IMG/VR virus record: IMGVR_UViG_2609459769_000019
Strand: one strand, 5' to 3'
From: a virus
Lineage: Duplodnaviria > Heunggongvirae > Uroviricota > Caudoviricetes
Length of the DNA: 12,920 nucleotides
Part shown: positions 1-12,920 of the stretch, piece by piece
How positions within the stretch are numbered: the first letter of the stretch is position 1
How the letters are laid out: each line of letters starts with the position of its first letter
Made by a program: the position numbers and the translations under genes
Notes under the pieces: model-generated
The model's database searches: none
What the model was told of the DNA's origin: nothing
What the model saw: only the letters and a program-made list of their open reading frames with translations

Positions 1-546
1 CGTTTCCCGTAAACCGACGTTATCGATAAAAGCCCCTTTATCCGGAATGTCTGCGCCGTTCTGCTCCCTGCGCAGGTAACGGTTATCACCTTCGCTTTTG
101 CTGTAAACATCCAGATTATTACGGGCGGTTCCCTTATTCTCCAGGTCGGCGAGATTCTGATCCTTCGCCAGGGCATTAACGTCAGCGGGACCAAGACTGT
201 TTTTTGTGGCAAGCGTCCCCAGACCAAGATAACCACGGGCCAGACGCTGGGCCTCCGCACCGGCATCAGCAATTTCTTTCAGGTTATTTTTCCGGGAAAA
301 AGCATTCGCAGCGATAATGGCTTTAATGGACAGCGTAAGCTGGTTTAACTGCGCCTTATCCGGCTGAATACTGGCTTCAGCCAGAATATTCAGCAGTTCG
401 GCCTGGAGAATATTCAGCCAGTCCTGACCAATCCAGCTGATACCTTTTTGTCCGTCACCTTCAGTAAACCAGGTGGTGGTATTACTCTGCGCCGGTGCCA
501 GCGCAGGCATATTCGCCACGCCGGAATTATTATCAACATGAAACAT
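1..546 (-). CDS. Tail fibre protein, N-terminal part (partial; ORF runs off the window at position 1)
   Basis: ATG at 546-544 overlapping the upstream stop (TAATG); 182 codons open to the window edge, which is why it is absent from the ORF track; translation MFHVDNNSGVANMPALAPAQ...REQNGADIPDKGAFIDNVGLRET ends in an NGADIxDKxAF motif that I recognise from P2/Mu/lambdoid-type tail fibres. Confidence 0.55.
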   Translation of the reverse strand, partial: MFHVDNNSGVANMPALAPAQSNTTTWFTEGDGQKGISWIGQDWLNILQAELLNILAEASIQPDKAQLNQLTLSIKAIIAANAFSRKNNLKEIADAGAEAQRLARGYLGLGTLATKNSLGPADVNALAKDQNLADLENKGTARNNLDVYSKSEGDNRYLRREQNGADIPDKGAFIDNVGLRET

Positions 547-875
547 TAAATAGTCTCCTCTTCATGGCTGTTTGCATACACGTAAATAAACGTCTGCCAT
601 GCAGGCTTATAACGGTTCAGAATACATTCCAGCGCACCGCCTTCATAAATACGCAGCGGCGTGAGAATATCATCCAGCACATTCATATTCCGGTAGCCGG
701 TTTCACTGTTAATCGTGACAATACTGACCCACTGTGAATCCGGTGATGGCTGAATATCTATTTCATAACCAAACTCTGCCGCAAACCGGATATAAAATTC
801 ACGGTTAAGAGAGGGTTTCATCCGGTATTTATTCCCGGCATAACGCTGACGCTCCTGAATGGTTGCGCCGGTCAT
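546..875 (-). CDS. C-terminal fragment of a Mu gp48 / DUF2313-like tail (baseplate) protein, translatable from an internal ATG (109 aa)
   Basis: ATG at 875 overlaps the stop of the preceding ORF (ATGA); segments FYIRFAAEFGYEIDI and LECILNRYKPAWQTFIYVY resemble the conserved C-terminal half of YmfQ/gp48-like proteins as I remember them; homology-like sequence (YLGLPECD) continues upstream of the ATG in the same frame until a stop at 915-917. Confidence 0.4.
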   Translation of the reverse strand: MTGATIQERQRYAGNKYRMKPSLNREFYIRFAAEFGYEIDIQPSPDSQWVSIVTINSETGYRNMNVLDDILTPLRIYEGGALECILNRYKPAWQTFIYVYANSHEEETI

Positions 876-1159
876 ATCACATTCCGGTAACCCCAGATAA
901 TGGCAACGGTGCCTTCAAAGGTTTTGTTCACGATGGCGTAGCCATAGGCTTTCATCTTCTCGATGACGCGGGAGCCGATCCACTCACGGAACTGCGGGAA
1001 CTGCCCCAGCCAGCCGTAGGTGTTGGATTTCGACGTGGACGGTACGGTCATCGCAATTTTCTGGTACTGAGACGGAGCCATGGACATCCCGGCCTGAAAA
1101 TCAGAACGGTAGCCCGTCATCAGGGCGGTGATCATCGCCGGTGTGATCGGGGTAGGCAT
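872..1159 (-). pseudogene. T: Truncated major head subunit (Mu T-like), N-terminal 95 codons only
   Basis: ATG at 1159 overlapping the stop of the I-like gene (TAATG) with upstream AAGAGGAAA; N-terminus ...SNTYGWLGQFPQFREWIGSRV...NKTFEGTV matches the Mu-type major head protein N-terminal pattern; frame stops at 874-872, whereas full-length proteins of this family are about 300 aa. Confidence 0.6.
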
Positions 1160-2283
1160 TATTGCATTTCCTCTTTCATTTTCAGGAACTCGGCTTCGGT
1201 TTTACCCAGCAGATGGGCGGCGGCGATATCTTCAGCCGACAGCGCAGCGGTGGCGGTCTTTTTATCCGGCACGGTTACGGTGTCGGTCTGAAGAGTGGTC
1301 AGAGCCGCAACCGGCTGGCGGGCGTCAAGCTGTGCAGAAAGTGCCGCAACACCAATCTGTTGTCCGAGTCCTTCCATGTATCCGCGTTCGCTTTTGAAAA
1401 TGCGTCCTTCGGACTCGGCCTTATCCAGCAACTGCTCCAGCGTGGTGCTGCCGTGTTGTGCCGACAACGCGACATATTCGGTACGCAGGGCGTTATACGT
1501 CTCAACGGGCACGTATTTCGTCAGATCAATAGTGCCGCCAGTTGGTGTGCCTTTTGCGGTTTCCAGCTCTGCCGACAGGCTGGCAACCTGCGTTTTCAGG
1601 GTGTCGTGCGCATCCGCACGGGTTTTGATCCCGGTAAGGGCAGACAGCGCCGCCGTGCCCAGTTCCGGTGTAAATTCGTCACCGTCGGCCACGGTCAGAC
1701 CGAGCGCCGTCAGCAACTGGCGTAATTGCTCATTCATGGAGGTGTCCTTTAAAGGAGGGTTTAAGGCGTTATAAAGGTCATCCGCCGACAGTGCGGCGAC
1801 AGGATTCATGCCAGTCAGACCGGGGTCACCGGTAATAGCCAGCATCCGAAGCTCAACAGGTTCACCGGTGATTTCGTCATAACCAATCACCGGGGAAAAC
1901 CAGGGAAATTCGTTATTGCGCAGGTGTTCAATGGCCGGAGGGTTCCAGTCCGGACGCACTTCAAAACCCCGCTCTTCACTGAAGCGGAAGTTTTCCGGTG
2001 AGGCCATGACAAAACCGGCAGCCGGTGCCGGATGCCCCTTAATCAGGGTCTGGTGGTTGTAGTCAATTTTTACCGGCTGATTGAGCGCCACAACCCGGGA
2101 TACCATGCGCTCAACGGCCGCATGGTTAATCAGCCAGCCTTCCGCCGGTTTTTCCGGGCGACCGTCACGGGCCTTTACCCGACCGGCTGGCATGATCTGA
2201 CACCAGTCACCGTCCCCGTCTGCGGACAGGCTGATGGCATTCAGAATGGCATAAGCAAGTTTGGGCGTGTTTTTCGTCTTCAT
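1159..2283 (-). CDS. I: Head maturation protease / scaffold (Mu I-like), 374 aa
   Basis: ATG at 2283; size and position (after G, before T) as in Mu; Ala/Leu-rich, coiled-coil-like C-terminal half consistent with an embedded scaffold domain. Confidence 0.75.
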   Translation of the reverse strand: MKTKNTPKLAYAILNAISLSADGDGDWCQIMPAGRVKARDGRPEKPAEGWLINHAAVERMVSRVVALNQPVKIDYNHQTLIKGHPAPAAGFVMASPENFRFSEERGFEVRPDWNPPAIEHLRNNEFPWFSPVIGYDEITGEPVELRMLAITGDPGLTGMNPVAALSADDLYNALNPPLKDTSMNEQLRQLLTALGLTVADGDEFTPELGTAALSALTGIKTRADAHDTLKTQVASLSAELETAKGTPTGGTIDLTKYVPVETYNALRTEYVALSAQHGSTTLEQLLDKAESEGRIFKSERGYMEGLGQQIGVAALSAQLDARQPVAALTTLQTDTVTVPDKKTATAALSAEDIAAAHLLGKTEAEFLKMKEEMQ

Positions 2284-2460
2284 TCCGGCAGCATAAGCCG
2301 GTGTTTTTCGGGGCCGGTTTTGCGGGACTTCAGAAAGTGCTGACAGGGGAAAAATGAGAAAGGCGCTTCACGCAGATTTTAAAGCCCGTTAAATACAGGT
2401 TAGAAAATCACGACACGCGCCTGAAGAGGGTAAGGCAATGCGTTTGTATACCTTAAACCA
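2284..2460 (-). promoter_or_regulatory. G-I intergenic region: candidate late promoter for I; positional equivalent of the Mu central strong gyrase site
   Basis: One of only three sizeable non-coding gaps in the late region (177 bp); contains C-runs flanked by A/T runs (e.g. TTTTTCCCC on the coding strand); promoter role inferred from position. Confidence 0.3.
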
Positions 2461-2934
2461 TTACGGCGTTTCTGTGGCCTTTTTAAAGCGTTTTCTGATT
2501 TCGTCCATGATCTCCTGTTCTGCCACCTGATCAAAGCCCATATACGGACGTGCGCCAATGGCCGCCGGTCCCGGTGGCATACCAGGCAGGCCACCCCACT
2601 GATGAATGGCCGCATAAGGTTCATTTGATCCAATCAGCGCCCAGGTATCGCCATAATCCGTGGTCAGGCGGCGGGCCAGATCGCCGTTCAGTGTCAGGAT
2701 TTTGCCGGGCGTGTATCCCTTACGGGTACGCCACTTGCGGTAAGGATCTGACCAGTCATGCCAGCGTTCGCCGTCCGGCTCTTTTTCCTGTTCAAACGCC
2801 ATTTCTGACGATGACAGAAGACTCTCCGCCACACTGCGGGCCAGGTCTTTTCCGCCGCCCACAAACTGAAGCCGGGCAAACACCCGCTGGAGACGCGTAA
2901 CGTCAACAACGACAGCGGCATCAATGGATGACAT
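2461..2934 (-). CDS. G: Virion morphogenesis protein (Mu G-like), 157 aa
   Basis: ATG at 2934 with GGAGG 5 nt upstream; size and position match Mu G. Confidence 0.7.
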   Translation of the reverse strand: MSSIDAAVVVDVTRLQRVFARLQFVGGGKDLARSVAESLLSSSEMAFEQEKEPDGERWHDWSDPYRKWRTRKGYTPGKILTLNGDLARRLTTDYGDTWALIGSNEPYAAIHQWGGLPGMPPGPAAIGARPYMGFDQVAEQEIMDEIRKRFKKATETP

Positions 2935-2974
2935 ATTGCCTCCGCATAAAGGATGAATATAAAATAAACAGGCG

Positions 2975-3054
2975 GTCAGTGTACGCTTAACTGGTAAAGT
3001 CGGTGCCTGCCTCCGGGTGGATCATGTATGCGGGTTCGACCCCCGCCACTGACC
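2975..3054 (+). other. tRNA-like structural element (7-bp acceptor-like stem plus canonical T-arm) in the F-G intergenic region; not a complete tRNA
   Basis: GTCAGTG (2975-2981) pairs perfectly with CACTGAC (3047-3053); internal 5-bp stem GCGGG/CCCGC (3030-3034 / 3042-3046) closes a 7-nt loop TTCGACC (T-loop-like); I could not fold a convincing anticodon arm by hand and no CCA is encoded. Confidence 0.25.
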
Positions 3055-3055
3055 G

Positions 3056-4387
3056 TTAATCAATTTGTCCTTCCAGCACCTCAAGCATTCCGCCCCGGAT
3101 ATCCGATTTCAGCTTATCCATATTGATAACCCGGTAAGCATTCACAATCACATCCAGTTTGTCGGGCTGACGTTTCAGACTGTACGGTGCATTAACGGCA
3201 ATCTGCACACTGCCATCCTGATTTTCCACGATATACATCAGATTGTTGTGCCGTTTGTCCCACAGTACCGCTTTTGGCCTTGCCAGCATTGCCGGTAAGC
3301 GCCCGAAGTCCTCCGGCGTCAGAGCGATGCCGTCATTCTGATGTTTCACACTGTCCGCATGGAGCACATTTTTACCGCTCATCGCCAGCAGGCGGGCCGG
3401 TGGCGTTCCCGTCCGGCTTTCCACTGCCTGCGCAATGCTTTCAGTCATAAAGCCCAGCGTGCGGATATCGTTACCACCTCGCCGGGTCTGCATGATGTTT
3501 TTTGCCCAGATGCGGAACGCCAGCTGCCGCTCCGGGCTGTTGTTCATCTCCTGAACCACCATTTCCCGTAACGCCGGGCTTTTCACCTCGATCAGTTTGC
3601 GGATCAGCGCCTGGTCTGTGCCGAACGCTGCCGAGCCGGGGTTATATGACCAGCCCACATCCGGTGTCATGGTTCTGGTGCCATCTGAATATGTGGTCAC
3701 CGGCATTTCTCTGACTTCTCCGGTCTGTTTATCCACGCCAGCCTCAACATTGCGGGTGGAGAGATGATCCTCACCGGATGAAACGGATAACCCCATTGCA
3801 TCCAGACGGGCCTGAGACAATGGCCGCACACGGCAGCGGCAGTTCCAGCCATTGGGCGGGTAGTGTGTTTTCCAGAACGGATCGTCATAGCGGAATACCA
3901 GACCGTTAAGGGCGGAATGCGACGGGCGGGTACGGCTGTCCATGACCGCCACATACTGCCAGAACGGATGCGTGTCCGTGTTGTTCATCATCTGCGTGTA
4001 ACGCCCGGCATTGTAAGCCACACGGGTGTTCACGTTGTAAATCAGCGCCAGACGACGGGGACTGCCCAGCTGCACTTCTTCCGCGTTACCGTCGCTGTCC
4101 ACCACAATCTGCTTTCCCCACCATCCCAGCTTTTGCAGGCGTGGCGTCAGCGTGCGGATAAATGCTTTCTGTGAAATTCCCTCATCAATGGCCCGCTGCA
4201 CTTCGGCCTGTAACGTGGTCACCACATCCAGGCGTGCCGCTTTTGCTGCCGTGAATGAGCGGGCATGAACATCCGCGGCTGTTTCGAACCAGTTCCAGCT
4301 GATATGCGCCCCTTTGACACGGAAGTATGCTACCGCCTCTTTTGAGGGAAGCGTGGCGGCATAACCTAAATCAATCCCCTGTGTCAT
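3056..4387 (-). CDS. F: Head morphogenesis protein (Mu F-like, gp30 family), 443 aa
   Basis: ATG at 4387 overlapping the portal gene end by 17 nt; conserved WNCRCRV-type motif; position between portal and G as in Mu. Confidence 0.75.
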   Translation of the reverse strand: MTQGIDLGYAATLPSKEAVAYFRVKGAHISWNWFETAADVHARSFTAAKAARLDVVTTLQAEVQRAIDEGISQKAFIRTLTPRLQKLGWWGKQIVVDSDGNAEEVQLGSPRRLALIYNVNTRVAYNAGRYTQMMNNTDTHPFWQYVAVMDSRTRPSHSALNGLVFRYDDPFWKTHYPPNGWNCRCRVRPLSQARLDAMGLSVSSGEDHLSTRNVEAGVDKQTGEVREMPVTTYSDGTRTMTPDVGWSYNPGSAAFGTDQALIRKLIEVKSPALREMVVQEMNNSPERQLAFRIWAKNIMQTRRGGNDIRTLGFMTESIAQAVESRTGTPPARLLAMSGKNVLHADSVKHQNDGIALTPEDFGRLPAMLARPKAVLWDKRHNNLMYIVENQDGSVQIAVNAPYSLKRQPDKLDVIVNAYRVINMDKLKSDIRGGMLEVLEGQID

Positions 4388-5960
4388 CCAGCATCCCCTT
4401 CATTTCCGCAGCAAACATGGCATCACTGAGCAGCGTCATCAGGCGGGAATCATCCATTTCACGATAAAGGGCAGGCAGGTCTGCCAGCGCATCCGCCAGC
4501 CCCCGCGTTCTGATGGCATCAATGACCGGCTCCAGTACCGGGTCGATGGCCTCCTGTAAGCGGCGGGCAGGCACCGCGTCCCCCATATCATCCAGTTCAT
4601 CACGCGGCGTGCTTTTCGCTTCCGGCAGTCTGGCTGACAGCGCCGTCTGCTCTGTTTTTTCCTGTTTTTCCGGTGGTGTTTCCCTGTCGGTCTGAGCCGG
4701 TTCATTGCCACTCTGACGGACACGGAATATGGCTTCACCGGGCGTGGGCTGCGGAATACCGGTCTGCTCCCGTATCCAGGGATCAGAAATATCCATCCCC
4801 GTACTGAGCTGCATCACCGCACTGGTGATTTTGGTGATATCACCTGGTTCTTTGGTCTGGAAGCAGATACGTGGCAGACGGCGGATATCAATAGTGTGCG
4901 TGGTGTTCAGGGCGTACAGCGGATACACCAGATCGCGGTTCAGGGTTGCAGCCAGCTGCCGTAAATCAGAATCCCTGATTTCCCGGCGCACCTCGTTATG
5001 CACCTCACCCAGCGAGCGCGCGCCTTTGTCTCCGGCTTCCGTGGTCAGCGTGCCGCCGAGTATTGCTTTGGAGATGGAACGCTCCCCCCACGAAATCATG
5101 GTTTCAAATGGATCGGCCTGACCGTTTGCTGCCGCCTGAAATTCCAGCGACATCCCGGCCGGGATGATCCCGCCTGTACGTCGCCCGATATCCATCACCG
5201 CCCGCATCAGGGCGCTTTTCTGCTCCGGTGTTGCCCCGGACGGGTATTTCCCGACCTTCATCGGCAGTCCGTACACCTCCAGAAATTCGGCCAGATCGCG
5301 CACGGAATAGTTTTTGAAAATGAACGGCCAGATAAGCGTCCTGACAAGCCCCGTTGCGCCACCGTAACCGGTCCGTGAACGTGACTGATGCACTATCCAG
5401 CCAAAAGGCTGAAACGCCACCCCGGCATGGCTGCCGTCACGCAGCCGCAGTTCGCTCAAATCATCCGGGTTAAGGCAGAAATGCCCGCTGTCACGCCAGC
5501 GGATGGCGCGGATGATGTGCATTTTACCGAGCATCCCGTGCTCAATTTCCATGCAGGAATAGCCCTTCAGGATGGCATCCGTGGCGTCAAACAGCATGGC
5601 ATCAAACCAGTCTGCGGAATGCAGATATTCGTCGAGCATTTCCGCGTCCTTTTTCTCATTCGCGCTGGCGTTCGGTGGCGGCTCAATACTCCATGGCACC
5701 CCCTGAATGGCAAGACGTCGCTTGCCCAGCTCCGCAAAAAGGTGGGTGTCCTTTTCTTCAATATCAGCGGCCAGATCGGACTGGGCAATCAGATCGCCAC
5801 GTTCAGCCCCGCGAAGGCACTGCGCCGCCCGGTTCGGGGTGATACCCGAAGCCGGATGTTCAATATAACGGCTGGCAATCTGCGGAATATCCAGCGCGGC
5901 ACTCTGCATCTCCGGGTCAAAGGAGAAAGGTTTTCCGTCAGTATCAATGATGCGTCCCAC
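4371..5960 (-). CDS. Portal protein (Mu gp29-like), 529 aa
   Basis: GTG start at 5960 overlapping the terminase stop (TAGTG); large ORF immediately after the large terminase; size as expected for a Mu-type portal. Confidence 0.75.
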   Translation of the reverse strand: MGRIIDTDGKPFSFDPEMQSAALDIPQIASRYIEHPASGITPNRAAQCLRGAERGDLIAQSDLAADIEEKDTHLFAELGKRRLAIQGVPWSIEPPPNASANEKKDAEMLDEYLHSADWFDAMLFDATDAILKGYSCMEIEHGMLGKMHIIRAIRWRDSGHFCLNPDDLSELRLRDGSHAGVAFQPFGWIVHQSRSRTGYGGATGLVRTLIWPFIFKNYSVRDLAEFLEVYGLPMKVGKYPSGATPEQKSALMRAVMDIGRRTGGIIPAGMSLEFQAAANGQADPFETMISWGERSISKAILGGTLTTEAGDKGARSLGEVHNEVRREIRDSDLRQLAATLNRDLVYPLYALNTTHTIDIRRLPRICFQTKEPGDITKITSAVMQLSTGMDISDPWIREQTGIPQPTPGEAIFRVRQSGNEPAQTDRETPPEKQEKTEQTALSARLPEAKSTPRDELDDMGDAVPARRLQEAIDPVLEPVIDAIRTRGLADALADLPALYREMDDSRLMTLLSDAMFAAEMKGMLDDTGD

Positions 5961-7627
5961 TACCAGCCCCCCCGATCAAATTCATGATATGCCTCATCGT
6001 CATCACGATAACCGCCCTCCATTGCCCGCGACCGCTCCGGTAGCGCCTGACAGGCTGATTCATCCAGGATGAAGCCCTCCATGTATGACGCCCGGTTTGC
6101 CATACAGAGCGCCACGGCAAAATCACCATGGCGGCGGGCGTTCGCAGCCGTTGCGTTCTGGTCCTTCGTGCGCCCCTTGTCGATTTGCGGGATACCATTC
6201 ACTACCTTCACATGGCGCAAATCATCAAGCGTGGTCTGATGGCGGGCGACGAGGATATTCTGATCTTCAAACTCGGCTTTCAGTTTTGGCATCCACTCGC
6301 CGTACCACTTCGGCGACAACATCACGCAGTCGATGATATCCGGGCCAAAGGCCAGCAGTGCGGCCTCTGCCAGATAGCCGCCGTTACCGGTGGCGTCGAA
6401 CGCCGCACCGACCAGCGCCGGAACGCGGGTCAGGATGTACATCATCACCTGTTCCTGCTGGGCATACGGCAGGTTGCGCAGCTCCACGCGAAACACCTCG
6501 CGCTTTGCCAGGGATTCGGTGATTTCCAGCAGCACAAAGCAGGACAGGTCACCGGTGCGGGCAAAGTCTTCCCCGAAGCTGAAGCGGGAACGGGGATTTA
6601 ATTTCTCTAAAAGCGGTTTTAAATGTTCTTCACACCAGGTTAAAACTTCCGATTCACGCAGCCATGCGGCACGGCTGATGAAGTTGTCCGGGGCTTCAAA
6701 CGTCAGAATCGGGATGTCGCGGATCATCGCCATTTCAATAAGCGCGTGGGGGATATAGGCACCGCCGGATTTTTTCGGGATACAGCCGTATTCCTCGTCG
6801 GCATCCTCACGGGTCGGGGCGTTTTTGTAGAGATCATCACGCCATTTCTGCTCGCTTTCCGGTGACCATTCCTGATCGGTGACGTAACAGATACGACGGT
6901 ACAGCCCGTCCGCAATGGCATCATCCAGGGTTATGCGGTGGACGCTGTAATCCTTGCGCCCCTCGCGGGCTTCCTGAATGTACTGATTAAACAGATTATC
7001 GACGCCGTTATGCGTGGAGATAATACGCACGCGCGCGCCCCACATAGTGAGCGCCATTGCCGCCTTGAGAAGCTCATCCAGTGACTCGTGGAACGCGGCT
7101 TCATCAATCACCACATCCCCCTGAAGGCCGCGCAGGTTTGACGGACGGGAAGACAATGCCTGAATTTTGAATCCACTGTTCGGAAAGCGGATCATGTAGG
7201 TCAAAATTTCTTCTTTTTTATCCCGATCCCAGAATGTCTGCTCATACACATCAGCATCTGCCAGCTGGTTAAAGGCACGGGAGAACAGCGCGCAGGCAGA
7301 AATATATTCCAGCGCCATCTCCTGCTTTGATCCCACATAAAACACATTGCGGCCACCACGACGCTTCGGTTTTGCAGCAGTAATGACGTTACGCCCGGCT
7401 TCCGCCCAGGTAAGACCGGTGCGGCGGGATTTCTCCGCGATGCAGACCTGACTTTCATCTGCAAACCAGCGGGCCTGATAATCCAGAAACACCGGCATAT
7501 CACCGGGCAAATCAAGGCTGTCCGGCACATCCACGCCCAGCAGGGCTTTTTCACCTGACAGATCAATTTTGCGGGGAGGCGTCATTTGCATCAGTGAAGG
7601 CGACGTTTCTCTGGCTTTGTTCATCAT
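5960..7627 (-). CDS. Terminase large subunit (Mu gp28-like), 555 aa
   Basis: ATGATG at 7627-7622 overlapping the upstream stop (ATGA); N-terminal ATPase-like region (Walker-B-like VVIDEAAF) and C-terminal nuclease-like region; followed by the portal. Confidence 0.8.
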   Translation of the reverse strand: MMNKARETSPSLMQMTPPRKIDLSGEKALLGVDVPDSLDLPGDMPVFLDYQARWFADESQVCIAEKSRRTGLTWAEAGRNVITAAKPKRRGGRNVFYVGSKQEMALEYISACALFSRAFNQLADADVYEQTFWDRDKKEEILTYMIRFPNSGFKIQALSSRPSNLRGLQGDVVIDEAAFHESLDELLKAAMALTMWGARVRIISTHNGVDNLFNQYIQEAREGRKDYSVHRITLDDAIADGLYRRICYVTDQEWSPESEQKWRDDLYKNAPTREDADEEYGCIPKKSGGAYIPHALIEMAMIRDIPILTFEAPDNFISRAAWLRESEVLTWCEEHLKPLLEKLNPRSRFSFGEDFARTGDLSCFVLLEITESLAKREVFRVELRNLPYAQQEQVMMYILTRVPALVGAAFDATGNGGYLAEAALLAFGPDIIDCVMLSPKWYGEWMPKLKAEFEDQNILVARHQTTLDDLRHVKVVNGIPQIDKGRTKDQNATAANARRHGDFAVALCMANRASYMEGFILDESACQALPERSRAMEGGYRDDDEAYHEFDRGGW

Positions 7628-7872
7628 GCTTTACCTGTCAGAATGCTTTTGATTCGGGACTCAAGCTCTTCAGTCATCACGTCCACGCCGCTCAACTCAT
7701 CAGTGGCAGCCTCTGCCAGCAGCGAATGCAGTTGTTCCAGGGATATTTCCCCGGCAATGCTGAGTTCAGTCAACTCACGACATACCTTTATGGTTTCAGG
7801 AGGTAACTGTGTTGCAAGACTGAATGCTTTCTGATGGGCACTGCTCATCAGTGAGCGGTTATCTGTTGCCAT
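7624..7872 (-). CDS. Small protein (82 aa), paralogous to the C-terminus of the gp27-like protein
   Basis: ATG at 7872 preceded by AGGAGGTGA with 5-nt spacer; C-terminus ATDELSGVDVMTEELESRIKSILTGKA parallels gp27 C-terminus VTDELRGVDGMSEQIEFRIRQMLLGKA; nucleotide similarity visible between about 7627-7720 and 7886-7985. Confidence 0.5.
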   Translation of the reverse strand: MATDNRSLMSSAHQKAFSLATQLPPETIKVCRELTELSIAGEISLEQLHSLLAEAATDELSGVDVMTEELESRIKSILTGKA

Positions 7873-7882
7873 GATTCACCTC

Positions 7883-8464
7883 CTACGCCTTACCCAGCAG
7901 CATCTGCCTGATACGGAATTCGATCTGCTCGCTCATGCCATCCACGCCGCGCAACTCATCGGTGACCGCATTCGCCATCTCTTCAGCAAATGCGGCCCGG
8001 ATTTCTTTTTCACGCTTAATGCTGCGCTCGGCGGCACTTTCTGCACGCTGTGCCGACAGGAGGATGTCCTTAATAAGGCGCATATCCACATCGCTGTCGC
8101 TGTTCAGGGATTCGGTGGCGGCACGCAGACGGCGGTACATCAGGGCACGGGACATCTCCAGAATCAGTGCCGTGGTTTCACCGGTCGGCTTATCCCCCAG
8201 TTCGGCCATCATGGCTTTTGTCTGCTCGCGTAAATCACGCAGATTACGGGCAATCAGCTCATTACGGGAGGCTTCCCGGCTGATGGCCGCCGGTGAGAGC
8301 TGCTGCTCTTCCGGCAGACCTGCTTCACGGATCAGACGGTTGATTTCCTCGCGGATCTGGACCTGCGTCAGACGTTTTTCACGCAGCATTTCCAGCAGCG
8401 GCTTACGGATGCTGTCGGGGAGCAAATCCACCTTGCGTACACGGCCACGCGTCGGCTTATCCAT
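7883..8464 (-). CDS. Mu gp27-like protein (DUF3486), putative terminase small subunit / packaging DNA-recognition protein, 193 aa
   Basis: ATG at 8464 with AAGGGGG upstream; charged, coiled-coil-rich protein directly upstream of the large terminase as in Mu. Confidence 0.65.
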   Translation of the reverse strand: MDKPTRGRVRKVDLLPDSIRKPLLEMLREKRLTQVQIREEINRLIREAGLPEEQQLSPAAISREASRNELIARNLRDLREQTKAMMAELGDKPTGETTALILEMSRALMYRRLRAATESLNSDSDVDMRLIKDILLSAQRAESAAERSIKREKEIRAAFAEEMANAVTDELRGVDGMSEQIEFRIRQMLLGKA

Positions 8465-8466
8465 CG

Positions 8467-8757
8467 TTACCCCCTTGCGCGTGGTTTCTTCACACCCGGA
8501 ACAGTGGCACGACCTTCCGCCACATCCTGACCCCGGCCGGTCAGTTCAGCGATGAAATAACCGTTAACAAGCGTGCGCTTACGCACCAGTCCCTGCTCAG
8601 CAAGCCAGGCAATGTGGGTGTGAACGGTGTCGCGGGACACGCGGTGGCCGTAATCATCCAGGCAGTCCTGAAGCACGGATTCGCCCAGTTCGCCGTTGTA
8701 ATCCGCCAGCGACCGCAGAATGACAAGACGCTGATCTTCAGTAATGAAATCACTCAT
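8467..8757 (-). CDS. Small protein at the Mu gp26 position, possible winged-helix-like fold, 96 aa
   Basis: ATG at 8757 with AAGGAA upstream; overlaps the preceding gene by 8 nt; function not assignable from sequence. Confidence 0.5.
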   Translation of the reverse strand: MSDFITEDQRLVILRSLADYNGELGESVLQDCLDDYGHRVSRDTVHTHIAWLAEQGLVRKRTLVNGYFIAELTGRGQDVAEGRATVPGVKKPRARG

Positions 8758-9061
8758 TGTGTTTTTTCCTTACAGCCTGCTCCAGCAGCAGTTCGTTCTG
8801 ATGGGAGACGGATTTCAGGGTGGCATTGGTGGCCTTAAGCTCACCGCGCAGGGTGGTGATTTCGATATTGAGTCTGTTCACCTCCTGCTGCGTGGGCAGG
8901 CCGGAAATCCGGCTCTCCACCCGCTCAACCCGGTCGGAGAGTTTTTCAAAGGCCTCGCGGGGGACAAAGGTTTTGCGCATCAGCGCCATGAAGATCCCCC
9001 CGGCTGTGGCCGTTGCCGACAGGATCGGCACGACATAATCTTTAACGATGCTGACCCACAT
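8750..9061 (-). CDS. Mu gp25-like membrane protein (candidate releasin of the lysis cassette), 103 aa
   Basis: ATG at 9061 with GGAGG upstream; N-terminal hydrophobic segment VVPILSATATAGGIFMALM followed by a charged coiled-coil-like domain; lies between the lysis genes and the packaging genes. Confidence 0.45.
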   Translation of the reverse strand: MWVSIVKDYVVPILSATATAGGIFMALMRKTFVPREAFEKLSDRVERVESRISGLPTQQEVNRLNIEITTLRGELKATNATLKSVSHQNELLLEQAVRKKHNE

Positions 9062-9269
9062 GACCGGCCTCCATGATGTTCTGGCAGTTCACACAACGGA
9101 TGGCATCCGGCACGGCAACCAGACGGGCAGCCGGAATGTCACCCCCGCAGTCCGCGCATACACGCCTGCCCGGTGTCTCCGCCACCCGGCGCTTACGTGT
9201 CAGCCGGTCACAAAGGGCGCGTTCTGTTGCACGCTCCATGACTGCCTGAGCACAATCTGAATCATCCAT
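9042..9269 (-). CDS. TraR/DksA-family C4 zinc-finger protein, 75 aa
   Basis: ATG at 9269 preceded by AAGGAAAAAGG; CxxC...CxxC motif (CADCGG...CVNCQ); the longer track ORF (to 9335) lacks an RBS and overlaps the o-spanin. Confidence 0.65.
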   Translation of the reverse strand: MDDSDCAQAVMERATERALCDRLTRKRRVAETPGRRVCADCGGDIPAARLVAVPDAIRCVNCQNIMEAGHVGQHR

Positions 9270-9279
9270 ACCTTTTTCC

Positions 9280-9651
9280 TTACTTCGTCTTTCCTGCCGG
9301 AACAGCAGTCGTTCCGGCCATATCAGTAAATTCATGCTGTCGCTGTGTCTCCAGACGGCGGATGCTGGCCTTGTCCACGTTGCAGTTTTTAATCACCGCC
9401 AGCAGTTGCAGGTTGTAAGTGACCGATGCACCAAACGTGAACGGCTGCGGCGCGGGAGGGACCAGGCAGTCAGCCAGCCATTCAGCGGGGATCGGCACCG
9501 GCGGCACAGGGACGAATTTCACAGACGGCCCGCCGCACCCGGTCAGCCACATCATCAGGCACAGGCACAGCGGCAGCAGGCACCGTTGCCAGTGACCGGC
9601 GGACAATGCTCTGCTGTTCCTCGCTGTGCTGCATGTTCTGCTGTTTTTCAT
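9280..9651 (-). CDS. o-spanin (outer-membrane lipoprotein), overlapping the i-spanin in another frame
   Basis: ATG at 9651 with AAGGCGG upstream; signal peptide ending in lipobox LTGC; proline-rich mature region (PVPPVPIP, PPAPQP); start choice uncertain. Confidence 0.5.
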   Translation of the reverse strand: MKNSRTCSTARNSRALSAGHWQRCLLPLCLCLMMWLTGCGGPSVKFVPVPPVPIPAEWLADCLVPPAPQPFTFGASVTYNLQLLAVIKNCNVDKASIRRLETQRQHEFTDMAGTTAVPAGKTK

Positions 9652-9910
9652 TCGTGGCCGCCTTGCTGATTTGTGAAATGAGTTGCAGGGTGCGTTGCTG
9701 GTTTGCCAGCACCAGACGGGCTTCGTCCCGTTCACGCACAAGCACATGATTATTGTCCTCAAGGCGCTGCGTCTTCTGGTGCATTCCCCATACCACGGCA
9801 GCCAGCACGCTCATCACCCCCAGCGCCGCCATGCTCGCCCCGGCAATCAGGGCCGGTAAGGGATTGTTCACCACAGCCACAGTGCCCCCCGCAGCGCCAC
9901 AACGGCACAT
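9482..9910 (-). CDS. i-spanin (inner-membrane spanin subunit)
   Basis: N-terminal TM segment LPALIAGASMAALGVMSVLAAVVW followed by charged/Gln-rich coiled-coil-like periplasmic domain; directly downstream of the endolysin; ATG at 9910 chosen, but the track ORF starts at a TTG at 10003 inside lys, so the start is uncertain. Confidence 0.5.
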   Translation of the reverse strand: MCRCGAAGGTVAVVNNPLPALIAGASMAALGVMSVLAAVVWGMHQKTQRLEDNNHVLVRERDEARLVLANQQRTLQLISQISKAATNEKQQNMQHSEEQQSIVRRSLATVPAAAVPVPDDVADRVRRAVCEIRPCAAGADPR

Positions 9911-9944
9911 AACAGCGCAATCATGAGCGGTCGACAGAGCCGGT

Positions 9945-10445
9945 TCAGACTTTCGGCAAGTCGTAGCGACATAACCATTCATCCGCCGAACGGCGGGCCT
10001 CAAGGCCGGGGAGTTTCACCCCCTTTGAATAAATCCAGCGGATATACTGCTTACAGGACGCGGGCATCTGTCCGGCATTGATAAGGCGCAGAAGCGTGGA
10101 GTTGCGGAAGTTCGTTTCACCGGCCCAGAAGATCCACGAAGCCAGCGCCACCGTCTGACCACGGGTAAGTGGCACCTGAACACGCCGGTCAATGGCCGCA
10201 AAGGCCCATTTCATGTCCTTTTCCAGCAGTTCCAGACATTCTTCATCGGTTTTTGTCATACCCGGTTTCACATCCGGGCCGGTATGGCCGTGGCAGATGG
10301 TGGGGGTGCCGGTGGGGTCGAGATACGTGGTGTTTTCTTTCCCTTCCCAGTAGCCGGTGTAGTGCGTGGCAATAGTGAACGTCCCGGCTCCGGCCAGAAC
10401 AAGGGCAATCAGCTTTTTACGCAGTGGCGCGGGGAGTTTTGGCAT
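9945..10445 (-). CDS. lys: Endolysin, T4-lysozyme-like (GH24) with N-terminal signal-anchor-release (SAR) segment, 166 aa
   Basis: ATG at 10445; N-terminal LIALVLAGAGTFTIATHY hydrophobic stretch after a basic N-terminus; catalytic E-x8-D-x5-T triad (EGKENTTYLDPTGTPT) followed by GHTG motif. Confidence 0.85.
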   Translation of the reverse strand: MPKLPAPLRKKLIALVLAGAGTFTIATHYTGYWEGKENTTYLDPTGTPTICHGHTGPDVKPGMTKTDEECLELLEKDMKWAFAAIDRRVQVPLTRGQTVALASWIFWAGETNFRNSTLLRLINAGQMPASCKQYIRWIYSKGVKLPGLEARRSADEWLCRYDLPKV

Positions 10446-10516
10446 TGTTACGCTGTCTCATGGTGTTCTCTGAGCCAGCGTAACCGTGGAAAAAAGGGGG
10501 CAGGATTTGCGGAATA
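10446..10516 (-). promoter_or_regulatory. Candidate activator-dependent late promoter upstream of the endolysin (Plys equivalent)
   Basis: 71-bp gap between the activator gene and lys; coding strand contains CCTGCCCCCTTTTTTCC; assignment by position only. Confidence 0.3.
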
Positions 10517-10939
10517 TCAGAAAAGCCGGGGCTGCGTGCGCTCCTGATGCAGGCGACGCTGGTTGCGGATAACGGAGTAAATCTGCGTCTCTGACATCTG
10601 GTAATGGCGGCGCAGGGTTTCAATTTTTTCACCCTGGCTCCAGCGGGAAAAAATCTCATTATTGCGCAGTTCGGTGAAAAGGGATTCACCGACCGGGAGA
10701 TAATAACCACGCCCGCCCATGTACCCGGCCTGTGCGGCCGCAACCTTACGGGCAAGCATTCCCGCCTGAGCAGATTCAATCCCCTGACGGTGCAGTTCAG
10801 CACTGATCACATCAACCAGGTCACGCAGCGTGCCGGGCCAGTTCTTTTTCAGCTCATCATCAGGAATATCATCCAGACGGTCAATCAGCGCGTGCAGCTG
10901 TTCGCTGTCACCAAACATGCTCATCTGTGTTTCAGCCAT
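10517..10939 (-). CDS. Mor/C-family transcriptional activator (140 aa; by size and position more likely the C-type late activator)
   Basis: ATG at 10939 with GGAGG 6 nt upstream; acidic N-terminus and basic C-terminal HTH-like region typical of Mor/C proteins; sits immediately upstream of lys. Confidence 0.75.
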   Translation of the reverse strand: MAETQMSMFGDSEQLHALIDRLDDIPDDELKKNWPGTLRDLVDVISAELHRQGIESAQAGMLARKVAAAQAGYMGGRGYYLPVGESLFTELRNNEIFSRWSQGEKIETLRRHYQMSETQIYSVIRNQRRLHQERTQPRLF

Positions 10940-10971
10940 ACCCGCCTCCGGTCATCATTACACAGGGCAAG

Positions 10972-11005
10972 TTTAAAATAAAAATCCCGCGCTGTGGCGG
11001 GATTT
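10972..11005 (-). terminator. Rho-independent terminator after the truncated transposase gene (possibly doubling as an activator-binding dyad)
   Basis: Minus-strand AAATCCCGC-CACAGC-GCGGGATTT hairpin (9-bp GC-rich stem, 6-nt loop; plus 10982-11005) followed by TTATTTT; starts 5 nt after the stop codon at 11012-11010. Confidence 0.55.
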
Positions 11006-11009
11006 GGGG

Positions 11010-11918
11010 TTAAAAAGGGGAGGATTCTTCATACAGCCTGCAAACGCGCTCATAACTCATCACTGTACGCGCTGACACCCGGCCTTTTTGTTTCACCACT
11101 TCCGGCAGTTTCTTCATTGCGCGGCGAATGGTGTCATAAGACGGCATGATATCGAGCATATAAGGCTCATCAGCGTGCCGGTACTGCCATTCAGCGACAA
11201 AATCCTCGTAAGCCTCGGTCATTGGTCGGCCGTTTGACTGGCGATACTGCGCCAGAAATTCGGGCAGCCAGTTAATATCTTCGGCTTTTATTTCCTGGCG
11301 CTTACCAGGTGCCAGCAAAAGCAGGCGTTCAGCGGCGTTCTGCGCCTTGTTAAAGGCTGCAATCCAGCGTTTCAGCGTGATTTCACTCAACGCACGGCTG
11401 TTTCCCTTTTTGGCGTTCGCCGTCTCAACCATTGCCACAATGCGCTCGTCCAGTTGCGAACGTGCCAGGTTGTCAACGATAAACCGGATAGCCTTCGCAC
11501 AGCTGAAACCAGGTTGTTGCGCGACTTTCAGAACTTCGCTGACGATCGCGATTCGTGCATCAGCCACCTGGCGCTGGTTTTCAGTCAGAGCATTAAGGCG
11601 TTCGACCATCAGTTGTGGTGATCCGCGATATGCCTCCACCGCATCAACCACGGCAGGCGAGCGTCTGGCCTTTGTCACCACTGGAGCCGGTGATTCATCG
11701 ACTTTTTGAGTCATCAGTTGCAGGGCGTAGCGTTCACGTAATGCCTGCTGCGTCACTTCAGGTAAACAGTCGATGCTGTATTCAGTTGCTTTAGAGCCTG
11801 AGCGACGACGGGAACAACAGCTTTTCCCTTGTACGTAACGTTGTAATGCCTGGCGAATACCTTTTGTTGTAGCAGGCATTCCGGGCGCGCCAATCAGTTC
11901 TTTTGCAATGACATACAT
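11010..11918 (-). CDS. Truncated Mu transposase A homologue: N-terminal DNA-binding domain only (302 aa), no DDE catalytic core
   Basis: ATG at 11918, 1 nt after the ner stop; N-terminus APGMPATTKGIRQALQRY...GSKATEYSIDCLPEVTQQALRER resembles the winged-helix enhancer-binding domain of MuA/Mu repressor as I remember it; ORF stops at about 300 aa against about 660 aa for full-length MuA; terminator follows directly. Confidence 0.55.
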   Translation of the reverse strand: MYVIAKELIGAPGMPATTKGIRQALQRYVQGKSCCSRRRSGSKATEYSIDCLPEVTQQALRERYALQLMTQKVDESPAPVVTKARRSPAVVDAVEAYRGSPQLMVERLNALTENQRQVADARIAIVSEVLKVAQQPGFSCAKAIRFIVDNLARSQLDERIVAMVETANAKKGNSRALSEITLKRWIAAFNKAQNAAERLLLLAPGKRQEIKAEDINWLPEFLAQYRQSNGRPMTEAYEDFVAEWQYRHADEPYMLDIMPSYDTIRRAMKKLPEVVKQKGRVSARTVMSYERVCRLYEESSPF

Positions 11919-11919
11919 A

Positions 11920-12168
11920 TCATGACGCCTTTCTCATATAGCTCTTAACCTGGTATCGACTGGGCCAGATTTCTTCAGGCGATACCCCAAGAGCATCAGC
12001 AATTATTTGCTGATACGGTCGGCAAGGAGTACGTAATACGCTTTTCAGCGAATCCCTGCTGTAACCAGCCTTTAAAGATAAAGAGCGCAGTGATAAGCCA
12101 GCCATGTGTAAGCGCGCCTTGATGATTTCAGGCGGCCAATCGTGATCTGAAACTTCTCTTCTACTCAT
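11920..12168 (-). CDS. ner: Ner-like DNA-binding regulator (82 aa)
   Basis: ATG at 12168 with AGAGGAAG upstream; ...LSLRSLSLKAGYSRDSLKSVL...QQIIADALGVSPEEIWPSRY matches the Mu Ner family signature (IIA.AL...P...WPSRY); divergent from the repressor gene. Confidence 0.85.
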   Translation of the reverse strand: MSRREVSDHDWPPEIIKARLHMAGLSLRSLSLKAGYSRDSLKSVLRTPCRPYQQIIADALGVSPEEIWPSRYQVKSYMRKAS

Positions 12169-12335
12169 ACTTCCTCTATTCTAAAAAGTTACCCGCGCGG
12201 ATATTCGTGCGGATATCTGTACGGGTAAATAATAGAACAAACAAAAGAACCAAATCAAGGTATTTTGTTCTTTTTATTCTTTGCGGTGTTTTTGTTATTA
12301 ATATCAATAAGATAAATAAAAAGGAACCTGAGAGC
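12169..12335. promoter_or_regulatory. Divergent immunity control region between ner and the repressor gene (candidate operators and promoters)
   Basis: AT-rich 167-bp spacer; tandem 12-bp direct repeat CGYGCGGATATY at 12194-12205 and 12206-12217, flanked by inverted TTACCCG (12189-12195) / CGGGTAA (12222-12228); second inverted repeat AGAACAAA (12234-12241) / TTTGTTCT (12264-12271); TAGAAT -10-like hexamer on the minus strand. Confidence 0.5.
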
Positions 12336-12920
12336 ATGAACATGAAAAACAGTTCTTTTCTCGACGAAGGAAAAGAACCAGTGATCGAACGGATTTTTCG
12401 TCTTGCAGAGCGTTACAAATCGAGAAGTGAGGCGGCTAGAGCATGGGGAATAAACGTTCAGACATTGCAGAACTACTACAAAAGGAGAAACAATCAGCCG
12501 CCACCACAACCAAGAAAGCACCATCTCCAGAACATTGCAGAAAGAGAACATGTATCTATGGAGTGGCTAGTCAATGGTTATGGTGATGAGCCAAGCATGA
12601 AAAAAGAACCAATTGAACAAACAAAAAGAACAAAAAAACAAAGAATTGATGATAGTGATTCCATCATCATGAGGGCGTGGGACTCGCTAACTTCATCTGA
12701 ACAAGAGATTTTGTCCAACTTATTGATCAGAAAAGGGGCCGAACTACTAACCGTTTTGCTTGATACAGATATTCAAAAACTGCACTCATTGAGCGGAGTC
12801 AAAAGAGCACTAGCATTGAGTCTACAAGAGTTACCCGATGATACTGTAAGAGAGATTTATGAAGAATGTGAAGCTAAGGTTAATCATTTAAATGTAACCC
12901 AGAAAAAGGCTGGTGCGTAA
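12336..12920 (+). CDS. Prophage repressor (194 aa): HTH N-terminal domain joined to a Mu c-like C-terminal domain
   Basis: ATG at 12336 (second ATG at 12342) preceded by AAGGAA; the track's longer ORF starts at a GTG at 12207 inside the operator region; N-terminus has a classical HTH (RSEAARAWGINVQTLQNY); C-terminal segment LLIRKGAELLTVLLDTDIQKLHSLSGVKRALALSLQELPDDTVREI resembles the Mu repressor C-terminal region from memory; gene is distinctly AT-rich. Confidence 0.65.
   Translation: MNMKNSSFLDEGKEPVIERIFRLAERYKSRSEAARAWGINVQTLQNYYKRRNNQPPPQPRKHHLQNIAEREHVSMEWLVNGYGDEPSMKKEPIEQTKRTKKQRIDDSDSIIMRAWDSLTSSEQEILSNLLIRKGAELLTVLLDTDIQKLHSLSGVKRALALSLQELPDDTVREIYEECEAKVNHLNVTQKKAGA

Follow-up and report, generated by a model that had tools for sequence, protein, structure and literature searches.

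A deletion scar joining the head gene T to ymfQ in a defective Sp18-type prophage of Escherichia coli

Two short open reading frames (ORFs), of 95 and 109 codons, overlap between a protease/scaffold gene and a tail-fibre gene in a 12,920-nt stretch of viral DNA (hereafter, the window), which raises the question of whether they are small genes in their own right or the debris of larger ones. A preliminary description made from the sequence had read them as a Mu T-like major head gene fused out of frame to a gp48-like tail gene. Our analysis indicates that positions 546–1159 very probably mark the place of one recent internal deletion, of 11,672 bp, in a clonal and decaying prophage.

Judged by its gene content and order, the minus strand of the window represents a transposable, Mu-like E. 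coli prophage of the Sp18 type. The intact Sp18-type prophages of strains FORC_069 and AF39 served as reference relatives, with coordinates given on locus L001. The gene order in the window was collinear with that of intact members, in three blocks of 91–99.9% DNA identity. As in Sp18-type prophages such as Sp18 of O157:H7 Sakai, the repressor gene is followed by ner, A, mor, lysis genes, gp27, terminase, portal, F, G, I and T, and, past a gap between T and ymfQ, by ymfQ, the tail-fibre gene and the G segment. In contrast to the intact copies, the window prophage lacks 7.8 kb from the C-terminus of A to gemA and 11.7 kb from T to ymfQ, and, as seen so far, keeps about half of a ~39-kb genome; the sizes described are 38.76 kb for Sp18 and 39.18 kb for its counterpart in FRIK804 (PMC7430833). 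The right prophage end lies outside the available sequence, as the window and one further contig (L003) stop just past the gix-like site and other contigs stop earlier, inside ymfQ. The gene adjoining the prophage is presumably yciK, in the trp-region neighbourhood. A tRNA that PGAP calls between F and G in relatives was not detected in the window by ARAGORN. The features discussed below are listed in Table 1.

Table 1. Positions of the deletion junctions and neighbouring features in the window
Feature	Position	Strand	Remarks
gix-like crossover site of the invertible G segment	4..29	+	start of a 144-bp inverted repeat; exact copy of the L001 site
Tail-fibre (S-like) gene, 5' constant part	1..546	-	99.9% identical to L001 32630-33175
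ymfQ/gp48 baseplate gene, 3' part kept (codons 69-186 + stop)	546..900	-	117/118 identical to YmfQ
109-aa ORF	546..875	-	start is internal Met78 of YmfQ; ATG overlaps T' stop (ATGA at 872-875)
Second ymfQ deletion hot spot, intact here	690..704	-	...AAACCGGCTA|CCGGAAT...; L001 32472-32486
T', truncated major head gene, 95 codons	872..1159	-	87 gpT codons + 8 out-of-frame codons + TGA stop
Deletion junction	898..900	-	3-bp microhomology TTA (TAA on + strand), common to T and ymfQ sides
Gene I, intact protease/scaffold, 374 aa	1159..2283	-	PF10123; directly upstream of T', stop overlaps T' start
Other (first) deletion junction	11076..11080	-	transposase A ~codon 281 joined to 3' end of gemA/gp16

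When the window was compared by blastn with the two intact prophages, positions 898–11080 corresponded to L001 10421–20603 and positions 1–900 to L001 32276–33175. The breakpoint therefore falls at 898–900, in agreement with the earlier statement that similarity to T runs to near 900, and the two blocks are 11,672 bp apart in the intact relatives (on L001, at 20603 in T and at 32276 in ymfQ). In these collinear alignments the breakpoints were flush, with overlaps of 2–3 bp. Because the flanks match genes 11.7 kb apart in the relatives at 100% and 99.9% identity, neither chance nor a frameshift explains the junction. The first quarter of T, up to codon 87, is joined to the last two-thirds of ymfQ, from codon 69 onwards. 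The reading frames do not agree across the junction, because the common TTA is read as codon positions 2-3-1 in T but as 3-1-2 in ymfQ. The alignment of the central block ended at one and the same coordinate in 25 of 25 listed complete E. coli genomes (278 with a match), none of which carried the junction. The retained 10.2-kb block aligned to the intact relatives with zero gaps, which argues that the deletion event was recent. The 3-bp microhomology is a signature of RecA-independent illegitimate recombination, which would have joined the two codons at TTA by end joining or by template switching.

The products on both sides of the junction are remnants of known proteins. Residues 1–87 of T' were identical (87/87) to residues 1–87 of the 315-aa gpT of the intact relative, and its last eight residues, IWGYRNVI, are ymfQ DNA read in the wrong frame, so the T-like ORF does end after 95 codons as first described. 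Against PF10124 (Mu-like_gpT), T' scored 107.9 bits, above the curated cut-off of 20.1 bits, but the match covered only profile positions 2–78 of 289, an N-terminal stub that cannot function as a member of the Mu gpT family. The gp48/DUF2313-like sequence that had been noticed in another frame beyond the breakpoint is YmfQ itself: in the ymfQ-frame translation of 546–902 (HYLGLPECDMTG...HEEETI), residues 2–118 were identical to residues 70–186 of the 186-aa YmfQ/gp48. The 109-aa ORF matched positions 66–147 of 150 in PF10076 (Phage_Mu_Gp48, DUF2313) with 30 bits, under the 37.4-bit gathering threshold, as compared with 80.1 bits over positions 2–147 for YmfQ of the intact relative; it is likewise a family fragment that cannot function as a member. 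Thus, the homology searches and the alignment to an intact relative, which had been suggested as checks, returned gpT and YmfQ fragments with a 3-bp overlap, and not two complete, unrelated small proteins.

The fusion products are most likely junk, namely an 87-residue gpT stub with an 8-residue missense tail and at most a 109-residue C-terminal piece of YmfQ, which may be expressed by translational coupling through the ATGA and TAATG overlaps. The latter overlap is formed by the ymfQ stop and the tail-fibre ATG at 546–544, which places the start of the tail-fibre gene where it had been put before. In L001, the counterpart of this gene sits upstream of a tail-fibre assembly gene, and the gix-like site there reaches 22/26 in a comparison with the Mu gix consensus; a Pfam search of the tail-fibre part in the window (1..546) gave no match. 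The scar alone is routine, adding one more dead prophage, and its practical meaning is that the 95-aa 'gpT family protein' and the 109-aa 'hypothetical protein' of GenBank are to be read as fragments of one deletion scar, not as genes.

Between T and ymfQ, 13 whole genes are gone in addition to 228 T codons and 68 ymfQ codons. They comprise an HI1506-related gene, gp36-like, gp37-like and DUF2635 genes, the sheath, tube, tail assembly, tape measure and DNA-circularisation genes, a baseplate P-like gene, V, gp46 and J/gp47. The preliminary description had been right that the genes between T and gp48 are missing, but it counted Mu R among them while taking gp48 as kept, and Mu R and gp48 are the same Mu gene. 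At the other junction, L001 2574 is joined to 10421, with 7.8 kb missing; A is cut there and B is absent. What is kept are the repressor gene, ner, the N-terminal DNA-binding part of A, mor, the lysis, terminase and portal genes, F, G, the protease gene and the tail-fibre gene. With its capsid gene truncated and its sheath, tube, tape measure and baseplate genes gone, the element is a defective (cryptic) prophage; from its gene content, the two deletions together are predicted to leave it unable to transpose, to make a capsid shell or to make a tail, the last two of which had been concluded before.

The junction was found, 100% identical, on at least eight contigs of independent assemblies. 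The exact 95-aa product is encoded in GCA_000704525.1, GCA_009824415.1, Logan SRR1186796 and SRR1191663 as well as in IMG/VR, the deleted prophage is also present in GCA_000704545.1 and GCA_009824585.1, and the carriers include E. coli 3-020-07_S3_C1 and 2-460-02_S4_C2. These copies were identical to the window over 10–13 kb, and the IMG/VR copy (L002) had 2 mismatches. The junction occurred in none of 5,426 complete E. coli genomes and therefore marks one rare clone; a scan of GTDB species representatives and JGI metagenomes with the junction 30-mer also gave no match. An identical Ner protein, by comparison, is encoded in roughly 10,000 assembly blocks. An assembly collapse or a sequencing frameshift, with the tail genes really present at the locus, might be suspected from the places where the window and the other short-read contigs end, but it is barely credible. 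Only 3 bp are common to the flanks, too little to mislead a k-mer assembler, analogous junctions exist in finished genomes, and the identical junction came from independent assemblers and projects (NCBI, Logan and IMG/VR), which disposes of an artefact without recourse to raw reads.

The survival of regulatory, lysis and packaging genes through both deletions, with all kept ORFs intact and no gaps over 10.2 kb against the relatives, could also be taken to mean that the retained set is a selected or domesticated module, for example a satellite that depends on a helper or an element that excludes superinfection. We regard this as highly improbable. Since the copies differ little or not at all and belong to a single clone, intact ORFs mean only that the deletions are young, and with no differences over 10–13 kb other than 2 mismatches in L002, selection has had no time to leave a trace. 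In addition, the junction is absent from the genome and metagenome sets named above, other remnants of the family keep quite different gene subsets, and the IMG/VR contigs of the genome to which the window belongs hold no intact T gene for a satellite to borrow. A subset that recurs in diverged lineages under purifying selection, as expected of a domesticated module, was not what we found. Of the two origins offered in the preliminary description, ordinary decay thus holds and selection for a retained subset is unsupported.

Defective ('grounded' or cryptic) prophages decay via internal deletion. The window prophage resembles them in its loss of essential morphogenesis genes and in flush junctions with a few bases of microhomology; however, the endpoints of Sp18-type deletions are tightly clustered at a few nucleotides rather than scattered. 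Many further internal deletions, with junction overlaps of 0–15 bp, occur among the other family members, indicating that such decay is a common event in these prophages. In strain TOE17, whose genome is complete, PGAP annotated similar remnants as pseudogene fragments, and sister remnants show that further deletions accumulate stepwise. A second remnant in the same genome as the window has kept the early region and lost mor, the lysis genes and the head genes.

The right end of the deletion is shared with independent deletions in related prophages. Four left partners (T 20603, sheath 23755, 27869 and 28681) all join L001 32277–78, a single TA in ymfQ, and three of these four deletions are other than that of the window, each with a distinct left end. 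A plain random-breakage picture is therefore incomplete. About 200 bp downstream, at a second hot spot that is intact in the window, deletions with at least four, and probably five, distinct left ends finish at L001 32472–32486, and these joins lie 0–11 nt upstream of a second CCGGAAT; two Logan contigs (L005 and L006) stop at window position 705. The sole other copy of TACCGGAA to the left of the G segment (L001 5494) is also a breakpoint. A fixed right end with several variable left ends, possibly nested within one lineage, recalls the adjacent deletions mediated by transposable elements, but the fixed point here is ordinary ymfQ coding DNA, with neither an element end nor a pseudo-end and no IS.

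Such a fixed DNA end, to be rejoined to variable partners, would be produced if DNA were broken, or replication blocked, at a specific site in ymfQ, for instance through a nuclease, a nick or a protein bound tightly near CCGGAAT, and both ymfQ clusters and the breakpoint at 5494 are consistent with this. We consider it possible but doubtful, as no candidate enzyme was found and none of the causes compared with the hot spots gained support. No significant hairpin or cruciform was predicted at the breakpoint (DNA folding z = -0.6 to -1.0, or +0.3). Gin recombination at a pseudo-gix site was rejected, since the hot spot scored at most 14/26, and 6/26 when centred on the crossover, against 21–22/26 for true gix sites. 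A Gin/Hin-type deletion would call for a gix-like 26-bp site at each breakpoint, the two agreeing in their central dinucleotide, and no such pair was found. For a type I-E spacer (PAM AAG, protospacer L001 32266–32297, one frame, 32-mer), no array was found in 5,426 complete genomes. No IS was present at the hot spots in about 87 loci of relatives (L002–L088), the only IS among these loci being an IS1 at L001 position 6239. By eye, none of Chi, the DnaA box, IHF, the gyrase consensus, BstEII, BsaWI, EcoP15I and BbsI fitted the hot spot.

Across 23 distinct junctions of the family, the crossovers were enriched for TA and lay just 5' of CCGG. TA lay within the crossover window in 14 of the 23 (null 4.5; 0/5000 simulations), (T/C)A|NYSRN occurred in ten (null 2.3, P = 2e-4), 18 of 35 endpoint clusters had CCGG at the break (null 4.6), and 5 of 22 TACCGG copies were cut exactly at TA|CCGG (binomial 7e-7), although such P values are inflated because junctions at one hot spot are not independent. 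Taken by itself, the NYSRN pentamer gave a weak signal, with P = 0.03 at left sites and P = 0.6 at right sites. These figures would agree with non-random, sequence-directed cutting at TA, preferentially at TA|CCGG, in Sp18-type internal deletions, with the transposase as one candidate, a reading that we hold to be rather unlikely. If it were true, transposable prophages would erode along a few preset breakpoints, with the ymfQ site among the hottest.

As for the transposase itself, a Mu-type enzyme would join a 3'-OH after an internal (T/C)A to a preferred pentamer (NYSRN / CYSRG, CGG core) in the same prophage, so that the deletions would be self-inflicted and confined to a limited set of sites. 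Besides the enrichment just described, the right phage end, which finishes ...GCTATA-3', fits this proposal, and a CYSRG target preference is established for MuA (PMC7350765). It is nonetheless distinctly improbable, even apart from the inflated P values. The junction of the window, TTA|TCTGG, has the TA but its pentamer misfits NYSRN, and in ungapped and gapped anchored alignments the ymfQ hot spots resembled the true L and R ends no better than 17–67% of random sites, which led us to reject a pseudo-transposon end. Moreover, the known products of Mu self-integration consist of a Mu end and an internal site, unlike the junctions here. Self-integration is also extremely rare, with 85 events among 90 million reads, all in the absence of MuB (PMC7350765). 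If the TA / CCGG signature does reflect an enzyme, be it transposase or nuclease, or a barrier, it would offer a testable route of transposable-prophage inactivation and a marker set for tracing E. coli prophage lineages. Note that a motif repeated in both phage ends, GATACCG, coincides with three breakpoints (5492, 24710 and 27866), which fall within the motif, as against about 20 nt outside it at the real ends.

Reading of ORFs, with Pfam labels for these genes, identified a Mu-like prophage on the minus strand of the window (table), and the element belongs to the Sp18-type Mu-like prophages. No tRNA was found by ARAGORN in the whole window; the PGAP annotation of intact relatives places a 'tRNA-OTHER' between F and G, at a position equivalent to window 2975-3054 (18447-18526 in L001, the intact Sp18-type prophage of E. 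coli FORC_069 used as the coordinate reference). A 1.2-kb query over the T/ymfQ region had matches in 238 E. coli RefSeq records, always split into a half ending at query position 603, in phage protease and gpT, and a half starting at 601, in 'YmfQ family protein'; none of the 238 records spanned both. As shown in the table, the window aligned with L001 in three blocks. Those on either side of T/ymfQ lie 11,672 bp apart in L001, the missing segment being L001 20604-32275. The closer relative in AF39 (L017) gave identical breakpoints at 99.5%, 99.1% and 97% identity, and the central block ended at the same query coordinates in 25/25 listed complete genomes, out of 278 with some match to a whole-window query. 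These block ends therefore place the second junction at window 898-900, where the parents have only TTA in common.

The TTA occupies codon positions 2-3-1 in T and 3-1-2 in ymfQ, indicating an out-of-frame fusion. The 95-aa ORF consists of gpT residues 1-87 (87/87 identical) followed by IWGYRNVI, and the ymfQ frame runs from Y70 through the natural stop with 117/118 residues identical. Pfam matches covered positions 2-78 of 289 of PF10124 in the T-like ORF and 66-147 of 150 of PF10076 in the gp48-like ORF, which are fragments of the gpT and gp48 families, not members. The stop of the T-like ORF overlaps ymfQ Met78 in an ATGA at 872-875; a similar overlap, TAATG, joins the stop of ymfQ and the start codon of the tail-fibre gene. 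The preliminary description, which had read this region as an out-of-frame deletion fusion of T and a gp48-like gene, was accurate throughout.

Features of the window, blocks aligned with L001, and left breakpoints joined to the first ymfQ hot spot
Feature	Window (nt)	Strand	L001 (nt)	Remarks
Repressor	12336-12920	+		First in gene order
ner, then transposase A N-terminal piece (302 aa), then mor		-		After repressor
Lysozyme and further lysis genes, gp27, terminase, portal		-		After mor
F, G, protease/scaffold I		-		After portal
T-like ORF	872-1159	-		95 codons; after I
gp48-like ORF	546-875	-		109 codons; after T-like ORF
Tail-fibre gene, 5' start	546 down to 1	-		Last in window
gix-like inversion site TTCCCGTAAACCGACGTTATCGATAA	4-29			Start of G-segment 144-bp inverted repeat
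Aligned block	11076-12454		1198-2574	91% identity
Aligned block	898-11080		10421-20603	98.5% identity, gapless
Aligned block	1-900		32276-33175	99.9% identity
Left breakpoint in T			20603	This window
Left breakpoint in sheath gene			23755	L020, 4.7-Mb contig
Left breakpoint in DNA-circularisation gene			27869	L025; complete genomes TOE17, DLI.5a, AST46
Left breakpoint in DNA-circularisation gene			28681	L027, L049

The T/ymfQ junction was present in 0 of 5,426 complete E. coli genomes, and its 30-mer was absent from GTDB species representatives and JGI metagenomes. One IMG/VR contig (L002) carries it, with two bases differing from window 40-12920. The 95-aa product occurs in identical form on at least 8 contigs, among them the NCBI drafts GCA_000704525.1 and GCA_009824415.1 and the Logan assemblies of SRR1186796 and SRR1191663, and the deleted prophage is also in GCA_000704545.1 and GCA_009824585.1; those contigs are 100% identical to the window across 2.3-11.2 kb. 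GenBank names the hosts as E. coli 3-020-07_S3_C1, 2-460-02_S4_C2 and others. The junction was the same in independent NCBI, Logan and IMG/VR assemblies. An assembly artefact was rejected since the 3-bp overlap is too short for a k-mer assembler to join the loci and different assemblers agree; therefore, the deletion is real, and it is confined to one rare clone. In L008, the host flank reads trpE, trpL, PHP gene, yciO-like, DUF2207, rluB-like, btuR-like, SDR gene and the prophage left end, with names inferred from Pfam labels and K-12 gene order. Beyond the gix-like site, the window runs for 3 nt; it and the L003 contig, which ends almost there, probably stop because the G-segment repeat starts at that site; the remaining contigs end earlier, within ymfQ (window 608 and 705). 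The right arm of this copy thus lies outside the sequence covered.

The exact 109-aa gp48-like product was found behind several different upstream partners, beyond the single clone expected. Alignment to L001 showed a constant right breakpoint (32274-32277) and a variable left one (table), and TA is the final dinucleotide of each of the four left sites (ATTA^, GGTA^, GATA^ and GCTA^, with ^ marking the break). The breakpoint at window 898-899 (L001 32277-78) is common to the nucleotide with three other deletions (L020, L025, L027, L049, L050). This product look-up detects only right endpoints that fall between two in-frame ATGs, at 32220 and 32301 (~80 nt), and on that basis the chance of four events in one 3-nt window is estimated at roughly (3/80)^3, about 5e-5. 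Three of the four junctions sit in prophages with other common junctions (8116/17444 or 24433/27755) and may be successive erosions in a single lineage; the window's own junction is in a different phage variant and at a different locus from those three. TOE17, DLI.5a and AST46 have the 27869/32277 junction and an additional deletion, 24433/27755. Across L019, L025, L027 and L049, the 24433/27755 state (deleted or intact) occurs with 27869/32277 or 28681/32277 in all four combinations, which implies either that co-resident remnants recombined within a 115-bp interval or that identical junctions formed more than once.

A further 200 bp downstream, ymfQ contains a second hot spot (L001 32472-32486; window 690-704, intact here), which reads ...AAACCGGCTA^CCGGAAT... 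and was used in L051-L060, L072, L080 and L083. Upstream of the resulting 46-aa ORF are at least four, probably five, different partners (2579, 5098, 10176, 24893 and ~27877, the last approximate owing to a 14-nt unaligned gap in L058). Among 32 IMG/VR loci holding the ymfQ 3' part, selected without regard to junction type, five had a deletion ending within ymfQ, four of them at the two hot spots. Endpoints also recur elsewhere: the site in A at L001 2573-2579, GGGT(G/A)^ACCGG, has right partners 10421, 22234, 23489 and 32476, and is used by the window's other junction (11076-11080; 2574/10421) and in L018, L049 and L054. Position 2858-2861 has two partners, 24710-24712 recurs, and 28680-28681 served once as a left and once as a right endpoint.

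Sequence signatures were tested on 23 distinct junctions from L018-L091 in L001 coordinates; the P values are optimistic, since junctions sharing a hot spot were counted as independent and the motifs were noticed in the same data. TA lay in the crossover window at 14/23 junctions (null 4.5; 14 or more in 0/5000 simulations) and (T/C)A^NYSRN at 10/23 (null 2.3; P = 2e-4). Of 35 endpoint clusters, 18 had CCGG starting at the break (null 4.6), the crossovers falling immediately 5' of it. Plus-strand TACCGG copies were cut exactly at TA^CCGG in 5/22 cases (binomial 7e-7) and opposite-orientation copies in 0/14 (Fisher 0.13, not significant). Three of the five prophage copies of TACCGGAA are at or adjoin breakpoints, the other two being in or beyond the unsampled G segment. 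TTTGATACCG, which has the 7-mer GATACCG at its core, is repeated two to four times per prophage end (L001 532, 627, 39707, 39729) and is presumably a transposase-binding site; of seven interior GATACCG copies, six are on the plus strand, and three of these are breakpoints (5492, 24710, 27866), all GATA^CCG. The T/ymfQ deletion is, as a finding, correct and ordinary; modest added interest comes from the reuse of ymfQ breakpoints and the family-wide TA/CCGG deletion signature, for which no prior description was found in the literature searched.

Mu transposase chemistry would produce CCGG/CGG and (T/C)A features such as these, the target consensus being CYSRG (PMC7350765). However, Mu self-integration is almost never observed (PMC7350765), its known products have a phage end linked to an internal position, a joint absent here, and the window's T/ymfQ junction carries the TA half of the signature only, so that generation of these deletions by the transposase is a minority hypothesis. 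A Gin pseudo-site at the hot spot was unsupported, and the hot spots are unlike the phage ends (L, 5'-TGTAACCAGGTGAATCATTTGATACC; R, ...GGTATCAAAAAAATCGCCGCGCTATA-3'), against a pseudo-phage-end. There was no significant DNA hairpin at the hot spot, no IS at the hot spots in ~87 loci from relatives, and no type I-E CRISPR spacer in complete genomes for one plausible protospacer frame. On the ends themselves, the left one reads 5'-TGTAACCAGG... in most copies and TATAACCAGG... in L001 and L054/L056 (G to A at position 2; L001 512 and L054 944 compared with L007-L018). Right ends finish ...GCTATA-3', not ...CA-3', in 5/5 seen, and flanks at two loci (TTAG, ACTG) suggest a repeat of 4 bp, not 5 bp.

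Region 546-1159 is the scar left by an internal deletion in a prophage undergoing decay, a textbook case of defective prophage structure; nothing in the data points to a satellite, gene transfer agent or domesticated module. The first junction removed L001 2575-10420, from the A C-terminus to gemA. Because no indel separates the retained 10.2 kb from intact relatives and all copies are identical except for two L002 mismatches, the deletions are young and uninformative on selection. The genome of L002 (IMG taxon 2609459799) also contains another remnant, L080 (IMGVR_UViG_2609459799_000003), from a different Sp18-type phage, which retains ner, A, B and the rest of the early region to gemA (L001 1621-10176) joined directly to ymfQ 32472, and shares only 95.9% and 98.95% identity with the window across their two common parts. 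The T C-terminus and all tail genes are missing from both remnants, and T was found on no other IMG/VR contig of this taxon; the claim that the prophage cannot build a capsid shell or tail therefore stands. Selection for a retained subset, also raised in the preliminary description, is unsupported, since the gene subsets kept by the two remnants of one cell are almost complementary and the copies are too young. Logan contigs of the first remnant end exactly at the L080 branch point, window 705. In the ypdB-inserted remnant lineage (L018, L019, L021, L022 and L050, the last being TOE17), the gin recombinase gene is frameshifted and split into 106-aa and 83-aa ORFs, which is more evidence that decay continues.

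Follow-up and report, generated by a model that had tools for sequence, protein, structure and literature searches.

A conserved, non-decoding tRNA-like RNA gene predicted between the head genes F and G of Mu-like prophages

Why would a phage keep a tRNA-shaped element between two of its head genes, and on the strand opposite to them? The window, i.e. the whole 12,920-nt stretch of DNA analysed here, is the late region of a Mu-like prophage whose genes are read on the minus strand in the order Mor-family activator, lysozyme, Rz-like protein, TraR-like protein, gp27, terminase, portal, F, G and I protease. Between the head genes F (3056..4387, minus) and G (2461..2934, minus) lies a gap of 121 nt with a tRNA-shaped element on the plus strand, antisense to both neighbours, which the original prediction had read as a T arm plus acceptor stem mimicking the 3′ half of a tRNA. 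The comparative evidence makes it very probable that this element is a conserved RNA gene, tRNA-like yet unable to decode, that is transcribed independently.

The two stems that first drew attention to the locus, GTCAGTG/CACTGAC and GCGGG/CCCGC around the loop TTCGACC, are present as described, but they belong to a full tRNA body, complete with D arm and all elbow nucleotides, and not to a 3′ half. This body consists of an acceptor stem, a D arm, a short variable loop and a T arm, and has no anticodon arm. On the plus strand, the acceptor stem pairs GUCAGUG (2975..2981) with CACUGAC (3047..3053), its pairs 2-5 covarying extensively among relatives. U8, A9 and the D arm (2982..3001) align to the D arm of the Rfam tRNA model; the D arm proper (2984..3001) is made up of C2984, the stem strands GCUU (2985..2988) and AAGU (2997..3000), the loop AACUGGUA (2989..2996) and C3001. 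This loop carries A14, G18G19 and A21 and is near-invariant in homologues, as is the motif U-N-U-A-U before the T stem, to which the variable loop GUAU (3026..3029) belongs; going by tRNA numbering, U3029 would be positioned for an A15:U48 Levitt pair. The T arm (3030..3046) has the stem GCGGG (3030..3034)/CCCGC (3042..3046) and the loop UUCGACC (3035..3041), which matches the tRNA consensus with U54, U55, C56, R57 and A58. Beyond the acceptor core, the terminal stem runs four pairs further, G-4, G-3, C-2 and G-1 (2971..2974) pairing with C73, G74, U75 and U76 (3054..3057), so that position 73 is paired and the stem totals 11 bp (2971..2981 with 3047..3057). Across 16-34 homologues, the elbow set U8, A14, G18G19, A21 and U54-U55-C56-R57-A58 is invariant or nearly so. 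The D arm at 2984..3001, the four extra terminal pairs and a promoter-like TTGCCT-18-TAAAAT at 2936..2965 had all escaped the earlier description.

In a search of 301 nt, the Rfam tRNA model RF00005 matches 2975..3054 (+) over its full length with 31.0 bits (gathering cut-off 29; E = 8e-5), skipping the anticodon-arm region as a 24-nt insertion. A gathering scan of the whole window against Rfam with default filters returned no match, and the RF00005 score is thus borderline; ARAGORN found 0 tRNA and 0 tmRNA genes in the window. At E <= 10, the tRNA model alone gave a credible match to the element region, while matches to STnc480, sR55 and DUF3800-III were noise well below their respective cut-offs. 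Rfam 15 contains no family for the element, and full-text searches of the literature found no description of it or of its function. The covariance and ARAGORN scans named with the original prediction gave a borderline match and nothing, respectively. The outcome that was to speak against a real element, a background score together with absence from relatives, did not materialise on either count, the score lying above the Rfam cut-off and the element being conserved in relatives. Minimum-free-energy folding does not distinguish the region from shuffled sequences (z = -0.6) and is null on both strands; as single-sequence folding energy is uninformative here, the case depends on comparative evidence.

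Where a tRNA would carry its anticodon arm, folding predicts a bipartite hairpin (3002..3025, plus strand) with three proximal pairs (3003.3025, 3004-3024 and 3005-3023), an internal loop and a distal stem CUGCC/GGUGG (3007..3011 with 3016..3020) that is capped by a UCCG tetraloop (3012..3015). Because this tetraloop-capped hairpin replaces the anticodon arm, the RNA cannot decode. The same two-part plan is found in most of 34 homologues, a few short arms forming one continuous stem instead, and the hairpin sequences are unrelated between alleles, with loops of 3-14 nt that often take the form C(UNCG)G. None of the 34 folds shows a 7-nt anticodon loop, and no folded family member has the standard arm, in which a 5-bp stem bears a 7-nt loop with U33. 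Among the related loci, ARAGORN reported no tRNA except a doubtful tRNA-Lys in copy 3 of locus L073, for which it draws a 7-nt loop with C33 and G37; a PGAP 'tRNA-Tyr' label on one of the copies outside the F-G gap depends on a 6-nt loop, UGUACA. Neither is decoder-like. No CCA is encoded after the window copy, and together with the bipartite hairpin and the empty ARAGORN result this agrees with the earlier statement that the element has no anticodon arm and no CCA and is not an ordinary functional tRNA.

The helices of this body are maintained by compensatory change. In an alignment of 34 sequences (A4) that is biased toward structure through its fit to the covariance model, 94% of helix cells are paired as opposed to 74% in shuffles (reached by 0 of 500) and 33-49% when the partners are slid, and 15 of the 18 helix pairs change on both sides. 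An independent MAFFT alignment of 16 variants gave a similar result, with 89% of helix cells paired against 75% after shuffling (0/500). Pairs of the T stem covary (CG/UA/UG; GC/AU), and so does the D stem (CG/AU, UA/AU), which forms a clean 5-bp CGNNU/ANNCG helix in many relatives and thereby accounts for the seemingly extra C after A9 in the window copy. The terminal extension is a family trait as well: 31 of 34 homologues retain the -1:73 pair, in six pair types, and 25 of 34 the -2:74 pair, both pairs covary, and the terminal helix, 8-16 bp across the family, measures 10-16 bp in divergent members. The window copy has G-1:C73 (2974:3054), a combination shared by only 12 of the 34; A-U is equally frequent (12), followed by U-A (3), C-G (2) and G.U or U.G (2). 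As the type of this pair varies, the family would have no common aminoacylation identity.

The comparison also tells the two strands apart. Within the helices, G.U pairs outnumber A.C mismatches by 41 to 3 when the element is read on the plus strand, and the D-loop and T-loop consensus reads correctly on this strand alone. Both features indicate that the molecule under selection is the plus-strand RNA and not the late mRNA.

Such an RNA would have the means to be transcribed by itself. A promoter scan of the plus strand found a -35-like hexamer TTGCCT (2936..2941), overlapping the Shine-Dalgarno sequence GGAGG of G on the other strand, and, after a spacer of 18 nt, a -10-like hexamer TAAAAT (2960..2965). 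The predicted start of transcription, at about 2970-2974, coincides with the base of the terminal stem. Promoter-like hexamers precede every homologue in an F-G gap, with TTGCCT, TTGCCC, TTGAAC and others as -35 forms; nearly all match the consensus at 8-10 of 12 positions, one at 7 and the middle copy of L073 at 6, the spacers measure 16-18 nt, and the -10 hexamer ends 2-10 nt ahead of the stem base. At the 3′ end the lineages differ: the L071, L161 and L167 types have separate intrinsic terminators after the RNA, and in L165 and L169 the terminal helix itself is lengthened to about 16 bp and followed by a U-run. In the window (E. coli) type, no plus-strand terminator was found, which speaks against the model of an independent gene. 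The 3′ end of the element overlaps the complement of the F stop codon (3056..3058). Overall, the F-G gap of the window holds exactly one predicted promoter and one RNA and nothing more, and the locus is predicted to be a self-contained small RNA gene (2936..3057, plus strand) with its own sigma-70-like promoter and a product that, from these sequence features, would be about 85 nt long.

How widespread is this arrangement? The element is present in 28 of 80 viral loci that were selected only for encoding a relative of G, and all 28 have it immediately upstream of G on the opposite strand. With a more degenerate pattern, the scan yielded another 38 matches to the covariance model, 37 of which lie between F and G in antisense orientation, bringing the total to 65 of 66 copies (28/28 plus 37/38). 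This model, R1, was built from 16 variants gathered by pattern scans and included a T-loop pair, U54-C60, which has a slight effect on scoring and was left out of the pair counts. Most family members reach 41-94 bits with R1. Locus L139 (35.6 bits) is an ordinary CCA-bearing tRNA cluster of an unrelated phage and was excluded; since it scored this high, real tRNAs reach about 35 bits in R1. For the weakest gap copies (L073, L165, L169, L076 and L132; 18-38 bits), assignment to the family is by position.

The gap copies from the degenerate scan come from phages in which the identity of F to the window protein goes down to 38%. A strict-pattern scan of species-representative genomes, in which the E. 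coli representative lacks this prophage, found two Shewanella species genomes only, which carry the element in the same place in a phage type with 45% (F) and 41% (G) identity to the window. Searching cultured phage genomes by blastn with two divergent family members gave no match, and the window type occurs there only in two records of Stx phages that have a Mu-like region inserted. Where the element is missing, F and G usually overlap or abut. Phage Mu, in which F and G overlap, is one such case, so the original remark that Mu-type phages are not known to carry tRNA-like elements at this position is right for Mu itself and wrong for a large Mu-like clade in which the element is a regular feature. 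Other Mu-like lineages have unrelated small-RNA-like units with terminators in the same gap and the same orientation. Near-identical phages can differ in their allele: in one such comparison, G is 98% identical and the RNA 77%, so alleles are exchanged between phages.

Within E. coli, the 121 nt are found without any change in 173 of 5426 complete genomes, mostly of Shiga-toxin-producing strains. An O157:H7 variant (e.g. PA20) has a single base changed, G57A in the T loop, which keeps the purine. Another E. coli variant, 96.7% identical, carries four substitutions, all of them in the promoter spacer and leader and none in either hexamer. In a record whose flanking DNA differs from the window by 4.0% in G and 5.5% in F, promoter and RNA (124 nt) show 0 substitutions.

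Copies outside the F-G gap are of special importance for the question of function. Eight E. coli genomes contain an 8-kb satellite-like island at tRNA-Ile (ileX) that ends, on its far side, in three tandem copies of the element. Its genes encode an integrase, Ash, Icd-like proteins, a RepA-family helicase, SSB, PerC and a Mor-family protein that is 44% identical to the one of the prophage. The island copies are 84-85%, 78% and 80% identical to different prophage alleles and 71-74% identical among themselves. No promoter directly precedes copy 2 or copy 3, which would therefore need to be cut from a precursor. In locus L017, a copy outside the gap precedes a DUF2971 gene in the same orientation, and this gene matches the PADLOC candidate defence system PDC-S31.

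The explanation that we consider best overall, although at slightly less than an even chance, is that the prophage makes a trans-acting small RNA that mimics a tRNA. Its own sigma-70-type promoter, itself a prediction, would allow the RNA to be made in the lysogen, and this is probable because such a promoter does not depend on the late activator. The RNA would then act in trans, as suggested by the family members that exist away from any F/G mRNA. A factor that reads the shape of a tRNA rather than its anticodon might bind the tRNA body; this could be a nuclease or toxin of the host or of a rival phage that targets tRNAs, or a tRNA-processing enzyme. By occupying this factor, the RNA could be a decoy or competitor where phage and host, or two phages, are in conflict, and the tRNA body might additionally confer tRNA-like stability. 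The decoy step is put forward tentatively. We favour mimicry and decoy activity in view of the accessory-gene behaviour of the element, the turnover of its alleles, its carriage by a satellite-like island and the neighbouring defence candidate. There are counterarguments: nucleases that read the anticodon would not bind an RNA without an anticodon loop, the strict position and orientation would equally suit a role in cis, and the unrelated units in the same gap hint that antisense transcription itself might be the selected property.

The last two points lead to the main rival of the mimic or decoy role, a cis-antisense unit, which we judge unlikely. Here, head-on transcription or pairing of the RNA with the late mRNA would modulate the F/G junction through transcriptional interference, cleavage by RNase III or uncoupling of the translation of G, with the tRNA body as a mere chassis for stability or processing. 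Short cis-antisense RNAs have precedents in phages, namely OOP of lambda and sar of P22, and the locus looks suited to such a role: gap copies are antisense between F and G almost without exception (28/28 and 37/38), the promoter overlaps the ribosome-binding site of G and the 3′ end the stop codon of F, transcripts of the E. coli type could continue into antisense F for want of a plus-strand terminator, and terminator-bearing units of unrelated sequence share gap and orientation elsewhere. A role in cis, however, does not need the conserved elbow nucleotides, and neither the triple copy of the island nor the L017 moron has an F/G mRNA to pair with. In many lineages, moreover, the terminator keeps the RNA inside the gap, leaving its own complement as the sole 'target', and since the lysis genes lie upstream of F in the late operon, a block at F/G would not stop leaky lysis. 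Other antisense targets within the 12.9-kb window are limited to 9-11-mers at about the rate expected by chance. An improbable alternative treats the element as an allele-specific phage or satellite RNA whose variable arm is a specificity module for a phage protein, be it in head morphogenesis or in helper-satellite cross-talk, the island holding three alleles to match several types of helper. Each island copy is indeed nearer to a different prophage allele than to its neighbours, the Mor-family proteins of island and prophage are related (44% identity), the gene sits amid head-morphogenesis genes, and alleles are swapped between near-identical phages. Against this, many variable arms, no more than a short GC stem closed by a UNCG tetraloop, offer little to recognise, no co-varying protein was identified, the helper relationship of the island is putative, and phage Mu and its close relatives assemble their heads without this RNA.

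Three further readings have much lower probability. A working tRNA or aminoacyl carrier, cut by RNase P, trimmed at the 3′ end, given a CCA and then charged, is very improbable, even though G-1:C73, the main identity element of HisRS, would suggest histidine for the window copy, the promoterless island copies 2 and 3 must come from a cut precursor, and annotation tools call tRNA-Tyr (PGAP, one island copy) and tRNA-Lys (ARAGORN, L073 copy 3): no member combines a stem of 5 bp with a loop of 7 nt that contains U33, only 12/34 have G-C at -1:73, which would provide no common identity, and the pairs from -2:74 onward bury the 3′ end. Equally hard to sustain is the idea, already raised with the original prediction, that the structure acts on the minus strand in the late mRNA, in processing, stability or translational coupling between F and G. 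The element does lie between two cistrons of one operon, and its helices, being mostly Watson-Crick, fold in the complement too. The idea is nevertheless contradicted by the strand asymmetry, with G.U at 41 and A.C at 3 and the loop consensus confined to the plus strand, by promoters that face the other way and by the island and moron copies, which lie outside any F-G mRNA. Least probable of all, and close to negligible, is that the element no longer has a function and is a tRNA pseudogene in decay or the relic of an attachment site. The borderline covariance score, the missing anticodon and CCA and the loss of the RefSeq annotation through a one-nucleotide variant would fit decay, but 15 of 18 pairs are compensatory, tertiary nucleotides and promoter are conserved, and the element shows no divergence next to flanks that differ by 4-5.5%. 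The relic integrase attachment core that had been proposed earlier fares no better, as the stems covary, the RNA is retained where F is 38-45% identical, and a complete body stands in the middle of an operon. Annotation of the 6-8 kb surrounding the prophage copies shows no integrase; Mu-type phages transpose and do not integrate site-specifically.

Does the element belong to a known class of RNA? It shares with canonical tRNAs (RF00005) the 7-bp acceptor core, the U8-A9 linker, A14, G18G19 and A21 in the D loop, a 4-nt variable loop, a 5-bp T stem and a UUCRANN T loop. Unlike them, it has no anticodon stem-loop, a terminal stem of 8-16 bp and a D stem that is often 5 bp long; lacking an anticodon arm and a free single-stranded 3′ end, it does not belong to the decoding tRNAs. 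The tRNA-Other of Bacillus cereus, a non-decoding 'pseudo-tRNA' (Ataide 2009, Rogers 2012), reportedly keeps its anticodon arm, is weakly chargeable and is encoded as a single copy in the chromosome. It resembles the element in being tRNA-shaped and, reportedly, active outside ordinary decoding. tmRNA can be told apart by several features, the element having C-G instead of G3.U70 at 3:70, a D stem, and no tmRNA match with either ARAGORN or Rfam.

Phages and satellites are already known to encode tRNA-like RNAs of other kinds. YrlA is a non-decoding mimic of the tRNA elbow, in some cases phage-encoded, whose gene lies beside rsr and which ends, on the anticodon side, in a helix that binds Ro60. 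The element, in contrast, ends in the acceptor helix and is flanked by F and G, with no rsr nearby, and the Y RNA families of Rfam gave no match to the element region at E <= 10. The C4 RNA of P1 and P7 and the CI RNA of P4 are tRNA-like antisense immunity RNAs that are processed by RNase P, vary between heteroimmune elements and lack the D/T elbow. They, too, are small phage or satellite RNAs, and the island carrying the element likewise has Icd-like and ash genes; Rfam C4 did not match at E <= 10, and complementary targets are at chance level in 12.9 kb of prophage. The element therefore stands as a phage-borne non-decoding tRNA-like RNA outside the tmRNA, Y RNA/YrlA and C4/CI families. Two other kinds of RNA replace the anticodon arm of a tRNA body by another hairpin: the artificial tRNA scaffold RNAs and the eukaryotic mascRNA, for which this design serves processing and stability. 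The element differs in being natural, phage-borne and evolutionarily conserved.

Returning to the tRNA-mimic reading, a bolder form of it, which seems rather unlikely, would make the element a new class of allele-specific phage tRNA-body mimic that either disarms shape-reading immune effectors or serves as a specificity RNA in helper-satellite relations or head morphogenesis, with the swappable hairpin setting the specificity. Whatever its role, a Mu-like clade that includes a prophage common in Shiga-toxin-producing E. coli spends about 120 bp on a non-decoding tRNA-shaped RNA despite tight headful genomes. If the RNA were a decoy for tRNA-targeting immunity or a helper-satellite RNA, it would be an RNA-only player in phage-host conflict, and as a decoy or specificity RNA it would be a natural instance of the 'tRNA scaffold' design.

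Current annotation captures these loci inconsistently, labelling them tRNA-OTHER, tRNA-Tyr or not at all. RefSeq gives the sequence identical to the window copy the label 'tRNA-OTHER', antisense to F and G, and leaves the G57A variant of O157:H7 without annotation; a dedicated covariance model would permit a proper census.

Small RNA genes may have a hotspot at the F–G junction of Mu-like phages, a junction that in our prophage holds the tRNA-like RNA. Some Mu-like phages without this RNA retain an F–G gap of 100–250 nt, and there the gap is filled by unrelated small-RNA-like units, as seen in the related loci L094 (2390–2510), L100, L110 (2327–2510), L108 (2325–2510) and L088 (2245–2510), all read as the reverse complement. 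The units in these gaps share the antisense orientation of the tRNA-like RNA, and none of them has a match in Rfam at E <= 0.1. In the type found in L094, a promoter-like sequence precedes a long hairpin (CGGGUGGG...CCCACACCCG), after which comes an intrinsic terminator; the units of L108 and L088 likewise end in a hairpin and a T-run.

Copies of the tRNA-like RNA itself vary in number and location. One Mu-like phage has three of them in tandem on the minus strand of a 367-nt F–G gap (L073:2125–2437); copies 1 and 3 are associated with a strong promoter-like sequence, TTGTTA-17-TATGAT or TATAAT, and the middle copy with a weak match (6/12). Outside the F–G gap, a family member lies directly upstream of a gene for a 393-aa DUF2971 protein (L017:11859–13334, minus strand), which matches the PADLOC candidate defence system PDC-S31. 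The RNA copy and this gene are both inserted after the gpT head gene, in antisense orientation.

Between mug and nfeF, eight complete E. coli genomes carry an 8-kb island inserted at tRNA-Ile (ileX), and three tandem copies also occur at the far end of this island (L033:1661–9926, i.e. NZ_CP075697.1 3433660–3441925; also L002 and L004). The island encodes an integrase, ash, two Icd-like proteins, DUF4222, a RepA-family helicase, SSB, PerC and a Mor-family protein that is 44% identical to that of the Mu-like prophage, and has no structural genes. The island may be a satellite of Mu-like phages.

In E. coli O157:H7 PA20, the locus of the tRNA-like RNA (L115:61–181) differs from window positions 2935–3055 by a single base, with A in place of G at T-loop position 57 (window 3038). 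This single change is enough for the RefSeq tRNA annotation to be lost in many O157:H7 genomes, and annotation of the tRNA-like RNA is therefore inconsistent between strains. RefSeq labels the third island copy (L002:3997–4078 and L004:3997–4078) ‘tRNA-Tyr’, which is probably wrong; its supposed anticodon loop has 6 nt, UGUACA, on a 5-bp stem, and the copy is rejected by ARAGORN. The third L073 copy is called tRNA-Lys(UUU) by ARAGORN, yet carries C33 and G37.

Elsewhere in the late region, a non-coding gap of 177 nt separates G from the protease gene I (window 2284–2460); its counterpart in phage Mu contains the annotated gyrase cut site, the strong gyrase site.

Follow-up and report, generated by a model that had tools for sequence, protein, structure and literature searches.

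A small ORF at the TerS–TerL junction of an enterobacterial Mu-like prophage, probably a recombination chimera of packaging-gene segments

The DNA analysed here, a stretch of 12,920 nt (the window), belongs to an enterobacterial Mu-like prophage lineage that carries an 82-codon open reading frame, ORF82, between the genes for the small (TerS) and large (TerL) terminase subunits. The features relevant to this junction are the following:

7883–8464, minus strand: gp27-like small terminase (TerS), 193 aa (PF11985 Phage_Mu_Gp27, E=3e-33; phrog_426 terminase small subunit, E=9e-55)
7886–7978, minus strand: C-terminal tail of gp27, allele 'A', codons 163–193, MANAVTDELRGVDGMSEQIEFRIRQMLLGKA
7876–7884, minus strand: Shine–Dalgarno (SD) sequence of ORF82, AGGAGGTGA, overlapping the gp27 stop codon TAG (7883–7885), as read from the sequence
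7624–7872, minus strand: ORF82, 82 codons, between the gp27-like gene and TerL
7720–7872, minus strand: N-module of ORF82, codons 1–51, a member of a small-ORF family distantly related to the MuF N-terminus
7627–7719, minus strand: tail of ORF82, allele 'B', codons 52–82, LAEAATDELSGVDVMTEELESRIKSILTGKA, a copy of a gp27 tail
7622–7634, minus strand: overlap of the ORF82 stop with the TerL start, and an SD-like GGTAAAG in the last ORF82 codons, GGTAAAGCATGATG
5960–7627, minus strand: TerL-like large terminase, 554/555 aa (phrog_2 terminase large subunit, E=6e-43)
7580–7965, minus strand: hypervariable junction cassette, comprising the last ~25 gp27 codons, ORF82 and the first ~16 TerL codons
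4127–4297, minus strand: residues 31–87 of the resident MuF/gp30 minor head protein, the segment homologous to the small-ORF family

The insert at the gp27–TerL junction of the window amounts to only ~260 nt. As reported in the first-pass annotation, ORF82 is preceded by a strong ribosome-binding site, which ends 3 nt before the ATG (7870–7872), and its stop codon, TGA (7624–7626), overlaps the TerL start. Specifically, two candidate TerL starts are involved, the first ATG overlapping as ATGA and the second as TGATG; the latter is the one chosen by RefSeq, where ORF82 is entered as the hypothetical protein WP_000179787.1, and is the sole start retained in alleles L004, L045 and L046. The junction of ORF82 with TerL is almost identical to the gp27–TerL junction of relatives lacking the ORF, GGTAAAGCCTGATG. 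Of the 24 gp27-family loci surveyed in which a TerL ORF was locatable, 18 have a gp27 stop/TerL start overlap, and the translational coupling predicted from it is the norm in this family. The stop–SD–ATG arrangement in front of ORF82 recurs in Mu before gp28, where LLGKA is followed by the stop, an SD and the ATG, and in Citrobacter and Salmonella before a 65-codon ORF (ORF65, see below). The ORF82 protein is probably made.

In the region 7300–8300, no promoter-like site was found, nor any terminator-like site between genes (the 3 terminator-like matches, with 1.1 expected, are either antisense or internal to TerL or gp27), therefore ORF82 appears to sit within the late operon. RNA folding at the TerL start of the three junction types described below gave z-scores of +1.1, −0.1 and −0.6, hence no sign of a sequestering structure, and provided no evidence for a TerL initiation structurally dependent on upstream translation.

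The C-terminal part of ORF82 had been described as parallel to the gp27 C-terminus, and this was borne out by alignment. ORF82 residues 52–82 and resident gp27 residues 163–193 align without gaps with 18/31 identical and 24/31 positive positions (BLASTP, E=3e-10); the underlying in-frame DNA segments (7627–7719 and 7886–7978) are identical at 62/93 positions; and the PHROG profile of ORF82 also matches gp27 162–193 (E=6e-8). All together, these data indicate real homology. The best match of the ORF82 tail is not the resident gp27 (58% of residues) but that of a relative lacking the ORF (22/31 identical residues, 71%, E=2e-12, and 72/93 nucleotides). Its synonymous divergence from the ORF-less allele is already 0.42. 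In Mu gp27 (D), likewise of the PF11985 family, the counterpart homologous to this 31-residue stretch of ORF82 is the conserved C-terminal tail, with 53% identity in tblastn. The rest of ORF82 is different: neither the N-terminal DNA-binding region nor the long central helices of the gp27 family are present in it, hhalign aligned only ORF82 residues 53–82 (to gp27 164–193), and a Pfam scan gave no PF11985 match in ORF82 even at E<=10, so that the full-length profile of ~173 positions is not represented.

Among 22 diverse gp27-family members, G176, L190 and G191 of the tail are invariant (22/22), and A164, I185 and A193 nearly so. Every ORF82 allele carries V at the position of G176 and T at that of L190; A (164), I (185) and G191 are retained, and the A193 position is occupied by A, S or V depending on the allele. 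A flexible linker (172–178) followed by a short helix (179–189) is predicted in an AF2 model of gp27, a low-confidence model (pLDDT 55.6) used for secondary structure only, and the same linker and short-helix topology is predicted for the ORF82 tail.

The N-module of ORF82 has relatives of its own. ORF65, a protein of 65 aa found in Mu-like prophages of Salmonella enterica and Citrobacter braakii (P0015–P0029; L014, 3590–3787), occupies the same position as ORF82, with the same SD and spacer after gp27 and a stop overlapping the TerL start. Unlike ORF82, it has no gp27-like tail, ending instead in ...LEDKVKKV. ORF82 residues 4–46 are identical to Citrobacter ORF65 at 15/43 positions (35%; BLASTP, E=4e-7), hhalign of the N-module with ORF65 gave E=3.9e-5 over 45 columns, and a single profile search recovers both groups. 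ORF82 thus matches the helical core of a small-ORF family encoded between gp27 and TerL and, like its members, follows gp27 immediately, is preceded by an SD of its own and ends in a stop overlapping the next start. Three helices (3–21, 25–39 and 45–60) are predicted in the AF2 model of ORF82 (pLDDT 69.6).

In addition, the ORF65 family is homologous to residues 31–87 of MuF (hhalign probability 94.5%, E=8e-8, 57 columns; reversed control E=0.43). Consistent values were obtained with P0015 against the gp30 of the window (BLASTP, E=4e-6), with the ORF65 HMM against Mu F (hmmsearch, E=5.6e-8) and with phrog_220, which is matched by ORF65 (E=2.9e-5). ORF82 alone aligned with MuF in the same register as ORF65, yet not significantly (E=0.06–0.12). 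The small-ORF family therefore has in common with the MuF proteins (MuF, Mu gp30 (F), SPP1 gp7; PF04233) an N-terminal segment of ~55 residues and lacks the remainder of the MuF domain and MuF_C; the match of ORF65 is confined to MuF residues 31–87, and the MuF core domain (PF04233, gp30 58–187) was not found as such. Of the MuF proteins, SPP1 gp7 binds the portal (PMC5576092).

Among 230 E. coli genomes harbouring this type of prophage, 25 carry ORF82; in the other ~205 (~89%) it is absent and gp27 adjoins TerL directly. Three junction forms can be distinguished, with no ORF, with ORF82, or with ORF67, the last of which shares its first ~34 residues with ORF82, diverges afterwards and is followed by a 120-nt gap. 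Comparison with loci L002 and L009 by sliding identity showed that the flanking gp27 and TerL sequences are 0.88–1.00 identical (mostly >=0.93) and that identity drops only within 7580–7965. One and the same gp27 tail allele is paired with very different TerL N-termini in the window and in L009. Outside E. coli, the gp27 and gp28 genes of Mu are separated by 7 nt with no gene in between, in agreement with the first-pass annotation, and the gap is filled by unrelated small ORFs in Vibrio and Enterovibrio. Relatives exist that possess the N-module and lack the gp27-like tail. A tblastn search of 50,697 phage records returned no whole ORF82, only gp27 tails, and, beyond its own cluster and ORF67 (P0012), phmmer against 1.8 billion representatives retrieved nothing but repetitive proteins that have no connection with phage packaging. 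The look-up of a truncated allele, P0008, gave no record.

Substitutions were counted by a minimum-change method on few alleles, with recombination visible in codons 1–17, hence the following counts are crude. Among 7 alleles, ORF82 has accumulated 13 synonymous and 31 non-synonymous changes, compared to 53 and 6 in gp27 (Fisher p=2e-10). When only the tails at the same 7 loci are compared, the synonymous and non-synonymous counts are 5 and 9 for ORF82 versus 12 and 0 for gp27 (Fisher p=7e-4); the E. coli N-module shows 8 and 22. The synonymous fraction of ORF82 is indistinguishable from the neutral expectation (p=0.42), and its frame staying open would be unsurprising under neutrality (P=0.26). 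ORF82 thus evolves nearly neutrally next to a strongly constrained gp27 (pN/pS 0.04 among the ORF82-bearing loci); for TerL, pN/pS is 0.03–0.09. The purifying selection detected on ORF65 (24 synonymous and 30 non-synonymous changes, pN/pS 0.29, p=0.005 against neutrality), whose length is constant across many Salmonella alleles, was not detected on ORF82. Nevertheless, all 7 distinct full-length ORF82 alleles keep exactly 82 codons and the start codon, and this, together with the strong SD, makes it possible that selection acts to some degree to keep the frame or the protein intact. Since the 65-aa relatives are under purifying selection, the N-module family is a genuine gene, the function of which may still be exerted by ORF82, and functional studies might gain more from the Salmonella proteins. 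As for the survey of Mu-like prophages suggested in the first-pass annotation, a gene does exist at this position in Salmonella and Citrobacter. The refuting conditions named there apply in part: the tail similarity is significant, but ORF82 itself is missing from most E. coli relatives and exhibits no coding-type conservation within E. coli.

We consider it probable that ORF82 is a recombination chimera, arisen in a hypervariable TerS–TerL junction cassette, in which a ribosome relay to TerL has been kept. The sequence comparisons show two sources. Codons 1 to ~50 derive from a small late gene, which is a divergent, free-standing relative of the N-terminal helices of MuF/gp30. The final 31, along with the stop/start overlap and the initial TerL codons, derive from the 3' end of a gp27 allele such as most E. 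coli relatives have joined straight to TerL. An illegitimate in-frame crossover between a gp27–small ORF–TerL phage and a gp27–TerL phage would account for this structure, in which case the gp27-like tail would be a recombination scar. The tail has demonstrably retained the cis context for TerL translation, namely the SD-like GGTAAAG and the TGATG/ATGA overlap, so that ribosomes could pass from gp27 to ORF82 and on to TerL, in parallel with the presumed gp27-to-TerL relay elsewhere in the family. The direction could also be the opposite one, the ORF-less form being a deletion between the two tails. A chimeric origin would make ORF82 a worked example of phage mosaicism, building a new ORF from a MuF N-terminal segment and a TerS tail with the TerL relay preserved.

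The first-pass annotation had interpreted the locus as a partial tandem duplication of the upstream gene. A simple in-cis event that copied the 3' portion of the resident gp27 in tandem and was followed by divergence, with the whole of ORF82 derived from gp27, would be in line with the homology of the tails and with a weak collinear likeness just upstream of them (ORF65 37–56 and gp27 141–160, 40% over 20 columns, E=0.14), accompanied by a similar DNA pattern. We regard it as highly improbable, given that the tail is nearer to a non-resident gp27 allele and that the N-module is found in relatives without any tail. Moreover, neither the N-module of ~50 residues (hhalign E=0.33) nor ORF65 (E=0.14) aligned significantly with the 22-member gp27 alignment, whereas ORF65 matches MuF; a duplication extending over the whole ORF was therefore rejected. 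A different question is whether the tail acts as a decoy or modulator, binding TerL to compete with or tune the TerS–TerL contact, with coupling fixing its ratio to both. The C-terminal tails of the lambda and P22 TerS proteins (gpNu1 and gp3) bind the TerL N-terminus (PMC9611059), and for the Mu gp27 tail such binding would be an analogy. The TerS tail and the first ~16 TerL codons travel together in the variable cassette, tail B and the TerL N-terminus of the window both resemble, by descent, the pair found in an ORF-less allele, the linker and short helix are predicted in both proteins, and the strong SD and open frame persist in all full-length ORF82 alleles. On the other hand, the ORF82 tail drifts where that of gp27 is constrained, the family-invariant G176 and L190 are replaced, and ORF82 is missing from Mu and from about nine in ten of the related E. 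coli genomes; in addition, the pairing of one gp27 tail allele with very different TerL N-termini disfavours a tight match between the two. Because of the near-neutral drift of ORF82 in E. coli, a conserved TerL-binding or competing role of the tail is unlikely, and the decoy role, which we judge rather improbable, remains unsupported. Were TerL bound by the tail copy after all, the latter would offer a natural peptide probe for the unmapped Mu-type TerS–TerL interface; on the present evidence this is not to be expected.

A more elaborate proposal would see ORF82 as a two-headed adaptor or decoy, made of two packaging-module protein fragments and evolving fast because of conflict rather than decay. 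The three-helix module resembling the MuF N-terminus would contact the partner of the latter, possibly the portal, and the TerS tail would dock on the TerL N-terminus; tail B and the adjoining TerL N-terminus would be a cognate pair by descent, the resident gp27 bearing tail A. ORF82 might then bridge or gate TerL–portal–TerS interactions, or shut out the terminase of Mu-like phages residing in the same host. We consider this very unlikely. Alternatively, the small-ORF family, ORF82 included, may be an accessory 'moron' with a function of its own: it might serve as an antidote or counter a defence system, as anti-Tab does, or it might mimic the MuF N-terminus, the tail being irrelevant baggage. 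This agrees with the purifying selection and constant length of ORF65 in Salmonella, with the unrelated small ORFs in the Vibrio and Enterovibrio gap and with the TerS–TerL gap of Pseudomonas Mu-like phages being a known accessory-gene site (PMC10884400). It is, in our opinion, unlikely for ORF82, where the insert is very short, shows no likeness to anti-Tab, has no partner gene on the opposite strand and matches nothing in PADLOC, Pfam or NCBIfam, and where non-synonymous changes predominate in the E. coli N-module.

The closest parallel in position is anti-Tab (gp30) of the Pseudomonas Mu-like phage JBD26, a small (~83 aa) late-operon gene between TerS and TerL, which overlaps TerS by 1 bp and is translationally coupled to it (PMC10884400); its insertion there makes the junction a known accessory-gene slot in Mu-like phages. 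In contrast to ORF82, anti-Tab is not assembled from packaging-protein fragments. BLASTP of ORF82 against JBD26 anti-Tab gave no alignment at E<=100, and that identity was rejected. No divergent Tab-like partner was found, the opposite-strand ORFs being only mechanical antisense ORFs of 63 and 70 aa. The present data mark the enterobacterial Mu-like TerS–TerL junction too as an accessory-gene slot, previously known in Pseudomonas Mu-like phages, with Tab and anti-Tab as its occupants.

Pfam and PADLOC scans of ORF82, ORF65 and ORF67, and an NCBIfam scan of ORF82 and ORF65, gave nothing credible; the best Foldseek hit of the ORF82 model in the PDB had E=2.3; and no relatives of gp27 or gp30, nor any solved gp27-family structure, turned up in sequence searches of the PDB. 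The RefSeq entries and phrog_30922 (PHROGs v4, unknown function) record neither a function nor a composite build from other proteins. The phrog_30922 profile matches ORF82 over positions 2–82 of 82 (E=6.9e-52), and this end-to-end match indicates that the ORF82 protein family is already catalogued.

The 82-codon gene between the gp27-like small terminase (TerS) and large terminase (TerL) genes, hereafter ORF82, is a two-part chimera located within a hypervariable junction cassette; it represents a minority variant and is bordered on either side by coupling signals. The window is part of an E. coli Mu-like prophage, in which every late gene lies on the minus strand.

Late genes in transcription order (coordinates, strand, product)
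10517-10939, minus, Mor
minus, lysozyme
minus, spanin-region ORFs (matching RefSeq record: hypothetical protein and Rz1-like LysC)
minus, TraR/DksA-like protein
8750-9061, minus, DUF2730 protein (DUF2730/gp25-like gene)
8467-8757, minus, gp26-like winged-helix protein
7883-8464, minus, gp27-like TerS (PF11985, E=3e-33)
7624-7872, minus, ORF82, between gp27 and TerL
5960-7627, minus, TerL
minus, portal
3056-4387, minus, MuF/gp30 (MuF-homologous segment, residues 31-87, at 4127-4297, minus)
minus, G, then I

Specifically, a strong Shine-Dalgarno sequence (AGGAGGTGA, 7876-7884) lies across the gp27 stop codon, 3 nt short of the ORF82 ATG, and the stop codon of ORF82 shares bases with the start of TerL, as ATGA with the first TerL ATG and as TGATG with the second, which is the RefSeq start and the sole one conserved across alleles. 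A scan of 7300-8300 detected no promoter-like site, and no terminator-like site between genes. The ORF82 protein is probably made. The strong ribosome-binding site and the ATGA overlap had been reported in the first-pass annotation, together with a tail parallel to the gp27 C-terminus and the absence of such a gene in Mu, where the spacer between gp27 and gp28 is 7 nt; the observation is confirmed as a whole, and its interpretation is partly supported.

Among complete genomes of E. coli, a 1.1-kb probe found matches in 230 out of 5,426. The ORF82 segment is present in only 25 of these, and in the remaining ~205 only its last ~95-108 nt were matched, on the gp27 3' end. The ORF-less form is exemplified by L002, a Mu-like phage inserted in a Stx2c phage, whose gp27, also of 193 aa and with the tail ...GMSEQLESRIKGILLGKA, has a stop codon directly overlapping the TerL start. 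In a third form (L009, 5001-5323), the same gp27 and Shine-Dalgarno sequence are followed by a 67-aa ORF, which has its first ~34 residues alone in common with ORF82 and diverges beyond; next come a 120-nt untranslated gap and a TerL whose N-terminus is distinct and longer (MSKRTGEEKIKPDTGLIKLSPPRKIDL...) and which lacks coupling to an upstream ORF. Sliding identity among the three forms is 0.88-1.00 in the adjoining gp27 and TerL flanks, mostly at least 0.93, and the differences are confined to a cassette at ~7580-7965 containing the last ~25 gp27 codons, the ORF and the first ~16 TerL codons.

Among gp27-family loci of other species, a TerL ORF was found downstream in 24, and 18 of these have a gp27 stop codon overlapping the start of TerL. 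An exception is Citrobacter braakii, in which the gap holds a 65-aa ORF with the same Shine-Dalgarno layout and an ATGA overlap with TerL (ORF65). The TerS-TerL gap of gp27-family prophages looks like a site of repeated insertion, with ORF82 an accessory or mosaic ORF in it. In Vibrio paucivorans (L037) and Enterovibrio nigricans (L038), an unrelated 68-aa ORF (3582-3788; phrog_1761 and phrog_5120, no function attached), whose start overlaps the gp27 stop (ATAATG), lies in this gap, and in L043 a 91-nt spacer (3565-3655) takes the place of an ORF. In Pseudomonas Mu-like phages the same junction is an established accessory-gene site, occupied by anti-Tab, a small late gene with a 1-bp overlap with TerS (PMC10884400). 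ORF82 and ORF65 likewise occupy the TerS-TerL junction, but have neither sequence similarity to anti-Tab nor a Tab-like partner.

Pairwise alignment of the two tails, ORF82 52-82 and resident gp27 163-193, showed 18/31 identical residues over 31 aa without gaps (E=3e-10). The tail is closer still to the ORF-less gp27 allele (22/31 aa identical, E=2e-12), also at the DNA level.

ORF82 tail compared with two gp27 alleles
Identity, 93 nt in frame: ORF-less allele 72/93; resident gp27 62/93
Identity, last 45 nt: ORF-less allele 35/45; resident gp27 27/45
Synonymous divergence (pS): ORF-less allele 0.42; resident gp27 0.66

In addition, the ORF82-TerL junction (GGTAAAGCATGATGAA) is almost identical to the gp27-TerL junction of the ORF-less allele (GGTAAAGCCTGATGAA). 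Of the partial tandem duplication originally proposed, homology of the tail to gp27 stands; a tandem copy made from the 3' end of the resident gene is disfavoured, the tail being nearer the ORF-less allele. The simplest history would be an illegitimate, in-frame crossover between a phage with gp27-small ORF-TerL and one with gp27-TerL; in the reverse direction, a deletion running from one tail to the other could have produced the ORF-less form. With the crossover as the simplest history, we infer that the gp27-like tail is a scar left by recombination, which would preserve the TerL translation-initiation context, with ribosomes moving from gp27 into ORF82 and on to TerL.

The sequence of ORF82 drifts near the neutral rate, in between genes under tight constraint.

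Pairwise dN/dS (Nei-Gojobori, ORF82-bearing loci)
ORF82: 0.30-1.05
gp26: 0-0.04
gp27: 0-0.05; one nearly identical pair 0.16
TerL: 0.03-0.09; one nearly identical pair 0.50

Minimum synonymous/non-synonymous changes, counted for ORF82 and gp27 over 7 distinct alleles, were 13/31 for ORF82 and 53/6 for gp27 (Fisher test, p=2e-10), and 5/9 and 12/0, respectively, for the 31-codon tails (p=7e-4). Since the synonymous fraction of ORF82, 0.30, matches the neutral expectation of 0.27 (p=0.42), and 44 neutral substitutions would leave the frame free of stop codons with a probability of 0.26, neither this pattern nor the open frame is evidence of protein-level selection. Residues G176, L190 and G191 of the gp27 tail are strictly invariant in a 22-sequence family alignment from Escherichia to Vibrio; every ORF82 allele carries V at the G176 position and T at the L190 position. 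Versions of ORF82 with a frameshift, a fusion or an in-frame deletion are also found in databases (P0003, P0004, P0010, P0011).

In contrast to ORF82, its 65-aa relatives are under moderate purifying selection, with a pN/pS of 0.29 (gp27 0.07 and TerL 0.08 at the same loci) and 24 synonymous versus 30 non-synonymous changes (p=0.005). ORF82 residues 4-46 match Citrobacter ORF65 at 35% identity (BLASTP E=4e-7; hhalign E=3.9e-5). A profile search retrieved many 65-aa alleles in Salmonella enterica, every one between gp27 and TerL and none with the gp27-like tail. Between the N-terminal part of ORF82 (codons 1-51) and gp27, hhalign detected no similarity (E=0.33; ORF65 E=0.14). Unexpectedly, ORF65 of the Salmonella and Citrobacter prophages (L014 3590-3787; L047-L050 2501-2698) is a stand-alone homologue, under purifying selection, of the N-terminal helices of the minor head protein MuF/gp30: it matches phrog_220 (E=2.9e-5), residues 31-78 of the window gp30 (BLASTP E=4e-6) and a four-sequence MuF N-terminus alignment (hhalign probability 94.5%, E=8e-8, 57 columns; reversed-sequence control E=0.43), and its HMM matches Mu F with E=5.6e-8, the best among 2,000 shuffled sequences being E=1.2. 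ORF82 alone aligns with MuF in the same register, not significantly (E=0.06-0.12), so that its putative link to MuF is transitive through ORF65. ORF82 is already in PHROGs (phrog_30922, E=7e-52, function there unknown) and in RefSeq as a hypothetical protein; neither entry records its composite origin or the MuF kinship of the small-ORF family. For functional work, the 65-aa Salmonella gene resembling the MuF N-terminus probably holds more promise.

The AF2 model of ORF82 (mean pLDDT 69.6) predicts helices at 3-21, 25-39 and 45-60, a disordered linker at 60-66 and a short terminal helix at 68-79. The low-confidence gp27 model (pLDDT 55.6) has the same predicted ending, namely a long helix, a linker (172-178) and a helix (179-189). 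Foldseek with the ORF82 model found nothing in the PDB, and PDB sequence searches found no solved structure for the gp27 or MuF families. The idea, also put forward in the first-pass annotation, that the ORF82 tail competes for a TerL contact rests on analogy with lambda and P22, where TerS C-terminal tails bind the TerL N-terminus (PMC9611059). The idea is unlikely. In its favour, a single cassette unites a TerS tail with the TerL N-terminus, and both the ORF82 tail and the window TerL N-terminus descend from the ORF-less allele pair; against it, allele A of the gp27 tail, the resident one, works with the very different TerL N-termini of the window and L009. We infer that the ORF82 protein is not a conserved TerL-binding competitor.

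Upstream of Mor, three further ORFs were mapped.

ORFs upstream of Mor (coordinates, strand, description)
11010-11918, minus, 302-aa ORF with the Mu transposase N-terminal DNA-binding domain (PF02316) only
11920-12168, divergent from the 237-aa ORF, Ner-like HTH_35 gene
12207-12920, plus, 237-aa ORF, AT-rich prophage end, running past the window edge

Homology of the window to L001, L005 and L009 ends at ~11080, within the gemA 3' end, these loci reaching no further upstream than gemA. Given this stop and the lone transposase N-terminal domain, the transposase core, B and all of the early region as far as gemA have apparently been lost from this prophage copy, which therefore looks defective. 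The 237-aa ORF has no Pfam match and, by its position divergent from the Ner-like gene, is probably the repressor.

Within ORF82, codons 1-17 (7822-7872) form two strongly diverged haplotypes when compared with L003 and L005 (MATDNRSLMSSAHQKAF and ME(K/T)NIRALIISAR(H/R)EAF; pS 0.39), whereas over the following 34 codons the alleles are nearly identical (pS 0.02), a pattern suggestive of another recombination breakpoint within the gene. Finally, a second low-identity patch at ~8840-8930, in the DUF2730/gp25-like gene, shows sharp edges and 0.63-0.78 identity to L002 and L009, within flanks of 0.82-0.98; the window is 0.98-1.00 identical to L003 there. Such sharply bounded low identity points to another mosaic cassette.

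Follow-up and report, generated by a model that had tools for sequence, protein, structure and literature searches.

A Mu-like lysis cassette with a conserved mini-ORF and without a canonical holin match in a defective Escherichia coli prophage

The locus and the prophage around it

The window, i.e. the whole analyzed stretch of 12,920 nucleotides from the viral sequence IMGVR_UViG_2609459769_000019, carries on its minus strand a tightly packed lysis cassette of five full-length genes (10445-8750). In the order of transcription, these genes code for a GH24 endolysin, an i-spanin, an o-spanin whose gene overlaps that of the i-spanin, a TraR-family C4 zinc-finger protein and a DUF2730 protein. 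They are the positional counterparts of Mu gp22, gp23, gp23.1, gp24 and gp25, with protein identity to Mu of 26-43% for the endolysin, the spanins and the DUF2730 protein. The next gene in the same operon overlaps the stop codon of the DUF2730 gene and codes for a gp26-like winged-helix protein (8467..8757, minus strand; PHROG 436, NCBIfam VpaChn25_0724); it has 70% DNA identity to Mu gene 26 and is not a lysis gene. We observed that the order activator, lys, orf36 (a mini-ORF described below), i-spanin, o-spanin, TraR, DUF2730, gp26 and gp27 was invariant in every full-length locus of this type (55 complete loci, several contigs being represented twice).

The window corresponds to an intact E. 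coli prophage less two blocks. The alignment of 10,183 nt to this prophage was gapless, at 99.1% identity, and thus no gene in it is disrupted; apart from the two deletions, the window is 99.1-99.5% identical to it. One deletion junction lies at 11076..11080 (no strand assigned), with a 5-nt overlap, where the equivalent of L001 22184-29952 is gone and with it most of gp16, gam, kil, the B-like ATPase and, of the transposase, the two-thirds at the C-terminal end. The second junction, at 898..900 (likewise without strand, 3-nt overlap), marks a loss that corresponds to L001 331-12000 and takes in the genes from the major head gene T up to and including those for tail and baseplate. As a result, the transposase is cut to 302 aa and B is absent, while the repressor, ner, the activator, a promoter-like block and every gene of the cassette have been preserved intact. 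Matches to the window were found in 278 of the 5,426 complete E. coli genomes (about 5%); the same remnant was carried by none of the 5,426. The earlier note was right that the prophage is otherwise deleted and that the cassette looks intact. Since the prophage is ~99% identical to its intact relative, this intactness reflects recency rather than selection.

An intact gene for a Mor/C-family late transcription activator (10517..10939, minus strand, 140 aa) is situated 72 bp upstream of the cassette (Pfam PF08765, E 4.9e-31; PHROG 532 'late transcriptional activator', E 2.6e-44). The protein is 40% identical to Mu C, compared to 27% for Mor. Its clamp-binding motifs, QMSMF (residues 5-9) and QPRLF (136-140), are only near the Mor/C consensus, which is Qx[D/E][L/M]F for the N-terminal motif and QPDLF for the C-terminal one (PMC12867686). 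The earlier note had suggested that the cassette may be lethal if the late activator is supplied; given this neighboring gene at 10939-10517, the activator need not come from outside.

The intergenic region between the activator and endolysin genes (10446..10516, minus strand) holds a probable activator-dependent late promoter, judged by conservation. It contains a conserved block CCGCAAATCCT (10512-10502), a C-run, a T-run and a -10-like TACGCT (10482-10477), and relatives with 90% and with 72% identity have kept the block, part of which also occurs in the annotated Mu Plys. A sigma-70 consensus scan of 10446..10516 found no promoter, as expected, since such promoters have no -35 element. The activator gene is in turn preceded by a terminator-like hairpin with a 9-bp stem and a T-run (10982..11005, minus strand), which follows the truncated transposase ORF and lies within the segment common to the intact relatives.

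With replication and tail genes lost and the repressor kept, the module is presumably silent in this prophage. It is quite possible, if short of probable, that the late promoter could not fire effectively without transposase, B and replication, and that the cassette is intact only through recent deletions. The near identity to the intact prophage outside the two deletions, the truncated transposase, the missing B and the lack of the same remnant among the complete genomes are consistent with such a dead state, as are the hairpin upstream of the activator gene and the stimulation of Mu C-dependent transcription by the sliding clamp, which couples this transcription to replication. On the other hand, the repressor, ner, activator, promoter-like block and cassette genes are all there, and clamps are also left on DNA by host replication. 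Moreover, co-expression of gp22 and gp25 from plasmids suffices for lysis in Mu, so any expression of the cassette would be harmful. This alternative bears on whether the cassette is expressed and not on what the cassette is, and it can hold alongside the explanation that we prefer: the region is likely the part of the late 'lys' operon that serves lysis in a transposable, Mu-like E. coli prophage, probably working as in Mu.

Proteins of the cassette

Each of the component assignments in the earlier note was confirmed by family searches and by direct comparison with Mu, and the E-values of the family matches exclude chance.

The endolysin (9945..10445, minus strand, 166 aa) matches Pfam Phage_lysozyme PF00959 with E 1.2e-35, is 40% identical to Mu gp22 and has the catalytic triad E34-X8-D43-X5-T49. 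Its N-terminus carries the basic residues K3, R9, K10 and K11, followed by an uncharged 22-residue segment, L12-W33, in which G/A/S/T/C make up 50% of residues and the mean Kyte-Doolittle value is 1.09, compared to 1.19 for the SAR segment of Mu gp22; the catalytic E34 comes directly after W33, at the end of this segment. The hydropathy of the cassette proteins was analyzed with custom scripts. The GH24 domain, the triad and the charge-free, weakly hydrophobic N-terminal segment bear out the proposal of a SAR endolysin. The nearest relatives outside Mu (~40% identity) are annotated as SAR endolysins or lysozymes, some of them beside phage-21-type holins.

The SAR segment has three glycines, compared to six in Mu gp22; the authors of the Mu study thought that the six might matter (PMC9239132). 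The small glycine count is a point against a Mu-like working of this endolysin.

For the i-spanin (9482..9880, minus strand, 132 aa from GTG 9880), the match to PHROG 214 'Rz-like spanin' had E 5.6e-30, while Pfam and NCBIfam gave no match; identity to Mu gp23 was 26% (E 3e-6). The protein has an N-terminal TMD (best KD19 = 2.16, within residues 1-35), a long periplasmic helix and a C-terminal pair Cys120/Cys125, with helices at residues 9-98 and 109-122 in a single-sequence AF2 model. In relatives, PGAP places the start at ATG 9910 or ATG 9832. We observed that GTG 9880 aligns with an ATG of the relatives with 72% identity, and that purifying selection is absent from the upstream extension.

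The o-spanin precursor (9280..9651, minus strand, 123 aa) belongs to the Pfam family PF23793 LysC (E 4.5e-16) and to PHROG 3001 (E 3.5e-40), and is 43% identical to Mu gp23.1. Its lipobox LTGC occupies residues 35-38, with Cys38 followed by Gly at +2, and the mature part of 85 aa contains 13% Pro. The start, MKN..., is kept across clades; the starts chosen by PGAP in relatives (proteins of 72 or 80 aa) remove the signal peptide. The gene overlaps that of the i-spanin by 170 nt and extends 202 nt beyond its end; the architecture is overlapped rather than embedded. The earlier call of an i-spanin and a proline-rich LTGC o-spanin in overlapping frames thus agrees with PHROG 214, LysC and the 170-nt overlap.

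The zinc-finger protein (9042..9269, minus strand, 75 aa; AGGA at -7 as ribosome-binding site) matches PF01258 (E 1.3e-11, 44.7 bits versus 24.9) and, over all 64 positions of the profile (1-64), TIGR02419, with 69.6 bits against a cut-off of 59.7, as its designation as a TraR/DksA-like C4 finger had implied. It contains an N-terminal DxxDxA (D2, D5, A7) and the pattern CxxC-X17-CxxC. An end-to-end alignment with the F-plasmid TraR 5w1s_M (E 4e-4) puts D2, D5 and A7 in register with D3, D6 and A8 of TraR; this motif of the N-terminal helix is required for the function of TraR and Orf73 (PMC9239242). With Mu gp24 the protein has only the zinc ribbon in common. A TraR homolog in a lysis cluster had been called odd; it is not, because a gene for a C4 zinc-ribbon protein of 64-75 aa holds the position directly upstream of the DUF2730 gene in all related loci examined, Mu included. 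Reprogramming of RNA polymerase by phage TraR homologs is documented (PMC9239242), and by analogy the protein here probably binds RNA polymerase at its secondary channel and redirects host transcription late in infection. Although co-transcribed with the lysis genes, it would have no direct part in the disruption of the envelope.

The DUF2730 gene (8750..9061, minus strand, 103 aa; ribosome-binding site GGAGG at -6) is the fifth after lys if orf36 is counted, which keeps it within five genes downstream of the endolysin, as expected of a type I releasin gene in a transposable phage, and its wider context includes a Mu-type transposase fragment, the Mor-family gene, gp27 and a portal gene. Residues 6-97 of the protein match positions 3-101 of the 102 positions of PF10805 (E 1.2e-22), and a BLASTP comparison with Mu gp25 gave 33% identity (E 2e-18). 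This match to nearly the full profile, together with the similarity to gp25, bears out a releasin-like protein at the position of Mu gp25. An uncharged N-terminal TMD (Y9-M28) is followed by R29-K30 at the junction of membrane and cytoplasm, and both the TMD and the RK junction match features described for gp25. The positive-inside rule would give an N-out/C-in topology, and the AF2 model has helices at 2-28, 35-53 and 58-102. A predominantly anionic cytoplasmic domain, a descriptive feature of gp25 (PMC9239132), was not found: the DUF2730 protein has 11 D/E and 14 K/R and is net basic, compared to 12 D/E and 11 K/R in the cytoplasmic domain of gp25.

This charge, unlike that of gp25, could be taken to mean that the DUF2730 protein has another role, in morphogenesis or DNA packaging, and that the SAR endolysin escapes from the membrane spontaneously. 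The gene is placed ahead of gp26, gp27 and the terminase gene; in other Mu-like phages, DUF2730 genes adjoin endolysins without SAR domains; and SAR endolysins are capable of spontaneous release at a low rate. We still consider such a role highly improbable for this protein, with its type I similarity to gp25 along the entire length and its Mu-type muramidase partner, in which a dibasic motif stands directly before the SAR segment. That motif confers dependence on gp25 in Mu (PMC9239132). Since DUF2730 proteins also occur beside cytoplasmic endolysins, the function of the family as a whole may be broader than SAR release, which for the protein in this cassette is the reading that we retain.

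The holin question and the mini-ORF orf36

In Pfam, PHROGs and NCBIfam alike, no ORF of the cassette matched a holin family. Apart from orf36 and the genes for the endolysin, the spanins and the DUF2730 protein, the cassette has no conserved sense-strand ORF with a TM segment; no convincing further TM protein turned up among the remaining CDS annotated in the intact relative, and homologs of Mu gp19 and gp20 are absent. A canonical holin is a small membrane protein that combines one or more TMDs with a hydrophilic and highly charged domain at its C-terminus. As a canonical holin orf36 was rejected: the ORF ends inside its hydrophobic segment, with no C-terminal tail. The earlier note had seen no canonical holin and would have given up its interpretation if a holin gene were identified within the cassette; as orf36 falls outside the definition, that interpretation stands. 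By analogy with Mu, we infer that the cassette is holin-less.

The conserved 36-codon ORF itself, orf36 (9868..9978, minus strand), codes for MVMSLRLAESLNRLCRPLMIALLCAVVALRGALWLW, a peptide whose N-terminal half is polar and basic and which carries a hydrophobic segment at its C-terminal end. It lies between the endolysin and i-spanin genes, starting within the last 11 codons of the former and overlapping the start of the latter with its stop codon TGA. The ORF does not figure in the earlier note, and it had no match in Pfam, PHROG or NCBIfam. The PGAP annotation of both E. coli relatives that we inspected in RefSeq leaves it out; certain gene callers include it, for Shigella sonnei and for a Caudoviricetes MAG.

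We found the frame open at 36 codons in 20 of 20 distinct DNA variants (~72-97% DNA identity), the exception being a 1-nt insertion in a single contig that was present twice (L027 = L059). The pN/pS ratio was 0.48 in the frame of orf36, compared to 1.78 and 0.91 in the other two frames. Seven codons with an invariant amino acid vary synonymously, including TTA/CTG/TTG at Leu23, and the minimum numbers of changes at codon positions 1, 2 and 3 were 12, 7 and 21. In randomization, P was 0.0009-0.009 in four of the eight clade pairs and 0.09-0.67 in the other four; the other frames across orf36 gave no signal.

It is rather unlikely that orf36 is not a gene and that the conservation reflects either a constraint on DNA or RNA (the ribosome-binding region of the i-spanin gene, RNA structure) or a GC-rich sequence poor in stop codons. 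We estimate at ~0.3 the chance that a frame of 36 codons is open at ~60% GC, the same stretch is open in a second frame as well, no strong Shine-Dalgarno sequence precedes the ORF, the statistics against the 72% clade are weak (P 0.2-0.67 in some pairs), and PGAP passed over the ORF in both inspected relatives. Neither the frame-specific distribution of substitutions over codon positions nor the low pN/pS fits this explanation. The Leu codons differ at two bases and stay synonymous, the replacements are conservative (L/V/I, A/S, F/Y), the length is the same in all variants except the contig with the insertion, and other callers did recognize the gene.

If orf36 is translated, as these patterns suggest, its peptide could be a new inner-membrane lysis factor, a minimal timer or trigger that acts either by depolarization or by touching the SAR segment or the TMD of the releasin. 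We put this forward as a decidedly doubtful suggestion. Were it true, release would depend on a three-part system of SAR endolysin, releasin and mini-peptide, and 'holin-less' would be a less simple description than it is in Mu.

A related proposal gives the peptide the part of the missing holin: as a minimal factor that depolarizes the membrane or forms pores, and that replaces a pinholin functionally or works together with the releasin, it would decide when the SAR endolysin is released. The ORF is conserved and coding, sits in a lysis cluster in the slot between the endolysin and spanin genes, is translationally linked to the endolysin and i-spanin genes, and ends in a hydrophobic segment; additional small TM proteins can be essential in lysis with SAR endolysins, as is LambdaSo Lcc6 (65 aa). 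Still, we regard this stand-in role as improbable for a peptide of 36 aa that has no charged C-terminal tail, no family match (Pfam, PHROG, NCBIfam) and an invariant Arg30 that breaks the hydrophobic stretch. Besides, Mu lysis proceeds without such a gene, for which the overlap of gp22 and gp23 leaves no place, and Mu gp20, a protein of similar build (39 aa, one TMD), has been found in experiments to be dispensable and not a holin.

Proposed mechanism and comparison with known systems

Experiments with Mu have demonstrated holin-less, releasin-dependent lysis (Chamblee et al. 2022, mBio, PMC9239132), and our account of the cassette as a Mu-type module follows that model. The Mor/C-type activator would switch on the promoter immediately upstream of the endolysin gene. 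The endolysin would be exported by Sec and kept tethered and inactive in the inner membrane by its N-terminal SAR segment, with the basic residues R9-K10-K11 on the cytoplasmic side as a lock. The DUF2730 'releasin', with its predicted N-out/C-in topology and helical cytoplasmic domain, would promote the escape of the SAR segment; the freed endolysin would then refold and degrade peptidoglycan, and the complex of i-spanin and o-spanin would fuse the inner and outer membranes. No holin would be involved, and the membrane peptide of orf36 would be an extra component of this lineage. We observed the gene identities, motifs, order, conservation and intactness directly; the dependence on a releasin, the absence of a holin function and the order of events are inferred from the Mu experiments.

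The holin-less architecture is known from the earlier publication on Mu (PMC9239132), and the cassette is a diverged natural variant of it, with orf36 as the only new item. So far, the releasin pathway rests on one experimental system, phage Mu. The cassette retains features that are thought important (the SAR segment, its dibasic lock and the releasin's RK junction), while it alters the glycine content and the charge of the releasin tail, has a true TraR protein and adds a mini-ORF. With features both kept and changed, it makes a useful comparison for finding which features the mechanism needs, and orf36, as a candidate for one more lysis factor, can be tested cheaply. The locus also illustrates that a defective prophage can keep a complete, potentially lethal lysis module along with its own activator, checked only by the prophage repressor.

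The closest known system is that of Mu genes 22-23-23.1-24-25 (AF083977), which follow a Mor/C activator in the same order and orientation and include no holin; the curated record annotates a SAR endolysin, an i-spanin, an o-spanin (LTGC), gp24 and a releasin. Still, the two loci differ in several respects. Mu has both Mor and C, whereas in the annotated intact relative of our prophage one Mor/C-family gene is seen, directly after gp16. The genes gp18-gp20 are present in Mu and absent here, and the Mu endolysin and i-spanin genes overlap directly, whereas here orf36 sits between them. Mu gp24 has no Pfam TraR match and no DxxDxA, unlike the bona fide TraR-family protein in our cassette, which has the motif. 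The number of SAR glycines is three here versus six in Mu, and the cytoplasmic domain of the DUF2730 protein is net basic, unlike that of gp25.

Pinholin/SAR-endolysin systems (phage 21 S21/R21, P1 Lyz, APSE phages) likewise have a GH24 SAR endolysin, which after export stays inactive and tethered to the membrane. In these systems, however, release is brought about by pinholin-driven depolarization, and no gene for a pinholin with two TMDs is found in the cassette here. With the P2 genes Y-K-lysA-lysB-lysC the cassette shares an o-spanin of the Pfam 'Rz1-like LysC' family and a pair of spanin genes that overlap and do not nest. P2 uses a canonical holin, Y, and a cytoplasmic endolysin. Between its endolysin and spanin genes, where orf36 lies in our cassette, P2 has lysA, but the membrane protein LysA is far larger, with multiple TMDs and no similarity to orf36.

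Among very small proteins with a single TMD whose genes lie in or near lysis clusters, orf36 can be compared to Mu gp20 (39 aa) and LambdaSo Lcc6 (65 aa; bioRxiv 10.1101/2024.01.23.576932), although it has no sequence similarity to either. In Mu gp20 the TMD is at the extreme C-terminus, as in orf36, and gp20 is a dispensable middle gene; Lcc6, unlike orf36, has its TMD at the N-terminus and acts with a pinholin. Finally, the TraR-like protein shares DxxDxA and the four Cys with F-plasmid TraR, lambda Orf73 and P2 Orf82 (PMC9239242). Its gene belongs to the late lysis/head operon of a transposable phage, whereas lambda orf73 is expressed from the pL operon.

Genes of the lysis cassette

The five genes of the lysis cassette lie on the minus strand at 10445-8750, just as the earlier note had described them. 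The first (10445-9945 (-)) codes for an endolysin of 166 aa, a GH24 lysozyme (PF00959, E 1.2e-35; PHROG 7 'endolysin', E 8e-51) with the catalytic motif E34-X8-D43-X5-T49. Its N-terminus carries K3, R9, K10 and K11, then 22 uncharged residues (L12-W33), of which 50% are Gly, Ala, Ser, Thr or Cys. The mean hydropathy of this segment is similar to that of the SAR segment of Mu gp22, and the catalytic Glu comes immediately after it. Thus, the proposed SAR-type N-terminus was borne out.

The overlapping pair of spanin genes was found as well. The i-spanin matched PHROG 214 (E 5.6e-30), and its single-sequence AF2 model showed a long helix (9-98) and a second helix (109-122). Starts at 10003, 9982 and 9910 were rejected given the pN/pS of 1.78 in the i-spanin frame upstream of 9880; the longer starts were also disfavoured by the relatives at ~72% DNA identity (the 72% clade), where an ATG aligns with GTG 9880. 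The o-spanin matched Pfam LysC and PHROG 3001. Its gene has its ATG at 9651, within the i-spanin gene, and extends 202 nt beyond the end of the latter; the MKN... start is kept in the relatives at 72% identity. The lipobox LTGC places the lipidated cysteine at Cys38, and the mature part of 85 aa is Pro-rich.

We observed that the PGAP models of both genes differ from these assignments in the relatives. The LysC o-spanin models start 3' of the signal peptide and lipobox, with 72 or 80 aa rather than 123 (20383-20601 in L001, an intact prophage of E. coli AF39, NZ_OZ547136, and 1923-2165 in another relative locus, L112). The i-spanin models, with starts equivalent to 9832 or 9910, have 116 or 142 aa (L001 20585-20935, L112 1535-1963), and neither corresponds to the 132-aa start from our comparison. 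Three relatives of the 72% clade (L029, L030, L034) carry ~300-440 bp of inserted DNA after the o-spanin gene and before the TraR-like gene; the one inspected in detail (L029, 5093-5458) contains a moron-like 121-aa Ala/Thr-rich ORF inside the lysis operon.

The TraR-like protein of 75 aa (9269-9042 (-)) passed the curated PF01258 and TIGR02419 cut-offs, and in its end-to-end alignment with TraR of the F plasmid the functional DxxDxA motif is in register, as expected of the C4 TraR/DksA-like protein that had been proposed. The same note had considered such a homologue odd in a lysis cluster. We found, however, that a 64-75-aa CxxC...CxxC ORF ends where the DUF2730 gene begins in every fetched locus, of the window type as well as of the Mu type. 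In addition, the phage TraR homologues lambda Orf73 and P2 Orf82 bind RNA polymerase, inhibit rRNA promoters and increase phage yield (PMC9239242). The gene is therefore a conserved feature of the operon and not an oddity. We infer that the protein would reprogram host transcription late and would take no part in envelope disruption. Membership of Mu gp24 in the TraR family was rejected since this protein had no Pfam TraR match, and the profile-profile comparison related it to a zinc ribbon only (71% probability, E 3.6e-5). The window lineage has a true TraR family member with DxxDxA; this motif is missing from the Mu gp24 type, a relative by position and probably a distant one.

The last protein, of 103 aa (9061-8750 (-)), matched DUF2730 along its entire length (E 1.2e-22) and has the segment Y9-M28 followed by R29-K30. 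A PDB sequence search with this query gave no significant match, and a one-genome-per-species scan with the DUF2730 alignment returned 7 loci. The TraR-like, DUF2730 and gp26 genes are linked by ribosome-binding sites and overlaps of 8-20 nt.

Search for a holin and the 36-codon ORF

Hydrophobic segments were sought in all ORFs of at least 25 codons in the window, and the cassette ORFs were compared across five representatives with 72-100% DNA identity. The conserved sense-strand ORFs with such segments were those of the endolysin, the i-spanin, the o-spanin and the DUF2730 protein, and an ORF of 36 codons (orf36). Antisense hydrophobic ORFs, e.g. 9606-9749(+), were discarded, as they vary in length and sequence among relatives. 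No convincing TMD was seen in the other annotated CDS of the intact relative, tblastn detected no homologs of Mu gp19 and gp20, a pair formerly put forward as holin and antiholin, in the window-type loci, and no holin family matched in Pfam, PHROGs or NCBIfam. Therefore, the statement that the cassette has no canonical holin stands.

The orf36 frame (9978-9868 (-); product MVMSLRLAESLNRLCRPLMIALLCAVVALRGALWLW), which had been overlooked, lies between the endolysin and i-spanin genes. Codons 1-11 coincide with the 3' end of the endolysin gene, read in the -1 frame; the TGA overlaps the i-spanin start, as GTGA in the window clade, and in the 72% clade it lies 8 nt beyond the ATG. A programmed -1 frameshift from the endolysin into this frame would produce a C-terminally anchored endolysin. 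This possibility was rejected: a slippery heptamer X XXY YYZ is missing from the 33-nt overlap, and every variant of orf36 has its own ATG or GTG start.

We recovered 20 distinct DNA variants, from IMG/VR contigs, E. coli and a Citrobacter braakii genome, and all of them keep the 36-codon frame; one further contig, fetched twice (L027 and L059), has a 1-nt insertion. Within the overlap-free 60-64 nt, the minimum numbers of changes at the first, second and third codon positions were 12, 7 and 21, and seven codons vary synonymously but encode the same amino acid throughout, including TTA/CTG/TTG. The summed pN/pS was 0.48 in the orf36 frame compared to 1.78 and 0.91 in the other two. With randomised substitutions, as few amino-acid changes arose at P of 0.0009-0.009 in four of the eight clade pairs and at P of 0.09-0.67 in the other four; the same procedure gave no signal in the other frames. 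This pattern of substitutions makes it quite likely that orf36 is a real gene. Its product matched no family in Pfam, PHROG (the gp20 PHROG included) or NCBIfam. The ORF is unannotated in the RefSeq relatives and appears in public protein sets only as a Shigella sonnei 'Uncharacterised protein' and a MAG hypothetical protein; in the phage collection, it was present only in two Stx-phage records with an inserted Mu-like phage.

The peptide lacks the charged C-terminal tail typical of holins, and we know of no holin as small. It is built like Mu gp20, a dispensable protein without holin function (PMC9239132), and orf36 would not be a canonical holin. The peptide may help to time lysis, or may simply couple translation of the spanin gene to that of the endolysin gene. 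LambdaSo Lcc6 is a precedent for small additional TM proteins that SAR-endolysin lysis cannot do without (bioRxiv 10.1101/2024.01.23.576932).

Structure of the remnant and expression of the cassette

The window contains a Mu-like prophage on the minus strand, except for the repressor gene (12336-12920 (+)). The gene order is repressor, ner, truncated transposase (302 aa), Mor/C-family activator, the cassette, gp26, gp27, an 82-aa ORF, terminase, portal, F, G, protease I and a truncated major head gene; the IMG/VR contig UViG_2609459799_000018 is identical. Three colinear BLAST blocks connect the window to L001: 898-11080 with L001 12001-22183 (10,183 nt without gaps, 99.1%), 11076-12920 with 29953-31797 (99.5%) and 571-900 with 1-330. 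The window is therefore an L001-type prophage minus two blocks, in agreement with the description of an otherwise deleted prophage. One block of ~7.8 kb started with gp16, included gam, kil and the B-like ATPase and took away two-thirds of the transposase; the other, of ~11.7 kb, extended from the major head gene to the baseplate genes. The short overlaps at the junctions (3 nt at 898-900, 5 nt at 11076-11080) are consistent with microhomology-mediated deletion in both cases. The last ~23 codons of the present transposase ORF come from the gp16 3' region. Among 5,426 complete E. coli genomes, 278 matched the window and none had the same remnant. The cassette is intact because the deletions are recent (99% identity to intact copies), not because of selection.

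The 82-aa ORF (7624-7872 (-)), missing from some relatives, sits between gp27, the terminase small subunit gene (7883-8464 (-)), and the large terminase gene. It shares a C-terminal motif with the gp27 C-terminus (DELSGVDVMTEELESRIKSILTGKA vs DELRGVDGMSEQIEFRIRQMLLGKA), and PHROG 30922 matches both; a terminase-interaction tail may have been partially duplicated here. The tRNA and Rfam scans gave no matches over the window. RefSeq annotates a 'tRNA-OTHER' in L001 at 14078-14157 (+), between the G and F genes; in its counterpart at ~2975-3054 of the window, neither ARAGORN nor Rfam had a match.

It had been supposed that the late activator must be supplied. Instead, an intact Mor/C-family gene (10517-10939 (-)) is present in cis, 72 bp upstream of the endolysin gene. 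Its product has near-consensus clamp-binding motifs, QMSMF (residues 5-9) and QPRLF (136-140); in Mu C such motifs are essential for function and toxicity and couple late transcription to replication (PMC12867686). In the spacer upstream of the endolysin gene, all clades keep a block composed of CCGCAAATCCT, a C/T run and the hexamer TACGCT, which resembles a -10 element; the block partially matches Mu Plys. A sigma-70 consensus scan found no promoter before the endolysin gene, though such a scan is uninformative for activator-dependent promoters, and a search by eye in this region found no convincing copy of the Mu C-box TTAT-N5-6-ATAA (PMC12867686). A strong terminator-like hairpin (11005-10982 (-)), also present in intact relatives, separates the truncated transposase ORF from the activator gene. 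The hairpin adjoins the activator gene and leaves no space for a separate promoter before the activator RBS, which suggests that the activator is produced by read-through from the early operon. Since the remnant has no transposition replication and keeps the repressor, the cassette is probably silent.

Comparison with phage Mu

In the curated Mu record AF083977, C and the C-dependent promoter are followed by gp22 (SAR endolysin), gp23 (i-spanin), an o-spanin whose lipobox is LTGC, gp24, gp25 (releasin), gp26 (winged helix) and gp27 (terminase small subunit). The identities were 40% for the endolysin and gp22 (E 8e-35), 26% for the i-spanin and gp23 (E 3e-6), 43% for the o-spanin and gp23.1 (E 2e-16) and 33% for the DUF2730 protein and gp25 (E 2e-18); the last agrees with the proposed releasin-like protein at the gp25 position. 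The activator was closer to C (40%, E 5e-38) than to Mor (27%, E 9e-16); the single Mor/C-family gene seen in the annotated intact relative lies at the position that Mor has in Mu.

The Mu mechanism was established by Chamblee et al.: gp22 is a SAR endolysin and Mu has no holin; with DNP triggering, gp19, gp20 and gp25 were non-lethal; release of gp22 requires gp25, a dependence that stems from the adjacent basic residues K6 and K7, where Lys can be replaced by Arg; gp25 joins a TMD at its N-terminus to a cytoplasmic domain and carries an RR/RK junction motif; and gp22 with gp25 is enough for lysis (PMC9239132). The window lineage has kept the dibasic stretch, with R9-K10-K11 immediately preceding the SAR segment, and the TMD with the RK junction in the DUF2730 protein. 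On the other hand, the SAR segment has 3 Gly compared to 6 in gp22, and the tail of the DUF2730 protein is net basic, while that of gp25 is slightly acidic.

Judged by these sequence comparisons, the cassette is a diverged orthologue of the Mu system published in 2022, and its novelty is accordingly low. The description and interpretation in the earlier note were correct, save for three points: the activator is present in cis, a zinc-ribbon gene is conserved at its position, and orf36 had been missed. If expressed, the cassette is predicted to kill, by the precedent of gp22 and gp25 in Mu. Mu has no counterpart of orf36, since gp22 and gp23 overlap, and this ORF is the sole element of the cassette that could make the window lineage mechanistically different from Mu.

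Follow-up and report, generated by a model that had tools for sequence, protein, structure and literature searches.

The window analysed here (the whole stretch of DNA, 12,920 nt) comprises the left two-thirds of a Mu-like prophage of E. coli, of the Sp18 type and in a decayed state, situated in the trp–btuR–yciK region and adjoining yciK. The 302-codon open reading frame (ORF) that follows the ner gene in this remnant is more than a truncated transposase gene: it is an in-frame chimera, A'–'GemA, of the start of the transposase gene and the end of the gene for GemA/gp16. This deletion-made stub probably arose as a neutral by-product when the prophage decayed in the ordinary way, and nothing points to a new function. 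The window thereby represents a nucleotide-resolved case of a transposable prophage that has been grounded, the repressor having been kept and the transposition machinery lost.

Gene Order in the Window

Gene order across the window is Mu-like, and all genes but one lie on the minus strand. The exception is the c repressor gene (12336–12920, plus strand), divergent from the early operon, which encodes 194 aa when read from the RefSeq start codon, an ATG (the mechanically called ORF opens with a GTG at 12207). It is separated from the early operon by a putative intergenic control region (12169–12335), which is AT-rich, with a GC content of 0.41. There follow, on the minus strand, ner, the first early-operon gene (11920–12168; PF13693, HTH_35, E = 2.5e-19), the 302-codon ORF (11010–11918), which starts 1 nt past the ner stop codon, an intrinsic-terminator-like hairpin with a T-run (11005–10982), and the gene for a Mor-family transcription activator (10517–10939; PF08765, E = 4.9e-31). 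The order ner, 302-codon ORF, terminator, and Mor/C-family gene was also given in an earlier reading of the DNA from its letters alone (hereafter the sequence-only reading), whose account of the segment 10940–11918 is accurate; this segment consists of the 302-codon ORF and a 70-nt spacer to the Mor-family gene. Downstream of the latter, and on the same strand, are found in order the genes for lysozyme, spanins, a TraR-like protein and gp27, then those for the large terminase, the portal protein, MuF, G, and the protease/scaffold, and what is left of the major head gene, a stub of 95 codons.

Comparison With Intact Relatives

Two intact E. coli prophages served as references: L001, from strain 2014C-3050, inserted in hofQ, and L004, from strain FORC_069, inserted in the elfC usher gene and representing a complete 39-kb genome. 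In L001, the gene order is c, ner, A (encoding a transposase of 696 aa), a B-type AAA ATPase gene, Gam, about 13 small ORFs, gp16/GemA, Mor, and lysozyme, and the gene order of L004 matches it. The Sp18-type family comprises intact prophages of about 39 kb located at strain-specific sites (PMC2669165, PMC7430833). With members of this type (Sp18 of the O157:H7 strain Sakai and the prophages of 2014C-3050 and FORC_069) the window copy has in common the gene order, near-identical DNA, and a left end initiated by TG, but it differs from them in two losses, 7.8 kb from the early genes and 11.7 kb from the head and tail genes, and in its chimeric transposase stub.

Window positions 12920–11076 align with L001 12001–13845, and window positions 11080–898 align with L004 13987–24169 at 98.5% identity. 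Identity to L001 is 99.5% for the left arm and 88% for the right arm, and identity to L004 is 91% and 98.5%, respectively; the closest intact relative switches exactly at the first deletion junction, junction 1 (window 11076 vs. 11080). At this junction, 7,846 bp are absent with respect to L004 and 8,332 bp with respect to L001. What lies between the breakpoints in the intact relatives is the D-D-E core of the transposase, the B ATPase, Gam, and the approximately 13 small ORFs. The distance from ner to mor is 0.98 kb in the window, vs. 8.8 kb in L004 and 9.3 kb in L001.

The sequence-only reading had proposed a gap of about 1 kb between ner and the activator gene, and had attributed it to a deletion of the early region. 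Both proposals hold, and the breakpoints could be placed to the nucleotide against the intact relatives; a second deletion, of 11.7 kb, had been overlooked. The same reading had also counted mor among the lost genes, which is not borne out by the relatives: their annotation contains a single Mor/C-family gene, at the corresponding position immediately ahead of lys, and the Mor-family protein of the window is identical to that of L004. Mu has two such activators, Mor and C. In the intact members of the family, the single annotated Mor/C-family activator comes after the early-operon terminator and just before the lysozyme gene.

Among 5,426 complete E. coli genomes, a megablast search with window positions 10400–12920 identified related prophages in 234, none of which spanned the 3' end of the 302-codon ORF; the match of the best relatives (99.5%) ends at 11076, inside a 696-aa "Mu transposase C-terminal domain-containing protein." Similarly, junction 1 was absent from all 5,426 genomes when they were searched with a 351-nt query spanning it. 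The full c–ner–A–B left arm is present in 188 complete genomes (at least 80% coverage of an intact-left-arm query). Because these 188 genomes have the full left arm and none has junction 1, the compact layout of ner, short ORF, and mor is derived and not native. Whether intact relatives might share this arrangement was a question raised by the sequence-only reading itself, and none of those in the 5,426 genomes does.

Between the MuF and G genes, the RefSeq annotation of L004 contains a "tRNA-OTHER" feature (22013–22092, approximately window 2935–3055). Scans of the window for tRNAs (ARAGORN) and with Rfam gave no matches, including in the part equivalent to this feature.

A Chimera of Transposase and GemA

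Codons 1–281 of the 302-codon ORF (11076–11918, minus strand) are the N-terminus of the 696-aa Mu-type transposase, and codons 282–302 are the last 21 codons of GemA/gp16, joined in frame (SARTVMSYERVCRLYEESSPF and the stop codon; 11010–11075, minus strand). The length of 302 codons was correctly given in the sequence-only reading, but the reading frame is not simply cut short by a stop codon, since it is fused to these 21 codons. On the transposase side, the DNA is 99.5% identical to that of L001 up to window position 11076; seven of the 8 nucleotide differences are synonymous, and the one amino acid change is Y246 for H. On the other side, the comparison covered the 19 last residues, which agree at every position with the C-terminus of the gp16/GemA protein of L004 (169 aa; PF06252, E = 1.2e-29), and all 21 tail residues are readable in the sequence of this protein. 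The stop codon of the chimera is that of GemA/gp16, the last gene before the native early-operon terminator, and the deleted span extends from transposase codon 282 to gemA/gp16 codon 148.

At junction 1 (11075–11077, minus strand), the transposase parent reads AAAGGCCGGGTG followed by ACCGGC, the gp16 parent reads GCTGGGGATG followed by TCAGCG, and in the product GGCCGGGTG is followed by TCAGCG (the 30-mer across the junction is GGCCGGGTGTCAGCGCGTACAGTGATGAGT). In a base-by-base comparison with L001 and L004, the exact overlap of the parents was limited to the 2 nt TG (GGGTG vs. GGGATG), and the crossover took place somewhere inside this TG (11077–11076), which is common to both. Illegitimate recombination with this 2-nt microhomology would have excised approximately 7.8 kb.

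Domain Content of the Stub

The only Pfam content of the stub is PF02316, the Mu DNA-binding domain (E = 4.4e-07; 30.7 bits, with a curated cut-off of 23.3 bits). The I-alpha winged helix was also detected by phmmer against the PDB (1tns, E = 0.025), and both results agree with the proposal that the N-terminus of the ORF resembles domain I of MuA. An AlphaFold model of the stub (29 homologues, mean pLDDT 77.8) consists of a winged helix (residues 1–70), a disordered linker (74–92), and two helical bundles, and it matches 1tns, 2ezl, 2ezi, and 4fcy. With Foldseek, the comparison of this model with 1tns (I-alpha) gave a probability of 1.00 and a TM-score of 0.61 on the target, at 34% identity. 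Together, these results support, rather than prove, the view that the stub is a complete MuA-type domain I (I-alpha, I-beta, and I-gamma) and nothing else.

The mapping of the domains is based on the structure model because phmmer searches of the PDB reached only I-alpha with the stub and, with the intact transposase, retroviral integrases and no MuA. By Pfam and by fold, the stub has the same three-subdomain DNA-binding architecture as domain I of MuA (1tns, 2ezk/2ezl, 2ezh/2ezi, 4fcy), but sequence identity is only about 15–34%. These comparisons indicate that the 696-aa transposase is only distantly related to MuA; its earlier description as a MuA relative stands for the architecture of domain I and not for the closeness of the two proteins, given that the intact protein misses MuA in the PDB search.

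The catalytic residues of the intact relative, D309, D375, and E415, lie in the motifs IGDGH, YSDNG, and IIERLN. This D-D-E core is missing from the stub, whose transposase part ends at residue 281, 28 residues before D309. No rve-type Pfam match was found in the stub, whereas the intact 696-aa protein has weak, sub-threshold ones; the C-terminal domain PF09299, which is matched by the intact protein (E of about 1e-17), is absent from the stub as well. It is this C-terminal domain that includes the region in contact with MuB and ClpX. According to the boundaries published for MuA, I-alpha comprises residues 1–76, I-beta 77–168, and I-gamma 178–242, with domain II starting at 258 and D269 being located therein (PMC3362531), and the cut at residue 281 corresponds to the MuA linker from I-gamma to domain II. 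The stub lacks the catalytic features that define a transposase. With domain I kept and the DDE core gone, it bears out the earlier conclusion that the element is unable to transpose on its own.

A Second Deletion and the State of the Element

The second deletion, of 11,672 bp, is marked by junction 2 (898–900, minus strand; ORFs 872–1159 and 546–875), which has a 3-nt microhomology, TTA. Here, approximately the first 87 codons of the major head gene T run directly into the interior of the gp48/YmfQ baseplate gene, and most of the head-completion, tail, and baseplate genes are gone. The losses at junction 1 include D309, D375, and E415, the C-terminal domains of the transposase, the B ATPase, Gam, and the approximately 13 small early genes. 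Because the A core, B, and most head and tail genes have been deleted, the element is immobile and non-productive, capable of neither transposition nor formation of virions. The Mor, lysozyme, TraR, DUF2730, G, and protease products are identical to those of L004, and the portal protein differs at 3 residues. Since the retained genes have kept their full length and differ little or not at all from those of intact relatives, both deletions are considered to be recent. In the source contig, the left end of the prophage is found shortly beyond the window, about 1 kb from the stub; it starts with TGTAACCAGGTGAATCATTTGATACC and carries three TTTGATAC repeats. The source contig stops in the tail-fibre region, before any right end.

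The window is 100% identical to contigs of the E. coli draft genomes GCA_000704525.1 and GCA_000711565.1, as well as to an IMG/VR contig. In a large protein collection, the exact 302-aa protein, annotated as "putative phage transposase domain protein," was found in 5 contigs with four GenBank accessions, from strains that include 3-020-07_S3_C1 and 2-460-02_S4_C2. Among the IMG/VR contigs containing the 21-mer to the left of junction 1, 35 of 37 have an intact transposase and 1 has this allele. The allele is thus rare and recent: it showed no spread beyond 5 contigs of 100% identical sequence, and it occurs in 0 of 5,426 complete genomes. Because of this rarity and the lack of divergence since the deletion, no signal of maintenance is found.

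Early-Operon Control and a Possible Inhibitor Role

Within the early operon, the stub comes second, immediately after ner and before the native terminator. The hairpin at 11005–10982 has a 9-bp stem with 5 GC pairs, followed by TTATTTT. In the scan as a whole, terminator-like sites were no more frequent than in shuffled sequence, and this site is counted because of its position and its presence in the intact relatives; the sequence after gp16 is also found in L004, and the 98.5% alignment passes through it. It is a putative terminator, and the early operon in its native form probably ends here.

Both the c and the ner protein match their L001 counterparts at every residue, c being annotated at the same position there. 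The c protein has weak HTH_23 and HTH_psq matches, and it is regarded as the putative repressor from its position, by analogy with Mu c. In Mu, the repressor and the transposase share a DNA-binding domain, the repressor resembling I-alpha. The element differs from Mu in this respect: no similarity was found by BLASTP between the c repressor and the I-alpha region of the transposase (11649–11918), and c does not appear to be an I-alpha paralogue. For this reason, the Mu-style logic of a shared operator and enhancer should not be assumed. For the c–ner region, two inverted repeats (I2 and I14) and a direct repeat (D3) were detected in L002, where the locus is identical. The sequence TTGTTCTTTT / AAAAGAACAA, present in inverted as well as direct copies at approximately 12236–12281 (L002 9638–9683), provides candidate operators, and a promoter-like site at 12258–12229 on the minus strand is a match to consensus only.

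With an intact divergent repressor gene, the early operon, including the stub, would be off in a lysogen, and on derepression the cell would produce Ner and the stub. In MuA, binding to the enhancer is the task of I-alpha, and the ends are recognized by I-beta/gamma (PMC3562280, PMC3362531). The stub, if made, may occupy the phage ends and the enhancer in the same way (PMC3562280), and it would be unable to cleave, to transfer strands, or to contact B or ClpX (PMC3362531).

The sequence-only reading had suggested that a DNA-binding domain of this kind might act as a transposition inhibitor or an immunity factor. That the stub is a working dominant-negative factor, which would block transpososome assembly at the ends and enhancer of Sp18-type phages, incoming or resident, seems to us unlikely. 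Its architecture would suit such a role, with all three DNA-binding subdomains kept, nothing catalytic, and functions assigned to the corresponding parts of MuA; in addition, a cognate left end with its three repeats lies about 1 kb away in the source contig, and truncation at this codon has occurred at least four times, the partners being different. However, the allele is rare and, not having diverged since the deletion, it offers no changes from which selection might be read. The stub is also placed behind the early promoter and beside an intact repressor gene, identical to that of an intact prophage, so it is predicted to be off when protection would be needed, and the c protein has no similarity to I-alpha. 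Moreover, other fusions in the family break in I-beta (residue 143) or in the core (residue 375), which indicates that retention of the whole of domain I is no rule, and a mutational hot spot, involving a GC hairpin loop and G-run microhomology, accounts better for the repeated use of codon 281.

Truncated transposases that are expressed and have demonstrated inhibitory activity include the KP repressor of the Drosophila P element, InsA of IS1, and Inh of Tn5. The stub resembles them in coming from an internally deleted element in which the site-specific DNA-binding part is kept and catalysis is lost; this resemblance to KP/InsA-type inhibitors is one of architecture only. C-terminally truncated MuA proteins were reportedly engineered and tested by Betermier and colleagues in the late 1980s, and these laboratory truncations likewise combined C-terminal loss with retention of end binding, the stub being a natural case. 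A search of a literature collection for natural or engineered truncated MuA inhibitors returned no relevant work. The idea of the stub as a regulator is corrected, and little else follows for the window itself.

Origin of Junction 1 and Recurrent Breakpoints

Instead of a deletion within one prophage, junction 1 might have arisen by illegitimate recombination between two Mu-like prophages in one chromosome, with loss of the intervening DNA. The change of best relative exactly at the junction, from L001 (99.5%) on the left to L004 (98.5%) on the right, would fit such an event, and many E. coli genomes have more than one matching place. These phages are mosaic in any case, however, and a single parent with a mosaic switch within the deleted 8 kb explains the same pattern; recombination between two copies would, furthermore, delete or invert the essential chromosome between them. 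We consider this origin improbable and retain that of a deletion within a single mosaic prophage.

Related remnants were collected through a protein search for the same transposase N-terminus, to which the complete genome DLI.5a and IMG/VR contigs were added. In L004 coordinates, given as the positions left and right of each join, the junctions of the window are 6140/13987 and 24169/35842. Those of L005 are 6139/21275, 27999/31321, and 31435/35843, and L012 has 6139/27055 and then the same 27999/31321 and 31435/35843 as L005. In L032, the junction 6139/6469 produces an in-frame loss of residues 282–392. A second group consists of L007 (6423/14123), which retains A residues 1–375 joined to the whole Mor protein, L009 (6424/40427), L047 (6424/29280), and L022 (6427/23431). 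Finally, L010 has the junctions 5726/6257 and 7842/~31436, and L011 has 5727/~31436.

Codon 281/282 therefore anchors four different deletions (window, L005, L012, and L032), and codon 375 anchors another four (L007, L009, L022, and L047); the recurrence of the breakpoints is exact to 1–3 nt, and the partners differ. Where host flanks are readable, L005 and L012 occupy one insertion site, and the window, L007, L009, and L011 occupy different sites. Since their flanks are only 93.8% (window and L005) and 96.5% (L007 and L009) identical, the members of each of these pairs are taken to represent independent events. The right arm of L010 is identical to that of L011. In an unbiased catalogue of large deletions from 62 IMG/VR loci, which contained about 10 independent large internal deletions and so shows such losses to be common in this family, other left ends also occur (7752, 7929, 8664, 13656, and 13742), and the two anchors are for this reason hot spots rather than exclusive sites.

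Small GC hairpins hold both anchors in their loops, the one at codon 281 being GCCGG-GTGA-CCGGC; GGGG(A/T)T immediately precedes the join in all four codon-281 partners. Recurrent anchors may arise when the hairpin causes stalling or a break and a jump guided by microhomology follows, and as a working model this would explain recurring stubs limited to domain I without selection. If confirmed, the recurrent anchors would offer a natural system for the study of hairpin- and microhomology-driven illegitimate recombination, and they are the only part of these observations that might repay further work. The remnants also supply natural transposase truncations as candidate inhibitors.

Several other sources of recurrent breakpoints were considered and rejected. 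For transposase pseudo-ends, TG and GTGAAT at the spacing of attL are present at the codon-281 site only and not at the other sites, and replicative transposition cannot link internal to internal sequence. The restriction site GGTNACC is present at two sites, with cut positions that do not fit, and the gyrase consensus fits the codon-281 site only. Gin pseudo-sites were considered on the junction sequences and not retained, and IS-mediated adjacent deletion was rejected because no IS remains at any junction. Assembly chimeras were rejected for the recurrent breakpoints, the parents having no common repeat at the joins.

The breakpoint of the window falls neatly at the boundary between domain I and the core, and three of the four codon-281 fusions are in frame, the fourth, in L012, stopping 14 codons past the junction. 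A break at a domain boundary and in-frame fusions could hint at selection for a folded product, with numbers too small to tell. A stronger version of this idea, in which codons 281/282 and 375 would be programmed or structure-driven break points that repeatedly yield transposase derivatives limited to DNA binding or catalytically dead, and some of these would be kept as host protection against related phages, like a bacterial equivalent of the KP repressor, is given little credence here; what speaks for it is the sharing of each anchor by four deletions across unrelated phage lineages and insertion sites. As for an assembly artefact at junction 1, the carriers are short-read draft assemblies, but this explanation is highly implausible: the parents share 2 nt at the join, with no repeat to mislead an assembler, and the junction is real because it is identical in at least two independent NCBI assemblies, in 5 contigs, and in an IMG/VR contig.

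Further endpoints and fusions were observed in the same set of remnants. L004 position 31435–31436 (region 31424–31436) stands on the right side of the join in L010 and L011 and on the left side in L005 and L012, and L004 position 35842–35843, which is equivalent to window 898–900, is an endpoint both in the window and in L005/L012. In L005 and L012, a 115-bp island (31321–31435) is retained between two deletions. In-frame chimeras comprise residues 1–375 and the entire Mor protein in L007/L008 (6001–7548), residues 1–375 and a DUF6645 tail-fibre protein in L009 (6001–7527), and residues 1–143 and a DNA-circularization protein in L011 (6001–7419), and L010 (236–1792) encodes a transposase with an internal loss of approximately residues 144–321.

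Follow-up and report, generated by a model that had tools for sequence, protein, structure and literature searches.

The window (the whole stretch of DNA that was analysed, 12,920 nt long) is a defective, Sp18-type Mu-like prophage from which 7.85 kb have been deleted. On its early side are a repressor-like open reading frame (ORF), a ner-like gene and an ORF that fuses the beginning of a MuA-like transposase with the end of gemA; the fusion ORF retains the MuA N-terminal DNA-binding domain, and its stop codon (11012–11010) is gemA's own. A gap of 70 nt, which contains a hairpin, separates the fusion ORF from the gene of a 140-aa activator, and downstream of the activator gene lie the lysozyme, spanins, a TraR-like gene, gp27, terminase, portal and head genes. 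All genes flanking the hairpin are on the minus strand.

12207–12920, plus strand: repressor-like ORF.
11920–12168, minus strand: ner-like gene.
11010–11918, minus strand: fusion ORF of 302 aa, consisting of the MuA-like transposase N-terminus (281 aa) and, in frame, the last 21 gemA codons.
11076–11080: deletion junction with a 5-bp overlap or repeat, CACCC; 7,851 bp are absent relative to FORC_069 (L002, 12677–20527).
10945–10949, minus strand: GGAGG, ribosome-binding site of the C-like gene (direct reading).
10517–10939, minus strand: gene of the 140-aa Mor/C-family activator, C-like and the sole family member in this phage type (Pfam, protein comparison and tblastn).

Intact relatives of this prophage occur commonly in E. 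coli. One of them, FORC_069, shares 99.9% identity with positions 10400–11080 of the window; for the Sp18 prophage of O157:H7 Sakai the identity is about 80%. The gene upstream of the gap in the intact relatives is gemA (Pfam GemA). Lost in the deletion are the C-terminal part of the transposase, gene B, most of gemA and the semi-essential early genes, and the early operon (Pe-ner-A-B-...-gemA) is thereby shortened here to ner and an A'::gemA' fusion. Among the 73 IMG/VR loci that we examined the junction is carried by one contig only (IMGVR_UViG_2609459799_000018), and no match spanning the junction was found in any complete E. coli genome.

A few observations concern other parts of the window. 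At the repressor-side end the match to FORC_069 and Sp18 is lost beyond about 12395 (window 12396–12920), which suggests a different immunity region at this end. The operator region (window 12190–12310) contains several palindromes and inverted repeats. There is also a tRNA-like element between the F-like and G-like head genes (window 2975–3054, plus strand, antisense to the late genes): it scores 31 bits with the Rfam tRNA model (cut-off 29) and PGAP annotates a 'tRNA-OTHER' at that spot in FORC_069, ARAGORN makes no prediction for it, and a related sequence is found in Sp18.

The minus strand of the gap carries a perfect 9-bp dyad (11005–10997 and 10990–10982; the arms are 100% complementary, with 6 nt between them) followed by a run of Ts:

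11005–10997, minus strand: 5' arm of the terminator hairpin, AAATCCCGC (terminator scan, inverted-repeat search and folding).
10996–10991, minus strand: loop of the hairpin, CACAGC.
10990–10982, minus strand: 3' arm of the hairpin, GCGGGATTT.
10972–10981, minus strand: T-rich tail TTATTTTAAA, the U-tract of the terminator (terminator scan).

The terminator scan of the minus strand reported the structure at 11005–10982 with 9 pairs (five of them G-C pairs), a loop of 6 and the tail listed above; the 3' arm of the hairpin itself ends in TTT. Folding a 40-nt RNA returned exactly this hairpin, at −13.5 kcal/mol, whereas shuffled sequences have a mean of −4.4 (z = −4.8; none of 200 shuffles folded equally well). 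Only two perfect inverted repeats of at least 9 nt with arms no more than 40 nt apart are present in the 12.9-kb window, and the hairpin dyad is one of them. The hairpin begins 5 nt past the TAA stop codon (11012–11010) of the upstream ORF. It is identical in FORC_069, has one different loop base in Sp18, and is found 3' of gemA in most of the relative groups examined (L037–L044, L054, Sp18, FORC_069 and CP55), the same arms being present in relatives with GemA identity down to about 50%. In L038, L041 and L043, where the hairpin beside the activator gene has other arms than the canonical ones, a hairpin still forms, in a different register. A count of pairs in a fixed register revealed no significant covariation of the hairpin (the score was reached in 62 out of 500 shuffles), so that the support for an RNA structure comes from the thermodynamics, the context and the alternative hairpins and not from compensatory changes. 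A search against Rfam gave no family matching the terminator element.

With a stable G+C-rich stem-loop, an adjacent 3' U-tract and a conserved placement downstream of a gene, the element is well supported as a textbook intrinsic (Rho-independent) terminator of the minus strand, and it is predicted to be a strong one. The earlier note had described the dyad and the T-tract at these positions as such a terminator and had suggested folding the RNA as a check; the positions are confirmed, and the terminator scan and the folding both bear the description out. Term-seq and dRNA-seq data of E. coli O157:H7 Sakai have been published (Sy et al. 2020, PMC7547250). All sequence hallmarks of a generic Rho-independent terminator are present in the window element; a generic terminator, however, needs no conservation of its arms, and here the arms are kept across phages whose neighbouring proteins are only 44–50% identical.

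The 140-aa protein encoded downstream of the hairpin belongs to the Mor/C family and is closer to C than to Mor. It matches Pfam family PF08765 over residues 33–139 with 107.4 bits (the curated cut-off is 24.9), and shares 40% identity (113 bits) with Mu C and 27% identity (56 bits) with Mu Mor; for comparison, Mu Mor and Mu C match each other with 77 bits. It is as long as C, and its gene lies, like that of C, immediately before the lysozyme gene; this agrees with the earlier supposition that this protein is the C homologue. The GAGG of its ribosome-binding site is kept in all rows of alignment A4 except two, which have CAGG.

It had further been proposed that the promoter of this gene depends on a Mor protein that is no longer encoded. 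The gene content of the relatives contradicts this. Using Mu Mor, Mu C and the window protein as queries, tblastn detected no more than one locus each in FORC_069 and in Sp18, over 24 kb that include the whole early region; weak hits in gemA and in a small gene after B (E = 0.02–0.08), considered as a possible second Mor-like gene, were taken as noise. One Mor/C-family gene was found in all non-Mu IMG/VR groups (the search covered the 2.5 kb upstream, with gemA within), among them phages whose protein is 64–73% identical to Mu C, and both a Mor and a C gene are found only in true Mu relatives (L056 and L076). Pfam searches of the deleted early genes detected no Mor domain; the matches were limited to GemA, Gp11_C and, in one protein, sub-threshold Myb/HTH hits. 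Since the intact relatives carry one Mor/C-family gene, the deletion took no Mor. The prophage is defective through the loss of transposition, replication and early genes, not through the loss of an activator; nothing regulatory appears to be missing at the hairpin junction, and the late-gene switch does not appear to be broken at the hairpin site.

The deleted protein with the sub-threshold Myb/HTH hits has 183 aa (L002, 14146–14697) and is labelled by PGAP as SANT/Myb-like or AsnC family; it is a candidate for an unrelated early regulator.

For the comparison of the gap among relatives we used the 73 IMG/VR loci and an alignment of 16 sequences. The IMG/VR scan supplied the useful relatives; scans of genome contigs gave no match when the query was a single protein, and only two Pasteurellaceae loci when it was an alignment. 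Between the window and Sp18, the block TTAACCCCAAATCCCGCCACA-CGCGGGATTTTTATTTTAAACTT (from the TTAA stop region through the hairpin and the T-run to AAACTT) is identical at 44 of 45 positions, and the one mismatch falls in the loop. In the C-like gene and the 3' end of gemA, which flank the block, identity is about 65–85%, or more narrowly about 75–80%, and the 20 nt beyond the block have diverged. The conserved block could come partly from recombination at the module boundary.

Nearly all non-Mu groups have the same module (an ATCCCGC(C)...GCGGGAT inverted repeat, a T-run and a TAnnnT hexamer) ahead of their single activator gene. The hexamer is always 7–9 nt after GGGA, and can be TAAACT, TATAGT, TATATT, TATACT or TATAAT depending on the group:

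Window and Sp18: TAAACT.
L037–L045: TATAGT or TATATT.
L047–L053: TATACT.
L054/L055: TATAAT (the full consensus).

TAAACT and the TATAGT/TATATT of L037–L045 occupy the same alignment columns; the hexamers of L047–L055 (TATACT/TATAAT) are 2 nt closer. This 2-nt difference among groups in the offset from the hairpin to the −10 speaks against the overlapping promoter proposed below. Across the 16 aligned sequences the T-run forms an invariant block (it is degenerate in L046). In L050 and L080 the hairpin is absent, and the T-run and the hexamer (TATACT or TATGCT) are kept, in ATTTTTTGTATACT and ATTTTTGTATGCT. Phages with genes inserted between gemA and the activator gene carry two copies of the hairpin: the copy after gemA has another tail, and it is the second copy, beside the C gene, that retains the T-run and the −10.

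The gemA/activator boundary is itself a hot spot for inserted accessory genes, some of them on the opposite strand, with a hairpin copy on each side (L005, 3500–4290; L021, 1774–2500; L023; L037–L044). Another locus, L016, was considered as a natural variant without the 5' arm and rejected: the loop of its hairpin is interrupted by an IS4-family element (980–2470, encoding a 445-aa transposase) whose insertion duplicated an 11-bp target, GCCACAGCGCG, so that L016 is uninformative on promoter requirements. A hairpin with the same arm (AAAAAATCCCGCC...GGCGGGA) is also found elsewhere in Sp18, between invertase-side genes (L081, 14478–14520), in the orientation of an opposite-strand terminator.

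From this pattern we infer two linked functions, a terminator of the early-operon end and a promoter of the activator gene (with the T-rich spacer and the −10 as its core), which would be merged in phages without inserts, the window included. The following promoter elements can be proposed in the window:

10970–10975, minus strand: TAAACT, the best candidate for the −10 of the C-like gene (kept in Sp18, in alignment columns shared with relatives).
10993–10998, minus strand: GCCACA, a weak −35-like hexamer (3/6), 17 bp upstream of TAAACT (direct reading).
10975–10980, minus strand: TATTTT, an alternative −10 (composite pattern match, see below, and direct reading).
10957–10962, minus strand: TGTAAT, the −10 of the earlier note (present only in the close group, at least 95% identity).

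TAAACT matches the consensus at four positions (out of six), with A at position 2 and T at position 6, and together with GCCACA at 7 of 12. GCCACA runs from the last bases of the 5' arm into the loop, and the ACA of the loop is kept in L037–L045 despite their different arms. The terminator thus probably overlaps a weak promoter with TAAACT as its −10, of the kind that normally needs help; the start predicted from this hexamer is about 10963 ± 2, which would probably put the dyad centre near −30 (about −30.5).

The match to the −35 and −10 consensus is weak, and a consensus promoter scan (which requires A at −10 position 2) found no promoter here, as would be expected if the element were a terminator only, the T-rich sequence being its tail and the C-like protein having no source other than partial read-through of the early transcript; a leaky terminator could by itself be enough to delay the late genes. 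We consider this explanation unlikely. L050 and L080 keep the T-run and TATACT or TATGCT even though they have no hairpin, and the hexamer of L054 and L055 is the full TATAAT consensus. In the insert phages the T-run and the hexamer remain beside the C gene, while the tail of the post-gemA hairpin differs. Moreover, some of the inserts between gemA and the C gene are on the opposite strand (e.g. in L021 and at 3841–4263 of L005), which makes simple read-through less likely as the sole source of the activator.

The earlier note had also proposed a promoter overlapping the terminator, with a different −10 and a different geometry: TGTAAT would set a transcription start near 10950, the dyad (centre 10993.5) would be a Mor-type site at −43.5, and with Mor deleted the late cascade would be blind unless Mor was supplied in trans. 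The overlapping promoter is what the comparative data indicate. TGTAAT is indeed present at 10962–10957 of the minus strand, and the arithmetic from it is right; the start, however, was assumed, and a conserved role as −10 does not hold: Sp18 has GGGAACGCGAGAA in its place, and all more distant groups are without TGTAAT although the hairpin is conserved there. TGTAAT also has a G where the A of a −10 belongs (position 2), and this A is nearly invariant in sigma-70 promoters. The geometry loses its basis without a conserved TGTAAT: the −43.5 position of a Mor-type 16-bp dyad arises only with this hexamer, while the conserved TAAACT gives about −30.5 (both from predicted starts).

The resemblance to Mu on which this model drew is real. 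In the Mu record (AF083977) Pm is annotated at 9163–9233 with a predicted terminator inside it (9179–9200). The Mor site of Mu is a 16-bp element from −51 to −36, i.e. with its centre at −43.5 (PMC4390567, PMC4287176), which is also where the C site is centred, and Mor- and C-dependent promoters have a −10 and no −35 (PMC4390567, PMC2582627); likewise, the candidate promoter of the window has a recognizable −10 without a −35 and overlaps the early terminator. An alignment by MAFFT, which had been suggested as a check, places the hairpins and T-runs of the window and Mu opposite each other and pairs CCTGTGTAATGATGACC of the window with CCTGTGATGAATAACC, where the Mu Pm transcript begins. With the Pm start placed at position 2225 of L003, based on −57G and −54A (PMC4390567), the −10 of Pm is TATCCT, the hairpin centre is at about −38, and the Mor element, AGTAAAGCCGGTTAAT, is made up of the terminator's 5' arm and loop; hence the dyad of the terminator and that of the activator are not the same element, even in Mu. 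Given that intact relatives have no second Mor/C-family gene and that none lies in the deleted segment, the model is largely refuted by gene content, and we regard it as very improbable.

The explanation that we favour, with moderate confidence, is that the hairpin and the T-tract end the early operon of this Sp18-type Mu-like phage and at the same time overlap a weak promoter with a poor −35, which drives the sole C-like activator. The T-tract would serve as promoter spacer, just upstream of or overlapping the −10, and the loop and the 3' arm would cover the −35 and spacer region. Early transcription would mostly halt at the hairpin, and slight read-through would yield the first C-like protein; the promoter would then boost expression, and the C-like protein would switch on the late promoters upstream of lys and the protease gene. 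The promoter activity, its start site and the identity of its activator are in this account deduced from sequence and its conservation.

Candidates for these late promoters share a box, and a similar sequence is found at the hairpin:

10477–10512, minus strand: late-promoter candidate upstream of the lysozyme gene, with box CCGCAAATCCTGCCCC (10512–10497), 14 nt and TACGCT (10482–10477).
2290–2325, minus strand: late-promoter candidate upstream of the protease/scaffold gene, with box CCGCAAAACCGGCCCC (2325–2310), 14 nt and TATGCT (2295–2290).
10994–11009, minus strand: CCCCAAATCCCGCCAC (5' flank and 5' arm of the hairpin), a possible site for the C-like activator; 13 of 16 positions match the late box.

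Downstream of the activator gene, the pattern CCRNAATCC, 20–21 nt, TAnnCT is found in all relative groups (Mu Plys has CCATAATCCCGC). The core AATCCCGC of the hairpin's 5' arm is identical to a stretch of Mu Plys. When both strands of the window, of the FORC_069 locus and of the whole of Sp18 were searched with a composite pattern (the box with at most two substitutions, 14–18 nt, TAnnnT), only three sites matched, namely the hairpin site and the two late promoters; this pattern was defined after seeing the data. The motif CAAATCCYGCC alone has three matches versus 0.73 expected, a number reached in 11 of 200 shuffles. We found no further late promoters with the box in the tail and mom region of Sp18, even at four substitutions, so the box rests on two promoters.

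Near the first of these, the window has a 24-nt imperfect inverted repeat (10437–10460 and 10471–10494, 79% complementary) that extends over the start codon of the lysozyme gene and the −10 of the lys promoter candidate; this repeat might be involved in the control of lysozyme translation or be a regulatory site.

A self-activated promoter of late type would give the hairpin site a specific role: the C-like protein would bind CCCCAAATCCCGCCAC and activate its own gene, and this feedback loop would replace the Mor step of Mu. The match to the late-promoter box, the restriction of the composite pattern to this site and the two late promoters, and the core shared with Mu Plys all point in this direction, as does a conservation of the arms far beyond the needs of a terminator. 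In L047, L048 and L054, the distance from AATCC to the −10 is 22 nt upstream of the activator gene versus 21 nt in their own late promoters, and a T-run precedes the −10 in both kinds of promoter. But the distance from AATCC to the conserved −10 is 24 nt in the window (where this −10 is TAAACT) and in the L040 group, as compared to 20 nt in the late promoters, and the closer fit (19 nt) is obtained only with TATTTT, which has no counterpart in the L040 group. Furthermore, the C proteins of L041–L045 are nearly identical to that of L040, yet different hairpin arms are found beside their C genes; L050 and L080 are without the arms; and the shared core is short and the pattern post hoc. We therefore consider self-activation possible but doubtful.

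A broader version, which we put forward as speculation and think improbable as a whole, is that one 24-bp element does three jobs in most Mor-less Mu-like phages, as RNA terminator, as site of the C activator and as insertion boundary. If it were true, the arms (ATCCCGC/GCGGGAT, with the AATCC core) would bind a single C-type activator, with positive feedback in place of the relay from Mor to C, and the element would mark the border where additional genes and insertion sequences come in, leaving a hairpin copy on each side.

Phage Mu is the standard textbook case of a transcription cascade in three steps, in which early genes lead to Mor, Mor to C and C to the late genes. Most of the Mu relatives sampled here, including those with activators 64–73% identical to Mu C, carry a C-type activator only, and in nearly all of these the activator gene lies behind the conserved terminator and −10 module. 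The first switch-on of a single activator could be due to terminator leak, to self-activation or to an unrelated early protein. A literature search found no paper on the terminator-promoter module of Mu-like phages with a single Mor/C gene.

The one-gene phages are among the closest known systems. Sp18 carries the same hairpin block, the prophage of the window is a deletion derivative, and the order of gemA, a single Mor/C gene and lys is shared by Sp18 and by SuMu, phiMhaMu2 and 3927AP2 of Pasteurellaceae; the single-activator layout has already been described for Pasteurellaceae phages, with the remark that a separate middle stage is lacking in such phages (PMC4553209). The late promoters of Mu (Plys, PI, PP and Pmom) are activated by C, and the activator of the window is likewise C-like; the layout of Mu Plys (..AWAATCC.., 20–21 nt, TAnnCT) is that of the lys and protease promoters of the window, and its core recurs in the 5' arm of the terminator. 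The hairpin site, which is putative, differs from these late promoters in that the spacing from its box to the conserved −10 is 4 nt longer than in the phage's own.

The Mu Pm/terminator region and the window element both have a G+C-rich hairpin and a T-run where the early operon ends, directly behind the gemA region, and an overlapping promoter (a candidate one in the window) that has a −10 without a usable −35 and leads to the C gene. They differ in several respects: Mu encodes Mor for Pm, whereas the phage type of the window has no Mor; the hairpin centre is at about −38 in Mu and at about −30 relative to the conserved −10 in the window; the arm sequences are unrelated (GCCGG versus TCCCGC); and three small genes precede C in Mu, whereas in the window the activator gene follows directly. 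The element is thus a variant of the Pm/terminator arrangement of Mu, located directly before the sole C-type activator.

Follow-up and report, generated by a model that had tools for sequence, protein, structure and literature searches.

Proposed Ner and repressor operators in the control region of an Sp18-type Mu-like prophage

Introduction

Ner is a small monomeric helix-turn-helix protein that, in phage Mu, holds the phage in its lytic mode. To our knowledge, there is no structure of Mu Ner in complex with DNA. The Ner protein of D108, a monomer, reportedly oligomerises on DNA. EnrR of Edwardsiella piscicida is a monomer as well, and two copies of it pack side by side on CTATAG, a short palindrome centred on a TpA step (PMC9023278). 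Promoter arrangements have been described for the B3/Fc02-type transposable phages of Pseudomonas, in which pE, pC1 and pC2 overlap or face one another around a ner-like first gene (PMC9936078). In Mu itself, the operator region doubles as an enhancer for the transposase (PMC3820752).

For the Sp18-type phages we found no paper that defines the operators, and no binding, footprint or transcription-start data for the group. In the literature that we found, Sp18 of O157 Sakai figures only as a Mu-like prophage, apparently intact, that was not induced by mitomycin C (PMC2669165). Here we analyse the ner/repressor control region of a prophage of this type, contained in a window of 12,920 nucleotides (the whole stretch of DNA that was analysed), and compare it with related loci and with the systems named above.

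Gene content of the control region

The window is a Mu-like E. coli prophage of the Sp18 type in reverse orientation, with ner on the minus strand and the repressor gene diverging from it on the plus strand across an intergenic region of 167 bp (12169-12335). The segment 11800-12920 is 99.9% identical to a locus present in about 89 complete E. coli genomes, mainly O157 and other Shiga-toxin producers. Sp18-type Mu-like prophages as a whole occur in about 200 of 5,426 complete E. coli genomes, again with many O157 strains and other Shiga-toxin producers among them, and Stx phages also receive Sp18-type Mu-like insertions.

The Ner protein (RefSeq WP_001310454.1) matches PHROG 769 'transcriptional repressor' and, among PDB sequences, both Mu Ner (1NER/1NEQ, E=9e-9) and EnrR (7F9H, E=2e-8). 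The repressor (WP_001056416.1) gave only sub-threshold matches in Pfam, to HTH_23 and HTH_psq. It belongs to a helix-turn-helix family other than that of the Mu c protein, and a search by sequence among solved structures found no relative. Homology between the repressor and the N-terminus of the transposase, as in Mu, was also looked for, and none was detectable (BLASTP E=1.5). A homologous divergent gene occupies the repressor position in 45 of 48 loci, that is, in all of the readable ones.

Downstream of ner, the transposase keeps the Mu DNA-binding domain (PF02316) at its N-terminus. In the window its ORF is cut to 302 aa, with mor and a lysozyme gene directly after it. In an intact relative (L001), ner is followed by a 696-aa Mu-type transposase, an AAA ATPase and Gam, and the divergent 194-aa gene adjoins the prophage end. 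The coordinates of the genes and of the proposed control features are collected in Table 1.

Table 1 Genes, predicted promoters and proposed operators in and around the ner/repressor intergenic region.
Feature	Coordinates	Strand	Details
ner gene, 82 aa, Ner/HTH_35 family	11920..12168	-	Pfam PF13693 HTH_35, E=2.5e-19
ner leader	12169..12188	-	Shine-Dalgarno AGGAAG 12170-75; possible fifth box 12174-81 (GAATAGAG, - strand)
Pc1, candidate repressor promoter	12154..12182	+	-35 TTCTCT 12154-59, 17-bp spacer, -10 TATTCT 12177-82
Proposed Ner operator, dyad of four 8-bp boxes	12189..12228	.	palindrome, conservation, covariation with Ner
Two 12-bp tandem units of the first-pass annotation (spacer + box)	12194..12217	+	hold both central boxes
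Pe, predicted early promoter	12229..12258	-	-35 TTGATT 12258-12253, 18-bp spacer, -10 TATTAT 12234-12229
Proposed repressor operator, four GAAC-type half-sites	12234..12280	.	three inverted repeats found
Pc2, alternative candidate repressor promoter	12277..12304	+	-35 TTCTTT 12277-82, 16-bp spacer, -10 TAATAT 12299-304
Immunity repressor gene, 194 aa	12336..12920	+	PHROG 3037 'transcriptional repressor', E=2e-59

Four phased boxes at the predicted early promoter

Pe was the sole consensus promoter match between 11900 and 12500. In a position-weight scan it was also the top match in the ner sense in nearly all distinct loci, with its -10 at one fixed register. On the repressor side, the matches to consensus were weak. 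Pc1 was the best c-sense match in the window, with a score of 8.0, and most loci had it too, in unchanged register and scoring 5-8; Pc2 consists of an A/T-rich, -10-like hexamer that stands just before a conserved TCAAT block in many loci.

Between Pe and ner lies a GC-rich 40-bp element. The first-pass annotation had described here a 12-bp unit occurring twice in tandem, bracketed by inverted arms and placed 20-60 bp upstream of the ner start, and the sequence bears this description out. The two units, CGCGCGGATATT (12194-12205) and CGTGCGGATATC (12206-12217), run head to tail and are identical at 10 of 12 positions (83%), the arms TTACCCG (12189-12195) and CGGGTAA (12222-12228) can be read directly, and the distance of the element from the ner ATG (12168, minus strand) measures 21-60 bp. 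A repeat search recovered the same tandem pair; it also found that the whole of 12189-12228 is an imperfect palindrome of 19+19 nt, matching at 15 of 19 positions. When the intergenic region 12169-12335 was shuffled 5,000 times with dinucleotide content preserved, a 12-nt tandem of at least 10/12 appeared in 39 shuffles, a palindrome with 19-nt arms of at least 15/19 in 19, and both together in two.

The element resolves into four 8-bp boxes of a GGWTAWCC-like type, AGTTACCC (12187-94), GGATATTC (12199-206), GGATATCT (12211-18) and GGGTAAAT (12223-30), with GC-rich 4-bp spacers between them. Their TpA steps, at 12190/91, 12202/03, 12214/15 and 12226/27, are exactly 12 bp apart, so that the 12-bp period spans four boxes and not two; what had been called a palindromic frame is the outer pair of boxes. 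Because the element starts one base past the Pe -10 (12229), it covers the predicted start of transcription and the first 35-40 nt of the ner leader. The predicted Pe start falls near 12222, within the first box/spacer, and that of Pc1 near 12188-89, so placed that Pc1 would face Pe across the Ner boxes.

The ner leader lies within the most conserved block of the region (consensus TAACTTTTTAGGATAG; about 1.8-2 bits per column over 33 distinct sequences). The leader motif could be a fifth Ner box, or else the -10 of a repressor promoter. The TAACTTTTTAGGATAG block lies partly outside the 40-bp dyad, and the four-box model alone does not account for it.

Conservation of the boxes and of their symmetry

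We gathered further loci by their related Ner proteins, from E. coli variants, 15 bacterial genomes and 34 viral contigs, together with a Mu-like insert in an Stx2c phage, Pseudomonas phage VW-6B and Yersinia phage Tongde. A comparison of motifs among these related prophages found the element conserved, ungapped and in register, in 47 loci with a related Ner (33 distinct upstream sequences and 25 distinct versions of the element), and between the promoter and the ner start no gap was needed to align the 47 loci. The loci come from at least ten genera (Escherichia, Yersinia and Pseudomonas phages; Kluyvera, Pantoea, Mixta, Erwinia, Izhakiella, Buttiauxella, Leminorella and Symbiopectobacterium). 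Their shared plan begins with the promoter (-35 TTGAnn, 17-18 bp, -10 TAtnnT, then T), continues with the element (ttTTAYCC, N4, aGATAACC, N4, GGTTATCC, N4, GGRTAAct) and ends with TTTT, aGGATAG, the Shine-Dalgarno sequence and ATG. Within the element, the box columns G12, T14, A15, C18, T26, A27 and C29 are invariant and the 4-bp spacers vary. In L030, for example, Ner is 100% identical to that of the window and the boxes are unchanged, with altered spacers (GCAC to GTCC and GCGC to GTGC). The shuffles and the conservation across at least ten genera exclude a chance origin of the boxes.

The aligned versions also distinguish a direct repeat from a dyad. Of 24 aligned distinct versions, 19 have central boxes that do not form a direct repeat: the two boxes are mirror images (GATAACC / GGTTATC) in 12 of these and asymmetric, for example GATACCC / AGTTATC, in the other seven. 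Only the window-type versions and L005, which has GGATATCC twice, look like direct repeats. The window has this look because its boxes GGATATTC and GGATATCT are nearly self-palindromic, and the boxes of L005 are self-palindromic. Across the 24 distinct versions, mirror positions are complementary in 80.7% of cells; sliding the partner lowers this to 44% or less. Nine mirror pairs have changed on both sides, a number reached in four of 500 shuffles. An A-to-T change in one central box is matched by T-to-A in the other (5 versus 14 versions), which keeps the symmetry. The spacer columns 8-11/30-33 are mostly asymmetric.

As judged from this alignment, the conserved object is a dyad of boxes, neither an iteron array nor a continuous stem. 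An iteron-like array of tandem direct repeats was ruled out by the inverted or asymmetric central boxes of the 19 relatives. The first-pass annotation had added that tandem sites spaced by one helical turn are the known way in which Ner-type proteins bind. This statement fails: in Mu and in D108 the Ner site has the relative position that the element has here, and in both it is an inverted repeat. What we say of the Mu and D108 sites rests on the phage sequences, the GenBank annotation of Mu and general knowledge.

Inverted repeats around the promoter core

A second inverted pair had been noted closer to the repressor gene and put forward as a candidate repressor operator. Its two members, AGAACAAA (12234-41) and TTTGTTCT (12264-71), are present, but they are not mirror partners of each other. 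The proposed operator extends further than was described at that time. Four half-sites, GAAC (12235-38), GAAC (12247-50), GTTC (12267-70) and ATTC (12276-79), are nested around approximately 12257-12258, the upstream edge of the Pe -35, and fill the spacer between -35 and -10, and the inverted repeats overlap core elements of the predicted promoter. In each relative this position is taken by a nested inverted repeat particular to it, such as ATCACGAAAAATACC-N8-GGTATTTTTCGTGAT in L009. That the A/T-rich dyad brackets the Pe -35 and changes whenever the repressor type changes supports its assignment as the probable repressor operator.

The suggestion that the immunity specificity differs from that of Mu also gains support. 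The boxes do not resemble those of Mu or D108, and at least two clearly different E. coli repressor/arm types, with repressors of 194 aa and 176 aa, stand behind an identical Ner, in addition to L030, a variant of the repressor/arm type of the window that has diverged by 14%.

Other explanations of motifs in this stretch were considered and set aside. The conserved AAATCAAGGTATTTT core matches an IHF site at only 8 of 9 positions and the match is lost in the TTGACA loci; its invariant part is the Pe -35. The GAAC motifs are not transposase sites of the end type, since the prophage end bears TTTTAAGC-type repeats instead. A one-residue rule for the repressor, in which TLQ goes with GTTC arms and TLN with GGTAT/GGTGAT arms, holds for most loci and fails for L005.

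Covariation with Ner and with the repressor

We computed correlations over all pairs of the 33 distinct loci, comparing the A/T-rich arms with the N-terminus of the repressor. Similarity of the 40-bp element followed Ner identity, with rho 0.67-0.74 (partial rho 0.67 given the repressor and 0.66 given the transposase), and was not correlated with the repressor (rho 0.06) or, given Ner, with the transposase N-terminus (-0.03). The arms gave the opposite result, with rho 0.50 against the repressor N-terminus (partial 0.50) and 0.01 against Ner, so that the covariation dissociates in both directions.

Single pairs of loci illustrate this. About 100 E. coli genomes have the identical Ner (WP_001310454.1) and the same element but a 176-aa repressor (WP_000077536/8) and different arms. 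Alignment A1 shows near-identity, with three variable columns in total, over the ner leader, the 40-bp element and the TAAATAAT block, where the Pe -10 is located; ATACC/GGTAT and GGTGAT arms stand in place of the AGAAC arms, and the promoter core AAATCAAGGTATTTT is retained. Between the window and L006, where the repressor is swapped (Ner 100% and repressor 45% identical), the element is identical at 40 of 40 positions and the arms at 58%. The repressor swaps L004/L041 and L009/L010 repeat this outcome. L004 and L005 represent the reciprocal case, a swap of Ner: their transposase N-termini are 99% and their Ner proteins 55% identical, and the boxes GGATAACC/GGTTATCC of the one become GGATATCC twice in the other. 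L012 and L046, with transposase N-termini 46% and Ner 84% identical, have identical elements.

A particular change in Ner accompanies a particular change in the boxes. GATAACC/GGTTATC becomes GATATCC/GGATATC where the His of the conserved DWH motif of Ner is replaced by Pro, and this coincidence is found twice, in the window type and in L005, which are distant lineages.

The element adjoins ner, and the repressor gene is closer to the arms, so linkage across recombination breakpoints yields part of these correlations. Linkage has no bearing on the conservation of boxes over spacers or on that of arms around an invariant promoter core. On sequence grounds, the proposal that the GC-rich element is a Ner site is supported by its conservation in the 47 loci, by its tracking of Ner and not of repressor or transposase, and by a position that matches the Mu and D108 sites.

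Discussion

The intergenic region is probably a lysis-lysogeny switch in which the 40-bp dyad serves as the Ner operator and the GAAC half-sites as the repressor operator. Which protein binds which element, in what stoichiometry, where transcription starts and how the repressor promoter is affected are points that we infer from the comparisons above. The sigma-70 promoter Pe would drive ner and the transposition genes. Ner would assemble on the four boxes, and perhaps on the degenerate fifth box in the leader, covering the Pe start; from there it would dampen its own operon and limit early transcription. The same complex would block any transcription of the repressor gene beginning at the element or running through it, as from the candidate Pc1, and this block would keep the phage in the lytic mode, as Mu Ner does. 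In the lysogen, the repressor, probably as a dimer of dimers, would bind its four half-sites and occlude Pe.

Several more specific features of the switch can be proposed. By analogy with EnrR, each TpA-centred 8-bp box may take one closely packed pair of Ner monomers, and the four or five boxes, with their 12-bp period, may form a single Ner clamp over two promoters that face each other. The exchange of A for T and T for A in the central boxes, going with His to Pro in the DWH motif, may be part of a recognition code for Ner. The palindrome may also work at the level of both DNA and RNA, in the latter as the 5' hairpin of the repressor-sense transcript. The conjunction of a phased Ner oligomer on the boxes, a simple recognition code and a 5' hairpin on the repressor transcript is put forward only tentatively, and we would sooner expect it to fail as a whole than to hold.

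Could the palindrome instead act mainly as RNA, either as a stem-loop at the 5' end of the repressor-sense transcript, with effects on stability or translation, or as an attenuator in the ner leader (hairpin plus CUUUUU)? It does fold well. The c-sense RNA 12186-12240 forms a 17-bp hairpin of -23.1 kcal/mol (z = -4.87), the ner-sense leader RNA folds at -19 kcal/mol (z = -3.3), and in the ner sense a conserved ACTTTTTAG follows the stem. In 19 of 24 versions the c-sense strand has the lower minimum free energy, and asymmetric mirror positions are G.U-compatible twice as often on that strand (60 versus 30), a bias that may reflect a few inherited changes, because the related sequences are not independent. 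However, the sequence itself is conserved and not pairing alone, as seen in the invariant GATA/TATC cores and in TpA steps kept in exact 12-bp phase, and mirror columns 9/32 and 11/30 are unpaired in the ner sense in 15-16 of the 24 versions. A terminator scan gave no match, no Rfam family scored above threshold, and in D108 the TTTATAG tract lies in the loop of the dyad and not after it. We therefore consider a mainly RNA-level function improbable; the good folding, especially in the repressor sense, and the G.U bias suggest that a secondary RNA role is possible.

If the dyad acts as DNA, a protein other than Ner might be its ligand. One candidate is the N-terminal domain of the transposase, for which the element would be an enhancer like the Mu O1-O2/IAS, and another is the immunity repressor. 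The Mu operator/enhancer offers a precedent (PMC3820752), and the transposase here retains PF02316. Yet the partial rho for the transposase is -0.03, the boxes differ between L004 and L005 with their 99% identical N-termini, and the elements are identical in L012 and L046, whose N-termini are only 46% identical; the partial correlations and the L004/L005 pair led us to reject the enhancer role. For the repressor, the element stays unchanged when the repressor is swapped, and since repressor and transposase N-terminus are not detectably homologous, the shared-site logic of Mu need not apply. Overall, another phage protein on the element seems very unlikely. Still less credible are sites for host proteins such as DnaA, or chance repeats with no function. 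Relatives do hold TTATCCGCA or TTATCCACT, which agree with the DnaA box TTATNCACA at 7 of its 8 specified positions, but the full box occurs in no locus, the best match in the window reaches 6 of 8, and the boxes change along with Ner, which is unexpected of a host site; against chance stand the shuffles and the conservation across at least ten genera.

With Ner as the preferred ligand, the switch would have a boundary between a conserved module of Ner and its operator and modules of repressor and operator that can be exchanged. Such a boundary would explain the immunity types and predict which prophages exclude one another, and it supplies defined sequences for footprinting. The family-wide alignment is a data set for how small monomeric Ner proteins read DNA.

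Among the known systems, EnrR, a Ner-family nucleoid-associated regulator (PDB 7F9H/7F9I), shares the fold family of the Ner protein here (E=2e-8), and its CTATAG resembles the GATATC/GATAAC cores of the boxes. A pair of EnrR molecules on CTATAG is, by analogy, a plausible model for one such box. In contrast to the boxes here, which are set among GC-rich spacers, EnrR is a global binder of AT-rich DNA that counters H-NS, and the Ner protein here has Asp39 where EnrR has its base-contacting Arg47, which calls for a different specificity. The B3/Fc02-type phages resemble our locus in having repressor and early promoters that overlap or face each other; they belong to another lineage with other sequences, and operator boxes are undefined there.

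D108 has a perfect dyad, CCGTGAGCTAC-TTTATAGC-GTAGCTCACGG (N8), about 25 nt upstream of ner, and its leader has GCTACTTTATAGCGT at the same place as the ner leader motif here. The 11-8-11 layout and the sequence of its dyad are different, however, and its Ner is only distantly similar.

Mu offers the most extensive comparison. As here, repressor and ner are divergent, a Ner-family gene comes first in the early operon and is followed by the transposase, and a dyad, AGCTAGCTAAGT-TTTTAC-ACTTAGTTAAAT (N6, at 1029-1058), lies between the Pe start and the ner start codon. The Mu record labels the promoter features on either side of this dyad as 'part of Ner binding region'; the candidate Pc1 is analogous to the second promoter annotated there, at 1063-1101. 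The leader motif, GCTAACTTTATAGAT in Mu and GGTAACTTTTTAGAAT here, is similar and stands in the same place. The differences lie in the box sequences, which are unrelated, and in their number, with four, perhaps five, 12-bp-phased boxes here versus two 12-bp half-sites in Mu. The repressors differ as well: the one here belongs to PHROG 3037 and is without homology to the transposase N-terminus, whereas the Mu c protein and transposase are of the winged-helix type, and the proposed repressor half-sites here are centred on the Pe -35, unlike those of Mu. The comparison, made at the level of sequence, gives good support to an ordinary phage switch, that is, to a hitherto uncharacterised example of the Mu-type ner/repressor control region and no new kind of system.

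Immunity types on a shared ner gene

The control region is an immunity mosaic, as a comparison of the window with L002, L006, L007 and L023–L033 of the related loci makes visible. At least two clearly different E. coli types of repressor and arms (the proposed repressor half-sites), one with a 194-aa and one with a 176-aa repressor, are combined with a ner gene and a Ner element, the proposed Ner operator, that do not differ between them. The recombination boundary lies directly after the TAAATAAT block at the −10 of Pe, the predicted early promoter. In the 176-aa type, translation starts about 10 codons later than the ancestral start, which, judging from the sequence, appears to have been lost by a change from ATGAGAAAAGAAC to TTAGAAAAGCACC. 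L030 has a repressor of the window's type in variant form, with 86% identity across its first 100 residues.

Repeated motifs inside the repressor gene

Within its first 15 codons, the repressor gene carries a perfect 9-bp inverted repeat formed by GTTCTTTT and AAAAGAAC. We compared the repressor-gene 5′ ends of the window and L003–L052, 30 of them distinct, and found a Ser-Phe/Leu motif in 22. All 22 use TCT for Ser, and the preceding codon always ends in GT; the codon that follows is TTT for Phe in 20, giving GTTCTTTT, and TTA for Leu in the other two. The Lys-Glu pair was located in 29 sequences, 26 of which encode it as AAAGAA, and in many loci codons 3–4 hold a third AAAGAAC. The motif is retained across immunity types and is thus under selection as nucleic acid.

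The motif may serve as an additional operator, act as an enhancer of transposition, or let the mRNA form alternative hairpins close to its start codon. Further into the gene, the stretch encoding KKEPIEQTKRTKKQR contains three GAAC motifs, and the last two are spaced 12 bp apart, as are two of the proposed operator half-sites (GAACAAACAAAAGAAC). This cluster could be a distal operator, or it could simply be lysine-rich coding sequence.

Coordinates of features in the window
Feature	Position	Sequence or remark
mor	10517–10939	transposase-ORF stop directly upstream of mor and the lysozyme gene
Shortened transposase gene	11010–11918	
Transposase junction	near 11076–11080	
Conserved block	12176–12191	TAACTTTTTAGGATAG; window version AACTTTTTAGAATAG
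Proposed operator half-sites spaced 12 bp	12235, 12247	GAACAAACAAAAGAAC
Candidate IHF site	12302–12314	TATCAATAAGATA
Repressor-gene 5′ repeat	12352–12359 and 12371–12378 (also 12319–12327)	GTTCTTTT/AAAAGAAC
GAAC inside the repressor gene	12606, 12616, 12628	
Stretch encoding KKEPIEQTKRTKKQR	12606–12645	AAGAACCAATTGAACAAACAAAAAGAACAAAAAAACAAAGAAT

A junction in the transposase gene

The transposase gene is cut short in the window. By sequence comparison, the match to the intact prophage ends at 11076, and the ORF continues past the junction until it stops at a length of 302 aa. To the left of the junction the sequence is that of the gp16/mor region. This junction was absent from all 5426 complete E. 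coli genomes searched, and it is therefore either an early-region deletion of roughly 8–9 kb that only the source carries, or an artefact of assembly. Were the deletion real, transcription from Pe would reach mor almost directly.

Comparison with known systems

GATATC-type boxes occur in two lineages, the window and L005, and Ner carries DWP in both; every GATAAC-type Ner of the other loci has DWH. Mu Ner and EnrR also have DWH, in contrast to the window and L005. With only two lineages, the difference no more than hints at a recognition determinant. A conserved TCAAT..GATAAA block some 30 nt ahead of the repressor start contains TATCAATAAGATA, which agrees with the IHF consensus WATCAANNNNTTR in 8 of the 9 positions that the consensus specifies, and L047 and L017 have perfect 9/9 matches in the same place. 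This is possibly an IHF site, such as the Mu operator region has. Conservation across the whole control region peaks in the block TAACTTTTTAGGATAG, whose columns carry about 2 bits each. This block shares positions with the last Ner box, with what may be a fifth box, with the ner Shine-Dalgarno and with the −10 of Pc1, a candidate repressor promoter. Similar sequences are found in Mu (GCTAACTTTATAGAT) and in D108 (GCTACTTTATAGCGT).

Follow-up and report, generated by a model that had tools for sequence, protein, structure and literature searches.

A probable repressor gene, with a predicted Cro/CI-type head and a Mu c-type C-terminal domain, in a Mu-like prophage of Escherichia coli

The stretch of DNA analysed here (12,920 nucleotides, hereafter the window) is the left part of a Mu-like prophage of Escherichia coli in reverse orientation, and its features are collected in Table 1. 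At its far end lies rep, whose stop codon forms the final triplet of the window. Both here and in intact sibling prophages, rep lies alone between ner and the left end of the prophage and is divergent from ner and the MuA-type transposase gene. The same 585-bp coding sequence in the intact siblings encodes WP_001056416.1. A start at GTG 12207, which would give a reading frame of 237 aa, was rejected because ATG 12336 is the start in both the family alignment and RefSeq; this codon has an AAGGAA ribosome-binding site 9 nt upstream. Two antisense reading frames on the minus strand, of 55 aa (12176-12343) and 98 aa (12255-12551), lie over the spacer and the 5' half of rep. RefSeq annotates neither of them in the siblings, and the 55-aa frame has no Pfam match; both are probably artefacts of the AT-rich sequence.

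Table 1. Features of the window, in window coordinates; domain rows refer to the product of rep.
Feature	Position	Strand	Remarks
Late genes: terminase, portal, F, G and I homologues, lysozyme		-	
Mor/C-family activator	10517-10939	-	
A', truncated MuA-type transposase, 302 aa	11010-11918	-	PF02316 at 4.4e-7
Deletion junction	11076-11080		L004 1124-8891 missing, 7.77 kb
Exchangeable immunity cassette	11785-12847		no DNA similarity to sibling L005; flanks 92-95% identical
ner homologue, 82 aa	11920-12168	-	PF13693 HTH_35, 2.5e-19
Divergent promoter/operator spacer between rep and ner, 167 bp	12169-12335		32.9% GC
40-bp palindrome TTACCCG...CGGGTAA, candidate Ner site	12189-12228		two 12-bp direct repeats with CGGATAT inside
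Imperfect inverted repeat, candidate repressor operators	12227-12282		four [AT]AGAA[CT][AC]A motifs at 12233-12281
Candidate early promoter into ner	12229-12258	-	-35 TTGATT 12258-12253, 18-nt spacer, -10 TATTAT 12234-12229
rep, immunity repressor gene (putative), 194 aa + stop	12336-12920	+	ATG 12336, TAA 12918-12920; phrog_3037 family
Cro/CI-type five-helix HTH DNA-binding domain (predicted), residues 13-85	12372-12590	+	recognition helix about 41-49, VQTLQNYYK
Linker, variable, lysine-rich, residues 86-104	12591-12647	+	pLDDT <50 over 89-104
All-helical C-terminal domain, presumed oligomerisation/regulatory, residues 105-184	12648-12887	+	homologous to Mu c C-domain
Disordered tail, candidate ClpX recognition tail, residues 185-194	12888-12917	+	ends QKKAGA; pLDDT <50

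Two parts of the window match intact prophages separately. By megablast, positions 898-11080 resemble Mu-like prophages of complete E. coli genomes (up to 99.1%) and positions 11076-12920 resemble the A-ner-rep end of such prophages (99.5%). Because the matching pieces lie 7.77 kb apart in the intact relative L004 (NZ_OZ547136), the window has an internal deletion. The catalytic core of the transposase, B, kil, gam and the remaining early genes were lost with it, and the early operon of ner and A' was joined immediately upstream of the genes for the Mor/C-family activator, lysis and late functions. The exact junction occurs in no complete E. coli genome of our collection. As a speculation, transcription from a derepressed early promoter might then read into the late activator, and this could favour retention of the repressor. 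Among the 5,426 complete E. coli genomes that were searched, about 230 contain Mu-like prophages with rep; O157:H7 is among them, as are other Shiga-toxin strains, and rep regions near-identical to that of the window occur in O157:H7 genomes. Sp18, the Mu-like prophage of O157 Sakai, is reportedly not inducible by mitomycin (PMC2669165). A second, independent Mu-like prophage remnant, L011 (the locus of P0116, at 3999-4547), has a different internal deletion, with a gene product that joins the N-domain of A to Mu gp36, and keeps rep and ner intact. Such derivatives, with the immunity end preserved, may be recurrent.

The N-terminal part of the repressor appears to be a conventional helix-turn-helix (HTH) domain of the Cro/CI type. 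In the AF2 model computed from the family alignment (mean pLDDT 75.6), five confident helices occupy residues 16-80 with pLDDT of about 85-90, and this domain superposes on 434 Cro, 434 repressor, P22 c2, 186 CI, SinR and DdrO with TMt of about 0.7 and rmsd of 2.3-3.4 A. Its matches in BFVD are Cro/C1 and CI repressors. The Pfam HTH matches of rep itself are below threshold (PF07022, Phage_CI_repr, at 12.8 bits against a cut-off of 22), and PF07022 is matched by 19 of the 29 family members at E <=0.01, with a best value of 2.1e-6. The Mu DNA-binding domain (PF02316) is matched by Mu c at 5e-54; rep does not match it, and none of the 29 family members is listed with such a match. In an hhalign comparison, the N-terminal halves of the rep and Mu c families score 13, which is the null level, and PHROGs gives no cross-match between them. 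The initial annotation had read a conventional HTH here in place of the winged helix of Mu c, and these results bear it out. Since the DNA-binding domain that defines it is absent, rep falls outside the strict Mu c family.

Mu c is related to MuA (E 6e-15) and also finds the N-terminus of A' in the window (E 2e-4), and rep has no similarity to its own A' (E 1.5). From these comparisons, the A transposase retained the Mu-type head and the repressor did not, and in the lineage of rep the DNA-binding domain is no longer common to repressor and transposase.

The likeness of the C-terminal half to Mu c, which had also been proposed from the letters alone, can be read in two ways. It may reflect homology, or it may be convergent or compositional, in that generic leucine-rich helices would give a Cro/CI-type regulator with an unrelated dimerisation domain a superficial resemblance to Mu c. 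Aligned pairwise by BLASTP, rep and Mu c give no significant match (E 0.19), and this is in keeping with convergence; for the same reason, profile methods were needed. Mu, D108 and SfMu were not among the matches at E <=0.01 when 50,697 phage records were searched with rep by tblastn. When a 29-member family of rep was aligned with an 11-member family of Mu c by hhalign, residues 104-181 of rep matched residues 98-177 of Mu c with an E-value of 1.6e-4. The hhalign probability was 50-73%, which leaves some room for convergence, but the C-terminal halves alone scored 31.1 against 10.1 +/- 2.0 (maximum 21.8) in 200 column shuffles, about 10 sd above this null. In PHROGs, residues 94-191 of rep match phrog_7148, the family of Mu c itself, at 2.7e-7, and residues 90-185 of Mu c match phrog_3037 at 1.1e-4; such reciprocal matches, confined to the C-terminal halves, are not what convergence would predict.

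A profile of the C-domain only, built solely from HTH-headed relatives, was searched in 1.84 billion proteins and found 114 representatives at E <=0.001. Among the 86 representatives whose heads were scanned, 35 have HTH_3, 32 have PF07022 and 14 have PF02316. An HMM built on the N-domain of Mu c recognises 16 of the representatives, and the library-wide E-values for their C-domains run from 3e-21 to about 2e-5; the retrieval of Mu-type proteins by a profile made without them argues against convergence. So does P0116, which has a PF02316 head at 2.5e-9, above threshold, and is 41% identical to rep over the last 79 residues, up to the C-terminus (E 8e-16). Its gene occupies the same position as rep, at the rep-ner end of another Mu-like prophage (L011). 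Four independent tests at the profile level, namely hhalign, the reciprocal PHROG matches, the C-domain profile and the bridge through P0116, were thus significant, and therefore we consider the C-domain a shared module. Convergence could still draw on the profile's matches to ankyrin-repeat proteins and on the structural search, in which Foldseek with the monomeric AF2 model of the C-domain gave no match in BFVD below E 4, but against the points above we regard it as very improbable. On this evidence the C-domain of rep is taken as homologous to that of Mu c, as the initial annotation had suspected. When PDB sequences were searched with the family profile, no match fell below E 0.03 and none concerned the C-domain.

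Two observations concern the reach of such profiles. The C-domain profile matches long ankyrin-repeat proteins in multiple stretches (P0086, 2552 aa; P0180, 1110 aa). We rejected these as spurious repeat similarity: the conserved segment L..L.RKG.E..L.LLD resembles the ankyrin consensus, and it calls for caution when the C-domain of rep is used in searches. PF07037 (YfeC-like) matches residues 42-132 of Mu c at 9.7e-5, residues 76-138 of rep at 0.012, and several relatives, in all of them with the same region of the profile, up to position 113 of 122. The shared region is a hint that chromosomal regulators of the YfeC type may have the first helices of the C-domain in common with these repressors.

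The combination of head and C-domain is not confined to this prophage. The product of rep matches phrog_3037 ('transcriptional repressor') end to end (2.3e-59, residues 1-192 against positions 3-189 of the 189 in the profile), and 57 full-length relatives, counted as clusters at 90% identity, come from Escherichia, Salmonella, Shigella, Edwardsiella, Hafnia, Arsenophonus and others. A search of genome contigs with the single rep protein found no related locus. Three of the relatives (P0034, P0016 and P0032, from E. coli, Salmonella and Edwardsiella) are 43-53% identical to rep, and each of their genes stands at a prophage end next to unrelated host genes and points away from ner, MuA, MuB and kil. 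Since the match to phrog_3037 is full-length and the relatives are widespread, the chimera is ancient, defines the family and is not an event of this prophage. The initial annotation had read the protein as a domain chimera and had named a full-length match to one known repressor family as a finding that would speak against its reading; such a match was found. By its sequence, then, rep is a member of an existing family with a Cro/CI-type head and a Mu c-type C-domain. Diverse repressor architectures among Mu-like phages have already been reported (PMC8541194). Our literature search found no paper on the repressor family of rep or on the link of its C-domain to Mu c, and no experimentally characterised member of phrog_3037.

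It might be argued that rep is an accessory regulator, similar to DicA or carried as a moron gene, which came to lie at the prophage end by chance and is not the lysogeny repressor. RefSeq calls the product a 'hypothetical protein', and its only match in NCBIfam is DicA, weak and below threshold, which would fit such a reading. The position of the gene is against it, because rep is the sole gene between ner and the prophage end and is divergent from ner as Mu c is. The presence of a Mu c-type C-domain also argues for a repressor, and the early region of an intact sibling contains no other repressor candidate. In the isolated Mu-like phage VW-6B of Pseudomonas, the homologue is gene 1, in the position of c; its product (ATN93605.1), annotated 'C repressor', is 42% identical to rep over 86% of the length. 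Taken together, these points make an accessory role very improbable, and the assignment of rep as a repressor gives a putative function, based on homology, to a gene labelled as hypothetical in RefSeq.

The base composition of the region requires a separate explanation. The rep gene has 40.2% GC (GC3 36.4%) and ner 47.0%, and the late genes have 55-58% GC and a GC3 of 58-73%. In 585-bp windows across positions 1-11900, the mean is 55.8% GC (sd 2.8, minimum 45.6), which places rep at z = -5.5, and the best single breakpoint in GC lies after 11891. The impression in the initial annotation that the repressor and operator region are more AT-rich than the structural genes was therefore correct, and a quantitative plot is discontinuous. 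The same drop is found in phage Mu, in which c has 40.8% GC (GC3 37%), the spacer between c and ner 26.6% and the left end 36%, compared to 55% in the late genes and 52% in the genome. It is also found in L005 (rep 39.9%, spacer 29.7%, A and B 54.5% and 55.5%), L007 (40.5%, 30.5%, 50.7% and 50.9%), L009 (45.5%, 35.2%, 52.9% and 50.5%) and VW-6B (43.8%, 34.8%, 56.2% and 56.4%), and in L011, which has a repressor with a Mu-type head (42.7%, spacer 25.8%, sheath gene 57.6%). The 3' end of rep and the left-end DNA, conserved across cassette variants, have 34-38% GC. Because Mu c, all left ends checked and the non-exchanged flanks are equally AT-rich, the AT-richness is no evidence of a swap, and the suggestion that it points to module exchange must be given up. 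Low GC is a positional trait of the left ends of Mu-like genomes and not a mark of recent import. It is probably functional; the AT-rich segment beside Mu c contains the transposition enhancer (PMC5977238). Elsewhere in the window, a milder patch of low GC (45.5-47.7%) lies among the late genes at 301-900, where a reading frame runs on the minus strand (546-875), and it is the sole other stretch that nears the composition of the immunity region.

Evidence for exchange comes instead from a comparison of siblings. L004, a prophage of the window type, and L005, an E. coli prophage of the P0034 type, share 94-95% identity across B and A as far as L004 position 9600. No DNA similarity is detectable between them over L004 9601-10663, which corresponds to the cassette in Table 1, and they are 92% identical again in the last 24 codons of rep and the left end of about 260 bp. 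The replaced block comprises the first 45 or so codons of A, ner, the spacer with its candidate operators, and codons 1-171 of rep. Between the two repressor proteins, identity is 32% across the HTH domain and reaches 74% over the final 34 residues. The earlier proposal that the immunity module was exchanged by recombination is thus upheld by the block swap relative to L005, while composition as its evidence, and the chimera as a one-off, are not. The exchange is among siblings that all have HTH-headed repressors. That a foreign AT-rich immunity module came recently from an unrelated low-GC phage and created a novel hybrid repressor, as the strong GC discontinuity (breakpoint near 11891) and an N-domain unrelated to that of Mu c might suggest, is so improbable that we set it aside, because the architecture is full-length in phrog_3037 and in clusters from several genera, every left end examined is as AT-rich as that of Mu, including the non-exchanged flank, and the rep region differs from that of intact siblings (L004) by 1 mismatch in 752 nt.

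The spacer between rep and ner contains candidates for the sites that such a repressor would need. Sequences comparable to the -35 and -10 elements of the candidate early promoter are present in L007 and L009, as judged by eye. In the imperfect inverted repeat, the [AT]AGAA[CT][AC]A motifs lie two per strand and flank the -35 element; the motif was defined post hoc from these data, and four of its eight matches in the window fall in the inverted repeat. The 40-bp palindrome sits downstream of the candidate promoter, between it and ner. It is kept in L007 and L009, which have a similar Ner, and in L005, which has a different Ner, it is replaced by repeats of the TTTGATAAC/TTGTTATCAA type. The left end of Mu has no DNA similarity to the operator region of rep, and since the HTH is unrelated to the DNA-binding domain of Mu c, the operators of rep must differ from those of Mu and D108. 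The initial annotation had predicted a specificity different from these phages, and the prediction agrees with both observations.

The stability of the repressor may be controlled in the way described for Mu, whose repressor has a conditional C-terminal recognition signal for ClpX (PMC10584840, PMC3983244). An ending of the form K-[KQ]-A-x recurs in most of the rep family and in the Mu c family, in which it reads KKAV. The tail of rep, QKKAGA, departs from the strict consensus of C-motif-2, R/H-x-K/R-K-hydrophobic (PMC3983244). Because the Mu repressor has the signal, the C-domains are homologous and the tails are alike, stability gated by ClpXP is a reasonable expectation, and ClpXP-type control of rep is plausible by analogy. 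Pfam gives no match to the S24 peptidase (PF00717) in rep, and the family members have none; without this autocleavage domain, RecA-mediated SOS induction is not expected.

We therefore favour the reading that rep encodes the intact lysogeny (immunity) repressor of a Mu-like E. coli prophage rendered defective by an internal deletion, a modular protein of an old family with a Cro/CI-type head and a Mu c-type C-domain, encoded in an exchangeable cassette whose AT-richness is positional; we would put its probability at roughly 80%. Under this reading, the HTH (residues of about 13-85) would read operators in the spacer and shut off the divergent early promoter of ner and A, and oligomerisation would presumably fall to the helical C-domain (about 105-184), as in Mu c. 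The disordered, conserved K-K-A-x tail would be a candidate ClpXP degron, again as in Mu c. The same C-domain is joined to a Cro/CI-type HTH or to a Mu-type winged helix across the Mu-like phages. Swapping of the block from rep(1-171) through the operators and ner to A(1-45) between near-identical prophages would set the immunity specificity, much as between Mu and D108.

A broader suggestion, which we offer tentatively and do not hold to be the likelier case, is that the Mu c-type C-domain and the K-K-A-x tail may form a portable module for oligomerisation and protease-gated stability that is carried on interchangeable heads, and that the clade with Cro/CI-type heads lost its paralogy with the transposase. 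Competition between repressor and transposase at the enhancer/operator is a hallmark of Mu regulation. If the paralogy with the enhancer-binding domain of the transposase was lost, this competition would either use overlapping sites of unrelated sequence or have been given up. Should the tail function as a ClpXP degron, induction controlled by ClpXP would extend to a repressor family of the Cro/CI type.

The regulatory C-terminal domain of the Mu repressor is thus a shuffled module, attached to DNA-binding heads of at least two kinds. For these prophages, the limits of the exchangeable immunity cassette are now defined, and a low GC content around the repressor end of Mu-like genomes should be regarded as the norm and not as a sign of recent acquisition. 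The practical value lies mainly in annotation and in the prediction of heteroimmunity; a new mechanism could arise only through the ClpXP and enhancer questions.

Several known repressors share one part of this architecture and differ in another. The repressors of the lambda CI/LexA type in mitomycin-inducible Mu-like phages (PMC8541194) have a Cro/CI-type HTH at the N-terminus, as rep has, but they carry an S24 peptidase, which rep lacks, its C-domain being predicted as all-helical. Coliphage 186 CI (PF07022 and PF16452; PDB 2fjr) has the HTH Pfam type that was found in 19 of the 29 members of the rep family, and 2fjr is among the fold matches of the head; its C-terminal oligomerisation domain, PF16452, is absent from the Pfam matches of rep at E up to 1, and the C-domain of rep is of the Mu c type instead. 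The other phrog_3037 repressors, such as those of VW-6B and of the Yersinia Mu-like phages vB_YpM_5/6, are homologous to rep over their full length and have the same synteny, and differ only by sequence divergence and presumably in operator specificity.

The heteroimmune region of Mu and D108 resembles the cassette described here, in that a block of most of the repressor, the operators, ner and the 5' end of A varies between close relatives. The divergent block of Mu and D108 reaches into the 5' end of A. Both of their repressors have a DNA-binding domain of the Mu type, and it co-varies with the N-terminus of A; in L004 and L005, by contrast, the repressors of both cassette variants have a Cro/CI-type HTH, and the Mu-type domain is kept by A. 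In SfMu, the C-repressor is 89% identical to that of D108 and only 24% to that of Mu, and Ner is 98% and 47% identical, respectively (PMC4406740).

The closest counterpart is Mu c itself (Repc; phrog_7148), which is also a left-end gene divergent from ner, A and B. The two proteins are of nearly the same length (196 aa in Mu c, 194 aa in rep) and have the same order of DNA-binding domain, linker, helical C-domain and short tail, with homologous C-domains and with tails that end in KKAV and KKAGA, respectively. In both, the gene and spacer are AT-rich and the S24 autoprotease domain is lacking. The heads are different, a Mu winged helix in Mu c and a predicted Cro/CI-type HTH in rep, and the operator sequences are unrelated. 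Because of its Cro/CI-type head, rep, unlike Mu c, is not a paralogue of the N-domain of its own transposase. Apart from DNA recognition, by analogy, rep probably works like Mu c.
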